A stretch of DNA of 16,761 nt, taken from the IMG/VR virus record IMGVR_UViG_3300029881_000057, one strand, 5' to 3'. The position numbers and the translations under genes are program-made. This document shows positions 1-16,761 of this stretch, one piece after another (positions within the stretch are counted from its first letter, which is position 1; each line of letters opens with the position of its first letter). The stretch is from a virus. Below the pieces are notes generated by a model, which saw only the letters and a program-made list of their open reading frames with translations, was not told the origin of the DNA and did not search any database.

Positions 1-21
1 TTTGCCCCTTTAACTTCAAAC
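1..21. repeat. Left inverted terminal repeat (21 bp)
   Basis: nt 1-21 TTTGCCCCTTTAACTTCAAAC is the exact reverse complement of nt 16741-16761. Identity ends at nt 22. The terminus starts with a TTT reiteration. Confidence 0.95.
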
Positions 22-42
22 CCCCTCGCCCAGTTGCACTAA

Positions 43-98
43 AGCAGGGTACATTACTAACACATTTAAGTAACATACCCTGCTATCTTATTTTTTCT
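43..98 (-). terminator. Hairpin at the distal end of the late operon (putative terminator, orientation ambiguous)
   Basis: AGCAGGGTA (43-51) pairs with TACCCTGCT (76-84), with an inner TTACT/AGTAA stem. The plus strand has a T-rich tail (ATCTTATTTTTT, 85-96). On the minus strand the hairpin is preceded by an A-tract and followed only by UUUAGUG. Confidence 0.4.
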
Positions 99-147
99 AA
101 CTAATTGTAAATTGTTGTGTCGCACCATTTTTCAATGTTATTGTTTC

Positions 148-169
148 AGGCGATAACTTAATATCGCCT
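148..169 (-). other. 8-bp stem-loop immediately downstream of the last late gene
   Basis: AGGCGATA (148-155) pairs with TATCGCCT (162-169), 3 nt beyond the stop codon at 173-175. There is no U-tract on the minus strand, so it looks like an mRNA 3' stabiliser or pause structure rather than a clear terminator. Confidence 0.3.
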
Positions 170-172
170 TTA

Positions 173-2215
173 TTAGAGAGGGGTAGCTTGTACCTTATAC
201 CACATTCCTAATGCATTGTTAGTTCTACTATAATGGTTAATCCATGTGTTACCAGAGTTAACATCATTTATTTCAACTCTATTGTTAGGTCTGTGACCTA
301 TAATCTTTAACCTATAATTAGTACCAACATCTTTAGGTATACCAATAATGTTGTTATTAGTTTTGTTTAAATCAATTACAAGTGTTTGATAAATATTAAC
401 CTTACTACATAGCTGTTCTAAAGTAGCACTTGGAACTCCACTTGTAACATCAAGAGATTCATAATCGGTACTAATAGGTGTAACATTAATCCAGTCTGTT
501 GTTGTACCATCACTCCAGTATATTTTTCTATACATGTACGGTGTCTTTCTCACATAAAAGTCAACAACCATACCACTTGTAGTTATAGGATAAAAATGTA
601 AATATCCTGTTGTGCTGTAACTCCAGAACGGTAAATCATTACTAATAGTTAGAGCATTTGTTATTCCAAATAATGCTGAACCAGTAAAGTCAAGTTTGTC
701 GATAACATCTTGCATAGTTGAAGTTGAACTAAGCCCCATATCACTAAGTGAATCATATGTCTGTCCGACCTTATTAACAATCTGACCAATTAAATTCATA
801 CTAGGAATAGCAAAACGTTCATTTGTTACATAATCTTTTAGGTTATATTCACTTAAATACATGTGCCTATTCCACACATCTCTAAATGAAATATAGTATC
901 TTAAAAACCAAATAAACACGCTTTTATTAGAACGGTATATATCGTTCCATTGTTCATCAGGAACAGGTGAACGCTGTGCTACACTACTTGTATCATCCCA
1001 CCAGTCACCACGTTTTTTATTATATGTCCACCCAATTTCCATATTAAAGGATAGAGTATAATCACCCTGATAAGCAATACCACCCCAAGCACTAAATCCA
1101 ATAGGTGTACTTTGATTTCCTACTCTAGGGCTATATGGCACTTGCATTAGTTCACACAATTTATTACCACAATCAAAGTTACGATTATTCTGCAATCCTT
1201 TCAATCTATAATTCCAGATATTTGTAGGACCTTTTTGATGATAGTTTAAGAAATTAAAGTAATAATTATTATCACTTCTTTCAAAACTCTTTATATAATT
1301 TCTATAAATAAGATTTTCATCAAGATAAGCAGTTTTTCCTTGTGCCCCATAAACATAAGCATTAGGGTGACCGTGGTTCACACCTGCGAGAGCAATATCA
1401 ACAGTTTTTTTCATTTCTGGTGTATACCAGTTGTAATGTAAGTCAATTCCGTTAGCGTTACTTTCCCAACAATGTAAATCTTCTTCTCTAAAAACATAAG
1501 CAGAATAATCTATATCAGGATTTCCACCTAAACTTCTGATATAATTTTCAAGATTTTCTTTAGATTCAGCGTCCCAATTTGAGCCTAATGCTTCATCTTT
1601 AGCATAGTTTCTAATATAGTCCTCTAATAGTGATTTTATAAGTTCTTTTGTTTCATCACTCATGTCTGGAAAATATGAGAAGCCTGCTAGACCTAATTGC
1701 CACGCGTCTGGGTTAGCCATAGGTATAACATGGATAGCGGTATCATTGTTAAGTATTTCTTCCCACATATCAACTCCACCATATACACCATTTTTTGCTA
1801 ATACTTCCATTTCAGCAAGCATAATACTTGCACTACATTCATTACCATGAAAACCGTTAAAAACAAATAAGTGTCTTGTTGCGTTTTCAGTTCCGTATTC
1901 AAGTGCAATAAGTTCAAGCCCAAGAACACTTGTACCAAGTACTTTCTTTCTTATTTTAGGGTAATTGTCACAAAGTATACTTATGTCTTTGCACATATCA
2001 TCATAACTGTAACTTCTTATTCTTTTTTGAGGAATAACAGCGTCAGCTAAATTTGAACAATCATTTATAACAAATGTGTTATTATAAATATTGTCTTTTG
2101 GTAAAGAACAAACATATTCATATAGTTTTTTTATTTGTTCTTCGTATGATAATGCGTTCCAGTATACTTCTGGTAATATAATAGCACTTTTATTTTTATA
2201 ATTGTCGCACATCAT
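173..2215 (-). CDS. Distal tail / appendage protein with an M14 zinc-carboxypeptidase-like domain and a C-terminal putative receptor-binding region
   Basis: 680 aa, last gene of the structural operon, in the position of phi29 gp12. It carries an ordered M14 motif set: GFHGNE (HxxE zinc ligands, aa 121-126), IPMANPDA (aa 164-171), GIDLHYNW (compare GvDLNRN, aa 256-263), FLNYHQKG (second zinc His, aa 322-329) and SFNMEIG (catalytic Glu, aa 389-395). The C-terminal ~270 aa have no recognisable motif. RBS GAAAGGAGAA lies upstream. Confidence 0.6.
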   Translation of the reverse strand: MMCDNYKNKSAIILPEVYWNALSYEEQIKKLYEYVCSLPKDNIYNNTFVINDCSNLADAVIPQKRIRSYSYDDMCKDISILCDNYPKIRKKVLGTSVLGLELIALEYGTENATRHLFVFNGFHGNECSASIMLAEMEVLAKNGVYGGVDMWEEILNNDTAIHVIPMANPDAWQLGLAGFSYFPDMSDETKELIKSLLEDYIRNYAKDEALGSNWDAESKENLENYIRSLGGNPDIDYSAYVFREEDLHCWESNANGIDLHYNWYTPEMKKTVDIALAGVNHGHPNAYVYGAQGKTAYLDENLIYRNYIKSFERSDNNYYFNFLNYHQKGPTNIWNYRLKGLQNNRNFDCGNKLCELMQVPYSPRVGNQSTPIGFSAWGGIAYQGDYTLSFNMEIGWTYNKKRGDWWDDTSSVAQRSPVPDEQWNDIYRSNKSVFIWFLRYYISFRDVWNRHMYLSEYNLKDYVTNERFAIPSMNLIGQIVNKVGQTYDSLSDMGLSSTSTMQDVIDKLDFTGSALFGITNALTISNDLPFWSYSTTGYLHFYPITTSGMVVDFYVRKTPYMYRKIYWSDGTTTDWINVTPISTDYESLDVTSGVPSATLEQLCSKVNIYQTLVIDLNKTNNNIIGIPKDVGTNYRLKIIGHRPNNRVEINDVNSGNTWINHYSRTNNALGMWYKVQATPL

Positions 2216-2232
2216 ATACTATTCTCCTTTCA

Positions 2233-3012
2233 TCACCAAAGTCCAAAGAATAAGTCGCTGAACTCCTCAATAACTAACATATCAATGTTCAAAAAGGTTT
2301 CCCTAAACTTATTCAAAAGACTGCTAAAACTTTCTGTTCCTTGTTTTCCAACAAGTGTTTCAAGATAATCCTCTGTTGTATCTACATTACTTGTTGTTTC
2401 TTCTTTGTCACTATAACCACTAGCATTTTTCTCTGTATTATTTACTTCTGCGTTATCAGTTCCGTTCACATTATCAGTTATTTTCCTTGCGTTTGTTAAG
2501 TACGTTTCATTCTCAACACCAGTCAAAGCTCCTTGTGGTGTATCACTGTACAAATCTTTTTTATTTTCGTCACTGTTTGTTGTTCTATTAGTAGTTCCGT
2601 TACTTGTAATATTAGTGTCTCTGTTACCAGTAGTATCTCTGTTTCCACTAGCTGTCTCATTTTCTGTTCTTTTATGTTCTCTAGTTAAGTCCACATCGTG
2701 CATTGGGTTAAACTCAATCTTAGCACTTTCATACAACTGATTGTAGTAAGGCATAATCTCTTCAAGCCTTGTATTCATCCAAAGCGTCCATATACCAACT
2801 GTTTCACAACAAATTTCTCTCATATAATAGTGTTTCAAAATCTTTGAACACAATACACTTCTGTAAGCTTCATCAAAGAACGGTGCTTTACTCGTAAATA
2901 TCTTATTCCACGAACCTGTGATAATGTTATCAACATCACCACTACCACCACTTACTTCAAGTCCACTTTTGCTTTCACAAATGAACCTAACTTGTGTAGT
3001 ATATTTACTCAT
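2233..3012 (-). CDS. Lower collar protein (phi29 gp11-like, assigned by position)
   Basis: It lies directly downstream of the upper collar gene and overlaps it by 8 nt (ATGAGTAA). I prefer the ATG at 3012, which has AGGGGG 8 nt upstream, over the GTG at 3021. The size (259 aa) and gene order match phi29 gene 11. The middle of the protein is N/T/D/E-rich and low in complexity. Confidence 0.55.
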   Translation of the reverse strand: MSKYTTQVRFICESKSGLEVSGGSGDVDNIITGSWNKIFTSKAPFFDEAYRSVLCSKILKHYYMREICCETVGIWTLWMNTRLEEIMPYYNQLYESAKIEFNPMHDVDLTREHKRTENETASGNRDTTGNRDTNITSNGTTNRTTNSDENKKDLYSDTPQGALTGVENETYLTNARKITDNVNGTDNAEVNNTEKNASGYSDKEETTSNVDTTEDYLETLVGKQGTESFSSLLNKFRETFLNIDMLVIEEFSDLFFGLW

Positions 3013-3901
3013 TACCTGCACCCCCTATCGTATCAGCACCAGCGTCCTCTGGAATAGTATCATTGTCAACCTGCTGAAAATCTTCACGATAATTAACCTC
3101 AATATTAGTTCCGAACATTGCGTTAATCTTTTCAACAGCCTGTCTCCTACTTTCCAATCTACTGTACCTACTAGCAATAGTACCACCTTGATTTCTTGTT
3201 ACTTCATCAGTTATCAATCTTTCTTTCTTCTGAATATTGATATTACTGATACCAAGATAAGTCAACGCTTCATTCCATATTTGCGTTTTTAAAGTATAAA
3301 GTTTGTCACATACATAAGGTGCATCAGTTTTCAAAACTTTTAACGCATTTAAGTCCAAGTTCTTATCACCAAAAATAAACGGTGCATTACCCTCAAACTC
3401 TTTATAAAGGTTCAAAAGTGTCAATCTTTGTTTTTCTGTTCCTTGCACCAACACTGGTGTTTTCTGTGCATTGGCATTAACATCAATTATCCTGTCAAGA
3501 TTATACAATCTTCTAGCAAACATTTTAACATCAAGAATACTATTTGTATGCAGATAATTGTTCCATATAATCACGCTGTTACTTTCTTTCAATAACTTCT
3601 GATAGTTGTTATATCCAGAGTACGCTCTGCGTAAAATAGGATTGCCATATACATCAAGTCTACCATTTGTGATACAGTCCAAGCACAAGTTACCAAGTAC
3701 ATCATCATTAAAGTACACCATGCAACCAGTTTCAAATAGGTGTAATTCAAGATACCTAGCGTCAACACTAGCAGGTAAATTCTTCCATTCAAACATGGAA
3801 ATAGCCAACTCTGTTAGCCTATTAAGGTACTGCATATATGTCAGATTGTTTAGTGTAGCACTATCACAAAATATATCTGTAATACTACGCTTTCTACCCA
3901 T
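3005..3901 (-). CDS. Upper collar / portal (connector) protein, phi29 gp10-like
   Basis: MGRKRS...YLNRLTELAISMFEWKNLP and NANAQKTPVLVQG...LYKEFEGNAPFIFG closely parallel remembered phi29 gp10 segments (LAYQLFEWENLPP; NQNAQKTPVLIRA...YNQYEGNAPVIFA). 298 aa. Confidence 0.9.
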   Translation of the reverse strand: MGRKRSITDIFCDSATLNNLTYMQYLNRLTELAISMFEWKNLPASVDARYLELHLFETGCMVYFNDDVLGNLCLDCITNGRLDVYGNPILRRAYSGYNNYQKLLKESNSVIIWNNYLHTNSILDVKMFARRLYNLDRIIDVNANAQKTPVLVQGTEKQRLTLLNLYKEFEGNAPFIFGDKNLDLNALKVLKTDAPYVCDKLYTLKTQIWNEALTYLGISNINIQKKERLITDEVTRNQGGTIASRYSRLESRRQAVEKINAMFGTNIEVNYREDFQQVDNDTIPEDAGADTIGGAGNE

Positions 3902-3919
3902 AACTAATTCTCACCACCT

Positions 3920-5479
3920 TTACACTGTATTATCAAGATTATACTGTCCAACCTCTGAACCATTTTTCCAGAACGTAATGCCATTATCATAGATACTACA
4001 AATTTTCTTCATATCGTCAGCAGGTACGCTACCAGTAACAGTAGCACCAACTGTCTTTACATAGTTCCAATGAGGTCTGCTATTTCTGTTTGGTTTCTTC
4101 ACTCTATGAACAGCATAACCAAACATAGTGAAATACTCGTCAATCATTCTTGCGTATTCTTGACACACGCTACACCGTCCACCGTAAAACTGTTGCTTAC
4201 CATTAGCAACATTACCGCCACCATTATTAAGATTACCTTTACTAATATCAGTGGCAATAGAAGCTTGATAAAACTGTGACATTAAACCACTTACTTGCCC
4301 TATAATTCCTGCACCAATAACAGCATTAGGGTTTGTACTATACGCACCTGCAATACCCATCTGCCCTACACTAGCAATAGTATTAAGTGCAATAGGTACA
4401 CTATTTTGTGCTACCCATGCTTGATAAGCGTCTACATTCCAAGAACACATTGGATAGCTGTTAAGCTGTAAACTCTCTGTATTCAAGCTAGTGTAACCAC
4501 CTAACTCACTATAACCTGGCACACCTTTATAACTACAAGGTCTAAGTATAGCAATTACTGGCTGTGTCACTGTTCCGCTGATTTCGACAACAGGTGTGAG
4601 ATTTTCAAAGAACTCATAGCGTAAACTTAATTCGCTACCACTTGCATTATCAACATGATAAAAGTTATACGGATAAGTATACAACTTTTTGTTCTTAGGT
4701 TTATAACCGTCAAGTGTATCATCAGTAGTGACAGCAGATAATGTAACAACTTTCTTAGTAGCACCCTGTCCGTAACTCAACCTATGTGTATCTGGAATAT
4801 TACCACCAATAAACAGTTTAGGAAACATATACATACCAATAATAGCGTCAGGTTTCTGAACATATTCATTAACCTTATCATTGATACTTTGCACATCTGT
4901 GCTATCGTAAACCCACAATTGTGCTGAACCGTATATTCCGTCATATAACGTACCGTCAGTAGCGTCATTTGTATCAACAATAGCAACACAAACAACCATA
5001 TCAGTCATATAAGTTACTGGCTTGTAGTCATTAAAAACGTACTCACCAGTTGCGACAGTTTCTGGTTCAATGTGTTCACCAATAGTATCAGTAACAGTGT
5101 GTTCTCGTTCCACAAAGCAGTAGTCTGGTTCGCAATCAAAGAACCATGTCTGCATAACATCAAGTTCAAAGTAAATCTCTGCACATTCATTGTTTACAAA
5201 TTCAACCGCTGTTATGAACGCATAAAACCACTTATTTCCGTAAGCTGTATTCTGGAACATCATGTAATTACAGTCATACAGATTGTCTGCTTTAATTCCA
5301 ACTCTAGCTACGCCACGTTTTACTCTTTGATAGGTGTAATTAGTTAGATTATATTTCTGCAAACCAATAAAGTAATTATACTGCGCTGTTGCACTTTTAA
5401 AGTATATTGTGTGGTCATAGGTTGTATCAAGAGGTACATCTTTAAGCAACCTTATATTTGTTGTAGGTTGTATATACAT
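3920..5479 (-). CDS. Tail knob / distal tube protein, phi29 gp9-like
   Basis: YMMFQNTAYGNKWFYAFITAVEF...FELDVMQTWFFD and the C-terminal GYAVHRVKKPNRNSRPHWNYVKT...IYDNGITFW parallel remembered phi29 gp9 (YIMFQNADYGNKWFYAFVTELEF; GYKINRVKKPNLRTRKAFNYVQT...IFDNGITLW). Confidence 0.9.
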   Translation of the reverse strand: MYIQPTTNIRLLKDVPLDTTYDHTIYFKSATAQYNYFIGLQKYNLTNYTYQRVKRGVARVGIKADNLYDCNYMMFQNTAYGNKWFYAFITAVEFVNNECAEIYFELDVMQTWFFDCEPDYCFVEREHTVTDTIGEHIEPETVATGEYVFNDYKPVTYMTDMVVCVAIVDTNDATDGTLYDGIYGSAQLWVYDSTDVQSINDKVNEYVQKPDAIIGMYMFPKLFIGGNIPDTHRLSYGQGATKKVVTLSAVTTDDTLDGYKPKNKKLYTYPYNFYHVDNASGSELSLRYEFFENLTPVVEISGTVTQPVIAILRPCSYKGVPGYSELGGYTSLNTESLQLNSYPMCSWNVDAYQAWVAQNSVPIALNTIASVGQMGIAGAYSTNPNAVIGAGIIGQVSGLMSQFYQASIATDISKGNLNNGGGNVANGKQQFYGGRCSVCQEYARMIDEYFTMFGYAVHRVKKPNRNSRPHWNYVKTVGATVTGSVPADDMKKICSIYDNGITFWKNGSEVGQYNLDNTV

Positions 5480-5507
5480 ACAAACACTCCTTTACATAAT
5501 TTTTCTA

Positions 5508-5542
5508 GTAAGGGTATACCAAAAAAACTGATACACCCTTAC
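5508..5542 (-). other. Intercistronic hairpin after the capsid gene
   Basis: GTAAGGGT (5508-5515) pairs with ACCCTTAC (5535-5542), between the capsid stop (5553) and the tail knob start (5479). There is no clear U-tract. It is a possible mRNA stabiliser or attenuator that would favour capsid over tail stoichiometry. Confidence 0.3.
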
Positions 5543-5552
5543 AGTTAAAATC

Positions 5553-6962
5553 TTATCCCTTGTTAAGAGTAACAGTTGCGTCAACTTCAGTAGAACCATT
5601 AATGGTAGTAGTCGCGGTGTAAGTAGTTCCGTTAATCTCTGCAACAAGTGTGATGTCTGTTCCAACCTGTGAAGTCGGGATAATGAGTCCACCGTATTTC
5701 TGAACAGCGATACCAGCAGTTGTAAGTGCTTCTGTCTGAACAAAGTTCACATTCTGCGGATTAAGACCTGCTTCTTCAAAGTCAGCACTGATAGTAAATA
5801 CAGTAGCAACATCGCTTTCATCTTTAGCGTCCACATGAACAGTAACAGTTGCAGGCAAAGCAACGTCTGCGGCAGAGGTGACAAACACAACAGCATTTGC
5901 GAACGGAGAATTTGACACCGTTTTCCACGTATGGTAGAAGTAGTTCCAGTACAAACCAGAAGCAACATACTTCTCTGTGAATTTGTTGTTGTTGTCGTAA
6001 ACCTGAAACCAGTTATCGTCCAAAATAACTGCCTTTACATTAGCTAACAGTGCTAACTCGTCTGCTGTTACTTCTTCGATACCATCAGAGTTTGCTCTGA
6101 TAATATCAAAACGCTCATTGTCAAAATCAGTCCAGTTGTCAATGAGGAACAATCTACCCATGAAGTCAGCCTTATCCATATTGAACGCACTTGCAAGCAC
6201 ATTTACGTCAAACTGTGCATTGAACATAGCGTCCATGAAGATAACCTGTCTTTCTTTAGGTGTGTTAGTTTTAACTCCTACTTCATTGTACTCACTTGAC
6301 ATAAATGGTAACAGGTTAGATGTTCCTCTAAACTGTACAGCCGCTTCGCTAAGGTCTGCACCTGCTCCAATAGAAGTAGGGTACATTTTTCCGTGGCTGA
6401 TTGCCTTAATAAGCAGGTACTTAAACAGAAGAAATTCATCATACTCTGCGGCGGTGTAAACAGCGTCTACAATCTTAGCGATAAGGTTCTGAACCCCCTC
6501 AATGCTAAGAAACGCCTGCCGTAAGTCCTCGTCCTGAATTGTAACAGGGTACATCACTCTCCAGTTCATAACGTGGAAAGCTGAACGAACATCTGGGATA
6601 GTTCTCTGGAACTCACGTTTAGACGCTTTTTCAACATTGAAGTCAACAGCTTTTGCGATAGATACGAAAATATCCTCTACAGTTTCTCCGTACTCAATGT
6701 AACCTTTCTTGAGGATAGAGTAAGGGTTGTTAAAGGTTGCACTCTGTACACGCACGATTGCAATTCTGTTTACCAAAGCATTGATAAACTGGTTTGCAAA
6801 TGCAGGTGTACCATAGATGATTTCTCCCACTTTGGGAATGTCATTGACAGTTTCAACTTCAGGAACGTTCTGCTGATAATCATAAGAAGCGTTCTGTCGG
6901 ATTACGTTGAGAATATCAATGGTTGACGCATTAAGCGTACTGTTTTCAATTCTTCTTGCCAT
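5553..6962 (-). CDS. Major capsid protein (phi29 gp8-like) with a C-terminal Ig-like (BIG2-type) domain
   Basis: 469 aa, immediately downstream of the scaffold gene. The last ~95 aa form a beta-rich T/V/A segment (VTVHVDAKDESDVATVFTISADF...GTDITLVAEINGTTYTATTTINGSTEVDATVTLNKG), typical of the Ig-like domain that decorates the phi29 capsid protein. Good RBS (AAGAAAGGAAGA). Confidence 0.85.
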   Translation of the reverse strand: MARRIENSTLNASTIDILNVIRQNASYDYQQNVPEVETVNDIPKVGEIIYGTPAFANQFINALVNRIAIVRVQSATFNNPYSILKKGYIEYGETVEDIFVSIAKAVDFNVEKASKREFQRTIPDVRSAFHVMNWRVMYPVTIQDEDLRQAFLSIEGVQNLIAKIVDAVYTAAEYDEFLLFKYLLIKAISHGKMYPTSIGAGADLSEAAVQFRGTSNLLPFMSSEYNEVGVKTNTPKERQVIFMDAMFNAQFDVNVLASAFNMDKADFMGRLFLIDNWTDFDNERFDIIRANSDGIEEVTADELALLANVKAVILDDNWFQVYDNNNKFTEKYVASGLYWNYFYHTWKTVSNSPFANAVVFVTSAADVALPATVTVHVDAKDESDVATVFTISADFEEAGLNPQNVNFVQTEALTTAGIAVQKYGGLIIPTSQVGTDITLVAEINGTTYTATTTINGSTEVDATVTLNKG

Positions 6963-6995
6963 GATTTAATCTTCCTTTCTTAATTTAATTTATTG

Positions 6996-7313
6996 CTAAA
7001 CTGTTGTAAACAGTTCTGCAAACGTCTTAGGTTTTGGCGTGTCATCTGGTTTTGGTGTTCCATCTGGTTTAGGTGGTGGAGTGTTATCATCTGGACTGGA
7101 ACTGTAAAAACGCTCTGTATACTTTCTGCGCCATTCTGTGTCATTTTCTTCGTATTTAGCTTTCCAGTCTGTTCCGTCTCCTTGTGCTTTTGTTTCTAAG
7201 TCAGATAGTGTGTCAGTAATATCTTCAATGAATGTGATTGTTTCATCGTCAGTCTGTCCACCAACTCTGGCTTTAACTTCTGCAAGAATTTCTTCCCTAG
7301 TTTTTACTGCCAT
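6996..7313 (-). CDS. Scaffolding protein (gp7-like)
   Basis: Small, acidic and helical, directly upstream of the capsid gene. It has a DWKAKYEENDTEWRRKYTERF motif common in Firmicute phage scaffold proteins. I moved the start to the ATG at 7313 (MAVKTREE...), which has RBS AAAGGAGAG 5 nt upstream. The track start at 7358 has no RBS. Confidence 0.7.
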   Translation of the reverse strand: MAVKTREEILAEVKARVGGQTDDETITFIEDITDTLSDLETKAQGDGTDWKAKYEENDTEWRRKYTERFYSSSPDDNTPPPKPDGTPKPDDTPKPKTFAELFTTV

Positions 7314-7326
7314 AATGCTCTCCTTT

Positions 7327-7476
7327 CTATGAGATTTTTGTCCACTTTGTAGTGTCAAATAATACGCTTAATCTTAATGAAAGAGGGTGATTAGGTGAAA
7401 GCATAATTACACCATCTTCTGTTACCATAATAGTAAATCCTTCTTCATGTTTATAAGTACCTGCTTTGAACGGCAT
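7327..7476 (-). CDS. Small hypothetical protein (49 aa), absent from the supplied ORF track
   Basis: Hand translation gives MPFKAGTYKHEEGFTIMVTEDGVIMLSPNHPLSLRLSVLFDTTKWTKIS. RBS GAAAGGAGAA lies 5 nt upstream of the ATG at 7476. The ORF exactly fills the gap between the tail lysin and scaffold genes, and its stop overlaps the scaffold RBS. Confidence 0.5.
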   Translation of the reverse strand: MPFKAGTYKHEEGFTIMVTEDGVIMLSPNHPLSLRLSVLFDTTKWTKIS

Positions 7477-7495
7477 ATCTGTTTCTCCTTTCTTA

Positions 7496-8533
7496 TTAGT
7501 AATGGTATTTTATCCACATCCATATAGGCATTTTCTTTTTACGTGTAGACGTTGTACCACCGCCACCACCGCCTGCGGAATAAAATCTATACATAAGTAC
7601 AGCATTGTGTAACGCTTGTTGTCTTGATAAATAGTACATTGGTTCTGTTTCCCATTCGACTATTGAAGTGTCATTTGCGTGAGTTAAAATATATTCAAGT
7701 GCTTCATACGCAAATTCAATTCTTTCATCAAGAGCAGATACACCTGGTCTTTCCCAACAAGTGCAAAACGCTTCTGTTAATGAAGCAACATTAGTTGAAC
7801 TAGATGTTAGAAATTCTGTTAATGAAGATATTCCATCAAATGTACCCATCCAATCGTTTTCTACAACTAAATATTGCATTTGTCCATTTGGACTTGTATC
7901 TTCATAACCATTTTCACTTAACCATGTTAATAGTGCGTCACGTCTTGAACCGTCCCATTGAAATAAACCAAAAGCACCACCGCCTATTTGAGAAAGTGTG
8001 GGGTTTATGTGACTTTCTCTCCAAGCGTTACCTGCTAAAGATGCAATTACATAAGCACTTGCACCGTATCCAGTTGCGCCACCATCACCGTATCTAAACA
8101 GTCTAGGAAAAGAACGCTCATAGTCTGGATTTCCGCCACTTGAACCTATACTAACTTGATTAGCAAGTGGAGCGTTATCTGTATGCGCTCCCATGAAAAC
8201 ACCTTTACCACTTCCACCACGATAGCACATTTCTGTGTGTCCACTTGATAGACCTATATCTCCTGCTAGGTATTCACCACTTGCGTCAACTTCTGTAAAC
8301 CCTAAGCGCAAAAGTTCGGACGCTTCTGAATAAGTGGTAAAGGCATTACTATTTGGTGCATAAGATGGTGTTTCAAAACCACCTGCTAGTAACGCATAGT
8401 TTATAAATGAAGAACAATCGTAGTATGTTATACCGCCAACTGTTTGTGCGTTACGATATGATTGTGAATAACCAACATTAGGTGCATTACACGTTTCAAT
8501 CGCCCATGAATATGCACGATTTATGTCTGGCAT
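7496..8533 (-). CDS. Tail-associated peptidoglycan hydrolase (functional analogue of phi29 gp13): N-terminal papain-fold (Amidase_5 / NlpC-P60-like) domain plus a C-terminal phage tail lysozyme-like domain
   Basis: The N-terminus has YYDCSSF...SSGHTEM (Cys/His pair, resembling the Pal/Amidase_5 YDCSS motif). aa ~160-290 contain LAGNAWRESHINP...GGGAFGLFQWDGSRRDALLTWL, resembling the GN..ES...G.GL.QW..R motif of phage tail lysozymes. The C-terminus is GGGGGG followed by TTSTRKKKMPIWMWIKYHY. Confidence 0.7.
   Translation of the reverse strand: MPDINRAYSWAIETCNAPNVGYSQSYRNAQTVGGITYYDCSSFINYALLAGGFETPSYAPNSNAFTTYSEASELLRLGFTEVDASGEYLAGDIGLSSGHTEMCYRGGSGKGVFMGAHTDNAPLANQVSIGSSGGNPDYERSFPRLFRYGDGGATGYGASAYVIASLAGNAWRESHINPTLSQIGGGAFGLFQWDGSRRDALLTWLSENGYEDTSPNGQMQYLVVENDWMGTFDGISSLTEFLTSSSTNVASLTEAFCTCWERPGVSALDERIEFAYEALEYILTHANDTSIVEWETEPMYYLSRQQALHNAVLMYRFYSAGGGGGGTTSTRKKKMPIWMWIKYHY
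7509..7517 (+). promoter_or_regulatory. Isolated perfect DnaA-box 9-mer (TTATCCACA) inside coding sequence
   Basis: Exact match to the consensus, within the 3' end of the tail lysin gene. Function is doubtful. It is listed because a second perfect copy and two near-copies occur at 10759-10791. Confidence 0.2.
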
Positions 8534-8542
8534 AGGTTACAC

Positions 8543-9265
8543 TTATGCTAACATCTGGTTTACAAGTTTTTGAATAGCAGAATAGTCATAACCTGCGGTG
8601 GTAAGTTTCTGCTTTCTTGTATCACCATTTCCCCACTTACCTGCAATTACTTCTCTTGCAATTTCTCCGTTAGATTTTAACTCTTTTCCAGACAAAATAG
8701 CGTTTACTTTTGCCTGTACAGTGTTGTAATCATAACCTGCTTCTGTAAGAAGCTTTTTGCGGGTATCTCCGTTACCCCATTTACCTGCAATTACTTCCCT
8801 TGCAACTGTATCAACTGATACGTCTGGTGTAACTTCTGTGTTCTGTCCTGCGTATCTAAGATGTACATCCCATCCACCGGAATACTCGTAATAATCTCTG
8901 ATACAGATTTCCTTTCCAGTCTGGTCACCAGTTTTACCACCAGTTACCCTTCCTTTTTCATTGATTGAAGCGTGAGCAATCTGCGTATTGTTGATACTCA
9001 TAACAACATGATGCTGTGTTTTAAGATGTACGTCTCCTGGCAACCACGGTGCTTTACAATCAACAAAACCTGCTTTACGCAACTGTGCTTCCAGATTACC
9101 AGTCCATGAGTACGGTGATACATTAAAACCTGCTTTATTGAGTGCAGTTCCAACAAGAGAAGAACAGTCATAATCTTGTCCATTTCTGTGCGTCTGGTCA
9201 TAACCATGTGTGTTATCGTTTGCGGTATCAATCATGAACTGAACCGCTTTCATAATGTTAGGCAT
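8543..9265 (-). CDS. Endolysin: papain-fold (Amidase_5 / NlpC-P60-like) catalytic domain plus two CW_7 cell-wall-binding repeats
   Basis: The N-terminus has DYDCSSLVG...TQHHVVM (Cys/His). The C-terminus has two 48-aa-period repeats, REVIAGKWGNGDTRK.LLT.AGYDY..VQ..VN, matching the Cpl-7-type CW_7 motif (GxWGNGxxRxxxLxxAGYDxxxVQxxVN). The gene lies directly downstream of the holin. RBS AAGGAGGA. Confidence 0.85.
   Translation of the reverse strand: MPNIMKAVQFMIDTANDNTHGYDQTHRNGQDYDCSSLVGTALNKAGFNVSPYSWTGNLEAQLRKAGFVDCKAPWLPGDVHLKTQHHVVMSINNTQIAHASINEKGRVTGGKTGDQTGKEICIRDYYEYSGGWDVHLRYAGQNTEVTPDVSVDTVAREVIAGKWGNGDTRKKLLTEAGYDYNTVQAKVNAILSGKELKSNGEIAREVIAGKWGNGDTRKQKLTTAGYDYSAIQKLVNQMLA
8549..8806 (-). 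repeat. Two CW_7 repeat units within the endolysin gene
   Basis: Repeat 1 spans aa 154-191 (nt 8693-8806) and repeat 2 spans aa 202-239 (nt 8549-8662). The similarity is also visible at the DNA level (ccccatttacctgcaattacttc in both). Confidence 0.85.
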
Positions 9266-9268
9266 AAT

Positions 9269-9628
9269 TTAGTCCTCCTTTTTAATATCGGAAATGTGAA
9301 ATAGTTCCATAAGTTTTTTCGGCAGAATGTCGGGGTTAATCTTGCAAATGTTTTCAAGTATAGATACCAATTCAGTTGTACACACATATAGAATAATGAT
9401 AGGAAGAATTGATATTCTAAGCTGAAAACCTATTCTAGTACCCTGTGTGTCAACTAACCAAGCTACAAAGTAACATAATACGAATCCTACCTTTTTGAAA
9501 AGACCGTCACGCAATTTTGCTGATTGAATGTCTTTGTTTTTAACCGCTGTTATGATACCACTAATTAGGTCTAAAGCATTGAAAACCAGTGCAATAATTA
9601 TGGGGTAAAACTGTTCCATTCTTTTCAC
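9269..9628 (-). CDS. Holin (three-TM, TcdE / phage_holin_4-like)
   Basis: 119 aa with three hydrophobic segments. The FNALDLISGIITAVKNK..QSAKLRDGLFKKVGF motif is typical of the toxin-secretion / phage-lysis holin family. It is the first gene after the promoter and lies immediately upstream of the endolysin. Confidence 0.85.
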   Translation of the reverse strand: MKRMEQFYPIIIALVFNALDLISGIITAVKNKDIQSAKLRDGLFKKVGFVLCYFVAWLVDTQGTRIGFQLRISILPIIILYVCTTELVSILENICKINPDILPKKLMELFHISDIKKED

Positions 9629-9652
9629 TCCTTTCCTTGTTCATTTATATTT

Positions 9653-9681
9653 ATTATATCATATTACTAGACAAATTGCAA
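9653..9681 (-). promoter_or_regulatory. Sigma-A-type promoter for the holin-lysin-structural operon
   Basis: The minus strand reads TTGCAA (9681-9676), a 17-nt spacer, then TGATATAAT (extended -10, TATAAT at 9658-9653), about 25 nt upstream of the holin RBS. Confidence 0.65.
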
Positions 9682-9696
9682 TAGGTATGTTATAAT
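9668..9696 (+). promoter_or_regulatory. Sigma-A-type promoter for the packaging ATPase gene
   Basis: TAGACA (9668-9673), a 17-nt spacer, then TGTTATAAT (TATAAT at 9691-9696), followed by RBS AGGAAAGGAAGTG and the ATG at 9723. Its -35 element lies inside the spacer of the divergent minus-strand promoter, and the reverse is also true. Confidence 0.65.
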
Positions 9697-9722
9697 ATAA
9701 TAGGAAAGGAAGTGATTATAAC

Positions 9723-10757
9723 ATGGGTAAGTATTATGACGGTACTAAACTATTGTCTATGCTTGACATAAATGGATACAAACCAGAAATATATATGTGT
9801 ACAACTAATCGTACTGGTGGTAAAACTACTTACTTTGGTAGATTATGTATAAACAGGTTCTTAGATAAGGGCGAAAAATTTGGTCTTATTTATAGATATA
9901 ATTATGAACTTGATGATGTTGTAGATAAGTTCTATAAAGACTTAGGTAGTTTGTTCTTTAGTGGTCATGAAATGACTAGCAAACGTAGGGCAAGTGGTAT
10001 ATTCCATGAATTGTTTTTAGATGATAAAAGCTGTGGATATGCTTTAAGCCTTAATAGTGCAGACCAGATTAAAAAATATAGTCACTTATTTTCAGATATT
10101 ATGCGTATGATATTTGATGAATTTCAGAGTGAAACTAATCACTATTGTAATGATGAAGTTAAGAAGTTACTTAGTGTTCACACTTCTATTGCTAGAGGAC
10201 AAGGTGAACAGGTTAGATATGTTCCAGTTTATATGCTTAGCAATCCAGTAAGTATTATAAACCCGTACTACGTTGAAATGGGAATAAGTGCTAGGCTTAA
10301 AGATGATACCAAGTTCCTACGTGGAGACGGTTTTGTGCTTGAACAAGGTTTTATATCTAGTGCAAGTGAGGAGCAGAAAAGTAGTGGATTTAATAGAGCT
10401 TTTGCAAAGAACGCTTATGTTGCTTATAGTAGTGAGTGTGTTTATCTTAATGATAACAAAAGTTTTGTTGATAAGCCAACTGGTAAAAACCGATATATTT
10501 GTACACTAAAATACAAAGGTACTGATTTTGGTTTGAGAGAATTTACAGAGGACGGTTTTATCTATTGTGATGATAAACCAGATGTTACATTTAAGACTAA
10601 AATAACAGTAACAACAGCAGACCATGAAGTGAACTATGTTATGTTAAAAAGAAATGACTTCTTTTTGTCAAACCTTAGATATTTATTTGAACGTGGTGCG
10701 TTCAGATTTAAGGATATGAGGTGTAAAGAAGCGGTACTTAGTGCATTGAGTTACTAA
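9723..10757 (+). CDS. DNA encapsidation (packaging) ATPase, phi29 gp16-like
   Basis: Walker A TNRTGGKTT, Walker B MIFDEFQSE, and MLSNPVSIINPYY parallel remembered phi29 gp16 (GARGIGKS, IVFDEFIRE, CLSNAVSVVNPYF). 344 aa. It is the only convincing plus-strand gene. Confidence 0.9.
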   Translation: MGKYYDGTKLLSMLDINGYKPEIYMCTTNRTGGKTTYFGRLCINRFLDKGEKFGLIYRYNYELDDVVDKFYKDLGSLFFSGHEMTSKRRASGIFHELFLDDKSCGYALSLNSADQIKKYSHLFSDIMRMIFDEFQSETNHYCNDEVKKLLSVHTSIARGQGEQVRYVPVYMLSNPVSIINPYYVEMGISARLKDDTKFLRGDGFVLEQGFISSASEEQKSSGFNRAFAKNAYVAYSSECVYLNDNKSFVDKPTGKNRYICTLKYKGTDFGLREFTEDGFIYCDDKPDVTFKTKITVTTADHEVNYVMLKRNDFFLSNLRYLFERGAFRFKDMRCKEAVLSALSY

Positions 10758-10758
10758 G

Positions 10759-10791
10759 TTATCCACATTAAATTGTGGAAAGTGTTGATAA
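10759..10791. promoter_or_regulatory. Cluster of three DnaA-box-like 9-mers (also foldable as an RNA hairpin)
   Basis: TTATCCACA (10759-10767, + strand, perfect consensus). TGTGGAAAG (10774-10782) is CTTTCCACA on the minus strand, with 2 mismatches. TGTTGATAA (10783-10791) is TTATCAACA on the minus strand, with 1 mismatch. The cluster starts 2 nt after the ATPase stop codon. Confidence 0.4.
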
Positions 10792-10805
10792 CTTTTAGGT
10801 ATCTT

Positions 10806-10903
10806 CTCATGTGTCCACCAATGAACGGGTAGGATAGCACACTTGAAACGATAGTGCCTACACCGCTTGTCGTTTTCGCTGAACGCTTTGTTTGGTACAT
10901 GAG
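10806..10903 (+). ncRNA. Structured RNA candidate in the ATPase 3' region (possible prohead-RNA analogue or 3'UTR-derived sRNA)
   Basis: There is no ORF on either strand. Long-range closing helix: CTCATGT (10806-12) pairs with ACATGAG (10897-903), and ACCAA (10817-21) pairs with TTGGT (10892-96), separated by a 4-nt GUCC bulge. An inner imperfect hairpin spans ~10828-10864 and its 13-nt loop carries CUUGAAAC. The element is bounded upstream by the 10759-10791 hairpin and downstream by the terminator. Confidence 0.4.
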
Positions 10904-10922
10904 TTAAAGATATAAATAGAAC

Positions 10923-10960
10923 AGCAGGGATACGAACTTAGTTCGCCCCTGCTTTTCTTA
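10923..10960. terminator. Bidirectional rho-independent terminator between the convergent ATPase (+) and polymerase-dUTPase (-) units
   Basis: AGCAGGG (10923-29) pairs with CCCTGCT (10947-53), with an inner CGAAC/GTTCG stem. It is followed by TTTTCTTATT on the plus strand and by GTTCTATTTAT on the minus strand. Confidence 0.75.
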
Positions 10961-10969
10961 TTGTGTTAA

Positions 10970-11407
10970 TTATTTTTCACCAGTTGAACCAAAACCACCA
11001 CGATTTACTTCTGATAATTTTGTTACTTCAACAATGCCAACAGGAGGTTGATGTTCAATAATTCTAAACTGGCATATTCTTGTGTTCTTAGGTATGCTTA
11101 TATTCCTAGTAGCGTATGCTGGAAAATGCCATTCATCGTTGTTACCGCAATATGTTTCATCAATAAGACCAACACTATTTGCTTGAATTATACCATATTT
11201 CTTAAATGTTGAACTTCTAGGTATAACTAATGCTTCATAGCCTTTAGGTAACATCATAGCAACTCCAAGTGGAATTAGTTTGAACTCTCCTACTTCAAGT
11301 GTAACATCTTCTGCTATACGCAAGTCAATCCAATCTCCATCACTAAGAATTTCAATCTTATCCATACCATCTTTTACATATTTAATGTTAATAGTTTTAA
11401 CTTCCAT
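10970..11407 (-). CDS. dut: dUTP diphosphatase (trimeric dUTPase)
   Basis: Canonical motifs are present: VIPRSS (motif 2), GLIDETYCGNNDEW (motif 3) and C-terminal RGGFGSTG (motif 5). 145 aa. The gene starts 3 nt after the polymerase stop. Confidence 0.9.
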   Translation of the reverse strand: MEVKTINIKYVKDGMDKIEILSDGDWIDLRIAEDVTLEVGEFKLIPLGVAMMLPKGYEALVIPRSSTFKKYGIIQANSVGLIDETYCGNNDEWHFPAYATRNISIPKNTRICQFRIIEHQPPVGIVEVTKLSEVNRGGFGSTGEK

Positions 11408-11410
11408 AAT

Positions 11411-13426
11411 TTACCTCATTTCATACGGTGTGTCGATAAGTAGGATACCGCCACGTATTCTCTTTGGTCTTAATTTTCCTGGTACTTTTAGTCCTACTCT
11501 AAAATCACTAAGATTTCTCTTTATTGGTTTACCAGTTTCCTTTTCAAATAAGAACTCTTTTTCATCTTCTGTCCATTCCTTAAACACATTTGTTGTTTTA
11601 TCTGTGTACCCTTTAATGTCAGCGTTTCCATCAAGTGACTTTTGAAATAAGTCTTTACATCTTTGTGGCATACCTGCACACTTAATGTTATTGTATGGGT
11701 TGTCTATTGGTTCACAATCTTCCTTAACAACGTGTTCAATATAAGTCTTTTGTCTTGTGAAAACTGCTATATCCCAACAGCTTTCAAGTTTCCAACAACA
11801 GAAGTCTTTATCATGTACCTTAATACCAACAATCTCATTAGGTTCAAGGTCGCAATGTATGCTGTCTGTATCTGCATATATAAAACCTCTTTTGTCTTTA
11901 CCATGGTAGTTCTTCTGAGCGGCTCTAATAGTAAAGTTTCTTGCGTAACTCGTGATAGCTGAACCAACTGGTATATAACCCGGCTTTTTGTCTGCTTGTG
12001 CAACAGGTAGAAAGCCTATGGTTTTATCCTCTTTGACGTAAGCAAGTTTGAAACTACTATCCATACTACTTGCCATTTTACCGTACAAATTGTTGAGGAA
12101 CAACTTTGCCAACTCACGCAACGCACCTTTGCTTTCCAATTTGATTTTCTTATACTTATCAATGTACTCGTCAAAGATACCTATTTCACTATAAAACCAA
12201 CAACCGTCTAATATCTCAAAGTCAACAAGTTCATAGTGTTCTTTCAATAACTCATAGTCAGTCATTGTTAAAACTAACTCTACTCTAGTGTCGTGAATGT
12301 TACCGTCTTTATCAGTATAATGTGTATAATATTCTCCTGTCCTTTTGTCGTACACATCAGACGTTTCAAGTGCTTCTGTACCTTTGTACAGTAATGACGA
12401 TTTTATTTGTATAAATGGTAATTTATCTGGTTTAATGTAGAACCTTGTCTTTACTCTAACAAAGTAATACTTATCTTCATCAAGTGCGACGTCTGGAATA
12501 AAATTTCCTTTCCAAAATCGTGGTACACCAATGGGATACCTATTTCCACTTTCACTACTCATCATACTAGGGTACAAAGAATTAACATCTGCTGTCGTTC
12601 CGTTTGTAAATATATTGTTCTCTTTACCCTTTACTAGATAGCACCAACCCCCCCTATATGATTTACGGATATACTCTCCTGCGTTTGGGTATCTGTGTGC
12701 TTTCTCGTCAATCGTCATAGCGTACACATCTGGAAACATTTCGTTGTAATCAAGAGCGTTCTTTGTTGAGGACTTACAAATTGACTTGTATTCTTCCAAA
12801 CAACATGAACCTATTGTCAATTTGTTATGCCCTTGTTGGAACATTATTTCTAACGCTTCTTTGACTACAAGAACATCATTAGCTATGTACTTTCTTTCTT
12901 CGTCTGTTATAGTACAACCTGCATACCTAAAACCAGTGTACTCCATATCAAGTTTCTTGTGCTTTGTACCAAAACTTTCTCCGATACGTTTTACACTGAA
13001 TGGTAGTAGTTTTAACGAATCTCTTATCTCAATAAAGTGATTGTTTACCTTTATGATAATGCTGTACCACATACCTTTATCAGATATGCTATACTTGAAT
13101 GATTTATTTTCCATGTATTTTTCTGGTAACCATTCTACATCATTTTCGTTTTCTCCTACCTTTTTATATGCTTGCTTAAAACCCTTATCAACTAACAAAT
13201 ACGATAACCAAAATGCACCATCAAATTTCAAATTATGATAGTACGCTACTATGTTGCATTTTTGTGCTAGAAAATAATCGAATTGTTCTCCAATGCTATG
13301 AAATATGTTTACATCTTCTGTGAACAATTCAACGGACGCACTAGCCCATACTTCTGTGTTTACCTGTCCTTTGTAAACGGTTGTCTCAAAGTCACACATG
13401 AAGTAACGATACTTTTTTACTCTCAT
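11411..13426 (-). CDS. Protein-primed family-B DNA polymerase (phi29 gp2-like)
   Basis: ExoI FMCDFETT, ExoII YYHNLKFDGAFWL, ExoIII YIANDVLVV, motif A DVNSLYPSMM, motif B KLFLNNLYGKMAS, motif C YADTDSIH, and KTYIE. Each is nearly identical to remembered phi29 polymerase motifs. 671 aa. Confidence 0.95.
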   Translation of the reverse strand: MRVKKYRYFMCDFETTVYKGQVNTEVWASASVELFTEDVNIFHSIGEQFDYFLAQKCNIVAYYHNLKFDGAFWLSYLLVDKGFKQAYKKVGENENDVEWLPEKYMENKSFKYSISDKGMWYSIIIKVNNHFIEIRDSLKLLPFSVKRIGESFGTKHKKLDMEYTGFRYAGCTITDEERKYIANDVLVVKEALEIMFQQGHNKLTIGSCCLEEYKSICKSSTKNALDYNEMFPDVYAMTIDEKAHRYPNAGEYIRKSYRGGWCYLVKGKENNIFTNGTTADVNSLYPSMMSSESGNRYPIGVPRFWKGNFIPDVALDEDKYYFVRVKTRFYIKPDKLPFIQIKSSLLYKGTEALETSDVYDKRTGEYYTHYTDKDGNIHDTRVELVLTMTDYELLKEHYELVDFEILDGCWFYSEIGIFDEYIDKYKKIKLESKGALRELAKLFLNNLYGKMASSMDSSFKLAYVKEDKTIGFLPVAQADKKPGYIPVGSAITSYARNFTIRAAQKNYHGKDKRGFIYADTDSIHCDLEPNEIVGIKVHDKDFCCWKLESCWDIAVFTRQKTYIEHVVKEDCEPIDNPYNNIKCAGMPQRCKDLFQKSLDGNADIKGYTDKTTNVFKEWTEDEKEFLFEKETGKPIKRNLSDFRVGLKVPGKLRPKRIRGGILLIDTPYEMR

Positions 13427-14115
13427 AGTGGACTACTAAAATCTTCTTCCTGTTCCATTGCGTCCATCATTTCAGCCTTAAACAGTGGTCCTGCTTCTGG
13501 TAAATAGTTTAACATTTCAGACATATACTGTGTTAGCTTATCTTGTGAATAAACTATCTGATATGTTACAATCAAACCTGCTTCTGCACCGTCGTTTAAC
13601 ATTGTTGCTACATCATGTGCGTCATTTGTTGCTAATATTCTGTCCAACCATGAAAGTAATAAATTACTAGCGTGTTCATTAAACTGTCTCACATGAGCCT
13701 TAAAACCACTGATAACAACAGCATCAAAAAATGATACATCTTCTGATATGTTCTCTGGTGGAACAAAACCAGGTGTATTAGTTGGTTCTTGTACTGGCTC
13801 TGCTAGTCTGTATTTTCTAGTTTCTACCGCTTTCTTTGCTCTCAAAGAGCGTTCCAACTTTACACCCTCTGTTGCGGGTACTATTTCTCCTTCTGTTGCT
13901 AAACCACCATATAGCGCTTTCTGGTACAACTTCTCAGGTGTTAATTTTGCAAGTTTTCGCACACTTGCTTGTGTTACACGTTTAGGTCTTTGTGGTAACA
14001 CATCTTCACCAAATTGATACCCACGTTTTTCTGCTCTTCTTATAAACTGTTTAATACGCTTGACTTGTTTAGAGTAAGCACGTTCCGTAGGTGTTTGTTT
14101 TCGTCTTTTTGCCAT
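13423..14115 (-). CDS. Terminal protein (putative, phi29 gp3-like)
   Basis: It lies immediately upstream of the polymerase and is translationally coupled to it (ATGA overlap at 13423-13426). The N-terminus is basic (AKRRKQTPTERAYSKQVKRIKQFIRRAEKRGYQF), resembling the phi29 TP N-terminus (AEYARLVKNTKAKIARTKKKYGVDL). The C-terminus is acidic. I prefer the ATG at 14115 (RBS AGGGGTGA) over the GTG at 14124. Confidence 0.6.
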   Translation of the reverse strand: MAKRRKQTPTERAYSKQVKRIKQFIRRAEKRGYQFGEDVLPQRPKRVTQASVRKLAKLTPEKLYQKALYGGLATEGEIVPATEGVKLERSLRAKKAVETRKYRLAEPVQEPTNTPGFVPPENISEDVSFFDAVVISGFKAHVRQFNEHASNLLLSWLDRILATNDAHDVATMLNDGAEAGLIVTYQIVYSQDKLTQYMSEMLNYLPEAGPLFKAEMMDAMEQEEDFSSPL

Positions 14116-14140
14116 AGCGTTCACCCCTATAAATTAAATA

Positions 14141-14178
14141 AGAGAGACACTCTAGTATGGTACTAAGAGTGCCTCTCC
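14141..14178 (-). terminator. Intra-operon attenuator / terminator hairpin between the SSB-like and terminal protein genes
   Basis: On the minus strand, GAGAGGCACUCU pairs with AGAGUGUCUCUC (12 bp including one G-U that would be an A-C mismatch on the plus strand), with an 11-nt loop, followed by UUAUUUAAUUUAU. Confidence 0.55.
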
Positions 14179-14203
14179 ATTTATTAACTGTTACACTCTG
14201 AAC

Positions 14204-14560
14204 TTATGCAAGACGTTCAACGTCCAGTACGCAGTTAATGTAATCACGGTTTGACTTTGTTTTACCAGAAGTCTTGATGACTGTGAACGGTTTACCTTTC
14301 ATAATGATTGAAATATCATTAATACTTCTCTTGAACGTAGCCGACTGGCAACTGTATACCAGCTTTTCCGGTGTAATGATTGACATCACTTCAACAACCT
14401 CGCCACTGTCCTCTTTGACGTCCTCAAACATCAGAACACCGTCAACTGTAATGTGTTCTCCGTCCTCAACGTCTTTCATTGAAACGATTGATGGTGCGAT
14501 TGTCATAAGGTACAGCTCTACTTCGTTGAATTCTCTGCTCATTTCTTTAATGTTAATCAT
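14204..14560 (-). CDS. Single-stranded DNA-binding protein (phi29 p5-like, putative)
   Basis: 118 aa, in the phi29 gene 5 position (between the p6-like gene and the terminal protein). VVEVMSIITPEKLVYSCQSATFKRSINDISIIM...FTVIKTSGKTKSNRDYINCVL resembles remembered phi29 p5 ([32 protein letters not shown]...FKVKVVQGTSSKGNVFFSLQL). RBS AAAAGGAGAA. Confidence 0.5.
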   Translation of the reverse strand: MINIKEMSREFNEVELYLMTIAPSIVSMKDVEDGEHITVDGVLMFEDVKEDSGEVVEVMSIITPEKLVYSCQSATFKRSINDISIIMKGKPFTVIKTSGKTKSNRDYINCVLDVERLA

Positions 14561-14626
14561 GGTATTGTTCTCCTTTTAATTAAATATTTTGTTGTGTTTG
14601 CTGTTTAGGTTTTACCTGCTTCTGTG

Positions 14627-14935
14627 TTATTCGTTGCCTGCTTCTTCGTCACTGTTTGCACCATTTCTAGGCGGAAGCACTTTTGCATACTGGATAAAAT
14701 CCTGCTCTGTCATTCCGTACAAAGTTTCAATTTCTTCTTTGTCTACAATGTGTACCGCTTTGAGTGTCTCAGTTTCAAGCAACGGACGAACTTTCTTCAT
14801 CAGTGCTTCATCGTCCTTGTATGTACGTGGTACTGTAACAACCTTGTTACAAGGTTCGCCTGCCTGTACGTCCAGACACATTACGTTTGCTTTTGTTGCT
14901 ACTATTGTTCTTGTTACCATAGGTACTCTTGCCAT
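14627..14935 (-). CDS. p6-like double-stranded DNA-binding (histone-like) protein, copy 2
   Basis: 102 aa with an acidic tail. MARVPMVTRTIVATKANVMCLDVQAGE... and LKAVHIVDKEEIETLYGMTEQDFIQYAKV resemble remembered phi29 p6 (MAKMMQREITKTTVNVAKMVMVDGEV...; VQVVSVEPNTEVYELPVEKFLEVATV). I moved the start to the ATG at 14935 (RBS AAAGGAGAA). The track extension to 14983 runs through a leader hairpin. Confidence 0.55.
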   Translation of the reverse strand: MARVPMVTRTIVATKANVMCLDVQAGEPCNKVVTVPRTYKDDEALMKKVRPLLETETLKAVHIVDKEEIETLYGMTEQDFIQYAKVLPPRNGANSDEEAGNE

Positions 14936-14976
14936 AATTTTGTTCTCCTTTCTGGCTTTGGTTTGTTTATAGTTTA

Positions 14977-14992
14977 GGTACATTATTGTACC
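14977..14992 (-). other. Leader stem-loop A (GGUACA-AUAA-UGUACC)
   Basis: A 6-bp stem with a 4-nt AUAA loop. It lies 2 nt downstream of tRNA-like element A and 42 nt upstream of the copy-2 p6-like start codon. Confidence 0.6.
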
Positions 14993-14994
14993 AG

Positions 14995-15090
14995 TGGACG
15001 GTATAGGATTTGAACCTATAATCTAGTGCTGACCAGACAAATGTTATAACACATTGTCACTAGGCAACTTGCCAATTGTTGCACCGTCCA
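14995..15090 (-). ncRNA. tRNA-like element A (near full-length, non-canonical anticodon arm)
   Basis: On the minus strand: acceptor TGGACGG (15090-15084) pairs with CCGTCCA (15001-14995). U8-G9 follow. The D-arm is CAAC-AATTGGCAA-GTTG. The T-arm is TATAGG-TTCAAAT-CCTATA and abuts the acceptor 3' strand. The central arm is an over-long interrupted helix (CTAGTG/CACTAG plus GACAATGT/ACATTTGTC) capped by a 7-nt loop GUUAUAA. No CCA is encoded. Total length is 96 nt. Confidence 0.6.
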
Positions 15091-15165
15091 GAGGGGTGAG
15101 GGTGTACTGTTAAATGAGTACACCACTCTGGCAACGTAACTGTTATTTATCTTTGGTACTATTTT

Positions 15166-15194
15166 ATTGTAGCATATTGTACTCGAAAAGTCAA
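15166..15194 (-). promoter_or_regulatory. Internal sigma-A-type promoter upstream of tRNA-like element A and p6-like copy 2
   Basis: The minus strand reads TTGACT (15194-15189), a 17-nt spacer, then TGCTACAAT (TACAAT at 15171-15166). The predicted start near 15158 gives a leader of roughly 220 nt. Confidence 0.7.
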
Positions 15195-15207
15195 CACTTT
15201 CTTTAAA

Positions 15208-15456
15208 TTATTTTGAGTAAAAATGTTCAGATAAAATATATTTCTTGTACTGTTTAACAATAACGTCTGCTACAATTCTACTTGATAAACCTGTTGACAG
15301 TTGTACAGCTAAATTGTTAATGGTGTAATGCCAAATCCAACAACCTACTGGTTGAATATCAACAATTAGTGTGTCATCAACCGCGTGCACAGATAAATCT
15401 CCTTTTATACGTCGTTTTAACTGTTTTTTGAGTGCATTTGTGAAAAATCTTTCCAT
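15208..15456 (-). CDS. Hypothetical early protein (82 aa)
   Basis: Strong RBS (GAAAAGGAGAA) 7 nt upstream of the ATG. It lies co-directionally in the early operon. The basic N-terminus (KKQLKRRIK) carries no recognisable motif. Confidence 0.6.
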   Translation of the reverse strand: MERFFTNALKKQLKRRIKGDLSVHAVDDTLIVDIQPVGCWIWHYTINNLAVQLSTGLSSRIVADVIVKQYKKYILSEHFYSK

Positions 15457-15504
15457 GATAACATTCTCCTTTTCTGTTCTATTTATTTTGTTGTCAAGGT
15501 TCTC

Positions 15505-15567
15505 GTGTACATTTGTACACTAAAGGGTGTATAGTGTCGAAACTATAATCGTGCCTGTCACGCACCC
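15505..15567 (-). ncRNA. Structured leader element C (degenerate tRNA-like three-way structure plus stem-loop)
   Basis: On the minus strand, GGGTG (15567-63) pairs with CACCC (15529-25) and encloses two hairpins: CGTG-ACAGG-CACG and TATAGT-TTCGAC-ACTATA, the second abutting the 3' strand. Four nt downstream lies hairpin GTGTACA-AA-TGTACAC (15520-15505). The RBS and the ATG at 15456 follow. Confidence 0.45.
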
Positions 15568-15633
15568 TAGTTTTGGTACTTTCGTGAAATTTTTAACAAT
15601 GATTTAATTTTTAGATTTCATTTTAGCTTCTTT

Positions 15634-15783
15634 CTATTTCTCCTTTTGTAAGCGTTTATAGACAATGTGCCACGCTTTACCTAGTTCATCATCTGAACCT
15701 AGTTGTTCGATAAGGTTGAATAATTTTGTCTCTACTTCTTGTAAATCATCAACAAGTATTTCTTGCTCATTTATTGATAGCAT
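15634..15783 (-). CDS. Small acidic hypothetical protein (49 aa), absent from the supplied ORF track
   Basis: Hand translation gives MLSINEQEILVDDLQEVETKLFNLIEQLGSDDELGKAWHIVYKRLQKEK. RBS AAAGGAGTG lies 5 nt upstream of the ATG at 15783. The protein is predicted helical and D/E-rich. Confidence 0.5.
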   Translation of the reverse strand: MLSINEQEILVDDLQEVETKLFNLIEQLGSDDELGKAWHIVYKRLQKEK

Positions 15784-15819
15784 ATTATCACTCCTTTAGT
15801 GAGGTACTAGGATTACCCC

Positions 15820-16110
15820 CTAGTCCTCAACTTTATTTACTGTACGTGGCGGTAATACTTTTGCAAGTCTGATAAAATCTTCCTCATCCATACCAAGTAA
15901 TACCTCTTTACAAGTCTGTTCTTCAATGTGTACAAGTTTAAGCGTGTCAGTCTGGAAAAGATTCTGAAGCTTTTTGAGTAAATCTTCATCACTGTATTTT
16001 CCGCCAATGTCATAAGTGCGTACTTGCACCTCTGCTGTTGTGACGTCAAGCGTCATAACCTGTGCTGTTGTCTGTTCTACTGTTCTCGTTACCATTCTCT
16101 TTCTTGCCAT
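15820..16110 (-). CDS. p6-like double-stranded DNA-binding (histone-like) protein, copy 1
   Basis: 96 aa and a clear paralogue of 14627..14935. Compare MARKRMVTRTVEQTTAQVMTLDV / MARVPMVTRTIVATKANVMCLDV, TLKLVHIEEQ...LLGMDEEDFIRLAKVLPPR / TLKAVHIVDK...LYGMTEQDFIQYAKVLPPR. RBS AAAAGGAGAA. Confidence 0.55.
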   Translation of the reverse strand: MARKRMVTRTVEQTTAQVMTLDVTTAEVQVRTYDIGGKYSDEDLLKKLQNLFQTDTLKLVHIEEQTCKEVLLGMDEEDFIRLAKVLPPRTVNKVED

Positions 16111-16144
16111 AATTTTTGTTCTCCTTTTCTGTTTGATTATATCT

Positions 16145-16160
16145 CACACCTTATGGTGTG
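16145..16160 (-). other. Leader stem-loop B (CACACC-AUAA-GGUGUG)
   Basis: A 6-bp stem with the same AUAA tetraloop as stem-loop A. It lies 3 nt downstream of tRNA-like element B and 35 nt upstream of the copy-1 p6-like start codon. Confidence 0.6.
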
Positions 16161-16163
16161 GAA

Positions 16164-16208
16164 TGGTAGGATAGGGTTTGAACCTATCCACGCACCGACT
16201 GCCTACCA
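16164..16208 (-). ncRNA. tRNA-like element B (acceptor/T-arm top-half minihelix)
   Basis: On the minus strand: TGGTAGG (16208-02), a 14-nt linker CAGTCGGTGCGTGG, the T-arm ATAGG-TTCAAAC-CCTAT, then CCTACCA (16170-64). This gives a 7-bp acceptor stem and a 5-bp T-stem with a 7-nt loop in exact tRNA geometry, with no D or anticodon arms. The T-arm matches element A at 17 of 18 nt. The 5' strand overlaps the TGG-TAG end of the upstream CDS. Confidence 0.6.
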
Positions 16209-16496
16209 ATATTTTGCGTGTTTACGCTCTGCGCATATTCCAGTTCCGTCCTCTGCGCATTTTTTCATATCATAGTACGAGACATCACCAAAATATTCCT
16301 TCAAAAACCACCCTATCTGCTTTCTTGTGGTTTGACTGTATGTTCCTGTACAAAATAGTACATATTGCCCACTAGAGTGTGGCACGGCTTGAATTACTAA
16401 AGTTGTGTAGCTTATGAAGTTTATTGTGCCATTATCTTCTATTGATACACGGCACTGTGCACTTTTATGATTTGTAAGCTTTCTTGTTTCTAACAT
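16203..16496 (-). CDS. Hypothetical early protein (97 aa), first gene of the early operon
   Basis: I moved the start to the ATG at 16496 (MLETRKL...), which has GAGAGG 7 nt upstream. The track start at 16538 lies inside the proximal promoter, upstream of its predicted transcription start. I cannot place this protein in a family. Confidence 0.6.
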   Translation of the reverse strand: MLETRKLTNHKSAQCRVSIEDNGTINFISYTTLVIQAVPHSSGQYVLFCTGTYSQTTRKQIGWFLKEYFGDVSYYDMKKCAEDGTGICAERKHAKYW

Positions 16497-16503
16497 TTTA
16501 CTA

Positions 16504-16538
16504 CCTCTCTTTCTTTGTTTCTGATATAAGTATATCAT
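16504..16538. repeat. 35-bp direct repeat, copy 1 (promoter -10 plus leader)
   Basis: CCTCTCTTTCTTTGTTTCTGATATAAGTATATCAT is identical to 16602-16636. The repeat period is 98 bp. Confidence 0.95.
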
Positions 16539-16557
16539 GTTTGTTGTACCTTGTCAA
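16529..16557 (-). promoter_or_regulatory. Early promoter, proximal
   Basis: The minus strand reads TTGACA (16557-52), a 17-nt spacer, then TGATATACT (TATACT at 16534-29). Confidence 0.75.
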
Positions 16558-16601
16558 GTGTTTTCTTGTAATTCTTTTAAGTTTTTTCTTTTGTTCTCTT
16601 T

Positions 16602-16636
16602 CCTCTCTTTCTTTGTTTCTGATATAAGTATATCAT
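16602..16636. repeat. 35-bp direct repeat, copy 2
   Basis: Identical to 16504-16538. Confidence 0.95.
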
Positions 16637-16655
16637 TTGTACCGCAATTTGTCAA
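16627..16655 (-). promoter_or_regulatory. Early promoter, distal
   Basis: The minus strand reads TTGACA (16655-50), a 17-nt spacer, then TGATATACT (16632-27). The -10 and downstream leader are the duplicated 35-mer. Confidence 0.75.
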
Positions 16656-16675
16656 CAGATATGCACCTAAAATAT

Positions 16676-16705
16676 TGCACAAATTTGAACTAACTTTTTT
16701 GTGCA
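16676..16705. other. 8-bp hairpin between the right ITR and the early promoters
   Basis: TGCACAAA (16676-83) pairs with TTTGTGCA (16698-705) around a 14-nt loop. On the minus strand it is followed by AUAUUUUAGG. Confidence 0.35.
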
Positions 16706-16740
16706 GGTTGTACAAGGGGTTTGGGGAACTGGTGTACCCC

Positions 16741-16761
16741 GTTTGAAGTTAAAGGGGCAAA
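16741..16761. repeat. Right inverted terminal repeat (21 bp)
   Basis: GTTTGAAGTTAAAGGGGCAAA is the exact reverse complement of nt 1-21. Confidence 0.95.

Follow-up and report, generated by a model that had tools for sequence, protein, structure and literature searches.

The window, a 16,761-nt stretch of viral DNA (IMG/VR record IMGVR_UViG_3300029881_000057) from a small, phi29-related gut phage, contains a gene-free interval at 10758-10969, bounded by the stop codon of an ATPase gene (10757, plus strand) and the stop codon of a dUTPase gene (10970, minus strand). The sole open reading frame inside it, of 48 aa on the minus strand (10754-10900), shows the compensatory-change pattern typical of RNA helices and was therefore not read as a protein, and the gene-free 212 nt that a preliminary description had placed after the ATPase gene was borne out. 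The locus and the portal gene comprise the following features:

3005-3901, minus strand: portal (connector) gene, Pfam PF05352 Phage_connector (GP10), 6e-69; presumed docking partner
9668-9696, plus strand: promoter of the ATPase-RNA unit (TAGACA, 17-nt spacer, TG-extended TATAAT)
9723-10757, plus strand: gene of a gp16-type DNA encapsidation ATPase, the only plus-strand gene of the genome
10759-10791, plus strand: variable spacer hairpin between the ATPase stop codon and the RNA core
10798-10914, plus strand: pRNA-like RNA core of 117 nt, defined by covariation; putative counterpart of phi29 pRNA domain I
10923-10962, plus strand: two-tier terminator hairpin (AGCAGGG...CCCUGCU around CGAAC-UUA-GUUCG), then a U-tract, UUUUCUUAUU

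The ATPase was matched by PHROG 2150 (terminase, 7e-52) and by Pfam PF05894 Podovirus_Gp16 (2e-32), and it is 26.5% identical to phi29 gp16 over 95% of its length. The portal protein begins with MGRKRS, having RKR at residues 3-5 as in the MARKRS of phi29, and this connector motif was reported to be indispensable for pRNA binding in phi29 (PMC12084888). The two Pfam matches confirmed the gp10 and gp16 homologues named in the preliminary description, and a phi29-type connector with a basic N-terminus and a gp16-type ATPase occur together in the same phage.

The promoter at 9668-9696 has 11 of 12 consensus matches, with TG preceding its second hexamer, and is the only strong one for the unit, upstream of the ATPase gene. 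No comparable plus-strand sigma-70-like promoter was found by the promoter scan between 10430 and the RNA. A GATAAC/TATAAC box 6 nt upstream of the RNA was rejected by eye as a promoter, as it has no -35 partner and is absent wherever the spacer hairpin is absent. The RNA thus differs from phi29 pRNA, a discrete small RNA with its own promoter, and many relatives have the core directly at the stop codon of the ATPase gene; release as a free small RNA would therefore require processing. The promoter arrangement fits the co-transcription with gp16 that had been suggested earlier.

The terminator hairpin (10923-10953, with the U-tract reaching to about 10962) folds strongly, in agreement with the strong terminator first assigned to 10923-10960, and relatives keep the two-tier hairpin and the U-run in differing sequences with compensatory changes. 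A simple terminator scan made no call at 10923-10962 because the stem is bulged. The element probably ends both convergent transcription units and acts as a dispensable 'domain II'.

ARAGORN reported no tRNA or tmRNA genes in the window, and no Rfam tRNA match was obtained in 10600-11100. The region 14984-15160, which had been mentioned as a possibly better pRNA candidate, was rejected, being a different, promoter-driven and tRNA-like leader on the minus strand that is not pRNA-like.

Conservation, fold and strand of the 117-nt RNA

The comparative set consisted of about 160 related phage contigs. Exactly one copy of the RNA core was found in every source searched (82/82 and 82/82), on the plus strand after the ATPase gene, which is contrary to the poor conservation in relatives that would have spoken against the element. 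The core begins 0-55 nt past the ATPase stop codon in all but one of these relatives, lies between the stop codon of the gp16-type ATPase and the terminator hairpin, and measures 113-119 nt; a covariance-model search revealed no second copy elsewhere in the window. In MT835814, the downstream dUTPase gene has been replaced and the RNA is retained beside the ATPase gene. The spacer hairpin is enlarged in three relatives (L018, L019 and L023), and CS229P1 carries an unrelated palindromic hairpin at its position. It folds as had been claimed for 10759-10791, but about half of the relatives lack it and have the core immediately next to the ATPase stop codon, so that it lies outside the conserved element. 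Within the core, the following elements were recognized:

10799-10817, plus strand: closing 'A' helix, 5' strand (A1 10799-10804, A2 10806-10812, A3 10815-10817), with internal loops at 10805 and 10813-10814
10826-10833, plus strand: 'C' helix, 5' strand, paired with 10857-10865, A10862 being bulged
10834-10839, plus strand: 6-nt 5' bulge AUAGCA, putative counterpart of the pRNA CE (right-hand) loop; U10835-C10838 complementary to the D loop
10840-10856, plus strand: 'E' hairpin CACU[UGAAACGAU]AGUG, its 3' side contiguous with the C helix
10857-10865, plus strand: 'C' helix, 3' strand, with covariation
10871-10885, plus strand: 'D' hairpin CGUU[UUCGCUG]AACG, with loop G10878-G10881 (GCUG) complementary to the bulge UAGC
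10893-10913, plus strand: closing 'A' helix, 3' strand, with an asymmetric loop, UUAA (10904-10907), that is conserved

The 5' and 3' ends of the RNA pair into a long interrupted helix with conserved internal loops, in which 10799-10804/10908-10913, 10806-10812/10897-10903 and 10815-10817/10893-10895 are 100%, 94% and 81% paired, respectively. Hardly any variation is seen in A1 (GGUAUCU/AGAUAU, in which one G·U pair is constant), and compensatory changes occur in nearly all A2 and A3 pairs. The preliminary description had proposed a 98-nt domain closed by 10806-21/10892-903 with a single internal hairpin. That helix is real and covarying, the supported pairs being 10806-10811/10898-10903, 10812/10897 and 10815-10817/10893-10895, but the domain is not the full unit, as the outer near-invariant helix 10799-10804/10908-10913 had been missed, and with this helix the unit extends over 10798-10914 (117 nt). 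The interior is likewise not one hairpin but a three-way junction, the consensus structure having one branch point and two arms, each backed by compensatory changes, and the single-sequence minimum-energy fold departs from this covariation-supported fold in the interior. Examples in the C helix are CGG/CCG to UGG/CCA and GUAGG/CCUAC to ACAGG/CCUGU. All four pairs of the E hairpin show compensatory changes (e.g., C-G to G-C in 35/79), and the UGAAA motif of its loop recurs in the CS229P1 and CH17P1 clades. The D stem is 99% paired, with compensatory changes in three of its four pairs.

Across 79 representatives (<97.5% identity), 93.4% of cells were paired, compared with 28-45% when the partners were slid, and 29 of the 38 pairs showed compensatory changes, these counts being of cells in related sequences and not of independent events. 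The RNAalifold consensus contained 33 pairs, 23 of them compensatory, and none of 500 shuffles matched any observed covariation measure. The covariation looked for among related phages is thus present. G·U cells numbered 228 and A·C cells 28, which identifies the plus strand as the RNA strand. Folding of both strands against shuffled controls gave z-scores of -4.5 for the whole interval and, for the core, -3.0 on the plus strand and -1.9 on the minus strand. A minus-strand reading of the interval was rejected on the G·U/A·C ratio and the weaker minus-strand fold, and the same ratio argues against the earlier suggestion of an RNA in the polymerase operon of the minus strand, in the syntenic place of pRNA. 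We conclude that 10798-10914 is a strongly constrained structured RNA of 117 nt.

The columns of the bulge (U10835-C10838) and of the D loop (G10881-G10878) were paired in 96.5% of cells, and three of the four pairs were compensatory. Sixteen bulge:loop haplotypes were found, including UAGC:GCUG, AAGC:GCUU, CUGU:ACAG, ACGC:GCGU, UUGC:GCAG and GUGC:GCAU, and a haplotype shuffle test of the pairing gave P<5e-5; the outermost kissing position was mismatched in 8/79 sequences. A complementary, covarying pair that might support a ring, as sought in the preliminary description, is therefore present. The pairing may take place between molecules, as in a ring, or within one molecule as a pseudoknot, and the sequence is compatible with either.

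Probable function of the RNA, and similar RNAs in other lineages

The same architecture was seen in several other lineages, each with a bulge:loop pair of its own. In Clostridium phage HM2 the RNA (GUAGU:ACUAC) lies directly 3' of the ATPase gene, and in the Hungatella CH17P1 clade it (GCUA:UAGC) occupies the 5' leader of the ATPase gene, immediately ahead of the ribosome-binding site, and has its own promoter (TTGACA-17-TATAAT); the CH17P1-clade RNA is 95.3% paired, and 15 of its 30 pairs are compensatory. L108 and L117 have the pairs UGUCA:UGACG and UGUCA:UGACA. In the C. perfringens phages the RNA (GCCA:UGGC, three compensatory pairs) is far from the ATPase gene and near the head genes. In the clades of the window, CS229P1 and HM2, the RNA belongs to the 3' UTR of the ATPase gene; CS229P1, a Clostridium phage on Clostridium symbiosum DA229, is a cultured relative.

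A structural descriptor written by hand, which asked for a closing helix, a C helix, a bulge, the E and D hairpins and bulge-loop complementarity of at least 4 bp, gave dozens of matches per genome, missed both the true window RNA and phi29 pRNA, and was dropped because it was non-specific. The CPS2 element was first flagged by this descriptor and then checked separately; the annotation of CPS2 shows a hypothetical protein of 40 aa in place of this RNA.

Considering these results, we regard it as probable that 10798-10914 (plus strand) encodes an equivalent of prohead (packaging) RNA, as the preliminary description had proposed. Comparative evidence supports this reading, namely the helix order of phi29 domain I, the covarying bulge-loop pair, the portal RKR and the Gp16 and GP10 homologues. 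We infer that it would be a new, sequence-unrelated variant of prohead RNA, produced as the 3' end of the ATPase transcript.

An unlikely alternative is that the RNA is a cis element of the ATPase mRNA and not a motor part, which would stabilize the 3' end or autoregulate translation or decay through the ATPase or another phage protein; the bulge-loop complementarity would then be an intramolecular pseudoknot compacting the fold. The constant physical linkage to the ATPase gene in the window, CS229P1 and HM2 clades (3' UTR) and in the CH17P1 clade (5' leader) is in keeping with such a role, as is the lack of a separate promoter before the window RNA. However, a regulator that depends on its position would not be expected to be equally effective in a 5' and in a 3' UTR, the RNA of the C. 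perfringens phages is remote from the ATPase gene, phi29 pRNA is at the genome end, and neither the conserved portal RKR nor the agreement with pRNA in each structural element would be explained.

Phage small RNAs derived from 3' UTRs are known, and the conserved, terminator-flanked and structured RNA is of small-RNA size, so a trans-acting small RNA unrelated to packaging was also considered, which might regulate host or phage mRNAs, act as a host-defence decoy or serve as a protein scaffold. We consider this improbable, for the constraint falls on the helices and the internal bulge-loop complementarity and not on a single-stranded seed region, the conserved single-stranded stretches are short (AAUGA, UGAAA, UUAA), and in several lineages that have otherwise diverged, the RNA is strictly accompanied by portal and ATPase genes of the phi29 type. 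Finally, it is very hard to maintain that there is no functional RNA and that the interval, which separates two convergent transcription units and holds their shared terminator, is a DNA site for protein binding, for replication or packaging, or for termination of the convergent minus-strand operon with incidental structure, since double substitutions preserve the pairing at 29/38 pairs and there is a strong preference for G·U over A·C, which points to selection on the plus-strand RNA and not on duplex DNA, and in MT835814 the RNA stays with the ATPase gene where the dUTPase gene has been replaced.

Returning to the prohead-RNA equivalent, we have proposed a plausible model for its production and action. 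Transcription would start from the promoter at 9668-9696 and stop at the terminator near 10960, which would place the RNA at the 3' end of the ATPase mRNA, and the RNA would then either be cut out of this mRNA or be used in place, so that RNA supply would be tied to ATPase supply. By analogy with phi29, the bulge of one RNA molecule would pair with the loop of the next until the copies close into a ring, and this ring would sit on the protruding basic (RKR) portal N-termini at the unique prohead vertex. The closing helices, which have the invariant GGUAUCU/AGAUAUA end and the conserved UUAA loop, would point outward and likewise dock ATPase subunits as in phi29, and the docked subunits would translocate the protein-capped linear genome.

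The need for pRNA in other phi29-like phages and the origin of the RNA-dependent motor are long-standing questions. We tentatively suggest, as a possibility that we rate below the identification of the window RNA itself, that prohead RNAs are ancestral and near-universal in phi29-type motors and have diverged past sequence recognition, with at least four additional lineages (the gut Clostridia clade, HM2, the Hungatella CH17P1 clade and the C. perfringens Guelinviridae), and that the window lineage delivers its RNA as the untranslated 3' end of the mRNA for the ATPase. The look-alikes from three other lineages point in the same direction, and a covariation-backed pRNA-like RNA in hundreds of gut-phage genomes, together with the cultured CS229P1, makes the question testable. 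An RNA embedded in the ATPase transcript would be a new genetic arrangement that hints at coupled assembly, and during synthesis the motor protein may be loaded in cis on its RNA. Furthermore, RNA nanotechnology, which now relies on the phi29 scaffold, could gain many natural three-way junctions and orthogonal kissing-loop pairs, and annotations could be corrected, e.g., that of the CPS2 RNA.

Comparison with phi29 pRNA and other known RNAs

The phi29-family pRNA (RF00044 Phage_pRNA), which forms a bridge between portal and motor, has been described in Bacillus phages, namely phi29, PZA, M2/Nf, B103, SF5, GA-1 and the DLc1/Goe4 groups. In reviews, pRNA has been called unique to phi29 and its close Bacillus-phage relatives (PMC11476376, 2024; PMC5066667, 2016), and an Infernal-based search in 2025 again found Bacillus-phage pRNAs only (PMC12670572). 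RF00044 gave no match on the whole window at the gathering threshold (100 bits) and none at E<=10 on 10600-11100 or on the 133-nt slice 10790-10922, and phi29 as the positive control scored 145.4 bits. The window RNA is therefore outside that sequence family, and the absence of primary-sequence similarity to phi29 pRNA noted at the outset was upheld. Rfam matches to rliE, rpsL_ricks, snoRNAs and SECIS_4 at gathering and permissive thresholds were dismissed as noise.

Two covariance models of the window family, R1 from 68 sequences and R2 from 79 representatives, did not match phi29 pRNA, HM2, CH17P1 or CPS2 with filters off. Their only cross-clade match was the ATPase-adjacent RNA of L124, a member of the CH17P1 clade, which ranked first in 97 kb of other phages with the window-family model and is weak (19.3 bits, E=0.044). 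RF00044 did not match the CH17P1-clade RNAs, including that of L124, the E loop of which (UUGAGU) is identical to the phi29 E loop. Covariance models cannot bridge the sequence gap, and as R1 and R2 matched neither phi29 pRNA nor the RNAs of HM2, CH17P1 and CPS2, homology to pRNA is unproven and the resemblance is one of architecture.

The defining features of pRNA were taken from PMC5066667, and phi29 pRNA was folded with the same tool. The window RNA (117 nt) is of the size of phi29 domain I (117-120 nt). In both, the 5' and 3' ends form a long bulged closing helix, followed by a three-way junction with U-rich linkers; in both, the C helix is followed by a 5'-side bulge and then by an E hairpin contiguous on the 3' side, and a short D hairpin has a loop complementary to the bulge (AACC:GGUU in phi29, UAGC:GCUG in the window). 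This bulge:loop pair covaries between phages, and the 3' terminator hairpin of the window is comparable to the dispensable domain II. The window phage also resembles phi29 in its GP10 connector with an N-terminal RKR, Gp16 ATPase, protein-primed-type polymerase and terminal inverted repeats. In contrast, the D loop has 7 nt in the window and 5 nt in the phi29 fold, the bulge 6 nt compared with about 9 nt, and the E loop 9 nt compared with 6 nt. The phi29 pRNA gene lies at the left genome end and is transcribed from a separate promoter (A1), whereas the window RNA forms the 3' end of the ATPase unit and has none. The hosts also differ, being gut Clostridia (Lachnospiraceae) for the window clade and Bacillus for phi29.

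Outside Bacillus, a putative pRNA of a phi29-like phage was put forward for Streptococcus phage Cp-1 (Martin et al. 1996, cited through PMC6266182), and the Goe4 paper states that covariance models from Bacillus pRNAs cannot reliably find the Cp-1 pRNA. Kissing-loop multimers such as the ROOL and GOLLD homo-oligomers and the HIV DIS have self-complementary loop-loop contacts able to drive homo-oligomerisation (PMC12990946). Compared with the window RNA, they are much larger or of unrelated architecture, with no link to a phi29-type packaging motor. The 1996 Cp-1 proposal was reportedly based on a single-sequence fold, whereas both the structure and the loop pairing of the window RNA are backed by covariation in more than 100 distinct sequences.

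Genome setting and occurrence of the RNA

The window, 16.8 kb long, is a complete linear genome, as follows from its terminal inverted repeat (1-53 against 16709-16761, matching exactly over about the first 20 bases, TTTGCCCCTTTAACTTCAAAC), and it is presumably protein-primed. The encapsidation ATPase gene has a promoter of its own, and the RNA sits in the 212-nt gap that separates the ATPase stop from that of the convergent dUTPase gene.

Features of the genome setting
173-9628, minus strand: genes for tail proteins, GP10-type connector, major head protein, endolysin and holin
3005-3901, minus strand: GP10-type connector (portal), Pfam PF05352, 6e-69
9668-9696, plus strand: strong promoter of the ATPase gene, from a promoter scan
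9723-10757, plus strand: gp16-type encapsidation ATPase, PF05894, 2e-32, the only plus-strand gene in the genome
10970-16538, minus strand: early block (dUTPase, phi29-type DNA polymerase, small early proteins)
14985-15190, minus strand: non-coding early-operon leader, promoter TTGACT-17-TACAAT, fold z=-3.5

The structured interval placed after the ATPase gene by the preliminary description was borne out, the plus strand folding far better than shuffles (z=-4.5); the core 10797-10916 gave z=-3.0 on the plus strand and -1.9 on the minus strand. The closing helix described there exists, and the conserved unit was redrawn to 10798-10914 with an extra outer helix, GGUAUCU/AGAUAU. The hairpin at 10759-10791 is not part of this RNA; it is an optional spacer missing in about half of the relatives. 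The proposed terminator was recovered as a hairpin (10923-10953) with a U-tract, and relatives keep the hairpin despite different sequences; a simple terminator scan did not call it because its stem is bulged.

Relatives were collected with the window ATPase protein as the query (80 contigs of IMG/VR plus a single gut contig from GenBank) and with the ATPase of Clostridium phage CS229P1 (80 further contigs), a cultured relative from Clostridium_Q symbiosum with 69% ATPase identity. Each locus in both sets has the element once only, at a length of 113-119 nt and on the ATPase strand, starting 0-55 nt past the ATPase stop codon (with a single exception, about 237 nt downstream); in many relatives the first G of GGUAUCU is the last G of that codon. 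The RNA is kept in MT835814 although the downstream dUTPase gene is missing, and therefore it travels with the ATPase gene. The GenBank record of CS229P1 has no annotation in the corresponding gap.

The dUTPase gene (10970-11407, against 9260-9946 in the relative contig L001) is absent or replaced in MT835814, the closest GenBank relative, and the sequence 3' of the terminator is quite different in other relatives too, so that the region past the terminator looks like a swap hotspot bordered by it. Some relatives have the spacer hairpin, some lack it and in others it is enlarged, as if it were an insertion. As inverted repeat I3, GAAAGTGTTGA occurs both in the spacer (10779-10790) and, on the opposite strand, at 15191-15201 in the -35 region of the early-leader promoter.

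The stretch 14984-15160, named earlier as an alternative pRNA site, was rejected as such: it is a different object and no competitor, namely a promoter-driven non-coding leader in which a tRNA-like cloverleaf accompanies a long hairpin. The cloverleaf consists of an acceptor stem of 7 bp (UGGACGG/CCGUCCA), a D arm, a middle arm that is extended, and a GGUUCAAAUCC T arm, AUAGG[UUCAAAU]CCUAU. Forty-three related contigs retain it, and among them the acceptor and T stems show compensatory changes; neither ARAGORN nor Rfam called a tRNA there, and Rfam matched the T arm only (15 bits). A second structured non-coding stretch of the early region (15480-15620, minus strand, z=-2.8), 95% conserved in MT835814, contains a branched hairpin, AGGGUGCGUGACAGGCACG...ACACCCUU.

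Fold, covariation and bulge-loop pairing

RNAalifold on 68 distinct sequences gave 33 pairs, with compensatory changes in 23. In a second alignment, 79 representatives, no two more than 97.5% identical, were aligned to the model. The structure paired 93.4% of cells (base-pair positions counted sequence by sequence), against 28-45% when the 3' partners were slid by 1-3 columns, where the representatives are related and cell counts overstate independent events. Double changes occurred in 29 of the 38 pairs, and none of 500 shuffles reached any of the measures. The cells held 228 G·U against 28 A·C, and therefore the RNA is read from the plus strand. The minimum-energy fold of the single sequence has the outer helices correct and the interior wrong.

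Elements of the RNA
10799-10804 with 10908-10913, plus strand: helix A1, nearly invariant
10806-10812 with 10897-10903, plus strand: helix A2
10815-10817 with 10893-10895, plus strand: helix A3
10818-10825, plus strand: junction strand, AAUGAA conserved
10826-10833 with 10857-10865, plus strand: helix C
10834-10839, plus strand: 5' bulge, AUAGCA
10840-10856, plus strand: hairpin E, contiguous with the 3' strand of C
10866-10870, plus strand: linker, U-rich
10871-10885, plus strand: hairpin D, loop UUCGCUG
10886-10892, plus strand: return strand

Bulge U10835-A-G-C10838 is complementary to G10878-C-U-G10881 of the D loop. The preliminary description had advised looking for complementary loop pairs, and UAGC and GCUG are such a pair and covary. 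The alignment of the representatives was fitted to the nested structure of the model, with the bulge-loop columns outside it; across the 79 representatives these four column pairs were 96.5% paired, with double changes in three. There were 16 bulge:loop haplotypes, including UAGC:GCUG, UAGC:GCUA, AAGC:GCUU, ACGC:GCGU, GCGC:GCGU, UUGC:GCAG, AUGC:GCGU, GUGC:GCAU and, in the CS229P1 clade, CUGU:ACAG. With each haplotype weighted once to damp phylogenetic inflation, the observed 57 paired cells compare with 42.8±2.8 after loops were shuffled among haplotypes (P<5e-5). Such covarying complementarity is the hallmark of a pRNA; neighbouring phi29 molecules form the prohead ring through Watson-Crick pairs of CE with D loops (PMC5066667, PMC12670572).

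The outermost helix, GGUAUCU/AGAUAUA, and the adjoining UUAA loop (10904-10907) are almost invariant in about 160 genomes, and all other helices covary. Invariance without covariation suggests that a protein contacts this sequence specifically or that the RNA is processed there.

A constrained plus-strand RNA with a complementary, covarying bulge and loop thus lies within the ATPase transcription unit, after the gene and before the terminator. As with all functional statements on this RNA, we infer the further steps by analogy. The D loop of the next copy would pair with the bulge of the previous one until the ring closes, and the ring would sit on the portal's basic N-termini. The A helices, pointing outward and bearing the invariant terminal helix and the conserved UUAA loop, would dock the ATPase. 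Processing may cut the RNA out of the ATPase mRNA, or the RNA may function still attached; either way, its supply would be tied to that of the ATPase.

Similar RNAs in other phages of Clostridia

The comparison also took in phi29-like phages of Clostridia that are less closely related to the window. For Clostridium phage HM2 and the deeper branches of the Hungatella phage CH17P1 clade, the evidence consists of single-sequence folds and inspection. HM2, with all genes on a single strand and an ATPase 40% identical, has directly 3' of the ATPase gene an RNA with a C helix, the bulge GUAGU, a hairpin CUCCC[UAAC]GGGAG and a second hairpin, AACGG[AAGACUACA]CCGUU, with a loop complementary to the bulge.

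In the CH17P1 clade, represented by 38 contigs, the RNA is placed immediately 5' of the ATPase gene (13686-13790 in contig L084; about 470-590 in L089-L117) with its own TTGACA-17-TATAAT promoter. It ends in a U-run immediately ahead of the ATPase ribosome-binding site and might also serve as an attenuator or leader. For ten distinct sequences, the same architecture was 95.3% paired, compared with 30-49% after sliding, and 15 of the 30 pairs were compensatory. Both sides of the bulge-loop pair GCUA:UAGC change together, from G-C to A-U in L103 and from C·A to U-A in L099, and deeper branches have UGUCA:UGACG and UGUCA:UGACA. By its single-sequence fold, contig L124 has the E loop of phi29, UUGAGU, and a bulge GAACCA opposite UUGGUA. 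The covariance model R2, built from the window family only, ranked the L124 RNA first in 97 kb of DNA from other phages (19.3 bits, E=0.044), a weak model-level link.

The C. perfringens phages (Guelinviridae) CPS2, phiCP7R, phiZP2 and CPQ9 have a conserved non-coding element of the same topology near the head genes, with bulge CGCCA opposite loop UGGC, z=-5.0 and three compensatory pairs among four sequences. It lies at 16490-16594 on the minus strand of L087 (about 1368-1472 in the CPS2 record) and also in L250-L252; it is annotated as a hypothetical protein in CPS2 (a 40-aa ORF) and cpx, and unannotated in other records. The RNA therefore occupies the 3' UTR, the 5' leader or a place elsewhere relative to the ATPase gene, depending on the lineage, which argues for a trans-acting RNA over a position-specific cis regulator.

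Comparison with phi29 pRNA

A 2024 review regards pRNA as unique to phi29 and its Bacillus-phage relatives (PMC11476376), and a 2025 Infernal-based search added pRNAs from Bacillus phages only (PMC12670572). For Streptococcus phage Cp-1 a pRNA was proposed in 1996, which covariance models miss, according to the citing statement in PMC6266182. Our full-text literature searches found no report of pRNA in Clostridia or gut phages.

As the preliminary description had also judged, primary-sequence similarity to phi29 pRNA is lacking: RF00044, the Rfam pRNA model, found no match in the window, even in a 133-nt slice at E<=10, while phi29 as the positive control scored 145 bits. Covariance models built from the window family do not find phi29 pRNA either. 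Therefore, judged by sequence, the window RNA falls outside the known pRNA family; sequence similarity even among Bacillus pRNAs is only about 12% (PMC5066667).

In a fold of phi29 pRNA (EU771092 201-320, minus strand) made with the same tool, the elements follow one another as in the window RNA: a bulged A helix, the C helix, a 5'-side bulge (GAUUAAACC), a 3'-contiguous E hairpin, a UUU linker and the D hairpin. Its D loop in this fold is 5 nt long (UGGUU), with GGUU complementary to AACC of the bulge. The lengths are 117 nt for the window RNA and 120 nt for phi29 pRNA, and a further hairpin or terminator follows each. The connector begins with MGRKRS in the window and MARKRS in phi29, where RKR at residues 3-5 is reportedly essential for binding the pRNA (PMC12084888, citing Atz 2007 and Cai 2008); related connectors begin with MAKKKE (CS229P1), MSKRKS (CPS2) and MGRSKK (CH17P1). 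With homology to pRNA unproven, we class the window RNA as pRNA-like by architecture and context.

Follow-up and report, generated by a model that had tools for sequence, protein, structure and literature searches.

Host enzymes that mature the 5' and 3' ends of tRNAs also cut longer transcripts, as in animal mitochondrial punctuation and in the MALAT1/MEN-beta mascRNA system. Bacterial RNase P separates tRNA-shaped units, phage RNAs included, in the E. coli tufB operon, the phi80 M3 RNA and the P1/P7 C4 precursor. RNase III sites lie between phage early genes at R1-R5 of T7 and, for Bs-RNase III, in SP82, whilst in the Bacillus aprE and ermC leaders a 5'-terminal stem-loop together with a strong ribosome-binding site stabilises the mRNA. 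In plant mitochondria, t-elements direct the cleavage of mRNAs by RNase P and RNase Z; the ends of the elements set the 5' and 3' termini of the mRNAs, and the cleavage was mapped experimentally (Forner et al. 2007, PMC1920247). Among known systems, the t-element is the closest counterpart of the family of phage modules described here. Literature searches agree with the preliminary description of this DNA that no such module has been described for phi29-like phages.

The DNA analysed is a 16,761-nt stretch (the window) of a small gut phage related to phi29. Its host probably belongs to the gut Clostridia; the nearest cultured relatives infect Clostridium symbiosum. Three modules lie on the minus strand, which is the sense strand, within a 2.4-kb early region (Table 1). 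Each consists, in order, of a tRNA-like fold, a spacer of 0-5 nt, a hairpin of free sequence, an A-rich leader and a start codon. That these are cis-acting RNA processing signals in early transcripts, acted on by host RNase P and RNase Z so that a hairpin-capped mRNA is left, is in our judgement an evenly balanced proposition.

Table 1. Features of modules A, B and C and of the DNA upstream of A
Feature	Position	Strand	Basis
tRNA-like structure A	14995..15089	-	single-sequence fold, alignment A3
A acceptor-like stem GGACGGU/ACCGUCC, with discriminator-like A14995		-	
A D-like arm, loop AAUUGGCAA	15064-15082	-	
A central arm, expanded and irregular, replacing the anticodon arm, 41 nt	15023-15063	-	
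A T arm UAUAGG-UUCAAAU-CCUAUA	15002-15020	-	
Hairpin after A, GGUACA-AUAA-UGUACC, 2 nt past the discriminator-like base	14977..14992	-	
A leader, A-rich: Shine-Dalgarno AAAGGAG, ATG 14935-14933 of p6-like paralog A	14933..14976	-	
Hairpin upstream of A, GAGUGGUGUACU...AGUACACCCUC, then pyrimidine tract ACCCCUCU into structure A	15098..15128	-	
Promoter-like site TTGACT-17-TACAAT with TG, upstream of module A	15166..15194	-	consensus scan, 10/12 plus TG
tRNA-like structure B, without anticodon arm	16164..16208	-	fold and compensatory variants
B closing stem (U)GGUAGG/CCUACC(A)		-	
B D-like hairpin GCA-GUCGG-UGC	16192-16202	-	
B T arm AUAGG-UUCAAAC-CCUAU	16171-16187	-	
Hairpin after B, CACACC-AUAA-GGUGUG; spacer UUC before, conserved motif AGAUAUAAU after	16145..16160	-	
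B leader: Shine-Dalgarno AAAAGGAG, ATG 16110-16108 of p6-like paralog B	16108..16144	-	
tRNA-like structure C, without anticodon arm	15524..15568	-	fold, alignment A1 and pair counts, covariance model R1
C closing stem (A)GGGUG/CACCC(U)		-	
C D-like hairpin CGUG-ACAGG-CACG	15550-15562	-	
C T-like arm UAUAGU-UUCGAC-ACUAUA, loop of 6 nt rather than 7	15530-15547	-	
Hairpin after C, GUGUAC-AAAU-GUACAC, after spacer UUA	15505..15520	-	
C leader: Shine-Dalgarno AAAAGGAG, ATG 15456-15454 of an 82-aa ORF	15454..15504	-	

The preliminary description had placed three such modules, each with a closing stem, an abutting T-like arm and a following hairpin, on the minus strand. Single-sequence folds reproduce this plan in all three copies and at those places (structure A reaches 15090 if an optional U-A pair is counted), with fold Z-scores of -3.5 for A, -3.2 for B and -1.7 for C. 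The near-identity of the T arms of A and B that it reported was likewise recovered, as AUAGG-UUCAAAY-CCUAU, and so was their common AUAA hairpin loop; the start codon follows the end of the hairpin by 41 nt in A, 34 nt in B and 48 nt in C. Since A and B precede paralogous genes and have leader sequence in common, they are partly one duplicated cassette and not two independent occurrences. A scanner whose pattern joins a UUCRA-looped T arm to a directly adjacent closing stem (5 bp or more) and to a hairpin at most 6 nt away found three modules on the sense strand and none on the antisense strand of the window's early 2.4 kb, where chance would give a mean of 0.01 and a maximum of 1 (1000 dinucleotide shuffles).

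The folds retain three features of tRNA: a closing stem stacked on the T arm, a UUCRA T loop and a D-like hairpin bearing GG. Across 42 type-C elements the GG of the D-like loop never, or almost never, changes, and A (AAUUGGCAA) and B (GUCGG) have it as well; this hairpin, which the preliminary description did not include, suggests a tRNA elbow and so a mimicry that goes beyond a minihelix. Closing stem and T stem together make 12-13 bp in 80 of 118 distinct modules. Set beside the acceptor/T-stem stack of tRNA (12 bp, with a UUCRANY T loop closed by G-C), A has 7+5(6) bp and the loop UUCAAAU, and B has 7+5 or 5+7 bp and UUCAAAC, whereas the T-like loop of C has 6 nt (UUCGAC) and is closed by U-A. 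An anticodon stem-loop with a 5-bp stem and a 7-nt loop is absent from B and C, where a linker of 2-4 nt joins the D-like hairpin to the T arm, and in A its place is taken by the 41-nt irregular arm. A and B are also tRNA-like folds that carry the T-arm motif of t-elements (GGTTCAAAYCC; motif as defined in PMC1920247) inside an mRNA precursor.

General tRNA detectors see little of this in the window. ARAGORN reports 0 tRNAs and 0 tmRNAs there; the Rfam tRNA model (RF00005, gathering score 29 bits) picks up the T arm of A alone (15.1 bits, E=8), with no match in B or C, and the tmRNA, mascRNA-type and viral tRNA-like Rfam families give no window match at E up to 10. The three-way junction prompted consideration of a hammerhead or other small ribozyme, which was rejected for want of the conserved core and of an Rfam match. 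A phi29-type pRNA (RF00044) was rejected for module A, on the grounds that there is no Rfam match, that the modules are multi-copy and that a better candidate lies beside the packaging ATPase gene. The pRNA-like candidate adjoining that gene is at about 10797-10911.

The same modules are found in about 100 related gut-phage contigs and are absent from phi29 itself. In these relatives the generic scanner returns 180 sense modules against 17 antisense, with 158 of the 180 in the early 2.5 kb, and all 74 matches to covariance model R1 at E<0.01 are on the sense strand, within the first 2.3 kb. Across the 42 type-C elements, 94.2% of cells pair and 104 double-sided changes occur. Shuffles yield 30.9±3.9, with none of the 500 as high as the observed number, and slid controls yield 4-27; RNAalifold recovers the type-C helices independently, and the hairpin after C has double-sided changes in five of its six pairs. 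The count of G·U cells is 43 and that of A·C cells 4. Because compensatory changes occur in every helix and G·U is far above A·C, the elements are RNA structures. Type B is judged by its compensatory variants and not by a covariance model of its own, because the 7/5 register and the alternative 5/7 register, which has the same 12 bp, both fit the data; its closing stem appears in relatives as GGUAAG/CUUACC, GGUACG/CGUACC, GGUGUG/CACACC and AGUGUG/CACACU. In alignment A3 the acceptor strands of A change together, GGACGGU to GAACGGU with ACCGUCC to ACCGUUC, and the hairpin upstream of A covaries (GGUGUAUC/GAUGCACC in L022 and L019); the stem of the hairpin after A covaries between lineages, for example as GGUGC/GCACC and GAUACA/UGUAUC. 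The structural core of the preliminary description, that of conserved, covarying, sense-strand RNA folds, is strongly supported by these alignments of relatives and is extended by the D-like hairpin.

Sequence identity, by comparison, is loose. Acceptor sequences are wholly different between lineages, those at the slot of A included, and central domains of anything from 0 to about 70 nt occur even where the phage polymerases are more than 94% identical. The alignments thus suggest that selection acts on the shape of the tRNA-like folds rather than on their identity. Amongst 185,579 bacterial and archaeal genomes the type-C core pattern has 8 matches, with about 9 estimated by chance, and 0 match model R1, so there is no evidence of a type-C element in host genomes. 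A separate search for RNA-derived contig ends among contigs encoding a p6-like protein returned two short contigs, neither of them informative.

These same observations bear on whether the modules might be signals at the DNA level, either promoter elements (the T-loop TTCAAA with TGGTACAAT of the hairpin in A, or TATAAT after the hairpin in B) or recombination cassettes that shuffle early genes. The gene following the module does differ among lineages, a consensus scan finds TTCAAA-18-TACAAT with TG at 15014-14985 (9/12 matches), TGGTACAAT is invariant in subclade A, and a perfect TATAAT at 16141-16136 lies within the conserved motif after hairpin B. However, a DNA signal would not account for the ratio of G·U to A·C, nor for nested helices and covarying stems whose sequence changes freely. 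In relatives the -35-like T loop has drifted to TTCGAG, which still agrees with the T-loop consensus, and inspection of all leaders found no -10-like element common to all module types, TATAAT and TGGTACAAT being local cases. The 13 promoter-like sites in the region are also not far above the 8.0±2.7 in shuffles. A DNA-level role is therefore considered very unlikely.

In the six relatives that were scanned with Rfam, the same slot is occupied by RNAs that score 46.5-67.5 bits, above the tRNA gathering score. The order in L058 is promoter, hairpin, pyrimidine tract, tRNA-Ile(UAU), UU, hairpin, leader and p6-like gene, and this tRNA-Ile(UAU) is canonical-looking (67.5 bits). In L060, L066, L069, L049 and L040 (46.5-51.1 bits) the anticodon arm is replaced by inserts of 14-24 nt. 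A hairpin and C-rich tract similar to those upstream of A stand ahead of the tRNA or tRNA-like structure in L058, L060 and L054; an anti-Shine-Dalgarno role of the pyrimidine tract before A is not borne out by the full-leader fold, in which the tract and the Shine-Dalgarno do not pair. ARAGORN gives near-identical elements inconsistent 'anticodons', and 'tRNA genes' reported in such phages need re-examination because finders call some of these elements with arbitrary anticodons.

A canonical-looking tRNA at the slot in L058, and damaged anticodon arms in the tRNA-scoring RNAs of other relatives, are what would be seen if the modules were decaying remnants of phage tRNA genes that have no present function. 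Compensatory changes, however, keep the structure across about 100 genomes, each with as many as three copies; architecture and position hardly vary among the 45-nt forms; and a tightly packed 16.7-kb genome is not expected to retain neutral remnants. Decayed tRNA genes, one of the alternatives in the preliminary description, are contradicted by the purifying selection on structure that the covariation reveals, and we regard this reading as highly improbable.

Position relative to the downstream gene is closely held. Modules precede p6-like genes in 91 of 140 cases, and from the end of the hairpin to the start codon the median distance is 43 nt, with 100 of the 140 modules within 40-50 nt. Between the RNase Z site predicted here and the hairpin there are 0-5 nt, and a strong Shine-Dalgarno follows 25-40 nt downstream. 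Family-wide, the spacer between stem and hairpin is 0-5 nt long and U-rich, with 1 G in 229 nt. The three window copies have no CCA at positions 74-76. The hairpins were rejected as intrinsic terminators, since they have no U run and are followed by A-rich leaders, and a terminator scan picks up none of them. Not every relative has the hairpin cap: the cultured relative CS229P2 has the tRNA-like structure with no tight hairpin directly after it.

Stable, covarying folds at a constant spacing, about 60 nt upstream of start codons, could in principle act in cis uncut, as compact roadblocks or insulators within polycistronic RNA. Possible roles would be to stop a 5'-to-3' exonuclease, to protect the 3' end of the upstream cistron, to keep neighbouring cistrons from misfolding with each other or to provide a ribosome standby or enhancer platform. 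Module B bears on this directly: in the window and in 10 relatives, structure B contains in its 5' strand the stop codon (16205-16203) of the 111-aa ORF upstream. RNase P cleavage there would leave the upstream mRNA without a stop, and folding would be in competition with translation; the overlap suggests translation coupling over clean excision. However, any stable hairpin would serve as a roadblock, and uncut folds leave unexplained why UUCRA, the D-like GG and the 12-bp stack are kept and why tRNA-scoring RNAs substitute at the slot. We consider such a role unlikely.

The sense-strand structure is conserved, its anatomy is tRNA-like, it is swapped with tRNA-scoring RNAs and its position relative to genes is fixed. 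From these properties we infer every cleavage step of the processing mechanism, and the stabilising role of the hairpin. The 45-96-nt fold would mimic the part of tRNA that shape-reading maturation enzymes recognise: roughly 12 bp of coaxially stacked acceptor and T arm, with an elbow formed by D loop and T loop. Host RNase P would cut at the 5' edge, the predicted sites being 15090|15089 (A), 16208|16207 (B) and 15568|15567 (C). The proposed RNase Z cut, given the lack of an encoded CCA, is after the discriminator-like base, that is after 14995 (A), 16164 (B) and 15524 (C). RNase Z of B. subtilis cuts precursors that lack CCA on the 3' side of the discriminator, and CCA blocks it; RNase P goes first where the precursor has a long 5' leader, and it is able to cut CCA-less precursors (PMC1874595). 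The released message would start 1-4 nt before the tight hairpin, which would keep RNase J from attacking its monophosphorylated 5' end in 5'-end-dependent decay, and an unstructured A-rich leader and strong Shine-Dalgarno would follow, about 43 nt beyond the hairpin. The outcome would be stable, separately tuned mRNAs, chiefly for abundant p6-like DNA-binding proteins.

Several features of the family would fit shape-reading processing with a 5' hairpin cap: free acceptor sequences, a lost or scrambled anticodon arm and no CCA, and in addition the U-rich trailer, the hairpin spacing of 0-5 nt and the distance of about 43 nt to the start codon. Recognition of type C by the processing enzymes is putative, given its 6-nt T-like loop and closing stems of 5-6 bp. 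Against processing, module A has its own strong promoter upstream, and a start site at the hairpin could give a defined 5' end.

The promoter ahead of A would also make RNA in quantity, as might be expected if the released tRNA-like RNAs, perhaps with a CCA end, were themselves the functional product and the effects on hairpin and mRNA secondary. As decoys or sponges, such RNAs might engage host factors that read the top half or the 3' end of a tRNA: tRNA-targeting defence toxins, for instance, or the CCA-adding enzyme, or modification enzymes. Conservation of the central domain of A is high within its subclade (91% column identity), the parts of the putative elbow (GG and T loop) are retained, and three copies per genome could represent dosage. 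However, free variation of the acceptor, the discriminator and the central domain, which is often absent, is a poor fit to mimicry of one tRNA; anticodon nucleases cannot be decoyed by an RNA with no anticodon arm; and the strict linkage of hairpin, leader length and start codon would be left unexplained. A released RNA as the main product thus seems rather improbable. Under the processing mechanism, the excised mimics may additionally be small RNAs.

A broader evolutionary reading is held a shade more tentatively than the processing role itself. A clade of small phi29-like phages of gut Clostridia may have turned tRNA genes into 45-nt top-half punctuation mimics, which host RNase P and RNase Z would excise so that each message begins with a 5' end shielded by a hairpin. 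Such a system would be the first tRNA punctuation in a bacterial virus, and the related genomes would form a series from canonical tRNA through scrambled anticodon arms to no anticodon arm.

If the cleavage is true, tRNA punctuation extends from organelles and eukaryotic non-coding RNAs to bacterial viruses, and a 16.7-kb phage tunes the stability of single early messages without encoding a nuclease. The variant series would also be a map of the substrate needs of Firmicute RNase P and RNase Z, since it spans 5/7, 6/6 and 7/5 splits of the 12-bp stack, 6- and 7-nt T loops, and presence or absence of the central arm. As compact tags for processing, the 45-nt elements could be of use where Gram-positive bacteria are made to express polycistronic constructs. 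The cultured Clostridium symbiosum phages CS229P1-3 make the processing hypothesis directly testable.

In comparison with known systems, the modules have the acceptor/T-arm geometry, T-loop sequence and D-loop GG of tRNA genes (RF00005), but the window copies lack a functional anticodon stem-loop. The punctuating tRNAs of animal mitochondria, in contrast, are functional, and mascRNA defines the 3' end of a non-coding RNA and is a cloverleaf with an anticodon-like arm. The tufB, M3 and C4 cases are genuine tRNAs or single special cases, whereas the phage modules are a repeated family that has no anticodon arm and is tied to a 5' hairpin and a ribosome-binding site. With the RNase III sites and the aprE and ermC leaders there is a common logic, in which a host nuclease cuts early polycistronic RNA and the product is stabilised by a stem-loop; however, RNase III sites are long duplexes, whilst the phage hairpins have 5-7 bp and the element that would be recognised is tRNA-shaped. 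The t-elements differ in being organellar and in forming non-canonical cloverleaves, in contrast to the 45-nt phage form, which is uniform and lacks an anticodon arm; neither an obligatory hairpin downstream nor a fixed Shine-Dalgarno distance is described for them, and cleavage in the phage is a prediction. Like the phage modules, they are non-decoding tRNA-like folds with a conserved GGTTCRANYCC T arm inside mRNA precursors, and in both systems canonical tRNAs and tRNA-like elements are interchangeable. Some t-elements even lie inside reading frames and give stop-less mRNAs, the same outcome as is predicted for module B.

Three modules, A, B and C, each comprising a tRNA-like fold, a tight hairpin, a leader with a Shine-Dalgarno sequence and a gene, lie on the minus strand where the preliminary description had placed them. 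Each copy folds alone into the architecture claimed for it (a closing, acceptor-like stem, a small hairpin, an abutting T-like arm and a separate tight hairpin), with the expected gap of 2-4 nt to the tight hairpin downstream of all three folds. The reported likeness of A and B holds for the T arm and the AUAA hairpin loop, and extends to much of the leader; since A and B precede paralogous genes, they are partly one duplicated cassette. Module C is unlike them in sequence, and the gene downstream of it is unrelated. The signal is better than that of shuffled sequence, as a custom architecture scanner, run over the early 2.4 kb, reports three modules for the sense strand and none for its complement, against a mean of 0.01 in 1000 dinucleotide shuffles. 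The anticodon arm is missing from B and C; in A, an irregular arm of 41 nt with a covarying inner helix takes its place. The discriminator-like base is followed by CUG (A), UUC (B) or UUA (C), and thus by CCA in none of the three window copies.

The window, a nearly complete genome, comes from a small phi29-like phage, for which GenBank has a single close record, an unannotated contig from human faeces (MT835814.1). Because its nearest cultured relatives, CS229P1-3 (polymerase identity 64%), infect Clostridium symbiosum, the host is probably one of the gut Lachnospiraceae. Near the genome end, promoter and leader are present as two tandem copies (TTGACA-17-TATACT with TG, then UAUAUCAGAAACAAAGAAAGAGAGG), only the second of which is followed by a start codon. 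Where phi29 has one gene 6, there are here two p6-like paralogs, both weak matches to phrog_6370, each with its own tRNA-like module and with leader and start region nearly identical between them.

Features of the window, listed from the right end, with predicted cleavage sites
Feature	Position	Strand	Remarks
Two tandem strong promoters	16655-16627, 16557-16529	minus	first elements from right end
Tandem promoter and leader copies	16520-16660	minus	
111-aa ORF	stop codon 16205-16203	minus	after tandem promoters
Module B fold; hairpin	16164-16208; 16145-16160	minus	RNase P cut predicted between 16208 and 16207, RNase Z cut after 16164
Motif AGAUAUAAU	16136-16144	minus	directly after hairpin B; TATAAT at 16141-16136
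p6-like dsDNA-binding protein gene	16110-15820	minus	downstream of 111-aa ORF
49-aa ORF, then 82-aa ORF	between 15820 and third promoter	minus	
Module C fold; hairpin	15524-15568; 15505-15520	minus	RNase P cut predicted between 15568 and 15567, RNase Z cut after 15524
Third strong promoter	15194-15166	minus	precedes second p6-like paralog
Covarying hairpin	15098-15128	minus	between third promoter and fold A
Pyrimidine tract ACCCCUCU	15090-15097	minus	follows covarying hairpin
Module A fold; hairpin	14995-15089; 14977-14992	minus	RNase P cut predicted between 15090 and 15089, RNase Z cut after 14995
Promoter-like hexamers	15014-14985		overlap module A
Second p6-like paralog	14935-14627	minus	
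phi29-type SSB, probable terminal protein, protein-primed DNA polymerase, dUTPase	downstream of 14627	minus	in that order
Intrinsic terminator	~10918-10962	plus	after ~115-nt RNA
Structured RNA, ~115 nt	10797-10911	plus	directly downstream of ATPase gene
Packaging ATPase gene (gp16-like)	9723-10757	plus	
Promoter-like sites	9653-9696		ahead of ATPase gene

An IMG/VR polymerase search provided 80 related contigs (of roughly 364 relatives) with identities of 72-100%, in which the stems are conserved and covary. An alignment of 42 type-C elements, the counterparts of module C, has 94.2% of its cells paired and contains 104 double-sided changes, compared with 30.9±3.9 in shuffles (none of 500 reaching the observed number) and 4-27 when partners are slid as a control; RNAalifold gives the same helices. 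The 43 G·U cells against 4 A·C cells imply that the fold belongs to the sense-strand RNA, not to the DNA. In the downstream hairpin of type C the sequence drifts freely whilst pairing is kept, with compensatory changes in five of six pairs. A covariance model built from this alignment (R1) has 74 matches with E<0.01; every one is sense-strand and falls within the first 2.3 kb of its locus. With the generic scanner, 180 modules are found in relatives on the sense strand, 158 of them in the early 2.5 kb, as opposed to 17 on the antisense strand, and most genomes carry one to three; a more distant contig (L100) has three 45-nt modules with a hairpin after each. The late region contains no module, and neither does the phi29 genome.

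Across the family, the closing stem is stacked directly on the T-like stem; in 80 of the 118 distinct modules the two add up to 12-13 bp, and a 12-bp stack may be split 7/5, 6/6 or 5/7. The T loop reads UUCRA(N)N. At the D-arm position is a small hairpin with a 3-5-bp stem and an invariant or nearly invariant GG in its loop, the bases that in real tRNAs dock on the T loop. Element sizes are bimodal (40-50 nt and 85-120 nt). A U-rich, essentially G-free spacer of 0-5 nt leads to the hairpin, from which an A-rich leader with a strong Shine-Dalgarno sequence runs to the start codon over a median of 43 nt (40-50 nt in 100 of 140 modules). The downstream gene is p6-like in 91 of these 140 and a homologue of the 82-aa ORF in 40.

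The same slot can hold RNAs that score as tRNAs. ARAGORN calls nine 'tRNAs' in 105 loci, all in the early region (L058 at 577-649, L040, L041, L047, L049, L051, L060, L066 and L069), and Rfam gives six of the called loci 46.5-67.5 bits against a 29-bit threshold. Only that of L058, a tRNA-Ile(UAU), looks canonical, and its frame is that of module A: promoter, hairpin, pyrimidine tract, tRNA, UU, hairpin, A-rich leader and p6-like gene. Anticodons are inconsistent between near-identical elements (Phe-AAA and Leu-UAA; otherwise Glu, Lys, or a 4-nt or undetermined 'anticodon'). L060, L066, L069, L049 and L040 keep acceptor, D and T arms, with inserts of 14-24 nt replacing the anticodon loop. Within the CS229P clade, central domains measure from 21 to ~86 nt, though the polymerases are >94% identical and the acceptor and T arms constant; the tRNA-like structure of CS229P1-3 lies at 1916-1969 of OP172773.1. 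Acceptor sequences are wholly different by lineage (GGACGGU, GGACUGG, AGCAGGU, GUAGGUG, GGGUGCA, GUGUAA, UCCCGGA and others). Such variation within a constant shape indicates selection on shape, rather than on amino-acid identity or decoding. Most of the 'tRNA genes' recorded for small phages of this kind may be processing elements.

What is conserved in the modules is what RNase P, RNase Z and the CCA-adding enzyme recognise, and Firmicute mRNAs are known to be stabilised against 5'-end-dependent decay when they begin with a stem-loop and have a strong ribosome-binding site. The modules may therefore be tRNA-like processing signals for host RNase P and RNase Z that yield hairpin-capped mRNAs, a proposal that we consider about as likely to be right as wrong: its structural and evolutionary steps are observed, whereas we infer every cleavage step. 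In Bacillus subtilis, precursors that lack CCA are cut by RNase Z on the 3' side of the discriminator; this enzyme is blocked by CCA and hampered by long 5' leaders, so that RNase P acts first, which it is able to do on CCA-less precursors (PMC1874595). Applying this enzymology to the modules gives the predicted sites in the table, and the resulting mRNA 5' ends would lie 1-4 nt ahead of the hairpin.

Several features count against the processing model or are left unexplained by it. In type C the loop is of 6 nt and the closing stem is short, and CS229P2 has no tight hairpin directly after its tRNA-like structure. The 111-aa ORF has its stop codon (TAG) within the 5' strand of the B closing stem (16202-16208), as in 10 relatives, so an RNase P cut there would give a stop-less upstream mRNA, for which plant mitochondrial nad6 and ccmC offer a precedent (PMC1920247); ribosomes terminating at this stop would also unfold structure B. 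In some relatives the stop is TAA, together with a compensatory change in the 3' strand. Module A sits behind its own promoter, so that its excised RNA may itself have a function. Ahead of fold A are a covarying hairpin and a pyrimidine tract; a similar hairpin and C-rich tract precede the tRNA or tRNA-like structure in the distant relatives L058, L060 and L054, and an anti-Shine-Dalgarno function is unsupported by the full-leader fold. The AGAUAUAAU motif after hairpin B, which varies little or not at all among type-B modules and resembles AGAUUAUAA in L100, holds a perfect TATAAT that has no good -35 partner, and may be either a weak internal promoter or a signal at the RNA level. Neither this TATAAT nor the promoter-like hexamers at A are conserved across module types.

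The ~115-nt RNA beside the packaging ATPase gene is a plausible counterpart of the prohead RNA (pRNA), and argues against module A in that role. Its long closing helix, three-way junction and two hairpins, whose loops carry the invariant complementary 4-mers GAAA and UUUC, fold with z=-4.3 and are conserved in 74 of 81 loci, with compensatory changes in 28 of 48 predicted pairs; the Rfam pRNA model does not match it. The ATPase gene, the sole large plus-strand gene, is equipped with a strong promoter-like site of its own (TAGACA-17-TATAAT with TG), back-to-back with a minus-strand one, and forms with the adjoining RNA a separate inverted transcription unit.

A 2024 review notes predicted tRNA genes in some clusters, that of CS229P1 included, and nothing further on point (PMC11476376). 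Searches of 8 million full texts turned up no account of tRNA-like modules in phages like phi29, in keeping with the preliminary description. The same principle, with another nuclease, underlies the RNase III sites that lie between early genes of T7 or SP82. Among known elements, the plant mitochondrial t-element (PMC1920247) comes closest, and there is a broader resemblance to mitochondrial tRNA punctuation and to mascRNA-type elements.

Follow-up and report, generated by a model that had tools for sequence, protein, structure and literature searches.

In E. coli, the tRNAs of thrU-tyrU-glyT-thrT-tufB are co-transcribed with an mRNA and are removed from it by RNase P and 3' processing. Non-decoding tRNA-like modules that recruit RNase P and RNase Z for end formation are known from MALAT1/MEN-beta (mascRNA) and from the TMER units of gammaherpesvirus 68. 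The valine-accepting tRNA-like structures of tymoviruses are 3'-terminal, end in CC(A), and have a pseudoknotted acceptor together with an anticodon mimic. In plant mitochondria, the t-elements are degenerate tRNA-like folds at whose borders RNase Z/P cuts produce 5' and 3' ends of mRNAs: a degenerate cloverleaf in the cox1 leader directs the RNase Z cut that makes the mRNA 5' end, and the t-elements at nad6 and ccmC extend across reading-frame ends (PMC1920247). Among phi29-like phages, some metagenomic genomes of 'cluster 06', the cluster of CS229P1, were reported to have predicted tRNAs (PMC11476376). In our full-text literature searches, no paper describing tRNA-like elements for phi29-like phages or the Picovirinae came up.

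The element analysed in this study (element A; minus strand, 14995-15089, delimited by its fold, its relatives and alignment with tRNA-Val) resembles the plant t-elements in being a degenerate tRNA-like fold with an intact GGUUCRANYCC T-arm in an mRNA leader, the plant elements occurring in leaders and trailers, and the overlap with a reading-frame end recurs in module B, described below. Plant t-elements are organellar and cleavage-mapped, whereas element A is phage-borne, with predicted cleavage sites; further, its site differs from them in having an obligatory hairpin right after the discriminator and a cassette-like turnover. Like thrU-tyrU-glyT-thrT-tufB, the locus has a promoter, then a tRNA or tRNA-like unit, then the gene of a very abundant protein, but the E. 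coli tRNAs are functional, while most lineages of element A are without decoding and have kept the processing determinants. The mascRNA and TMER modules differ in being eukaryotic and serving 3'-end formation or miRNA release, with no homology to element A. The tymovirus structures share with it the property of a viral tRNA-Val mimic; however, a viral 3' tRNA-like structure was rejected as an identity for element A, which lies within a 5' leader, has CUG in place of CCA behind it, and lacks an anticodon loop. The predicted tRNAs of cluster 06 belong to the same clade, in which relatives score as tRNA at the element A site; they receive a passing mention, with no description of degenerate forms, of a coupling to a hairpin or of the fixed place that the elements occupy in the p6 leader (PMC11476376).

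The window, that is, the whole stretch of 16,761 bp that was analysed, is the complete linear genome of a phi29-like phage with the same 21-nt inverted terminal repeat (TTTGCCCCTTTAACTTCAAAC) at 1-21 and 16741-16761, and the phage is a small human-gut phage. The minus strand carries, in order, two paralogous dsDNA-binding proteins of the p6 type (phrog_6370), a phi29-type SSB (PF17427), a terminal-protein-sized ORF, a protein-primed PolB and a dUTPase; the plus strand carries a gp16-type packaging ATPase (PF05894). The closest database record is MT835814, a human-faecal contig without annotation (90% identity), and the closest cultured relatives are the Clostridium symbiosum phages CS229P1-3 (PolB 64%). 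At the early end (16655-16500), a consensus promoter TTGACA-17-TATACT is present as a tandem duplicate, each copy followed on its 3' side by about 35 nt of identical leader.

The tRNA-like pieces that an earlier note had described on the minus strand between 15090 and 14995 were all present. The acceptor GGACGGU/ACCGUCC (15089-15083/15002-14996; from sequence, relatives and RNAalifold) has 7 bp as that note stated, but the uridine it took as position 1 is N-1: in the register given by the relatives and by bacterial tRNA-Val, G1 is 15089, the discriminator A73 is 14995, and U15090 can pair with A73 to give the supposed eighth pair. There is no U8, because the single nucleotide G15082 (G8) connects the acceptor and the D-stem, in place of the two connector nucleotides (8, 9) of a canonical tRNA. 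The D-arm consists of a 4-5-bp stem (CAAC/GUUG, 15081-15078/15068-15065) and the loop AAUUGGCAA with GG (15077-15069). The T-arm AUAGG-UUCAAAU-CCUAU (15019-15003) has the loop previously reported, with a stem of 5 bp instead of 6; the sixth pair is lost in relative L013 and impossible in the L009 type. Compared with canonical tRNA (Rfam RF00005), the 7-bp acceptor stem, the 5-bp T-stem and a UUCRANY loop are all present in this half. The core fold may nevertheless deviate from that of a tRNA, since the connector between acceptor and D-stem is 1 nt long and the variable region, AUU between the 'anticodon' stem and the T-arm, is 3 nt long.

In the anticodon domain, the earlier note had drawn an interrupted helix of 17-19 bp, and we found instead a 5-bp 'anticodon' stem CUAGU/ACUAG (15063-15059/15027-15023) that closes 31 nt without a 7-nt loop. 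These 31 nt are a lineage-specific 23-nt hairpin inserted at the place of the anticodon loop (15036-15058; supported by covariation), followed by 8 unpaired nt, UGGUCAGC (15028-15035; from the alignment of near relatives and RNAalifold). The inserted hairpin, GACAA-U-GUGU, loop UAUA, ACAU-UUGUC, has 9 bp (5 bp + 4 bp) and one bulged U, and it is missing or different in other cassette types. Its apical loop is not kept among close relatives (UAUA, UACA, UCCA, UCUA, UUAA and ACAAA occur), so the UAU 'anticodon' read from this loop is without support. That the anticodon domain is the dispensable, fast-changing part of the element had been missed.

The fold is supported by several measures. Element A alone has a folding z of -2.7, and unguided RNAalifold on 14 homologous leaders returned the cloverleaf together with two upstream stem-loops and a downstream hairpin (14992-14977). 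Within its own subtype (14 distinct sequences), 97% of cells are paired, and substitutions are compensated both in the acceptor (GC to AU) and at pairs 34-56 (GC/AU) and 41-50 (UA/CG) of the inserted hairpin. A minimum-free-energy alternative, the hairpin UCUGGU-CAGC-ACUAGA, was rejected; it is broken in relatives L013 and L017, in which the cloverleaf pairing is kept.

With respect to identity, the earlier view that the element is a mimic and not a decoding tRNA holds: ARAGORN found neither a tRNA gene nor a tmRNA in element A, and the Rfam search matched its T-arm alone, at 15.1 bits against a threshold of 29. When the 23-nt hairpin was removed in silico, ARAGORN called a tRNA in the same register as the relatives give. 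Under relaxed settings, ARAGORN produced forced and mutually inconsistent class II tRNA, intron and anticodon readings, which were discarded. An intron-containing tRNA, which would have either a group I core in an intron of >=200 nt or a bulge-helix-bulge motif at 37/38, was rejected, since the insertion lies directly 3' of the 5' strand of the stem and not at 37/38 and Rfam gave no intron match; with only 23 nt, the insertion is not a group I intron. The tRNA-like domain of a tmRNA was likewise rejected, position 3:70 being A-U and not G3:U70, with no CCA and no ARAGORN tmRNA call.

The ancestral tRNA that the earlier note proposed to look for was found. The 21-nt string of T-arm plus acceptor, GGTTCRARTCCTATACCGTCC, is present in 65 bacterial genomes, and the loci sampled were tRNA-Val in 10 of 10 cases (nine GAC, one CAC), including Faecalibacterium, Oscillibacter, Oscillospiraceae and Anaerovoracaceae. 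In the alignment with bacterial tRNA-Val(GAC), both acceptor strands, the T-stem, A73 and C74 are identical, while the D-stem, the anticodon arm and the variable region are replaced, and the genomic CCA has become CUG, in agreement with the earlier observation that no CCA is encoded after the discriminator. Because of this identity to tRNA-Val(GAC) genes in acceptor, T-stem, A73 and C74, element A is a remodelled tRNA-Val, the remnant of a valine tRNA.

The leader in which element A lies, all on the minus strand, was placed by the earlier note behind an internal promoter, and this placement stands: the sigma-70-type promoter TTGACT-17-TACAAT with a TG extension (15166-15194), kept in relatives, drives the leader, and no terminator was found between it and the p6-like gene. 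Downstream of the promoter follow stem-loop SL1 (GUACC...GUUAC, 15136-15159; RNAalifold, with a CG to UA change at pair 11-26), the conserved single-stranded box UGCCA (15129-15133), stem-loop SL2 (GAG-U-GGUGUACU / AGUACACC-CUC, 15098-15128; 5 of 11 pairs changed on both sides, 97% of cells paired), and a C-rich, G-free single-stranded tail, ACCCCUCU (15090-15097), ending at the N-1 uridine. All four are conserved across cassette types. The GGUGUACU/AGUACACC hairpin had been noted before at 15100-15125 and was recovered at 15124-15101 by unguided RNAalifold. On the other side of element A, the SL3 hairpin GGUACA-AUAA-UGUACC (14977-14992) begins 2 nt past the discriminator, with 4 of 6 pairs changed on both sides in near relatives, and is followed by a Shine-Dalgarno (SD) sequence AAAGGAG (14951-14945) and the gene of a p6-like dsDNA-binding protein (phrog_6370; 102 aa; 14627-14951 including the SD). 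The start given for this gene by the ORF finder, ATG 14983, sits within SL3 without an SD, and relatives have AUCG there; the true start is ATG 14935, behind AAAGGAG.

Base-pairing alternatives within the leader did not hold. The proposed switch, in which CCAGAGUGG would compete for the acceptor 3' strand (CCACUGG), has lost its 3' partner in L018, L024 and L032, relatives whose acceptor ends and trailers differ (CUACUUAG and similar), where the 5' box stays. A role of the C-rich tail as an anti-Shine-Dalgarno was rejected, its duplex with the SD region being weaker than that of shuffled tails (mean z +0.47), and the pairing of a UUGCCA box with the SD, drawn by RNAalifold, was no better than shuffles over 31 leader types, a median of 0.64 of the shuffles doing at least as well.

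Relatives were collected by a PolB-anchored scan, which gave 80 related IMG/VR genomes (72-100% PolB identity), and were examined with a scanner that demands a T-arm with an xTCxAxx loop and a perfect 7-bp acceptor within 135 nt. The scanner matched 121 times on the coding strand versus 23 times on the opposite strand, and for 67 distinct matches a p6-like start codon (MAR..M.TRT) follows at 47-97 nt, or at 58-62 nt in near relatives. A strict tRNA-like element precedes 78 of the 124 distinct p6-like genes, versus 3.9% in a control with the acceptor 3' strand shuffled; this count begins from the p6-like upstream regions and is thus not circular. By inspection, most of the remaining upstream regions contain relaxed versions. 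These counts, together with the folding z and the compensatory changes, bear out the earlier statement that the fold is beyond chance. The strict scan gave no such element in MT835904, Hungatella phage CH17P1 or phi29, which are phi29-like phages at a greater distance.

Between the promoter and the p6-like gene of the 80 relatives, the positional homologues are all tRNA-like and occur in three forms: a canonical 73-nt tRNA, deviant elements of 79-118 nt, and minihelices of 44-57 nt made of acceptor, short linker and T-arm. Seven element types exceed the Rfam tRNA threshold, with 38-67.5 bits, the deviant ones of 79-118 nt reaching 38-51 bits. The highest score belongs to the canonical 73-nt tRNA in L059 (577-649), which has the loop CUUAUAA, is called Ile-UAU by ARAGORN, precedes a p6-like gene, and may represent the cassette in an intact and possibly working condition; the anticodon labels that ARAGORN gives to some of the elements are inconsistent. 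In the cultured Clostridium phage CS229P2 (L082), a 54-nt acceptor/T-arm element (1916-1969; UCCCGGA...GAGGGG UUCGACU CCCCUC UCCGGGA) lies, unannotated, upstream of the p6-like gene 10.

The constant features across cassettes are the 12-bp stack of acceptor and T-arm and the T-loop (GGUUCRANYCC), with the GG of the D-loop in the larger forms. Among 43 distinct cores, both-side changes are found in 7 of 7 acceptor and 4 of 5 T-stem pairs (11 of 12 in the stack); as the cores were chosen by pairing, it is their diversity alone that is informative. Flanked by sequences of 91-99% identity, the body may be anything from 44 to 118 nt long, and bodies cannot be aligned, for example between the window and L007 or L009. 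RNAalifold on MAFFT alignments over all cassette types gave no structure, and near-relative subsets were used instead because these alignments were too poor. The element A site behaves as a cassette with a hypervariable body. The cassettes of 116-118 nt have conserved internal motifs in common. In 50 of 51 distinct cases, a minimum-energy hairpin starts 0-2 nt past the discriminator, whereas random windows show no such preference; the start codon is then reached within about 50-70 nt. In L027 (about 1746-2094) and also in L029, the order is a large tRNA-like element, a p6-like start that is truncated (ATGCCAAGAGCACCC...), a second tRNA-like remnant in degenerate form and the real p6 gene, an arrangement that looks like the scar of a cassette insertion or duplication.

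The genome holds three tRNA-like modules in all, element A and the modules B and C, the latter two also on the minus strand. Module B (16164-16208) is a 45-nt minihelix of acceptor and T-arm, UGGUAGG...AUAGG UUCAAAC CCUAU CCUACCA, followed by a hairpin at about 16162-16142 and the p6-like paralog starting at ATG 16110. The final two codons of the upstream 97/111-aa ORF, the sense codon UGG and the stop UAG (16205-16203), lie within the module, and an RNase P cut at the 5' end of the module would strip the stop codon from the upstream mRNA. Module C (15524-15568) consists of a 6-bp acceptor (AGGGUG/CACCCU), a hairpin CGUG-N5-CACG and a 6-bp T-like arm with the loop UUCGAC, again giving a 12-bp stack, with 6 of 16 pairs changed on both sides; a hairpin at 15520-15505 follows, and then an 82-aa gene starting at ATG 15456.

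We give about an even chance to the most likely reading, that element A is a t-element derived from tRNA-Val(GAC), cut by RNase P and/or RNase Z so that a stable p6 mRNA with a hairpin cap is left. In its favour are the identity to tRNA-Val(GAC) genes, the tRNA-like homologues at the same position in 80 relatives, the constant stack and T-loop beside a body of changing length, the covarying hairpin past the discriminator, the constrained distance to the ATG, the lack of a terminator between promoter and gene, and the module of the same kind in CS229P2. The acceptor/T-arm part of a tRNA is what RNase P and RNase Z measure and bind, acceptor/T minihelices suffice as their substrates, and the anticodon domain is irrelevant to both. 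In the proposed mechanism, the promoter at 15194-15166 would transcribe element A within the p6 mRNA leader; the decoding part would have been lost, and the acceptor/T-arm stack and the D/T elbow kept as recognition features for the host RNase P and RNase Z. RNase P would cut between U15090 and G15089, the predicted site, and a cut after A14995 would be made by RNase Z and/or by RNase P alone. The RNase Z of the Firmicute B. subtilis is blocked by CCA, and the loss of CCA, now CUG, would permit its action here. The 5' end of the p6 mRNA would then lie 0-2 nt before SL3. The closeness of the hairpin to N73 (0-2 nt) and the loss of CCA give these predicted cuts indirect support. Bacterial mRNAs are stabilised by 5'-terminal stem-loops with at most a few unpaired nucleotides, and phi29 needs p6 in very large amounts; the 5'-terminal stem-loop may thus shield the p6 message from 5'-end-dependent decay and give stable, high p6 expression. 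Modules B and C would have an equal role for their downstream genes and would also part those genes from the upstream cistrons, and the anticodon domain, being dispensable, would have been filled in this lineage by the 23-nt hairpin. For relatives with a canonical tRNA at this position, cutting by RNase P and RNase Z is what one would expect by default.

Several observations fit this t-element model less well. For element A itself, the separation of cistrons needs no cleavage, since it has its own promoter about 70 nt upstream. The leader parts SL1, UGCCA box, SL2 and C-rich tail have no role in the model. Lying so close to the discriminator, the hairpin there could be an obstacle to RNase Z and not an aid. 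The short connector and variable region, with a core fold that may deviate from that of a tRNA, also count against the model. From the covariation of the inserted hairpin and the motifs shared by cassettes of 116-118 nt, the body would seem to be more than filler in some cases, and diversifying selection, with a trans-acting RNA as its object, could be what drives the turnover of cassettes while their flanks stay near-identical. It is because of the own promoter, the roleless leader, the body covariation and the cassette turnover that explanations by a trans-acting decoy, an uncut element and a pseudogene stay alive.

An unlikely alternative is that the excised RNA of about 95 nt is itself the product, a tRNA-Val mimic acting in trans. 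The mimic would titrate, or mislead, a host factor that recognises tRNA by its acceptor/T-arm half; candidates are defence nucleases, toxins, aminoacyl-tRNA synthetases and enzymes that modify tRNA or add CCA. The turnover would then be an arms race. This alternative would account for an acceptor and T-stem that are exactly host-like, for the hypervariable body between conserved flanks, for the covarying inserted arm and for the conserved motifs inside the longest cassettes. However, defences directed at tRNA usually target the anticodon loop, which is lost or variable here, some close relatives have only a minihelix of 50-52 nt at the site, and the tight coupling to a hairpin and a start codon points to action in cis; further, no single partner is implied, because the discriminator and acceptor sequences differ between types.

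Also improbable in our estimate is the explanation that element A is a structural part of the leader that acts in cis and is uncut by tRNA enzymes, as a compact fold blocking 5'-to-3' decay, a ribosome standby site or insulator, or a protein operator for p6 translation. The leader is indeed a chain of covarying structures (SL1, SL2, cloverleaf and SL3), with a fixed spacing to the SD. For such roles any stable hairpin would do, yet the GGUUCRANYCC T-loop and the 12-bp stack are kept across unrelated cassettes; some relatives have canonical tRNAs there, for which processing would be the default, and the sequestration of the SD by leader segments is no better than in shuffled controls.

We consider it rather unlikely, too, that the p6 leader is a hot-swappable cassette which repeatedly captures host-like tRNAs, with a remodelled, non-decoding and stable small RNA, excised by the host RNase P and RNase Z, acting in trans. 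In this reading its target would be a tRNA-binding host factor or defence system, and the diversity of cassettes among near-identical phages would record an arms race, besides any cis role in the maturation of the p6 mRNA.

That element A is a decaying pseudogene of a phage tRNA-Val without present function is less probable again. The element does fail the tRNA detectors, its anticodon domain is disrupted, and its body differs widely among relatives, but compensatory substitutions hold the acceptor and the hairpin paired, the element is kept at the site throughout the clade, down to PolB identities of 64-72%, and each genome has three modules with a like downstream architecture.

A prohead (packaging) RNA is very improbable. 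This identity was considered since the phage has a gp16-type ATPase, Rfam finds no pRNA, and element A has a 5'/3' helix with a multi-helix junction; against it, the Rfam model of the phi29 prohead RNA (RF00044) gave no match even at E<=10, the body is not conserved even where the ATPase context is nearly identical, and the three modules amount to several copies per genome. A better candidate is a separate 115-nt RNA directly after the ATPase gene. This conserved non-coding RNA lies on the plus strand at 10799-10913, before a terminator at about 10925-10958, has a folding z of -4.07, and gave nhmmer matches in 75 related loci. RNAalifold on 20 diverse relatives gave 44 pairs, 23 with compensatory changes, in a fold that combines a long bulged 5'/3' helix with two hairpins and a three-way junction. 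The sequence of an internal loop, UAGC, complements that of a hairpin loop, GCUG; in L076/L033 both loops have changed (AUGC/GCGU). The RNA had no match to the Rfam pRNA and is a candidate prohead RNA. According to a 2024 review, pRNA is known only from Bacillus phi29-like phages (PMC11476376).

That element A still decodes, as a functional tRNA containing an intron or some unusual insertion, is hardly credible: ARAGORN calls one once the hairpin is removed or an intron is forced, and L059 has a canonical tRNA at the site, but element A lacks a 7-nt anticodon loop, its apical loop varies in near-identical phages, the 23-nt insertion is neither group I nor at 37/38, the score is below the Rfam threshold, and the connector of 1 nt and the variable region of 1-3 nt stand against it.

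Element A as a tRNA-derived processing element is of an already known kind, and a new principle would follow only if the trans-acting reading were true; its interest lies in the conservation, the graded degenerate series, the cassette behaviour and the availability of a cultured host-phage pair. A cultured system is at hand in Clostridium symbiosum and its phages CS229P1-3. If the t-element model is true, compact and portable RNA parts, a tRNA-like cutter with a 5' hairpin, could be obtained for gene expression in Clostridia. Cleavage, if true, would also explain the erratic calls of tRNA finders and the inconsistent anticodons in gut phi29-like genomes (PMC11476376). The natural series from an intact tRNA to a 44-nt minihelix shows which tRNA features survive selection for processing alone. 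Further, these elements would, if cleaved, be the first conserved tRNA-derived processing modules described, in the literature searched, as organising early phage mRNAs, and they would provide a phage counterpart to mitochondrial tRNA punctuation and t-elements.

Follow-up and report, generated by a model that had tools for sequence, protein, structure and literature searches.

A conserved tRNA top-half minihelix before a p6-like gene of a phi29-like gut phage: a candidate counterpart of mitochondrial t-elements

The closest described counterparts of the element reported here, referred to as element B, are the t-elements of plant mitochondria, which share the motif GGTTCRANYCC and direct RNase P and RNase Z cuts in mRNAs, some of them within reading frames so that the stop codon is removed (PMC1920247). 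As in the t-elements (Forner et al. 2007, PMC1920247), a non-canonical tRNA-like fold with a GGTTCRANYCC T-arm and an acceptor-like stem is embedded in an mRNA precursor beside coding regions, a setting in which RNase P and RNase Z cuts forming mRNA ends were proposed or shown for the t-elements. In the t-elements of nad6 and ccmC the cuts remove the stop codon, as B would do for the 97-aa gene that precedes it. The phage elements differ in belonging to a bacteriophage with a Clostridia host instead of an organelle, in being smaller and more regular (39-52 nt), in occurring several times per operon and in being always accompanied by a hairpin and a ribosome-binding site; the likeness does not imply common descent, and the cleavage of the phage elements is predicted.

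tRNA-like modules within longer transcripts are also cut by RNase P and RNase Z in MALAT1 mascRNA and MEN-beta, giving rise to a small tRNA-like RNA and to an end of the long RNA, but these cases are eukaryotic and nuclear, concern the 3'-end formation of non-coding RNAs and retain a largely complete cloverleaf. In the polycistronic early mRNAs of phages T7 and SP82, cuts by host RNase III at structured intercistronic sites leave protective terminal hairpins, and 5' stabiliser hairpins are known from Bacillus; the signal there is a double-stranded RNA hairpin for RNase III, whereas the signal proposed here is a tRNA mimic read by RNase P and RNase Z. In mitochondrial tRNA punctuation and in operons with embedded tRNAs, such as the T4 tRNA clusters (PMC11143913), tRNA-shaped units lie between cistrons and their excision sets RNA ends. 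Element B, in contrast, has lost the decoding half, so that no translation service is possible and a processing or structural role only is left to it. Other phage RNase P substrates are not tRNAs, i.e., the C4 antisense RNA of P1 and P7 and the M3 RNA of phi80 (PMC11143913). Like B, they mimic the acceptor-stem/T-stem stack within phage transcripts, and they are matured by host RNase P, but they are single regulatory RNAs in Gram-negative hosts, without the canonical T-loop signature and not repeated as gene punctuation.

A further comparison is provided by the CCA-less tRNA precursors of B. subtilis (PMC1874595, PMC7479834), in which, as in B, there is no CCA, the base after the discriminator is not C and a stem-loop follows soon downstream; unlike B, they are complete and functional tRNAs. 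B. subtilis RNase P cleaves such precursors and precedes RNase Z on those with long 5' leaders, and the natural CCA-less tRNAs likewise have a stem-loop close downstream (PMC1874595), while trailers beginning with CC or CCA block RNase Z (PMC7479834). In our literature search on tRNA-like elements in phi29-like phages and Salasmaviridae, or on mRNA processing by RNase P or RNase Z in phages, no description of such a system was found; one review mentions predicted tRNA genes in some phi29-like clusters.

The window, i.e., the whole stretch of DNA analysed (16,761 nt, IMG/VR record IMGVR_UViG_3300029881_000057), is the complete genome of a phi29-like human-gut phage, linear, bounded by 21-bp inverted terminal repeats and encoding a terminal protein as well as a protein-primed PolB. 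A look-up of contigs encoding its p6-like protein showed this phage to be common in metagenomes from the human gut. The early operon holds three tRNA-like modules, B (45 nt), C (45 nt) and A (94 nt), all on the minus strand, as are the features given below. Two tandem strong sigma-70-type early promoters (16529..16655, at 16655 and 16557; TTGACA-17-TATACT, 11/12 matches, with TG) were predicted ahead of a gene carrying DUF8033 (PF26096; 16203..16496), which had weak PHROG matches of unknown function and encodes 97 aa when counted from the start codon preceded by a Shine-Dalgarno sequence. Element B lies between this gene and copy 1 of the p6-like dsDNA-binding protein gene (96 aa, ATG at 16110, region 15820..16127; PHROG 6370, E = 3e-5), which has its own Shine-Dalgarno sequence AAAGGAG at 16127-16121 and is the gene served by module B. 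From its strand and position, B would be transcribed together with both genes. The promoter and terminator scan predicted neither kind of signal between the tandem promoters and B, nor at B itself, where the -35 region is poor and a U-tract is missing.

Element B spans 16208-16164 (45 nt, GGUUCAAACCC), where a sequence-only reading had placed a 7-bp acceptor stem and a 5-bp/7-nt T-arm; position and fold were both borne out. The acceptor 5' strand UGGUAGG (16208-16202), all seven pairs of which covary in relatives, is followed by a 14-nt linker, CAGUCGGUGCGUGG (16201-16188), that stands in for the D arm, the anticodon arm and the variable region. The T-arm (16187-16171) is made of AUAGG (16187-16183), the loop UUCAAAC (16182-16176), which carries the tRNA T-loop signature GGUUCRANNCC, and CCUAU (16175-16171). 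It abuts the acceptor 3' strand CCUACCA (16170-16164), itself supported by covariation, and the discriminator U at 16163. The next bases are UCC, so that CCA is not encoded. RNase P is predicted to cut between 16209 (U at -1) and 16208, and RNase Z between 16163 and 16162. B therefore displays the canonical top half of a tRNA, with a 7-bp acceptor abutting a 5-bp T-stem, a 7-nt T-loop (U54 U55 C56 R57 A58, G53-C61) and a discriminator. It also resembles a t-element in motif, fold and location: GGTTCAAACCC corresponds to GGTTCRANYCC, the fold is tRNA-like and non-canonical with a covarying acceptor-like stem, and the location is beside a coding region where no promoter or terminator was predicted.

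The D arm had been described as entirely absent from B. It is better seen as reduced to a GG-containing remnant, since GG was found in 33 of 34 distinct short linkers of relatives (shuffle mean 27; at least 33 in 2 of 2000 shuffles) and GGY in 31 of the 34, a count that none of 2000 shuffles reached. In B the GG lies at 16196-16195 and is possibly the counterpart of G18G19 of the D-loop.

Several known classes of RNA were considered for B and set aside. Rfam searches at E up to 10 over the whole window and over a 1.35-kb sub-window returned nothing at B, and ARAGORN called neither a tRNA nor a tmRNA anywhere in the window; with only 14 nt between acceptor strand and T-arm, B is not a canonical tRNA gene. 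The tRNA-like domain of tmRNA was rejected, as pair 3-70 is G-C and not G3:U70 and neither ARAGORN nor Rfam reported a tmRNA. No match to phi29 prohead RNA (pRNA, RF00044) was obtained in the window at E up to 10, and B is only 45 nt long, compared to about 120-174 nt for pRNA. An intrinsic terminator was not supported by the scan, the helix being followed by UUCCACACC, and mimics of the bacterial Y RNA / YrlA type were discarded given the lack of an Rfam match and of a long terminal helix past the 7-bp acceptor.

Judged from the window alone, B is only modestly improbable: a T-arm with a perfect 7-bp acceptor and a linker of at most 25 nt is expected 0.013 times per shuffled window, and at least one occurred in 12 of 1000 shuffles. 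The thermodynamics of the single sequence are unimpressive and uninformative. The 45-mer folded at -14.5 kcal/mol (z = -1.4) in RNAfold, with a predicted 5+7 register that was ruled out because group-2 and L019-type sequences are unable to form it. The minimum-energy fold of the 161-nt context did not contain the minihelix, nearest-neighbour folding favouring instead a pairing of CACGCA with UGCGUG; most relatives have GCATGG there, which weakens this pairing.

It is the comparison with relatives that is decisive. Among 44 distinct homologous elements, 95.8% of cells were paired, versus about 45% with the partner strand slid, bearing in mind that extraction of the relatives' elements required partial pairing. 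Both sides had changed in 10 of 12 pairs, a score reached by 0 of 500 shuffles, the loci being related so that cell counts overstate the number of independent events. In the T-stem, three of five pairs covary and the other two are invariant G-C, while GGTTC.A..CC, including G53-C61, is invariant across the 44 relatives. De novo analysis with RNAalifold returned the same two helices. A covariance model trained only on phages with a p6-like protein less than 41% identical retrieved B as its best match in the window, full length and in register (15.8 bits, E about 0.03). Stem disruption without compensation in relatives, named with the sequence-only reading as a refuting condition, was looked for, and the outcome favoured the structure. 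Judged from these alignments, B is a real structure under selection.

The same comparison upheld the earlier inference that the top half of the tRNA is the selected part. Relatives carry anything from 8 nt to about 130 nt between acceptor 5' strand and T-arm, whereas 12 stacked base pairs and the T-loop (GGUUCRANNCC) are kept through covariation, as a 7+5 bp stack in B-type elements and a 6+6 bp stack in C-type elements. No such element was found in Bacillus phage phi29. In all, 260 p6-like loci were reported.

The acceptor 5' strand of B includes the Trp codon TGG (16208-16206) and the TAG stop (16205-16203) of the 97-aa gene, and one example among relatives is TGGTAAG/CTTACCA, in which both a stop codon (TAA) and the base pairing are kept. 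This overlap, pointed out from the sequence alone, is present in the window but is lineage-specific, as it occurs only together with the 97-aa DUF8033 gene; where that gene is missing, the stop of the preceding reading frame falls 3-33 nt ahead of the element or within the linker. The overlap was thus ruled out as a conserved feature. That a terminating ribosome would melt B is physically reasonable, but it is not the conserved function. The distance to the downstream gene is fixed: elements sit about 45-55 nt before start codons, in 5' UTRs and intercistronic regions alike. In a large clade of relatives (group 2), the element is located in the 5' UTR, about 60 nt after a strong promoter.

Downstream of B, a hairpin (CACACC-AUAA-GGUGUG, 16160-16145, -10 kcal/mol) begins 3 nt past the discriminator. 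All 46 distinct elements examined have such a hairpin, its first base 0-3 nt past the discriminator, and it reaches -4 kcal/mol or lower in 87% of them versus 13-15% of controls; a compensatory change, CACACA/UGUGUG, was observed in MT835814. It is missing where a gene directly follows its promoter, as in relative L021 and at the first gene of the window. In the window, modules B, C and A each display a hairpin 3-4 nt past the discriminator, then a ribosome-binding site, then a gene. The obligatory hairpin and the third module, C, had both been missed by the sequence-only reading.

Module C (15504..15567) precedes an 82-aa gene (ATG 15456) and is composed of a mini tRNA-like fold of 45 nt (15567-15523) and a hairpin (15519-15504). 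The fold encompasses a 6-bp acceptor (AGGGUG/CACCCU), a D-like hairpin (CGUG-ACAGG-CACG) and a T-like stem of 6 bp that closes the loop UUCGAC. Across 33 distinct relatives, pairing was seen in 99.6% of its cells, and 11 of 16 pairs had changed on both sides. Module A (14977..15089) is located upstream of p6-like copy 2 (start 14935), about 60 nt past a promoter at 15194-15166. It consists of a 94-nt tRNA-like RNA (15089-14996; acceptor GGACGGU/ACCGUCC, T-arm 15019-15003, discriminator A14995) followed by the hairpin GGUACA-AUAA-UGUACC (14992-14977). ARAGORN did not call module A as a tRNA, and the Rfam tRNA model matched it in the T-arm only (15 bits).

The T-arms of A and B had been reported to agree at 17 of 18 positions, and A and B to have arisen by duplication with later loss or gain of the bottom half. 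The agreement is in fact 16 of 17 (16 of 18 when an 18-mer is compared), and it proves little because 11 of the 17 positions are fixed family-wide and, among close relatives, the T-stem of the A-type element changes independently of that of the B-type element. Duplication with loss or gain of the bottom half is accordingly unproven. Duplication of the module is plausible, since the p6-like genes, like their ribosome-binding sites, form a paralogous pair.

The occupants of these slots vary among relatives. Minihelices of 39-52 nt are found in the slot of B, and a canonical tRNA-Gln or a 92-nt tRNA-like RNA in that of A. In L147 and L145, a canonical tRNA-Gln(UUG), called by ARAGORN and scoring 70.8 and 63.9 bits on the Rfam tRNA model, directly precedes the hairpin, the Shine-Dalgarno sequence and a p6-like gene beginning MARVPMVTRT. 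Elements of 92-93 nt in this slot reached 45-46 bits on the same model, and a 92-nt one was called by ARAGORN. L042 harbors three successive units of gene, minihelix, hairpin and ribosome-binding site. The tRNA-like fold is not the sole solution for the slot, since L101-104 and L142-144 carry a structure without a T-loop, followed by a hairpin, at the same place.

On balance we consider it somewhat probable, by analogy with the t-elements, that B is a cis-acting tRNA-like processing signal, at which cuts by RNase P and RNase Z would leave the p6-like mRNA with a hairpin-protected 5' end. The transcript from the promoters at 16655 and 16557 would run through the 97-aa gene and B into the p6-like gene. 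In it, the minihelix would offer the portion of a tRNA that RNase P and RNase Z of the host recognise, i.e., the 12-bp acceptor/T-stem stack, the T-loop and probably an elbow formed between the GG and the T-loop. RNase P would cut 5' of U16208 and RNase Z after the discriminator U16163, parting the upstream cistron from the p6-like mRNA and releasing a minihelix RNA of about 46 nt as a by-product. The new 5'-monophosphate end of the p6-like mRNA (16162) would lie 2-3 nt before the hairpin at 16160-16145, which may protect it from 5'-end-dependent degradation by RNase J or RNase Y. The cuts, the enzymes assigned to them and the stabilisation by the hairpin are all putative. In this lineage the upstream cistron would lose its last codon and its stop, and the resulting stop-less mRNA looks costly unless it is regulatory. 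Separating cistrons cannot be the whole function, because the group-2 elements and element A sit about 60 nt past a strong promoter.

Local features agree with what is known of substrate preferences. Of 85 elements, 55 have U at position -1, CCA is not encoded, and in the alignment of B-type elements (A2) all 27 sequences have U directly past the discriminator. RNase Z reportedly prefers a U at position 74, as relayed in secondary accounts. In A-type and class-D elements the discriminator is followed by C (A|CU), and this may slow RNase Z.

Two other functional readings were weighed, both of which we regard as unlikely. According to the first, the product is the excised and probably CCA-tailed minihelix, acting in trans as a tRNA mimic, a decoy or sponge for a reader of acceptor and T-arm (tRNA-targeting defence nucleases or 3'-end toxins, RNase P or RNase Z, the CCA-adding enzyme or EF-Tu), and placement before genes serves just early and abundant co-expression. 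The retention of top half, T-loop and GG linker in promoter-proximal positions without an upstream cistron to separate (group 2, element A) is consistent with such a role, as are the several copies per genome and the accumulation of plant t-elements as stable RNAs with non-encoded C residues (PMC1920247). A purely trans role leaves unexplained the tight and universal coupling to the hairpin and the ribosome-binding site, and structures that are not tRNA-like can fill the same slot. Nor is there a conserved identity set that a synthetase or a sequence-specific partner could read: the acceptors comprised 40 distinct sequences, the discriminator can be A, U, C or G and the 1-72 pair is variable, which together with the lack of G3:U70 also ruled out aminoacylation identity as a conserved function.

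In the second of these readings, to which we give a similarly low probability, the structure acts in cis either uncleaved or cleaved only at its 5' side, as a cap-like block to RNase J or RNase Y, a roadblock or a translational element of the p6-like gene, with no release by RNase Z. The fixed distance to start codons in both kinds of untranslated region speaks for it, as do the base-paired state of the acceptor 5' nucleotide after an RNase P cut and the presence of a non-tRNA structure with hairpin at the same place in some relatives. An invariant T-loop and a 12-bp stack would, however, be needless for a generic stabiliser. Moreover, the same hairpin follows the canonical tRNA-Gln of L145 and L147, which needs a free 3' end to function and must therefore be excised at that position; cleavage beside the hairpin evidently occurs there.

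A functionless origin as a decaying tRNA pseudogene, a recombination scar or an attP-type tRNA 3' fragment is very improbable. Real tRNAs at equivalent slots of related phages and the partial deletion of the element in L028 could be taken in its favour, but compensatory changes hold both helices among phages with p6-like proteins sharing only 34-40% identity, the presence of both acceptor strands makes B more than a 3' fragment, and a linear genome with the terminal repeats, terminal protein and PolB described above is not that of an integrating phage. A role at the level of DNA or transcription (promoter, terminator or attenuator, p6 or replication nucleoprotein site, single-stranded DNA hairpin) is just as hard to credit, for although close relatives have a TATAAT 22 nt downstream of the element and strand-displacement replication exposes single-stranded DNA, the TATAAT is missing in group 2, the scan, the poor -35 region and the lack of a U-tract speak against transcription signals at B, and invariance coincides exactly with the positions of the RNA T-loop motif, with the opposite strand scoring 11.5 versus 55.1 bits.

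Returning to the processing signal, a broader form of the proposal, which we hold to be doubtful, is a complete tRNA-punctuation system of 39-52-nt top-half mimics whose excised minihelices are also abundant CCA-tailed decoys that titrate a host tRNA-directed factor early in infection, be it a defence nuclease or toxin acting at tRNA acceptor ends or the tRNA maturation machinery. If this were true, one module would both shape the phage mRNAs and disarm or hijack the host.

If cleavage is confirmed, this would be, as far as the literature was searched, the first tRNA-punctuation or t-element-like system in a bacterial virus, and the elements would be a natural set, maintained by evolution, of minimal in vivo substrates of RNase P and RNase Z, 39-52 nt long, with 7+5 or 6+6 bp and with or without a D-like hairpin. 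The hypothesis is directly testable, as Clostridium phages CS229P1-3, which are relatives, are in culture on C. symbiosum DA229. In CS229P2 (OP172773) the minihelix is located at about 1916-1969, ahead of the p6-like gene at 2085. The arrangement could offer a compact and portable cassette for cutting and stabilising in synthetic operons of Firmicutes, and it gives annotators a reason not to call such elements odd tRNAs or to overlook them. The graded series found in equivalent early-operon slots, from canonical tRNA through long tRNA-like RNA to bare top half, bears on the idea of the tRNA top half as an independent functional unit. For the phages themselves, such processing could explain how very small protein-primed phages set the stoichiometry of strongly expressed early proteins, e.g., the p6-like protein.

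Element B, the minihelix on the minus strand 5' of p6-like copy 1, was found on sequence check to be present exactly as the sequence-only reading had drawn it. The acceptor 5' strand UGGUAGG (16208-16202) was followed by a 14-nt linker (16201-16188), the T-stem 5' strand AUAGG (16187-16183), the T-loop UUCAAAC (16182-16176), the T-stem 3' strand CCUAU (16175-16171), the acceptor 3' strand CCUACCA (16170-16164) and the discriminator U (16163). The upstream 97-aa gene, which encodes a DUF8033 protein, contributed its Trp and TAG codons to the acceptor 5' strand. The fold was thermodynamically unremarkable and B-like elements were expected by chance at 0.013 per shuffled window; B by itself, considered without its relatives, is only modestly improbable. 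Its identification as a tRNA, tmRNA, pRNA or terminator was ruled out by ARAGORN, Rfam and a terminator scan.

Searching viral contigs with the two flanking proteins yielded 14 and 53 loci, and an alignment query added 80 more from 260 relatives. Most of the first 53 loci had, just 5' of the p6-like gene, a minihelix of the same architecture and other sequence; in intermediate relatives from the alignment query, its place was taken by structures resembling module C (a third module of the window) or by non-tRNA-like ones. Acceptor 5' strands in relatives included TGGTAGG, TGGTAAG, TAGTGTG, AGGTGTG, GGGTACG, TGACAGG and CTGGTGT, and TCCCGGA in the cultured phage CS229P2. Across 44 distinct sequences of B homologues, 95.8% of cells were paired, and sliding the partner strand lowered this figure to 37-45%. 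The loci are related to one another, so that cell counts do not equal independent events; extraction had demanded partial pairing, and a filter-free covariance-model search gave the same set. In these sequences, 10 of 12 pairs were changed on both sides and the T-loop signature GGTTC.A..CC did not vary. Both helices were recovered unaided by RNAalifold, and a covariance model trained only on a distant clade (p6-like protein 34-41% identical) gave B as its best hit in the window, at full length and in register. In the TGGTAAG/CTTACCA variant, the G-to-A change (TAG to TAA) retained the stop codon and was compensated on the other strand. Taken together, pairing, covariation, both model-based recoveries and this compensated variant show that element B is a real RNA structure under selection. 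In one relative (L028, 200-300), a natural deletion has removed the 97-aa gene together with the greater part of the linker and the acceptor 5' strand, so that the promoter leader runs into the T-arm, followed by the 3' strand and the hairpin (a weak match, 26.8 bits); this variant offers a possible natural loss-of-function test case.

Three modules of this kind were present in the window: B, element A (a 94-nt tRNA-like RNA at 15089-14996, 5' of p6-like copy 2, with no ARAGORN call) and module C (45 nt, 15567-15523, minus strand), which the sequence-only reading had not listed. Module C comprised a 6-bp acceptor (AGGGUG/CACCCU), a 4-bp D-like hairpin with GG in its loop (CGUG-ACAGG-CACG) and a 6-bp T-like stem closing the 6-nt loop UUCGAC, followed by a GUGUAC-AAAU-GUACAC hairpin (15504-15567 with the module) and, downstream, an 82-aa gene. 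C-type elements were common in relatives, often 5' of a p6-like gene, and all three stems covaried (99.6% of cells paired across 33 relatives, 11/16 pairs changed on both sides). A fourth type of 39 nt, GCCACA-GGUGUACC-T-arm-GGGUGGC, was found in relatives. Stacked helices summed to 12-13 bp in every type (7+5, 6+6, or 7+6 in CS229P2), and the segment from the acceptor 5' strand to the T-arm ranged from 8 to about 130 nt. Short linkers carried GG(Y) in 33 of 34 cases, which fits a D-loop-like contact to the T-loop, and describing the minihelix as "bare" is for this reason slightly too strong.

The T-arms of A and B, claimed to agree at 17 of 18 positions, were identical at 16 of 17. T-stems of the two classes varied independently among close relatives, and the likeness is largely forced by constraint. 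With both the p6-like genes and their ribosome-binding sites being paralogous, the proposed A/B duplication is a plausible hypothesis. Element A had its own predicted promoter (TTGACT-17-TACAAT, 15194-15166, minus strand), whose leader spanned about 60 nt and included a CCAGAG...CUCUGG hairpin; the unit from promoter to hairpin (14977-15194, minus strand) was about 170 nt, a length near that of phi29 pRNA. A 5-bp/7-nt hairpin, CUAGG-GGGUAAU-CCUAG, with the dimensions of a T-arm and without T-loop sequence, was also present in the short minus-strand stretch (15784-15819) that separates p6-like copy 1 from the 49-aa gene.

The slot of element A was occupied in two relatives (L147, 1773-1844; L145, 2118-2189) by a canonical 72-nt tRNA-Gln(UUG), called by ARAGORN and scoring 70.8 and 63.9 bits with the Rfam tRNA model, directly 5' of a hairpin, a Shine-Dalgarno sequence and the MARVPMVTRT p6-like gene. 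In two others (L108, 1987-2079; L110, 1818-1910), it held a 92-93-nt element scoring 45-46 bits, labeled tRNA-Leu(UAA) or tRNA-Phe(AAA) by ARAGORN; in all four relatives a hairpin and then p6-like copy 2 came next. On the window, the tRNA model matched A in the T-arm only and gave no match at B. Compared across loci, these occupants form a graded series over two equivalent slots, each 5' of a p6-like gene: a real tRNA and then a long tRNA-like RNA in the slot of A, and a bare top half in the slot of B (in group 2, a large clade, before the lone p6-like gene). Host tRNA-processing enzymes must excise any real tRNA in the slot of A, and the degenerate forms retain precisely the half that these enzymes read, which supports the proposal that the acceptor and T-arm half is the selected function. 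Different structured RNAs lacking a T-loop (for example, AACCCU...AGGGUU around one hairpin and ACACCC...GGGUGU around two) were observed 5' of the p6-like gene in L101-L104, L142-L144, L148 and L150, followed by a hairpin and ribosome-binding site; they may be alternative processing or stabilizing signals.

The window ended in 21-bp inverted terminal repeats (TTTGCCCCTTTAACTTCAAAC, 1-21 and 16741-16761) and therefore represents a complete protein-primed linear genome. It encoded a protein-primed family-B DNA polymerase (11411-13426, minus strand; Pfam DNA_pol_B_2, PHROG 1907), a 233-aa gene assigned to the terminal-protein position by synteny with phi29 (13423-14124, minus strand; no match in Pfam or PHROG), a phi29-type SSB, two paralogous p6-like dsDNA-binding proteins (PHROG 6370) and, on the plus strand, a packaging ATPase of the phi29 type (9723-10757). 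Searching the whole window for the prohead RNA of phi29 (RF00044) gave no match at E up to 10. The window shared 92% identity with MT835814, an unannotated human-fecal phage record; the phage was found repeatedly across many human gut metagenomes, and its cultured relatives are Clostridium phages CS229P1-3, hosted by Clostridium symbiosum. A 2024 review remarked, without going further, that tRNAs are predicted in some phi29-like clusters, including that of CS229P1.

Early genes lay on the minus strand, 3' of two strong tandem promoters (16655-16627 and 16557-16529). This duplication (16529-16655) comprised two TTGACA-17-TGATATACT copies 98 bp apart, each followed by an identical TATATCAGAAACAAAGAAAGAGAGG leader and ribosome-binding site, with an A/G-rich stretch without a convincing gene after the first. 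Each of the 46 distinct elements examined had a small hairpin that began 0-3 nt 3' of its discriminator, and hairpins at -4 kcal/mol or better were found in 87% of cases versus 13-15% of shuffled or random windows. Their stems covaried (CACACC/GGUGUG, CACACA/UGUGUG, CACCC/GGGUG, GGUACA/UGUACC, CGCC/GGCG), and an A-rich spacer, Shine-Dalgarno sequence and start codon followed in that order. No such hairpin preceded two promoter-adjacent genes, the first gene of the window and the p6-like gene of L021. In L042, the gene-minihelix-hairpin-gene unit occurred three times consecutively. Group 2 loci L043-L068 displayed a strong promoter (TTGACA-17-TGATATAAT) about 60 nt 5' of the minihelix and a two-hairpin leader, whose second hairpin (CCUUUCU-UACACAU-AGAAAGG) stopped 1 nt short of the minihelix. 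In many loci this second hairpin included a CCUCC tract resembling an anti-Shine-Dalgarno sequence, and it may serve in 3' protection or in regulation.

Nothing similar to B was found in Bacillus phage phi29, and neither an Rfam family nor a paper describing the elements was found. The nearest functional analogues are plant-mitochondrial t-elements, tRNA punctuation generally and mascRNA-type signals; among phages, C4 RNA, M3 RNA and other substrates of RNase P come closest (PMC11143913). A pure cistron-separating role is weakened by promoter-proximal elements (those of group 2 and element A lie only about 60 nt 3' of a strong promoter) and by slot occupants lacking a T-loop; given these, the released minihelix could possibly act in trans, or the uncleaved element could have a structural role. 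Under processing by RNase P and RNase Z, the RNase P cut would fall 5' of U16208 (at B, as in 55 of 85 elements, the base at -1 is U) and the RNase Z cut 3' of U16163. RNase Z is inhibited by trailers starting with CC or CCA (PMC7479834); B has no encoded CCA, and B-type elements have U after the discriminator. The p6-like mRNA would then begin with a 5' monophosphate, 2-3 nt 5' of the hairpin, which in Firmicutes could plausibly protect the message from 5'-end-dependent decay. In the lineage of the window, cleavage would leave the upstream mRNA without its stop codon, as for nad6 and ccmC at plant-mitochondrial t-elements (PMC1920247). The stop-codon overlap, to which importance had been attached, is real in the window but lineage-specific, and hence not the core function. 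The feature is real and conserved, and the mechanism that we infer for it can be tested directly with a phage and host available in culture.
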